Shown here: positions 1 to 18,627 of the stretch, piece by piece
How positions within the stretch are numbered: the first letter of the stretch is position 1
How the letters are laid out: each line of letters begins with the position of its first letter
DNA from: Promethearchaeota archaeon
Lineage (GTDB): Archaea > Asgardarchaeota > Lokiarchaeia > Sigyniarchaeales > SOKP01
Length of the DNA stretch: 18,627 bases
Direction: 5' to 3'
Assembly: GCA_019058295.1 (NCBI GenBank)
Contig: JAHPZI010000016.1
Coordinates: 39,294-57,920, forward strand
Notes under the pieces: model-generated
What the model was told of the DNA's origin: nothing
Databases searched by the model: none
The model's input: only the letters and a program-made list of their open reading frames with translations
Position numbers and translations under genes: made by a program

Positions 1-676
1 TCCCGGACATCCACGTCCACTCCTTTGAGGTGATGTTAAATCTCCAGAGGTCATTTAGCGACGCACTACTACCCAATTCGGGATACCCAGAACCTCCAAA
101 TAACCATAAATTACCGTCTGTATCCGTCCAAGAGCCAAGACTGTGTCTACTTCCCGGATAATTCGCCACATCAGGAACTCCCTTCGTGCCATATTCACCA
201 TTCTGATTTCTGGTTTTATTCCCGGACATCCACGTCCACTCCTTTGAGGTGATGTTAAATCTCCAGAGGTCATTCAACATTCCATAATCACCCGATTCGG
301 GATACCCAGTTCCTCCAAATAACCATAAATTACCGTCCTTATCCGTCGAAGAGACAGAACTGTGTCTACTTCCCGGATAATTCGCCTCATCAGGAACTCC
401 CTTCGTGCCGTAAACACCATTTTCATCTACGATGTTACTCCCTGACATCCATGCCCACTCCTTTGAGGTGATGTTAAATTTCCAGAGGTCATTCAGCCGC
501 CCAAATCCACCTGATTTGGGATACCCATGACCTCCGAATAACCATAAATTGCTGTCCGTATCCGTCCAAGAAACAGAACTGTGTCTACTTCCTGGATAAT
601 TCGCCTCATCAGGGACTCCCTTCGTGCCGTAAACACCATTTTCATCTGTGGTGTTACTCCCCGACATCCACGCCCA
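1..676. repeat. Intragenic tandem repeat, 219-bp period, at least 3 full copies plus part of a fourth
   Basis: The motif tccc(g/t/c)gacatcca starts at 1, 220, 439 and 658 (exact 219-bp spacing); positions 1-55 and 220-274 are identical. Confidence 0.97.
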
Positions 677-853
677 ATCATAGGTCGGTCTATGAAAACA
701 CGATGTGCTTAAGGTCCCTGCATCCCTAAACCCTACGGCATCATCAGCAGAGATAGGTGTTGAGAAGATTGATGCTGTTAATATCATGAGGAACAAGACA
801 AGGATAAAATTAATCCCTATTACTTTATTTTTATGTTTATTTAAGCTAAACAT
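1..853 (-). CDS. Secreted Kelch-repeat (beta-propeller) protein, partial (runs off the left edge); not in the ORF track
   Basis: Hand translation from ATG 853 (AGAGGA upstream; alternative in-frame ATG at 874) is open to position 2: MFSLNKHKNKVIGINFILVLFLMILTASIFSTPISA-DD (signal-peptide-like), then 73-aa repeats W(A/T)WMSG..G.YGTKGVPD.ANYPGSRHS..S.TD.D.NLWLFGG.GYP......LNDLW(K/R)FNITSKE, with the Kelch hallmarks LWLFGG, NDLW and terminal W. Confidence 0.9.
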   Translation of the reverse strand, partial: MFSLNKHKNKVIGINFILVLFLMILTASIFSTPISADDAVGFRDAGTLSTSCFHRPTYDWAWMSGSNTTDENGVYGTKGVPDEANYPGSRHSSVSWTDTDSNLWLFGGHGYPKSGGFGRLNDLWKFNITSKEWAWMSGSNIVDENGVYGTKGVPDEANYPGSRHSSVSSTDKDGNLWLFGGTGYPESGDYGMLNDLWRFNITSKEWTWMSGNKTRNQNGEYGTKGVPDVANYPGSRHSLGSWTDTDGNLWLFGGSGYPELGSSASLNDLWRFNITSKEWTWMSG

Positions 854-1044
854 TATTTTTCCTCTGTTTTTCATGGACAAAATATTAATAATTAGTAAGA
901 AAGTAATATTTTTTTCTAATTATATTGACTTAAGATAAATATTTATGAATCCTTATTTAAATGTATCAAGAAAGATTTTGTATAATACGTTTTTCAAAAC
1001 TAAATTCTTATCCACGAGGTTATTTGGTTATAAGAAATATTGGA

Positions 1045-1090
1045 AAATCTCGATTTATTTTGAATATAATAAGCAAATCATGATTTATTT
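1045..1090. promoter_or_regulatory. Pair of palindromic AAATC-N2-GATTT(ATTT) sites, possible transcription-factor operator
   Basis: AAATCTCGATTTATTT at 1045-1060 and AAATCATGATTTATTT at 1075-1090, 30 bp apart, in the intergenic region upstream of the Kelch gene. Confidence 0.3.
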
Positions 1091-1189
1091 CTGGTTTTTG
1101 GGGGATAAAAAATTTATTTTTGTTTAATGTTTTAATAAACCCCCAATAAGAATGGTAAGAATTTTCAGCTATTTTAAGGTTTAAATTTT

Positions 1190-1921
1190 CTATATCTCAT
1201 TAATTTTTTTCTGAGGATTTTTCTTATGTCCAAATAATATTTCTTGGTTCTTTTTAATAAAGCTCCATCCAAAACCTTTTAGAGTTTCCAAAGGACCTCT
1301 AATACCTTTTGGATTGTTCGTGCGAGTATATAGAATTTCTGTTTTTTTTATTGCTTTAAAAACATTATGAGGAGTTTTAAATTTTTCAATTAAAGCTTTT
1401 GCCTTTTTTGGGCCAATATCAATTAGACCTTCAATTATAAACGACCTTCTATCCTTTTTGGACATTTCTTTAGGAGCTCTTCTTGACAAGAGAGGCATGT
1501 CGTCCTTAATTTGTTCACGGTACGCGATTCTTTCAATAACAATAGCCGTATCTTCAAGATTTCTAGTAGGGATAACGGAAATTCCTAATTTATATGACAC
1601 GAAGGAAAGCGCCCCATATATTGACGAAATTTTCATTCCTGTATTTTCAAAAACCTCGTCGTTTAAACCTTCTAATATAAGAATTGGATTTGCATAAGTT
1701 TCTTTTAAACGTAAAAGTTGTTCAAACAATCGATTATCCATTATTGAGCTTACAAAATCAAATCCTTCTTTTCGTTCTATAGCAACAGTATTAGAAACGA
1801 TCACATCAGCAATATCAAGTTGTTTTGACTCATATTGAATTATATCCTTTCTTTGGTCAAAAAATTCTTTCAATTTATGTTCTCGATGGTCAATTATTAT
1901 ATGAAGCAACTTATTACTCAT
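1190..1921 (-). CDS. xpf: ERCC4-domain structure-specific endonuclease (short XPF/Mus81-type) with helix-hairpin-helix region
   Basis: IIDHRE start, ADVIV..VAIERKEGFDFVSSIMDNRLFEQL (ERKxxxD motif), ILILEG, HhH motifs (IDIGPKKAKAL; LKGFG); no helicase domain. Confidence 0.88.
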   Translation of the reverse strand: MSNKLLHIIIDHREHKLKEFFDQRKDIIQYESKQLDIADVIVSNTVAIERKEGFDFVSSIMDNRLFEQLLRLKETYANPILILEGLNDEVFENTGMKISSIYGALSFVSYKLGISVIPTRNLEDTAIVIERIAYREQIKDDMPLLSRRAPKEMSKKDRRSFIIEGLIDIGPKKAKALIEKFKTPHNVFKAIKKTEILYTRTNNPKGIRGPLETLKGFGWSFIKKNQEILFGHKKNPQKKINEI

Positions 1922-1993
1922 AATTTCATTAAGTATTATTTATATTAGAATTATATTAGAACAATATATTTTCGCTTTCAAAGTTTAAAAAGG

Positions 1994-2002
1994 AAAAAAA
2001 AA
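1994..2002 (-). terminator. Oligo-T tract (archaeal-type terminator) after the hydrolase gene
   Basis: A9 on the + strand (T9 on the - strand), about 35 nt downstream of the stop at 2036. Confidence 0.35.
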
Positions 2003-2035
2003 GTGTAAGTGCAAAATCTAATGTTCACAAGACAG

Positions 2036-2581
2036 TTAATCTTCTGAAATTATAATTTCCGTATCTTCCTTTATTGAATAAATAACTGCTTTTGGATTTG
2101 TTCTAAGATAATCTGCTATATCTTTAAAGCTATATAATTTATTTCTTATTAGAATAAAAAATAGTAATCCTAAACCAATTATTTCTGTTGCTTGTACAAC
2201 TGGATTGGTAAGTATTGCATTTATCCAATAGGGAATAGGATCATGAATGTATTTGAAATCATATGATATAAAAGGATAAAAGAGCGGAACATTTGGTAAA
2301 TCTAAAAGTAAATGAATAAGCGTACCGATTAAAAAAGGAAACGATACTGCTTTATTCCCTTTAGTTAATAAAAATAAAATACCAAAACAGAGAAAAAGAA
2401 TGAATAACGAATGAAAATACCCCCTACCATTAATCAACTTTAAAAACATTAAAGATTTATCTGCAATATCAGGAAACATAGACCCAATGATTAATGCTAA
2501 CCTATTAACTCTATATTTTTTCTTTATTTGAGGAATCTCAAAAATTATTAAAGGTACTGCTATATGAAAGAGGGGAAAAAT
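2036..2581 (-). CDS. Membrane-bound metal-dependent hydrolase (YdjM/LexA-binding-like family), about 181 aa with a probable ATT start
   Basis: The frame stays open 34 codons upstream of the tracked ATG 2479: IFPLFHIAVPLIIFEIPQIKKKYRVNRLALIIGSMFPDIADK. This restores the family's N-terminal His ahead of the PD, R..FHS and HLLLD motifs. GGAGTGA lies 6 nt upstream of ATT 2581; an in-frame TGA lies at 2590-2588. Confidence 0.78.
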   Translation of the reverse strand: MFPLFHIAVPLIIFEIPQIKKKYRVNRLALIIGSMFPDIADKSLMFLKLINGRGYFHSLFILFLCFGILFLLTKGNKAVSFPFLIGTLIHLLLDLPNVPLFYPFISYDFKYIHDPIPYWINAILTNPVVQATEIIGLGLLFFILIRNKLYSFKDIADYLRTNPKAVIYSIKEDTEIIISED

Positions 2582-2582
2582 T

Positions 2583-3896
2583 TTAAATCACTCCAAAAAT
2601 TCTTATGAACCATTTTAAGATTAAATCAAAATAATAGATTAAGTAAAATAATATTATAAAAAATATAAAGTATTCAATTGAAATTCCTAAAGCTTTTAGC
2701 ATGATTTGATTATAAGATCCTAATTTTTTCTCTTTTTTGAACATATCCGAAATTAATATAGTTCCCGAACCTTGAGATATATTTTGATATCCTAAATTTA
2801 AACATCCCTTTTTGATTAAAGTATACATTTTGAAATATGACATTTCAGGATTAGATTCTTTAATTAGGGCTATTAATCCAGCACATATTGCTGCAGATAC
2901 GCTCGTACCTGATATACTTAATCGAACTCCTTCTGATAATGGAATTTCTATTTTAGAACCAGGCAAACAAAAGTCAGGCTTTATTCTTCCGTCTAGTGTT
3001 GGACCTCGTCCACTAAAATAAGATATTTTTTTATCTTTTGTATAAGAACCAATCGTAATGACCTTTTCTGCTGCTGAAGGGCTTCCAATTGTATATGATT
3101 CTGGACCAAAATTACCAGCTGGACATACTATTATCATTCCTTTATCGACTAGTAAATTGCAGCATAAAGAAAGAAAATCATTTCCATCCGAAGGATGTAA
3201 TGTTGTAAAAGGTATTAAGATAATATCTACCTTGATATTGTTTTGAACAATATAATCAAAAACACCCAGAATGTCAGAGAAGAAATATTGTTCTTTGGAA
3301 TTTGAAATGTCAAAATCAATTATTTTAGCATCTGGAGCAATACCTATAATGTTTTTATTTTCGTCTTGAAATTGATTCACAATAATATTTGCCATCAAGG
3401 TTCCATGTGTTATTTTTTCCTTTTTATTACGTTCATTTAAAGAATAATGAGTTATTTTTACACCCTTAAATGAATCATACACTCGATTTATGCCATTATC
3501 AATAATTCCAATTATAATGTCTTTTCCCAAAGAATGCTTTTTAGATCGTCGATAATTATTTAACCCTATATCTTCAATGACATGAAGCATTGAAAGGTAT
3601 AATTTTTGATTTTCCTCAATTCTTTTTATTAAATTGTTATCTTTTAAGGTTTGAATTTGATCTCTCGTTAAATTCAAAGAAATAGATGGAATTAAATCGA
3701 ATTGCTTTAAAATTTCTAAATTTTTATTTTTGAGTACAAATTCATCTCGTTTCGAGATATCCTTAAAAGATATAATTATACGGAATTTTTCAATTTTTAC
3801 AGATTTATCATCCTCGTCAAAAATTTCTAAGAATTGATTTTTAGTCTGATTTTCAAGCTTTTTTAGAAAAAGGGGATAAATCTTTTCTGAATTCAT
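2583..3896 (-). CDS. S8 subtilisin-like serine protease with N-terminal prodomain and C-terminal transmembrane anchor
   Basis: Catalytic motifs IGIIDNGI (Asp), HGTLMA (His), AGNFG (oxyanion Asn) and SGTSVS (Ser), plus FSGRGPTLDGRIKPD; hydrophobic C-terminus YFIFFIILFYLIYYF; no N-terminal hydrophobic signal. Confidence 0.9.
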   Translation of the reverse strand: MNSEKIYPLFLKKLENQTKNQFLEIFDEDDKSVKIEKFRIIISFKDISKRDEFVLKNKNLEILKQFDLIPSISLNLTRDQIQTLKDNNLIKRIEENQKLYLSMLHVIEDIGLNNYRRSKKHSLGKDIIIGIIDNGINRVYDSFKGVKITHYSLNERNKKEKITHGTLMANIIVNQFQDENKNIIGIAPDAKIIDFDISNSKEQYFFSDILGVFDYIVQNNIKVDIILIPFTTLHPSDGNDFLSLCCNLLVDKGMIIVCPAGNFGPESYTIGSPSAAEKVITIGSYTKDKKISYFSGRGPTLDGRIKPDFCLPGSKIEIPLSEGVRLSISGTSVSAAICAGLIALIKESNPEMSYFKMYTLIKKGCLNLGYQNISQGSGTILISDMFKKEKKLGSYNQIMLKALGISIEYFIFFIILFYLIYYFDLILKWFIRIFGVI

Positions 3897-3994
3897 TTTT
3901 AGGCAATTAAAATAGTAGATATCTTTTATGTATTTATTAAATATTATTCATAAAAATTTGTTGTCTTAATTAAATATTATTCATTAGATGTAAT

Positions 3995-5098
3995 ATGCCA
4001 ACATTTGGACATATCTTTTATGGATTAAGTCTTCTCATCCCGATTTTGTATTTTACAAAAAAAGAGGATGGTTTCAACTATAAAGTTGCTTTTATTTTTC
4101 TTGCTAATAATATCTTTGGGCCAGATATCGTACATCTTCTTTTTATAATACCAACTCACAGTATTATCGGTTTTGCGATTTTAGCTATCCCTTTATCGTT
4201 GGTCTATTCCTATTCTTCAAGATTCTCTCTAATAAGTTCGGAAAAAAAGTTCTTTCCTTTAAAATTTGTTGATGAGGGAATTAGAGAAGTAAATTGGAAA
4301 AATTCTTACTGTATTACTGTAGCTGGAGGCATTTCCCATTTTTTTATAGATCAATTTTATCATTTTGAAAAGAAAATGTACCTATGGCCTGGAATAAGTA
4401 TTCATCATGATCAGATGCTTGCCTGGGGAGGAGCTGCTTATCATACAGTAACACCCTTAATAATTATTGGTGAGATAATTGTAGTAGCAACTATATTGTT
4501 GTCCTTATTCTATTTTAGGAAAGGAAGCAAAGAAACATTCATAGTATTAGTTTTAGTAACGTTAATATCAATTGCTCTAATGATTTTTATCTCAACTGAT
4601 GTATACGGGGGTGAACGAGAATTTGGTGTAATTGTTCATTGTGTTGTTTATGTCTTAATCCCCCTTTTTCTGCTGATGTATGCTGCTCGAGATGTACGAG
4701 ATAATCCGAATGAAACCCCTGAAGTACAAAAAATTAATAGAAAAACTCTCTTGAATATCGTTGCCATTATTTCCATATTGATTGCGCTATTTTTTATTGT
4801 ATATTCTTATTTTGCCATAAGATATGCTGATATTATTGCTTCTAGGTTTGGTGAAAAACCAACACAGAGCACTAGTGAAATCGCAACTTCAGTTGTTATT
4901 ATTGGTTACATTTTACTCGTTGTTTCAATAATATTGCTTATAGGCTCAATAGGTTTATTCTTTAAAATTAACATATGTCGCTACATTGTAATTGCAATTT
5001 GTTGCGAACTTCTCATTTTTGGATTTCCAGTCGCAATAGCCTTTTTCTTGTGTGAGAAAGATATAAAAGCGTTATTTGGTAAAGAATTAGAAGATTAA
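3995..5098 (+). CDS. Polytopic membrane protein with an N-terminal YdjM-like metal-dependent hydrolase motif set
   Basis: GHIFYG ... GPDIVH ... THS ... SHFFID pattern followed by about 6 further hydrophobic segments. Confidence 0.65.
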   Translation: MPTFGHIFYGLSLLIPILYFTKKEDGFNYKVAFIFLANNIFGPDIVHLLFIIPTHSIIGFAILAIPLSLVYSYSSRFSLISSEKKFFPLKFVDEGIREVNWKNSYCITVAGGISHFFIDQFYHFEKKMYLWPGISIHHDQMLAWGGAAYHTVTPLIIIGEIIVVATILLSLFYFRKGSKETFIVLVLVTLISIALMIFISTDVYGGEREFGVIVHCVVYVLIPLFLLMYAARDVRDNPNETPEVQKINRKTLLNIVAIISILIALFFIVYSYFAIRYADIIASRFGEKPTQSTSEIATSVVIIGYILLVVSIILLIGSIGLFFKINICRYIVIAICCELLIFGFPVAIAFFLCEKDIKALFGKELED

Positions 5099-5129
5099 TT
5101 TTAAATTTTATTTTTTTTCTATTTTTTAA

Positions 5130-5942
5130 TTAATCAAACTTGAATTCTTTTAATATTTCCTCAACCGTATAATTATTATGGATTATTTTTGCGATGGCTT
5201 TAACTAATTGAGTTGGATCATCTGCTTGAAACACATTTCTTCCAAAAGCCACTCCTGCGCTGCCTGCTTGAATCGAGTCATAAACCATATGAAGTAGTTC
5301 TGGAATTGTATCCATTTTTGGACCTCCAGCAATTATTACAGGAATATCTACTCCCTTCACAATGTATTTGAAACTTTCTATATCCCCCGTATAATTGGTT
5401 TTCACGATATCCGCACCTAACTCAGCTCCTACTCTTACTGCTATATTTACTACTTCGGGGTCATTTTCATTTGATATTTTACCCCCTCGTGGATACATCA
5501 TAGCTATCAATGGTACACCCCATTCTCTTGATGATTCTACAACCTTGTGAGCGTCTTGAAGCATTTCAGGTTCCTCATCAGCACCAAGATTAATATGAAT
5601 TGAAACTCCATCAGCACCCAACTTTAAAGCTCTTTCTACTGAACATACGAGGACTTTCCTATTAGGCAGCGGAGATAATGATGTAGAACCTGAGAGGTGA
5701 ATTATCAATCCGATATCTTTACCGCTGTGTCGATGGCCTGCACCCACTATTCCAGAATGCATTAATACTGCATTTGCTCCGCCTAAAGCAACCTTATCCA
5801 CCATTTCGGCCATATTCTCTAAGCCTTTGATTGTTCCCATTGTTAAACCATGATCCATAGGGATAATAATGGTTCTTTTTGTGTCTCGATTTATAATCCT
5901 TTCCATCCGTATGTTCTTACCAATATCAGGAATAAATAGCAC
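5130..5942 (-). CDS. aroA': Class I DhnA-family aldolase, most similar in pattern to 2-amino-3,7-dideoxy-D-threo-hept-6-ulosonate synthase
   Basis: [42 protein letters not shown] (Schiff-base Lys), AGGPK, GRNVFQ. The real start may be ATT at 5933. Confidence 0.8.
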
Positions 5943-6037
5943 CTTCTTTATTAATTTTTGATGTAAATAATATTAGTTTTTCATTATTAATGTAAAGTAT
6001 AATTTAGAATTTTATTTAAAATAATATTATAACAAAA

Positions 6038-7624
6038 TTACCAAGGTCTTCTGATATATGAATTTCTTGGTATTTTTACTTTATTAGGATAATCAATATT
6101 GAAATGAGTGCCTCTACTTTCCTTCCTGCTCATAGCACATCTTATAATTATTTCAGCCACCATCGATAAATTTCTTAATTCCACTAAATTTTTTTCGATT
6201 TGGTAATTCCAATAATAATAATCAATTTCATCTGAAAAGAGGTTCATTCTTTTCAAAGCTCTCTTTAATCTTCTTTCTGATCTAACAATTCCAACTAGAT
6301 TCTGCATTGAGATTCTTATTTCATCCCAATTTTGTGTTATAACAACACCTTCAGTTGATGGTATGGCACTTCCTATTTCCCATTCTTCAAATTCAATAAT
6401 CTTTCTGTCCTTGACTTCATTAGCGATTGTAATTGCGCATTGATGTGCACATACAATACCTTCCAACAATGAATTACTAGCTAAACGATTTGCCCCGTGT
6501 AAGCCTGTACATGCGGATTCACCAATAACAAATAAATTCTTTATCTCAGTCTTTCCATCAATTCCGGCAACTACTCCTCCACAACAATAATGTGCTGCAG
6601 GAACAACTGGAATAGCCTCCTCGGTTATATCTATATTAAATTCTAAACAATTCTCATAGATCCCAGGAAAATGGCTTTTTATAAAATCTGAATCTTTATA
6701 TGAAGCAATATCTAATAAAACATGATCATCTCCAGATTCTTTTAATTCAGCGTCTATAGCCCTCGAGACAATATCCCTAGGTGCTAATTCTTTTAGAGGA
6801 TGATACTTTTCCATAAAGAAGTTGCCTGATAAGTCTTTTAATTTAGCGCCTTCACCACGCATTGCTTCTGTAATTAAAAAATTTTTCGCAAATGGATGGT
6901 AGAGACAAGTGGGATGGAATTGAAAAAATTCCATATTTGAGATCATAGCCCCAGCTCGATATGCCATCGCTATTCCATCTCCCGAAGCGACATCTGGATT
7001 TGTAGTGTATAAGTAAATTTTACCTGAACCTCCCGTAGCTAATATGGTAGCTTTAGCTGCAATATTGTGAATCTCTCCCGTAATGTCATTCAGGATATAA
7101 GCACCATAGCATTTAGAGTTTTTTGAGTATAAGTTTACAGCACACCATTTCTCCTTTATTTCTACATTCTTACAGGTTTTTACTTTTTCTATTAATTTAG
7201 ATTCAATACTTTGTCCAGTTAAATCGTTCACATGTAGAATCCTTCGTTCTGAATGACCTCCTTCTTGCCCCAGCTCGTATTCTCCATTTTCATTTCTTGT
7301 AAATTCCACACCCAAATTAATTAATTCTTTTATCCGTTCAGGAGCGTTAGATATTATCTGTCTTACAATATTTTCATCGCATAGACCATCTCCAGCAATT
7401 AAAGTGTCTTGAACGTGTTTCTCAATATTATCGTTTTCGTTCCAAACGCAAGCGATTCCACCTTGTGCTTGATAGGTATTACAATCCTCTAATTTTTCTT
7501 TAGTTATTAGTAAAATATTACTATCTTTGGCCAAATTACTTAATTTAATAGCTAATGATAAACCTGAAATACCTCCACCTACTATTAAAATATCAGTTTT
7601 AAGCTTCAAAAAATCTCTTACCAA
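6038..7624 (-). CDS. nadB: L-aspartate oxidase
   Basis: GGGISG FAD motif, AQGGIA, EGGHSERRILH, QFHPT, LITEAMRGEG, LAPRDIVSRAI, HYCCGG, GLHGANRLASNSLLEG, ESRGTH; TTG start. Confidence 0.95.
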   Translation of the reverse strand: MVRDFLKLKTDILIVGGGISGLSLAIKLSNLAKDSNILLITKEKLEDCNTYQAQGGIACVWNENDNIEKHVQDTLIAGDGLCDENIVRQIISNAPERIKELINLGVEFTRNENGEYELGQEGGHSERRILHVNDLTGQSIESKLIEKVKTCKNVEIKEKWCAVNLYSKNSKCYGAYILNDITGEIHNIAAKATILATGGSGKIYLYTTNPDVASGDGIAMAYRAGAMISNMEFFQFHPTCLYHPFAKNFLITEAMRGEGAKLKDLSGNFFMEKYHPLKELAPRDIVSRAIDAELKESGDDHVLLDIASYKDSDFIKSHFPGIYENCLEFNIDITEEAIPVVPAAHYCCGGVVAGIDGKTEIKNLFVIGESACTGLHGANRLASNSLLEGIVCAHQCAITIANEVKDRKIIEFEEWEIGSAIPSTEGVVITQNWDEIRISMQNLVGIVRSERRLKRALKRMNLFSDEIDYYYWNYQIEKNLVELRNLSMVAEIIIRCAMSRKESRGTHFNIDYPNKVKIPRNSYIRRPW

Positions 7625-7738
7625 TAATCTATTTCTTCTGATTTAATCAAAATTTTCAGTAATCTAATTAAAACTTTATTTTAAATAGAATTAATCATAA
7701 TTTTTTTTTAAATTAATGTATTTTTTCAATAGAAAGGT

Positions 7739-8239
7739 ATGGGAAAGATAAAAAATGTTCTCTTTTTATGTAGCGGAAACACTTCAAGGAGTCCTGCCGC
7801 TGAGTATATCGCAAAATGGCTAAAAGAGACAAAATATAAAGCTGAATTAAAAGATGTAATTTTTGACTCCGCTGGGCTCTATAGCTATTATAAAACTCCA
7901 CGAGAAGGAACTGCTAACTATCTTAAATCTAAAAATATCAATTTCAGTGATTTTGAAGGAAAACAAATCACTGCTGACTTAATTAAAAAACAGGATTTAA
8001 TTTTAGGATTTGAAGAAAAGTGGCATGTAAGAAAACTTAAAAGAAGATTTAAGAATCTTAAAGAATTGGAAAATAAAACTTTCATATTATTAGATTTTGC
8101 TGAGATTAGCAAAAATAATATAGAAATTCCTGATCCTATTAATTTTGAACCTGAAGATTATAAAAGAACATTAGAAAGAATTGAAGAGGGAGTAACAAAA
8201 GCCTTGCTTAAAATAATTGAAATTAATAAAAAATCATAA
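7739..8239 (+). CDS. Low-molecular-weight protein phosphatase (LMW-PTP fold), copy 1
   Basis: P-loop VLFLCSGNTSRSPAAE, SAG, DLIL, and general-acid loop IPDP. Confidence 0.9.
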   Translation: MGKIKNVLFLCSGNTSRSPAAEYIAKWLKETKYKAELKDVIFDSAGLYSYYKTPREGTANYLKSKNINFSDFEGKQITADLIKKQDLILGFEEKWHVRKLKRRFKNLKELENKTFILLDFAEISKNNIEIPDPINFEPEDYKRTLERIEEGVTKALLKIIEINKKS

Positions 8240-8257
8240 TGAAGATGATAATTTAAT

Positions 8258-8740
8258 TTGAATGCAAAAATCCGACGAATCCTTGTAGTCTGTAGCGGAA
8301 ACACTGCCAGAAGCCCTGCTGGAGAATATCTTGGAAAATATTATGCAAAAAAATATAATGCTGATTTAAAGTTTGATTCTTGTGGTTTTTTTAATGCATT
8401 TAGTTATATGCAACCTGAATCTCGAGAATATTTAAGTTCAAAAGGAATAGATCCCTCCGGTTTCAATCCAAAGACAATAAATAAAAAATTATTACAAGAA
8501 AATGATCTAATTATTACAATGGAGCAGTACCATATAGAGCAAATAAAAAGCAATTTTCAGAATATTGAAGAAATAAATAGTAAGAGTTTTACGCTGAAAG
8601 AGTTTAATGGAGGTAAAGGAGATATTATGGATCCATATTATACGAATAAAGAAACCTATATGAGAGTTATGAAAGAACTCGATAAAAATATTGATAAATT
8701 AGTCAAAAAAATTATTGAGATGAATAAAAAAAAAATATAA
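8258..8740 (+). CDS. Low-molecular-weight protein phosphatase (LMW-PTP fold), copy 2
   Basis: P-loop ILVVCSGNTARSPAGE, DLIITME..H, IMDPYY; TTG start 18 nt after copy 1. Confidence 0.9.
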   Translation: MNAKIRRILVVCSGNTARSPAGEYLGKYYAKKYNADLKFDSCGFFNAFSYMQPESREYLSSKGIDPSGFNPKTINKKLLQENDLIITMEQYHIEQIKSNFQNIEEINSKSFTLKEFNGGKGDIMDPYYTNKETYMRVMKELDKNIDKLVKKIIEMNKKKI

Positions 8741-8766
8741 ATATCACTTTTTAGATTACATTTCTA

Positions 8767-9309
8767 ATGAATAAAATCATTTTCAATAATACTGATATAG
8801 AATTAATCATCAATGAAATCGTTGATACAGAATTAGATGCCATCGTAATACCATCAAATAGCCGACTTCTCCCATCAGGGACTCTAAGATGTAAGATATT
8901 ACGAAGAGCAGGTCCCAAAATACAAATTGAATGCAATAGAATAATAAACAAGGTTGCTAACATTCCAATTGGTAAAGCGGTGATGACTATGGGAGGTGAT
9001 TTAAAAGCAAGCCGCATTATTCATGTGGTAGGACCTAGATTTGGGAAAAGTGCGTCAAAACAATTAATGTTAGCAACATGGAATTCGTTAAGAATTGGAG
9101 ATGAGGCAAGTTTAAGATCTTTGGCATTTACTCCCATTTCAATTGAAAATCTTGGATTTAATACAAAAATATGCGCCGAAGTAATGCTTCCAACTATGAA
9201 AAAATATGTATTAGAAAAAAACAAGAACTTGAAAAAAATTGCAATTTATCTTAAAGATCTACCTGAATATAAAGATTTTGAGAATGTTCTTGATGGCTTG
9301 GTAGCTTAG
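8767..9309 (+). CDS. Macrodomain (MacroD/AF1521-like) protein with degenerate ADP-ribose-binding motifs
   Basis: DAIVIPSN, RRAGPKIQIEC, IPIGKAVMTMGGDLKASRIIHVVGP and SLAFTPIS match the macro fold; the canonical GDIT, NAAN, GGGV and STGIFG motifs are altered. Confidence 0.85.
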   Translation: MNKIIFNNTDIELIINEIVDTELDAIVIPSNSRLLPSGTLRCKILRRAGPKIQIECNRIINKVANIPIGKAVMTMGGDLKASRIIHVVGPRFGKSASKQLMLATWNSLRIGDEASLRSLAFTPISIENLGFNTKICAEVMLPTMKKYVLEKNKNLKKIAIYLKDLPEYKDFENVLDGLVA

Positions 9310-9359
9310 TTTTATCCTAAAATTTATTGATTTTATTCTTAAATTATTATTAATTTTGA

Positions 9360-9372
9360 ATTAAGTTTTTAA
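9360..9372 (+). promoter_or_regulatory. Candidate BRE/TATA-like promoter element
   Basis: ATTAAGTTTTTAA occurs here and at 15412-15424, each about 77-80 nt upstream of a + strand start. Confidence 0.3.
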
Positions 9373-9448
9373 TAAATTCCTTTTTCTTATTAGTTAGATA
9401 CGAATAATAATAACTCAACATAATATTGCGAAAATTAGGGGAAACTTT

Positions 9449-9973
9449 TTGGGAGATATAAATATTGATGAATTAAATAAGAAAATAAATAATCCAAAAA
9501 AGGACTTTGCCTCACTTAAAGGTTTTGAAATCATCGCTGAAAACCTGGTATATAAAATCTACGATCTTTTCGGAAGAAACGCTTTGCTTTCAATGCTTTA
9601 TCAGATCGGGAAGGGAACCGGAGAAACTATTTCAAAAAGAATAAAAGAAAAATATGGAAAGGATGTATTTGAAATAGACGAAGCATTACAAATTCTGTTG
9701 AAAGAATTAAAAAATTATTATTCTGTTCAAATAAAAGACATTGAAGTGAGCAAGGACAAAATTCGACTTATAATTGAGAACCGATGTTTTCTCCGCGACC
9801 CTATTAAAGATCGAGAAAGATTAAAGTTAGGAAAGGCATTTTGTAGAATTAATAAAGGTTATTTTGAGACCGCATTCACAGATTTGACTAAGATTAAAAA
9901 AGTCGATATAAATTATTTAGAAAACGACGAAGAGAAAGATGTATGCATAGAAGAGCTGGTTTTTTACTTTTAA
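9449..9973 (+). CDS. V4R (Bet3/TRAPP-HNOX superfamily) domain protein
   Basis: LYQIGKGTGETI helix, then RCF, FCRINKGYFETAF and VCIEEL, the typical V4R spacing of Cys residues; TTG start after AGGGG. Confidence 0.7.
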   Translation: MGDINIDELNKKINNPKKDFASLKGFEIIAENLVYKIYDLFGRNALLSMLYQIGKGTGETISKRIKEKYGKDVFEIDEALQILLKELKNYYSVQIKDIEVSKDKIRLIIENRCFLRDPIKDRERLKLGKAFCRINKGYFETAFTDLTKIKKVDINYLENDEEKDVCIEELVFYF

Positions 9974-10069
9974 AAGATTGAAACTAATCCTAATTTTCTT
10001 AAAAAGTATTTTTCTTTTCAAAAGAGTAGAAGAAACGTTAAAAATAGAGAAATAATTAATTTTTACTAA

Positions 10070-11119
10070 TTAAATCCAAGGAGTAATATCTAAGGTTTGT
10101 ATCCAGGGACGAGGTAAATCTAATAATTCGGGATAGAATTTGTTAATTTCCGCTATAGCACATATATAGCCAGTAAGCTTATGAGCAGATTTATAAGTAC
10201 TGAATAAAAATTCCTTGTCATTAATCTTTTCTATAATATAATCGAGATACTTAATCAAAGATGCTTGGATATCTTCCTTTCGATACCCTTTAGTCTGCTC
10301 ACAGCATCTAGTCATAAAAAAAATTGCATCCAAATCAATACAATAAGAGAAATCTTTATGCCATGTGCCCTTTTCATTTTGGAGCAAGAGAGTAGCATCA
10401 ATGGCATTTTCTGGATAAGGAAATGGATGCTTAAAAAATTCATAAATCCAGTGATAATGAACAGCACCGCCTAATTCTTGTTTAGTAAGTCGATTTTTCT
10501 TAATTTTATGGATCCATCCGATCCTCCAAAACCCAATCTCCGGATCTGCTTTTTTATCTAACCAATTAAAATACCAATCAAAAAATCTTTCATGAGGATA
10601 ATGATCAGGACCAAGAGTTGCGAATACTGAACCAATACCTCCTCCTCTATGAGAACCACTCCAATACATCAGGCCCCATTCTGGCTTAGTTCTTAGCCAT
10701 TTTTCAACTTTTTTTTGAGTATTTAATTTCTTTTTGATTGCTAAATCATAATTAGGTTTTGCATCTAACAGTTTAAGTGTTGATATTGCAAAAGCTGTGC
10801 TATGTTCTTTAAAATGAAATCCATAATTAATGAATCCTTCTTTAAACCAGCCTGTTTTTGGATTTTGATAAGAATGTATGCGTTTTATCCATTCTTCAAT
10901 ATTCTCATCATTGTGATTTGCGAGATATCTCTCTAATTCACCAGGTATTACTAAATTATAAACCATATCGCACACGCCATATAACGATGGTTTCTTGGAG
11001 TTGCATTTTACCGAAAAATTACCTGGATCATTATCAATTCTAAAAGAATCAATCCATTCATGAAGATTTTTTAGAAAAGGGTCTAAATTATATTTTTTCG
11101 TGTAATTTTTTTGAGCCAT
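10070..11119 (-). CDS. Hypothetical protein with prenyltransferase/squalene-cyclase-like (alpha/alpha toroid) repeats
   Basis: QW-like motifs YQNPKTGWF, ADPEIGFW and LQNEKGTW; SLYG, STAFAISTLKLL, CIDLD. Confidence 0.5.
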   Translation of the reverse strand: MAQKNYTKKYNLDPFLKNLHEWIDSFRIDNDPGNFSVKCNSKKPSLYGVCDMVYNLVIPGELERYLANHNDENIEEWIKRIHSYQNPKTGWFKEGFINYGFHFKEHSTAFAISTLKLLDAKPNYDLAIKKKLNTQKKVEKWLRTKPEWGLMYWSGSHRGGGIGSVFATLGPDHYPHERFFDWYFNWLDKKADPEIGFWRIGWIHKIKKNRLTKQELGGAVHYHWIYEFFKHPFPYPENAIDATLLLQNEKGTWHKDFSYCIDLDAIFFMTRCCEQTKGYRKEDIQASLIKYLDYIIEKINDKEFLFSTYKSAHKLTGYICAIAEINKFYPELLDLPRPWIQTLDITPWI

Positions 11120-11192
11120 TCTAAATTTATTTAGACAATCTATATTATTTTAATAATTAGGAATTAATCAAATTCAATAAATATTAAAAAAC

Positions 11193-12278
11193 TTATAATT
11201 TTAAGGCATTGATTAATTCGGTCTCGTCAATAAAGCCTATTATATTTTGATCATATCTTTCCTTAACAACTGCTATATTAGGCTTTTTATCCATTTGTGT
11301 TAGTATTTTCATTACATCTTTTCCGGATTCTTCATCAAAAACAATTGGAAATTCTGAGATCTTTTTTGCGATATCTCCCACAATAAACTCTGTTTGTTTT
11401 TCAATTGGAATTTGTTTAATATCATCCAAGTGAAGTATACCAACAAATTCACCAGCATCTACAACTGGGAAGTAATACTGATTAAAAGCCATAAAATAAT
11501 ATTTTATTGCATCAATTAATGGCAATTCATACGGTAGCACAAATTTTTGAGCGAGAATATCTCTTACAATGATATTAGATAACTTTACTTCACTTTTAGT
11601 TTGATAATACGATCTCCTTGCTGCCGAACTTAAAATAAATCCCATTAAAATAAGCCACATTCCTCCAAAATCTCCAAGAAAAATCCATTGAATGAATCCT
11701 AAAACCACAAGTGAATAACTAAAAAAAATTCCTACTTTTGATGCTACTTTTGTGGCAGATAAGAGATCTTTCTTTCTACTCCAAAGAAAGCTTCTTAAAA
11801 CTCGTCCTCCGTCCATCGGAAAAGCAGGAAGCAAATTAAAAATCCCTAACCCAATATTTGTGATTCCTGAATAAAATAAAATAACCAATACAAATGCGGG
11901 TAAAGGAATTGGGAGAAATAGGAAGATTAAAAGCAAAGCTCCCAATATAAAAGATGACAAGGGACCAACAATTGAAATCTTAAATTCACTCTTTGGAGTT
12001 TTAGGTTCTTCTTCCATTTTTGAAACGCCACCAAATAAATTCAATTCAATCTCGGATACTTTTAAACCATATCGTAGTGCCATAAGGGAGTGACTAAGCT
12101 CATGGATTAAGATCGAAAAAATAATTATAATACCATTAATTACTCCAACCAAAATAAGCTCCCAAATCGATGCGTCAGGGATTAAACTTGAATAAAATGT
12201 TGCTGAATAAAAACCAACCAATGCTACGATTAAAAGCGTCGAAAAATGAAGTTTTATTTTAATCCCTTTTATCTTCAT
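11193..12278 (-). CDS. Site-2 protease (peptidase M50) with C-terminal CBS pair
   Basis: HELSH zinc motif, FGGV, GPLSS, FNLLPAFPMDGGRV; CBS-like C-terminus (FPVVDAGEFVGILHLDDI). Confidence 0.93.
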   Translation of the reverse strand: MKIKGIKIKLHFSTLLIVALVGFYSATFYSSLIPDASIWELILVGVINGIIIIFSILIHELSHSLMALRYGLKVSEIELNLFGGVSKMEEEPKTPKSEFKISIVGPLSSFILGALLLIFLFLPIPLPAFVLVILFYSGITNIGLGIFNLLPAFPMDGGRVLRSFLWSRKKDLLSATKVASKVGIFFSYSLVVLGFIQWIFLGDFGGMWLILMGFILSSAARRSYYQTKSEVKLSNIIVRDILAQKFVLPYELPLIDAIKYYFMAFNQYYFPVVDAGEFVGILHLDDIKQIPIEKQTEFIVGDIAKKISEFPIVFDEESGKDVMKILTQMDKKPNIAVVKERYDQNIIGFIDETELINALKL

Positions 12279-12477
12279 AGTTTTAATTTATGTTATTTTT
12301 TCTTGTATGCTATTTAACTAAATAAGAACATTTATTTCTATTGGATTAATAAAATAATATTTCAATTAATTTTTATTATATTTTAGAATTTTCGTGTCAA
12401 AAATTAAAAAAAAAAAATTATTATTTAGCATATCAATAAAAAAAAATAATTAAATCAAAATAAAAAGTTGAAAAATT

Positions 12478-13653
12478 ATGGCTGAAATAAAGAATGTATT
12501 AGTATTAGGCACCGGATTAATGGGTAATGGGATTGGACAAGTTGCGTTAATGGCCGGCTATAATGTGATTTTAGTCGACATCGTTGAGGAAGCTCTTAAT
12601 AAAGCCGTTGCTGATATCGAAGAAGGATTAAAAAAACTCGAAGCTAAAGGTAAATTAGGAGAGGGTGAAACTGCGTCTAGTGTTATAGCAAAATGTTCAA
12701 AATCCACAGATTTAGCTTCTGCGGTAAAAAACGCTGATATTGTTATTGAGGCTGTTATCGAAAAGATGAGTGTCAAAAAAGATGTCTGTAAAACTACAAT
12801 GGATAATGGACCCGCTCATATTATTTTTGCCTCAAATACTTCTACAATGAGCATCACTGAAATTGGCAAGGATTGTGGTGCTTCAGAGAGAGTTTGTGGA
12901 ATGCATTTTTTCAATCCAGTTCCATTAATGAGATGTATTGAAGTCATTAAAAGTGCTGATACTTCTGATGATACATTTAACACTGCTATGGATGTTGCTA
13001 ACAAATTACCATGTCTTAGAGGTAAACGTTATATCGCCCCTGTCCTAAAGGATAGACCTGGTTTTATCGTAAATCGAATGAATGCTCCAGTTCAGATTTA
13101 TATGAGTTATCTTTTTGATAAAGCTGCCGAGCAAGGCATCACATGGGAACAAATTGATGCTGATGGAGGAAGTTTAATGCCTATGGGCCCATGTGAATTA
13201 ACTGACTATGTTGGTTTAGATACTATGCATCATGTAATGGAGTATTACGCAGAAACTCTTTCTCCTGATTTTAAACCGGGAAAGGTTATCTCTGAAATGG
13301 TCGCAGCAGGTAATTTAGGAAGGAAAACTGGTAAAGGATTTTTTGATTGGAGTGGTGGTAGACCAAAAATCGACAAATCAAAGAAAGCGGGAATTTTTAA
13401 TCTAGAAAACACAATGGCAATTCTATTAAATGAAGGATGTCGTATTTTAGAAGAGGGAGTTGCTACTGGTTTTAAAACAATAGATGATGCAAATATGGCG
13501 GGCATGAACACACCTGGTCCATTTAGTGCTGGAAAAAAGAACTATGAGAAGTGGGCAGGATTATTAGAAAAACTAGCGGATGAGACTGGAAAAGAATATT
13601 TAAAACCATGCGAATTAATGAAATCTGGTGGCTTCGTTAAGATGCGTAAATAA
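12478..13653 (+). CDS. 3-hydroxyacyl-CoA dehydrogenase (NAD-binding domain plus duplicated C-terminal domain)
   Basis: GTGLMGNGI, EAVIE, ASNTST, GMHFFNP, PGFIVNR, PMGP..L.D.VGLD, LGRKTGKGF; second C-terminal domain LNEGCRILEEGVA...PGPF. Confidence 0.95.
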   Translation: MAEIKNVLVLGTGLMGNGIGQVALMAGYNVILVDIVEEALNKAVADIEEGLKKLEAKGKLGEGETASSVIAKCSKSTDLASAVKNADIVIEAVIEKMSVKKDVCKTTMDNGPAHIIFASNTSTMSITEIGKDCGASERVCGMHFFNPVPLMRCIEVIKSADTSDDTFNTAMDVANKLPCLRGKRYIAPVLKDRPGFIVNRMNAPVQIYMSYLFDKAAEQGITWEQIDADGGSLMPMGPCELTDYVGLDTMHHVMEYYAETLSPDFKPGKVISEMVAAGNLGRKTGKGFFDWSGGRPKIDKSKKAGIFNLENTMAILLNEGCRILEEGVATGFKTIDDANMAGMNTPGPFSAGKKNYEKWAGLLEKLADETGKEYLKPCELMKSGGFVKMRK

Positions 13654-13678
13654 GATTTTCAAAAAAATTTATCTTATC

Positions 13679-13687
13679 TTTTTTTTT
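13679..13687 (+). terminator. Oligo-T tract
   Basis: T9 about 25 nt after the stop at 13653. Confidence 0.35.
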
Positions 13688-13742
13688 ATACTAAATATCC
13701 ATAAAAAACAAAATTAAAAAAAAATAAAATAGGTATTTTAAA

Positions 13743-14687
13743 ATGGCTGAATTTGAACATTTAAAAATCGAATGGCCTACACAAGTCAATGACCAAGGCG
13801 AAGTTCTTCGAGAGGGGACAATTGATGGAAATTATGCTGTTATTTCAATCAACCGCCCTGATAGATTAAATGCATTAACCGAACAAACAGTCTCTGAAAT
13901 TGCTAAAGCATTGAGGATAATGGAAACTGATGGTTCTGTACGTGCTGTCGTGATACGAGGAACTAAAGAGATCACAAAAAAGCCTGCCTTTTCAGCAGGT
14001 GCGGACTTGGCAGCAGCATTCTCCCCAGGATTAAGACCTAACATACCAATGCATATGGCAATCGCAATGAGAATACGACATCGTGAATATGATGAATTCG
14101 AACAATTTTCTAAACCATTAATTGCTGCTGTTGACGGTTTTGCCCTAGGTGGGGGTTGCGAAATAGTTTTATGCTGCGACCTTGTTATTGCATCAGATCG
14201 GGCGCTTTTTGGGCTTCCTGAAATAAATCGAGGTATTTTTCCAGCTAATGGAGGTATTACTAGAATGGCAGCTAGAATTGGTGTTAATAGAGCATTAAAA
14301 ATGGCTATGTTTGGTGACCCTATTGATGCTAAAACAGCGCTAGATTGGGGATTAGCTGCTTGGGTGGCACCAGCGGGCGAAGAGTTCGAAAAACTTGTCC
14401 ACGAGAAAGCTAAATGGCTTGGTGCTGCACCAACGACTGCTTTATATGTAATTAAGAAATGTGTTAAGTTTGGATCACGATATCAGGAATTAGGGTGCAT
14501 GATGGAACAGCTAGGATTTGGAGTTAATAGTGCCAGTTTTGATGCCAAAGAAGGTATAATGGCTTTTAATAGAAAAGTCAAATGTCCAAAGTGTGGTGGC
14601 AAGGGAAAATTCGAAGATGGCACAAAATGTGATATGTGTGGAGGAAGAAGGAAAATAAAAGACTCTCCGCACTTCAAAGGCATATAA
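13743..14687 (+). CDS. Enoyl-CoA hydratase/crotonase with a C-terminal CxxCxGxG zinc-finger insert
   Basis: NRPDRLNAL, AFSAGADL, KPLIAAVDGFALGGGCE and FGLPEINRG (both catalytic Glu present); tail CPKCGGKG..CDMCGG. Confidence 0.93.
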   Translation: MAEFEHLKIEWPTQVNDQGEVLREGTIDGNYAVISINRPDRLNALTEQTVSEIAKALRIMETDGSVRAVVIRGTKEITKKPAFSAGADLAAAFSPGLRPNIPMHMAIAMRIRHREYDEFEQFSKPLIAAVDGFALGGGCEIVLCCDLVIASDRALFGLPEINRGIFPANGGITRMAARIGVNRALKMAMFGDPIDAKTALDWGLAAWVAPAGEEFEKLVHEKAKWLGAAPTTALYVIKKCVKFGSRYQELGCMMEQLGFGVNSASFDAKEGIMAFNRKVKCPKCGGKGKFEDGTKCDMCGGRRKIKDSPHFKGI

Positions 14688-14703
14688 ATTAATTATTAAT
14701 CAA

Positions 14704-14722
14704 TTTTTTTTCATTTTTTTTT
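14704..14722 (+). terminator. Double oligo-T tract
   Basis: T8-CA-T9 starting 17 nt after the stop at 14687. Confidence 0.45.
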
Positions 14723-14820
14723 AGTTTAATTCTATTCGATTCAATTCTTTTTATTTACCCATCTCAACAAATATTCTTTTCAAAATAATTAAATATAACT
14801 TCTTTTTTTAGAATAGTTGA

Positions 14821-15369
14821 ATGCATAATAGAGAGATAATTGAAGAAATTAACGCTCAAAAGCTTTATTTAAGAAAAATTTCTTTAAGCGATTCTGAATT
14901 CTTTTTTGCCTCATTAAAAGAGGAAGCAGTATCTAAGTTTTTATCATTGGGTCCCTTGACTTCAAAAGATCATTCGAAAAAATTATTAAAAAATTATTTA
15001 AAATATTGGAATAAAAACACTCAATTCAATTATATAATAGAAATAAGAATTGACGATAATATTAAGAAAATAGGTTCTATTAGCATTTGGAATATAAGTT
15101 GGTTGCATAAAAGAGCCGAAATAGGTATATGGATAAATCCAAAATATTGGTCGATGGGTTTTTCGAAAAAAGCTTTAAATATGATAAAACTTGTAGCGTT
15201 TAATCACTTAAAATTACACCGTCTTGAAGCTCATATTGCAGTTGATAATAAAAAATCTATAAATCTATTTATGAAATGTGGCTTTATTAAGGAAGGCATT
15301 CTGAAGGAATATCTGAATTTAAAAGGAAATTATTACGACGCTGTCATTTTAGCTATATTAAAAAAATGA
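14821..15369 (+). CDS. GNAT N-acetyltransferase, RimJ/RimL family
   Basis: LYLRKI, IGSISI, AEIGIWINPKYWSMG, LHRLEA..AVDNKKS..L..KCGF.KEGILK. Confidence 0.9.
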   Translation: MHNREIIEEINAQKLYLRKISLSDSEFFFASLKEEAVSKFLSLGPLTSKDHSKKLLKNYLKYWNKNTQFNYIIEIRIDDNIKKIGSISIWNISWLHKRAEIGIWINPKYWSMGFSKKALNMIKLVAFNHLKLHRLEAHIAVDNKKSINLFMKCGFIKEGILKEYLNLKGNYYDAVILAILKK

Positions 15370-15503
15370 AAGCTATATTAATATTTTGAAAATAATGTAA
15401 GTTTCTAAAATATTAAGTTTTTAAATTATTATAGTAATATTGATATATAAAAATAATATTAATTTAATATTAATTCAAAAACTGATAAAAAAAGGTAGTA
15501 TCT

Positions 15504-15827
15504 ATGGCAAGAAGTGGTGATGTATCACATCCTGGTTTAGTAAGATTATTAGCTGGAGTTGGAGCAGTAATCCTAATAATTTTAGCAATAATTCGTTTTA
15601 TAGGATTTAGCCTTATGGGAATTGTATGGGGTATACTATTATTACTTGTAGGATTAGTTATTTTAATAAGTTGTTTCGGTTCATATAAAAGTGATATACC
15701 CTTTAATGCTGCTTTTATAATAATAATGGGTATTGTAGCGATAGTAATTGGTTATCTGGGTTTTGGCCTTATTGGACTAATTGCTGGAATTTTAGTTCTT
15801 GTTGCTGGAATTATTGGAGTATTATAA
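15504..15827 (+). CDS. Small Gly-rich membrane protein (about 4 TM), unknown function
   Basis: Four hydrophobic segments; AAAGGT upstream and a T12 tract downstream. Confidence 0.75.
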   Translation: MARSGDVSHPGLVRLLAGVGAVILIILAIIRFIGFSLMGIVWGILLLLVGLVILISCFGSYKSDIPFNAAFIIIMGIVAIVIGYLGFGLIGLIAGILVLVAGIIGVL

Positions 15828-15839
15828 ATTACAAATTTC

Positions 15840-15851
15840 TTTTTTTTTTTT
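15840..15851 (+). terminator. Oligo-T tract
   Basis: T12 starting 13 nt after the stop at 15827. Confidence 0.5.
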
Positions 15852-16021
15852 ATTTTAACTTTTAATTAAAGTTATTATACGGTTAAACTAAGATCAAGAG
15901 ATTCAATTAAACCTTTAAATATCTTTAAGTTAATCCTGATTAATAATAAAAAAAAAGATTTAAAAAATAATGCAAAATCCATGGGTTATTTGGACAATAT
16001 TCTCCAGAACCGTTCATTTCG

Positions 16022-18370
16022 TTAATGTAATAATTGAGCATCACTTGGGCGATATTCTCCAGAACCATTAATTTCATAAGAAATCTCAATTCTCTTTCCT
16101 TCTTCCAATTCTTCAATCGACCACTTTAACGTGTCAGATCCTTTTTCATCTGTTATTTCAGGTTCTAAAGAAAACTCACCATATTCAAAATTATCTGGTA
16201 CTTTATCTAAAATTGTATAATCTTTTAATGGCATGTTGCCAAGATTTTCATATTCAATTACAATTTGATAGCTTCCAAGGGCTCCAATAGGAGTAATTTT
16301 CTTTCCCAATCTGTATTTTCGACGCACATGAACAACTTTAATAATTGGAATTTCCTCTGGTTCAGGTATATACTCTAATTCTTGACCCAATGGATAGGTA
16401 TTTCCATTATATATGACATCTGTAACGAATTCAGAATCTTTTGGAGGATTATCAGCATGGATGGGATATTTGACCTCAATTACCGAATCGGGTTCCAACA
16501 TTCCTATAGGTGAATCCTTTAAATCTGATAAAATAACTTGAACAGAATTGTCATCAATGATAATTTTTTCTGGATCTACATCAATCGGTTTACCATCTTT
16601 AAGTACTTCAACTTCGTCAGGTTCAGGTGGTCGGAATTTATCATCGAAGCGCTTTTGCGTGATTTTTACCTCATTTATTGGGGCACTCCCGTCATTAACA
16701 TATTTCAAAGTATATGGAATATCGCTGTTTTTGTATGATGGCAATAATATAACACCTTCTTCTTCCGTCGGTATTTCAACTTCAGGTTCTTCAATTATTA
16801 CTTCTCCAGTAATACTAGCCAAGACGAGTTCTACATCTTCAATAGCAATAGTACCATTTACATCTGCTTCTATTTCTGAAAATACTCTAAAATATATTTC
16901 TTTTTGAAATGTTGGATAATCATCACTGTAATATTGCCATGAATCTGAATTCCATTGAGCTCCTGCGGGTAATTTAGGACTTATTTCGCCTAAATCTATA
17001 AAATTCTTATCAGGCTCATAAGAAGTATGTATATCTATCTTAAATAAGTCAATCTTAAATTCAGAGGGATTCTCAAAAACTAACCGACAATCCCAGACTC
17101 CAGGTTCTTCATCCCTTTCAACTATATCAATATAATGCTTGTTGTTTGTAAGTCCATCAAAACTCTCGATTTCTAAACCTCCTGTAAAAGAAGAGGATCC
17201 TTTATAGGAAACTTTAATAGTTCCTGTTTTTACTGAATCCTTAGTATCAACTAAAACATCAGCTGTGAATTTAATTAATGCTGTAACTTCAGGATCCAAC
17301 TCTGGAATTGTCCATTTAATTTGACCTTCCTCTAATTCAGCTTCTCCTATTGTTACATCAATAATTTTAATATTTTCAAACTTTTCAGAAATATTCTTTG
17401 TTACTAATATATCACTAATTTCTCTTTCAAATAGACTGTACATACCAATCGCGAAATAAACAGTATTTACTTTATTAATAGAAATTCCAAAAGATTCAAG
17501 TCCATATTCTGCAGCAACATCATATTCTTCATCTTCTTCTTCACTTACCTCTGTCTCTTTTATTAGTTCTATAATTTCGGCTTTTTTAGCACCAGATGGA
17601 ATTTCAATATCATTTTCTTCACAATACTCCTTTAATTCTACAACTGTCCACGAATCATAATCTATTTCCTCTTCTTCCTCAATTTCTTCTTCTACTTCCT
17701 CTTCTAACTCTTCCTCCTCTTCTTCTAGTTCTTCTTCAATCTCTTCTTCTACATCCCCTTCCTCTTCTTCTATTTCTTCTTCTATTTCTTCTTCTATTTC
17801 CTCTTCTAATTCTTCTTCCTCTTCTTCAAGTTCTTCTTCAATCTCCTCTTCTACATCCCCTTCCTCCTCTTCAATCTCTTCTTCTTCCTCTTCTAATTCA
17901 ATAGTTTCTGCTTCTACTCCAATAGCCTCATCTTTTAGCTTTATTAAATCAGATTCAATATCTTTAAGATTCAAAATATTATTTGCATCTGGCATTGTGT
18001 TTATATACTCTTTAACAAAAAGTAGGTTTTGAGCTTCTCCTGTAATTTGAAAATCTCGAGAGTCAACATTATCTTCATCTGTAATGCCCAACTCTTGAAC
18101 CTTTATTTCATTGGATTCCAAATTAACACCTTCAATATCCGTAAGAATAAGGTTAATATCCCATAATCGATCTATTGAACTTGGATTCTCTACATTCAAT
18201 TTCCCGTTAAAACCAATAGCTTTTATATTTGCGTTATGATCTTGCTCAACATTAACTGCTTCATCGATTCTTAATAAAGCGGATAATCCTTCTGTATAGC
18301 CCTCTTTTAATACGATTTCTCCAGTTATCTCACCAATTTCTTCTTCATCTTTTTTATTTTTACGTGCCAT
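16022..18370 (-). CDS. Large acidic beta-sandwich protein: mu-homology-like N-terminal half with inserted poly-Glu tract and SAP/HeH-like module; Ig/DUF11-like C-terminal domains
   Basis: 782-aa ORF with AAGTGA 6 nt upstream and no signal peptide or TM segment. WTVVELKEYCEENDIEIPSGAKKAEIIELI is helix-extension-helix-like; YEN.G..PL....ILDKVP..F...LKWSIEELEEGK...ISY is DUF11-like. Domain assignments are by eye. Confidence 0.75.
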   Translation of the reverse strand: MARKNKKDEEEIGEITGEIVLKEGYTEGLSALLRIDEAVNVEQDHNANIKAIGFNGKLNVENPSSIDRLWDINLILTDIEGVNLESNEIKVQELGITDEDNVDSRDFQITGEAQNLLFVKEYINTMPDANNILNLKDIESDLIKLKDEAIGVEAETIELEEEEEEIEEEEGDVEEEIEEELEEEEEELEEEIEEEIEEEIEEEEGDVEEEIEEELEEEEEELEEEVEEEIEEEEEIDYDSWTVVELKEYCEENDIEIPSGAKKAEIIELIKETEVSEEEDEEYDVAAEYGLESFGISINKVNTVYFAIGMYSLFEREISDILVTKNISEKFENIKIIDVTIGEAELEEGQIKWTIPELDPEVTALIKFTADVLVDTKDSVKTGTIKVSYKGSSSFTGGLEIESFDGLTNNKHYIDIVERDEEPGVWDCRLVFENPSEFKIDLFKIDIHTSYEPDKNFIDLGEISPKLPAGAQWNSDSWQYYSDDYPTFQKEIYFRVFSEIEADVNGTIAIEDVELVLASITGEVIIEEPEVEIPTEEEGVILLPSYKNSDIPYTLKYVNDGSAPINEVKITQKRFDDKFRPPEPDEVEVLKDGKPIDVDPEKIIIDDNSVQVILSDLKDSPIGMLEPDSVIEVKYPIHADNPPKDSEFVTDVIYNGNTYPLGQELEYIPEPEEIPIIKVVHVRRKYRLGKKITPIGALGSYQIVIEYENLGNMPLKDYTILDKVPDNFEYGEFSLEPEITDEKGSDTLKWSIEELEEGKRIEISYEINGSGEYRPSDAQLLH
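17666..17899 (-). repeat. Glu-codon low-complexity tract containing a 102-bp tandem duplication
   Basis: acatcccc at 17751 and 17853; protein unit GDVEEEIEEELEEEEEELEEE(I/V)EEEIEEE occurs twice (34-aa period). Confidence 0.92.
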
Positions 18371-18560
18371 TTTTATTCACTTAACTTTTTTTTTGTGATT
18401 TAATTTTATTTTTTGAATTTATGTAAAGATAAATTAATATTTATATCTATTTTGTATAGATCATTATAAATACATTTTTAAGACTAATTTAAAAAAAAAA
18501 GTAAATATTGTTATTGTTATAAATTTTTATTTTTCTGTATCATCCGTTAATTCTTTCTTA

Positions 18561-18627
18561 TTATTTCGGCGATTCTTTGGCGGGTTTTTTAATTTTTTTC
18601 TCAGTGGGTTTTTTAACTTTTTTTTCC
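18561..18627 (-). CDS. 3' end of an upstream gene with a Lys-rich repetitive tail (partial); not in the ORF track
   Basis: The minus strand reads ...EKKVKKPTEKKIKKPAKESPK followed by TAA TAA, with a 24-bp (8-aa) repeat. Confidence 0.55.
   Translation of the reverse strand, partial: EKKVKKPTEKKIKKPAKESPK

Follow-up and report, generated by a model that had tools for sequence, protein, structure and literature searches.

A stand-alone mu-homology domain protein predicted in an Asgard archaeon

The front part of P0001, a 782-aa protein, is confidently predicted by structure modelling to fold like the mu-homology domain (MHD) of eukaryotic vesicle adaptors. In clathrin adaptors, COPI and muniscins, it is the MHD that binds cargo and partners. 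The best explanation of our data taken whole, to which we assign a probability of roughly 0.78, is that P0001 is an Asgard stand-alone MHD protein; its membership in the Asgard 'Adap_comp_sub' family as a cytoplasmic protein is well supported. The family has been on record as an MHD family since 2023, and the present analysis is a confirmation, not a discovery. What we add is a prediction of the whole two-subdomain fold, the observation that the Pfam signal alone is unreliable, evidence that the family is common, and a description of how it differs from mu subunits. The identity rests on predicted models, both of which share one alignment family and a predictor trained on solved MHDs.

The gene spans positions 16022..18370 on the minus strand of the window (the whole stretch of 18,627 nucleotides that was analysed), as given by the list of open reading frames and the translation, with its stop codon at 16022-16024; all features described below lie on this strand. 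The protein is very acidic and soluble (pI 4.05, net charge -151). In agreement with the sequence-only reading, we found no signal peptide or TM helix in P0001: its N-terminus is charged, and the maximum 19-residue hydropathy, 1.6, falls on a modelled strand. Likewise, 80 full-length relatives all lack a hydrophobic N-terminus and a TM segment, and their N-termini are Lys-/Glu-rich. Homologs number more than 270 at 90% clustering, with names that are all Promethearchaeota or Lokiarchaeota.

Predicted fold and domain layout

AlphaFold2 modelled full-length P0001 with a mean pLDDT of 83.7. In an unbiased fold search (VIA-align, against 48,161 solved chains), all ten MHD representatives ranked at the top (Z 16.4-12.3, 211-228 residues aligned), covering model range 26..512 and spanning a large insert, while the best non-MHD match on the MHD region reached Z 10.7 over 129 residues. 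The closest match was AP-2 mu2 (Z 15.9-16.4, rmsd 3.5-3.6 A, 228/252 residues aligned), followed by mu3A, mu4, delta-COP, mu1, SGIP1 and Syp1. The fold search with a trimmed ortholog model (pLDDT 92.1, pTM 0.81) agrees, again with MHDs on top. When the full-length model was submitted to Foldseek, every match was a long multi-Ig protein (PrgB, integrins, ciliary proteins) at TM < 0.2; because this was uninformative, we used domain-level searches instead, in which at least the first 45 matches are all AP mu or delta-COP MHDs (E about 1e-10, TM by target 0.6-0.76). Eukaryotic delta-COP and muHD clusters were matched in the ESM Atlas at TM 0.53 and 0.51 over 225-231 residues. Sequence identity to MHDs is 9-18%.

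An MHD had been proposed from the letters of the sequence, and the AlphaFold2 model together with Foldseek and VIA-align, which put MHDs first, supports that proposal. On the predicted models, subdomain B is set within the chain of subdomain A, the two-subdomain arrangement of an MHD. The protein does not reduce to independent DUF11/Ig sandwiches only, as the full-length MHD match over residues 26..512 shows.

In the model, the MHD consists of residues 18-124 and 292-512, split by the insert, and is preceded by a short, charged N-terminal tail (residues 1-17, 18320..18370; pLDDT 34 for residues 1-10). Homolog N-termini and the clade split in the tree indicate that the P0001 clade lacks a ~45-residue Trp-acidic N-terminal extension found in its sister clade. 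The first part of the MHD (residues 18-124, 17999..18319) supplies seven strands of subdomain A with pLDDT 85-93 and contains an invariant NPS..R.W motif; structural alignments to MHDs start at model residue 26, opposite mu2 residue 168. A conserved amphipathic helix follows (residues 125-150, 17921..17998; modelled helices 129-132 and 135-148), in which T125, A129, L133 and E139 are nearly invariant and whose equivalent is retained in the short-insert ortholog model. Subdomain B (residues 292-396, 17183..17497) is a DUF11-type Ig sandwich, and the corresponding stretch in relatives matches Pfam Adap_comp_sub positions about 122-240 and DUF11 positions 13-91. The last part of the MHD (residues 397-512, 16835..17182) comprises return strands that complete subdomain A and an archaeal elaboration; alignments to MHDs stop at model residues 511-514. 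It carries the family's most conserved motif (P423, W426, C428, F432, N434, S436, F438), and its invariant columns hold across both paralog families, which align over 313 columns with an hhalign probability of 99.7%. Single-sandwich matches cover ortholog-model residues 100-370, corresponding to the last strand of the first part plus the MHD last part. All three MHD parts are net negative (-14, -6 and -17).

Three segments had been picked out as MHD-like by the sequence-only reading, and all are present on modelled strands: segment (a) at residues 31-60 (strands 31-43 and 49-61), in the first part of the MHD, and segments (b) at about 317-372 (strands 318-326, 331-339, 343-347, 350-358 and 363-373) and (c) at 385-404 (strands 385-391 and 400-407), which subdomain B holds. 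The interval given for the domain, 17150-18290, proved too short, corresponding to residues 27-407 of an MHD that reaches about residue 512 (window position 16835).

The insert, acidic and variable among lineages, occupies residues 151-291 (17498..17920), where subdomain A meets subdomain B; it contains 83 Asp/Glu and has a net charge of -79. Measured as the distance between conserved flanks (P0001 residues 126 and 298), its length ranges from 38 to 205 residues among 80 relatives. Tandem Repeats Finder reports a 102-bp tandem duplication within its poly-Glu tract (17672..17885; 2.1 copies, 91% matches). The pLDDT of the insert is low outside a SAP/HeH/Rho_N-like helix-extended-helix module (residues 237-272, 17555..17662), which is recognized by Pfam and modelled at pLDDT 92-95. 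When residues 235-300 are scored by themselves, the Pfam models reach 31.1 bits for Rho_N (cut-off 24.9), 30.6 for HeH (28.9) and 28.2 for Ish1 (26.6); with the whole protein as query, the SAP-type module drops below the cut-offs. The module is present in 14/121 relatives, all of them with long inserts. In the paralog lineage of P0001, the flexible linker formed by the insert has expanded to some 140 residues, with the SAP/HeH-like module in it.

Two Ig-like sandwiches follow the MHD, rather than the three to four expected from sequence. The third beta-sandwich of the protein (residues 517-681, 16328..16822) is of the pilin-shaft, CnaB-like type, with pilin domains of RrgB, BcpA and SpaD matching model range 517..681 at Z 13-14 over 136-141 aligned residues. 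The C-terminal Ig-like domain (residues 684-782, 16025..16321) is highly conserved in the family, with many invariant columns between 683 and 771; it is weakly DUF11-like (E 0.056), and 8ose_A matches model range 684..782 at Z 10.3 over 94 residues.

Profile matches and their specificity

P0001 itself has no Pfam MHD match. Among 80 relatives, 42 match PF00928 (Adap_comp_sub) at E <= 0.01, the best at E 2.9e-10, with scores of 25-31.8 bits (gathering score 31.6 bits). One of the P0001 paralogs from the source genome clears that cut-off with 35.9 bits. The Pfam MHD match is limited to subdomain B, a stretch on which 54/80 relatives also match DUF11, and plain DUF11 repeats match the MHD models too. 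One protein of 4,419 aa that carries 30 DUF11 repeats reaches 103.7 bits against PF00928 and 169 bits against muHD, so the Pfam signal is not MHD-specific. Because the Pfam match lies only on subdomain B and cross-reacts with DUF11, it is the fold that carries the case.

Searched against 177,635 distinct PDB sequences, the broad mixed family profile A4 found only AP-3 mu3A (E 0.0014-0.0039). The alignment covers subdomain B only, placing it on mu3A residues 279-397 with a conserved G, W-x-I/V and an S-G-L-x-V strand; subdomain A gave no sequence-level signal to MHDs in this search. P0001 alone, the 709-aa paralog alone and the narrower profiles A1, A2 and A3 found no solved MHD. Profile matches to MHD families thus exist, in the relatives that match Adap_comp_sub and in the A4 match to AP-3 mu. 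The latter backs segments (b) and (c), whose resemblance to MHDs appears, on this profile evidence, to go beyond chance, whereas the backing for segment (a) comes from structural alignment only.

Distribution, precedents and comparison with known adaptors

A survey of homologs and gene neighbourhoods across Asgard genomes had been suggested as a check. It found the family in 243/301 Asgard genomes sampled, including 76/90 high-quality ones, and in 63/70 genera. The family is therefore common rather than sparse in Asgard, and Lokiarchaeial genomes encode three or more paralogs each; the source genome carries three, one of them 709 aa long. Look-alikes also occur outside Asgard, in a Thermoplasmatota-dominated cluster at TM 0.78 and in one protein labelled Korarchaeota.

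Neither the window nor five loci of relatives contained a conserved trafficking neighbour for the P0001 clade, or an adaptin or sigma-type longin gene. The only block shared across the loci of this clade consists of genes for a GNAT, an enoyl-CoA hydratase and a 3-hydroxyacyl-CoA dehydrogenase. A BBS7-like propeller adjoins a sister-clade gene; in the source genome it lies on another contig, next to no MHD gene. Two giant ORFs (1,401 and 1,262 aa) lie directly upstream of the P0001 gene and are absent from the relatives' syntenic loci. At one relative's locus, a Robl_LC7 gene is found two genes away. Two relatives have a metallo-beta-lactamase neighbour, which is absent at the P0001 locus.

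The family was listed by Eme et al. 2023 (Nature 618:992; PMC10307638, Suppl. Information 4.3.1, Extended Data Fig. 3, Suppl. Table 3) among eukaryotic-signature candidates as Asgard 'Adap_comp_sub'. That assignment was based on Pfam matches, the distribution was called sparse, and the domain was described as not fused to Clat_adaptor_s (PMC10307638). Here, by comparison, we model and match the complete two-subdomain fold and recover the family from 243/301 genomes. The published table includes a Lokiarchaeales entry with the same acidic and SAP-like insert and another entry matching the 709-aa paralog (PMC10307638). Compared by eye in the printed rows, its Bin_204 entry begins exactly as does P0067, a protein 50% identical to P0001 over residues 290-782 (E 6e-156), and in its AMARA_7 entry the same conserved motifs recur along with a SAP-like insert. 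Our literature searches on Asgard MHDs and adaptor medium subunits returned nothing relevant, and the MHD goes unmentioned in the main text of two recent structure-based Asgard surveys.

P0001 shares its predicted fold with the MHDs of AP-1 to AP-4 mu subunits (AP-2 mu2 9fiw, 7ohz, 2xa7 and 1bw8; mu3A 4ikn; mu4 4mdr; mu1 1w63) at Z 14-16.4 over 210-233 residues; likeness in sequence is weak and confined to subdomain B in both search directions. The differences from these subunits are several. Pfam finds no N-terminal longin domain (Clat_adaptor_s, PF01217) in P0001, and there are just 17 disordered residues ahead of the first strand; without a longin domain, P0001 is not an AP mu-subunit ortholog. 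Its MHD is N-terminal rather than C-terminal, its family carries the 38-205-residue acidic insert between subdomains, the last part of its MHD is about 70 residues longer, and two extra Ig-like domains follow. Unlike mu2, with its basic lipid-binding patches, P0001 is acidic, as judged by net charge only, which is a crude test. Given the missing longin, the acidic surface, the N-terminal MHD and the extra Ig domains, P0001 provides no evidence for an AP-like complex.

The predicted fold is also close to those of delta-COP (4o8q, 5fjw) and of the muniscins SGIP1, Syp1 and FCHo (5awr, 3g9h), at Z 12.2-14.5 over 212-218 residues, and yeast delta-COP has the highest identity of any match, at 15-18%. 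Like the muniscins, P0001 has its MHD outside any longin fusion. In muniscins, however, the MHD is C-terminal and a long linker separates it from an F-BAR or membrane-binding region, whereas that of P0001 is N-terminal, with no F-BAR match in Pfam and no APA region; the absence of both longin and F-BAR domains had been expected from sequence. No coatomer partners are found near the P0001 gene. DUF11 (PF01345) repeats and pilin-shaft (CnaB-like) domains represent the same type as subdomain B and the C-terminal domains, and in giant proteins the subdomain-B module occurs in 20-30 copies. P0001 differs from these giants in having one module set inside another sandwich, as in an MHD, within a cytoplasmic, single-copy architecture with no repeat array.

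Alternative explanations and possible function

P0001 could instead be a string of ordinary DUF11/Ig sandwiches that came to resemble an MHD by convergence, sharing neither descent nor mode of action with eukaryotic MHDs. This would accommodate the DUF11 matches on subdomain B in 54/80 relatives, the giant DUF11-repeat proteins that match the family profile 20-30 times at positions 154-242 and cross-match the Pfam MHD models, the lack of a sequence-level signal in subdomain A, and the Thermoplasmatota-dominated (TM 0.78) and Korarchaeota-labelled look-alikes. We nevertheless consider it unlikely: MHDs alone top the unbiased fold search and match 85-90% of the domain at 3-3.6 A, discontinuous subdomain A included; no other multi-sandwich protein comes near on the MHD region; and the DUF11 likeness of subdomain B fits equally well with an MHD that originated from such a module. 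Far less credible is a cell-surface or adhesin-type protein, exported without a signal peptide and functionally akin to its pilin-like and DUF11 domains. The pilin-shaft matches of residues 517-681 (Z 13-14) point that way, as do the use of DUF11 modules in giant repeat proteins (the 4,419-aa, 30-repeat protein has a legume-lectin domain) and the position of the P0001 gene directly downstream of the 1,401- and 1,262-aa ORFs. Yet a hydrophobic N-terminus or TM segment occurs in 0/80 full-length relatives, the poly-Glu tract of approximately 80 residues and the SAP module are cytoplasmic features, and the giant neighbours are missing from the relatives' syntenic loci.

A further explanation places the role of the P0001 paralog lineage in its insert, with the SAP/HeH module tethering the scaffold to DNA or RNA and the protein acting as a nucleoid-associated rather than a trafficking-like factor. 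SAP, HeH and Rho_N models exceed their cut-offs on the isolated segment, and the module is confidently folded in the model and kept in 14 long-insert relatives. But most family members lack it, including close orthologs at 70% identity, while the beta domains are strongly constrained; it sits within a tract of net charge -79, expected to repel nucleic acid, and no nucleic-acid genes lie nearby. We judge such a role quite improbable.

For the stand-alone MHD protein that we favor, the function can be sketched tentatively. With odds somewhat short of even, P0001 may act as a soluble interaction scaffold whose MHD surface and conserved C-terminal sandwiches would bind partner proteins or short peptide motifs, and whose poly-Glu/SAP linker might flexibly tether basic proteins or nucleic acid. 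The coat or adaptor function suggested by the sequence-only reading is a candidate only, and direct mu2-style binding to acidic membranes is unlikely because every P0001 domain is net acidic.

The presence of MHDs in Asgard is relevant to the question of whether vesicle-coat building blocks are older than eukaryotes, a point made in 2023 from Pfam matches (Eme et al., PMC10307638). One conceivable history, which we hold to be doubtful, is that the eukaryotic MHD descends from this archaeal cytoplasmic family, itself derived from a DUF11 adhesin-type Ig module set into another beta-sandwich, with the P0001 clade as a separate paralog in a second, possibly nucleic-acid-linked role. If so, the loss by this clade of the Trp-acidic N-terminal motif and of the propeller neighbour of its sister clade, together with the partial gain of a poly-Glu/SAP tether, would reflect that second role. 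The near-universal occurrence of the family in Asgard and the look-alikes in Thermoplasmatota would then mean that the MHD predates eukaryogenesis and is not specific to Asgard.

The gene and its protein

The whole finding lies within a single ORF (window positions 16022..18370, minus strand) encoding P0001, a 782-aa protein. What the sequence-only reading had observed there is confirmed. The window is AT-rich (GC ~0.25-0.41) and forms part of contig C16 (39294-57920) in a 3.2-Mb assembly that is 79% complete. Between the P0001 gene and its upstream gene lie 157 bp of AT-rich sequence with TATA-like runs. Directly upstream on the same strand, just past the window end, are two giant tandem ORFs of 1,401 and 1,262 aa (C16:57820-65728, minus strand; 821..8729 of extracted locus L003), which have no Pfam match and are not present at the syntenic loci of relatives.

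P0001 is highly acidic (pI 4.05, net charge -151), and all of its domains are net negative. We found no transmembrane segment or signal peptide in P0001 or in 80 full-length relatives, whose N-termini are rich in Lys and Glu, bearing out the earlier description of a soluble protein. Along the chain, a tail (residues 1-17) is followed by the first part of a predicted mu-homology domain (MHD; 18-124), a conserved helix (125-150), an acidic insert of net charge -79 (151-291), subdomain B (292-396), the last part of the MHD (397-512), a pilin-like sandwich (517-681) and an Ig-like domain (684-782). The strongest motif of the family (P423, W426, C428, F432, N434, S436 and F438, in the last part of the MHD) is invariant across both the P0001 family and that of a 709-aa paralog.

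Among relatives, the conserved flanks of the insert are 38 to 205 residues apart. Within the poly-Glu tract of the P0001 insert, a 102-bp unit is tandemly duplicated (2.1 copies, 91% identity, window 17672-17885), which points to recent growth of the insert by this duplication. The insert also contains a SAP-like module (residues 237-272), present in 14 of 121 relatives, all with long inserts; when this segment is scanned alone, its SAP/HeH/Rho_N-type motif exceeds the Pfam cut-offs.

Sequence profiles and predicted fold

A Pfam scan of P0001 gave weak DUF11-like matches close to the C-terminus and no MHD match, and a search of PDB sequences with P0001 found no match. Among 5.8 billion proteins, 273 clusters were related to it (E <= 0.001); of the 120 relatives listed, the majority are 650-830 aa long, and the named ones are all Promethearchaeota, Lokiarchaeota or Hodarchaeota. 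Many relatives carry precomputed matches to PF00928 (Adap_comp_sub) and PF01345 (DUF11), and in our alignment 42/80 matched PF00928 (best E 2.9e-10) and 54/80 DUF11. In ten rescanned relatives the PF00928 match (E 1e-5 to 1e-7, 25-31.8 bits, cut-off 31.6) always covered profile positions ~122-240 of 259, on the same stretch as DUF11.

Profiles of the P0001 family alone reached no MHD among solved structures. A mixed profile, A4, built from this family and that of the 709-aa paralog, recovered only AP-3 mu3A from the PDB at E <= 10, as three sequences (E 0.0014-0.0039). In this alignment segments (b) and (c), two stretches picked out as MHD-like in the sequence-only reading, correspond to residues 279-397 of mu3A, and the conserved Gly, Trp and Ser-Gly-Leu positions coincide. 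Against 1.84 billion representatives, A4 found 595 proteins (E <= 0.001), including giant proteins that match profile positions ~154-242 only, with 14-30 repeats each. One of them, the metagenomic protein P0266 (4,419 aa), combines a lectin domain with 30 DUF11 repeats; PF00928 matches it at 103.7 bits and muHD (PF10291) at 169 bits, so the Pfam MHD models cross-react with DUF11 repeats. Given these giant DUF11-repeat matches, all the signal at sequence level shows no more than that subdomain B is an Ig module of DUF11 type; the argument for a complete MHD depends on the predicted three-dimensional arrangement.

An AlphaFold2 model of P0001, built on an 80-sequence alignment, was confident (mean pLDDT 83.7), with low values in the acidic insert only. 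Long Ig arrays dominated the Foldseek results for the whole model. In VIA-align, MHDs came top of 48,161 chains (one representative per 40%-identity PDB cluster): AP-2 mu2 (Z 16.1, 15.9 and 15.2; 228/252 residues, rmsd 3.5 A), mu3A (15.1), mu4 (14.9), bovine delta-COP (14.4), mu1 (14.0), SGIP1 (13.3), yeast delta-COP (13.0) and Syp1 (12.2). Every one of these matches covers model residues ~26-512, on both sides of the insert, while pilin-shaft domains match residues 517-681 (Z 13-14) and another Ig-like domain matches residues 684-782.

As a clean domain-level test, we modelled the corresponding region of an ortholog whose insert has only 38 residues (P0007:24-393; 60% identity to P0001 over the aligned region; pLDDT 92.1, pTM 0.81). 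At least the top 45 Foldseek matches were MHD chains (E ~1e-10, probability 1.00, TM by target 0.6-0.76), and VIA-align placed all ten MHD representatives first (Z 16.4-12.3, 211-228 residues aligned); the next match reached Z 10.7 with 129 residues. Matches to single sandwiches cover residues ~100-370 of the ortholog model; the final strand of the MHD first part therefore goes with the last part, a predicted arrangement that fits an interleaved subdomain A. With MHDs leading both searches and this interleaved span, the outcome that would have counted against an MHD, independent sandwiches with no profile match, did not occur, and the MHD interpretation has the support of the predicted fold.

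To look outside Asgard archaea, we ran an ESM Atlas fold search, which found a Thermoplasmatota-dominated cluster and a Thorarchaeota cluster, both at TM 0.78 (the former over 320 residues), and eukaryotic delta-COP (0.53) and muHD (0.51) clusters. One A4-matched representative (E ~1e-38) is labelled Korarchaeota, yet lies on a 2.7-kb contig.

Paralogs, distribution and gene neighbourhoods

The MHD-region profile matched 243/301 sampled genomes across the phylum, 76/90 high-quality genomes and 63/70 genera, often several times in one Lokiarchaeial genome. In a quick tree, P0001 falls in a clade of 30 members (support 99), distinct from a sister clade of 43 (support 98). N-termini are short in the P0001 clade and, in most sister-clade members, lengthened by a Trp-acidic extension of ~45 residues. 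After a Lys-rich start, most sister-clade proteins (e.g. P0059, P0067 and P0096) have a conserved Trp-acidic stretch of ~20 residues, not found in P0001 or its clade. In eukaryotes, short Trp-acidic motifs bind adaptor domains, and the sister-clade stretch, judged by its sequence, recalls them.

The assembly carries one gene of each clade and, as a third family gene, the 709-aa paralog. Its sister-clade copy, with the Trp-acidic extension (contig C15, ~107916-110233; L004 917..3234), is broken into two frames by an N run with duplicated flanks, which is an assembly gap and no real break; the contig ends ~500 bp past the gene. The 709-aa paralog (C15:33346-35475, minus strand; L001 31..2160) is distant and lacks the acidic insert, scores 35.9 bits on PF00928, above the cut-off, and heads a large Lokiarchaeial family of its own (~703 aa). 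The two families are homologous over 313 columns (hhalign probability 99.7%, E 3.9e-26).

The P0001 family is already known. In Eme et al. 2023 (PMC10307638), Adap_comp_sub domains unfused to Clat_adaptor_s are described from most Asgard phyla with a sparse distribution, and PF00928 occurs 44 times in Table S3. The rows of that table include an ortholog from Lokiarchaeales that shares the acidic/SAP insert, a protein almost the same as the 709-aa paralog, and P0067. Helical Gerdarchaeales entries and a Helarchaeales entry among them appear by eye unrelated to the family and may be DUF11-type cross-matches. Our literature search found no description of the family's fold, insert or extra domains.

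A block of GNAT, enoyl-CoA hydratase and 3-hydroxyacyl-CoA dehydrogenase genes adjoins P0001 and its relatives P0015 and P0092 alike. In the latter two, which are syntenic relatives, the MHD gene has a metallo-beta-lactamase-fold gene upstream (L008 4798-5799; L012 747-1823); none is in the window. In another Lokiarchaeon, a BBS7/ITFG2-type beta-propeller gene adjoins a sister-clade MHD gene (L005). Its ortholog, the only such gene in the P0001 assembly (contig C29:7173-8528, plus strand; L009 1501..3168; Beta-prop_BBS7 E 1.3e-23) encodes 555 aa with a C-terminal extension and has no MHD family gene adjacent. We found no trafficking gene accompanying the P0001 clade in the window or at relatives' loci.

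A possible interaction scaffold

These analyses establish the predicted fold, architecture, cytoplasmic character, conservation and paralogy of the P0001 family. P0001 differs from AP mu in having no longin domain, basic surface or adaptin neighbours, and is therefore not an AP mu ortholog. Convergence from DUF11 modules is a minor rival account of the architecture, to be set beside the DUF11-type character of subdomain B and the MHD-first fold matches. We give similarly little weight to a protein at the cell surface, for a chain with a pilin-like sandwich and no signal peptide, and to a role centred on nucleic acid, for an acidic protein whose SAP-like module recurs in a minority of relatives.

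P0001 may be an interaction scaffold, whose MHD and conserved C-terminal sandwiches would bind partners or peptide motifs, and whose insert may act as a flexible acidic tether, in this lineage also carrying a SAP-type module.
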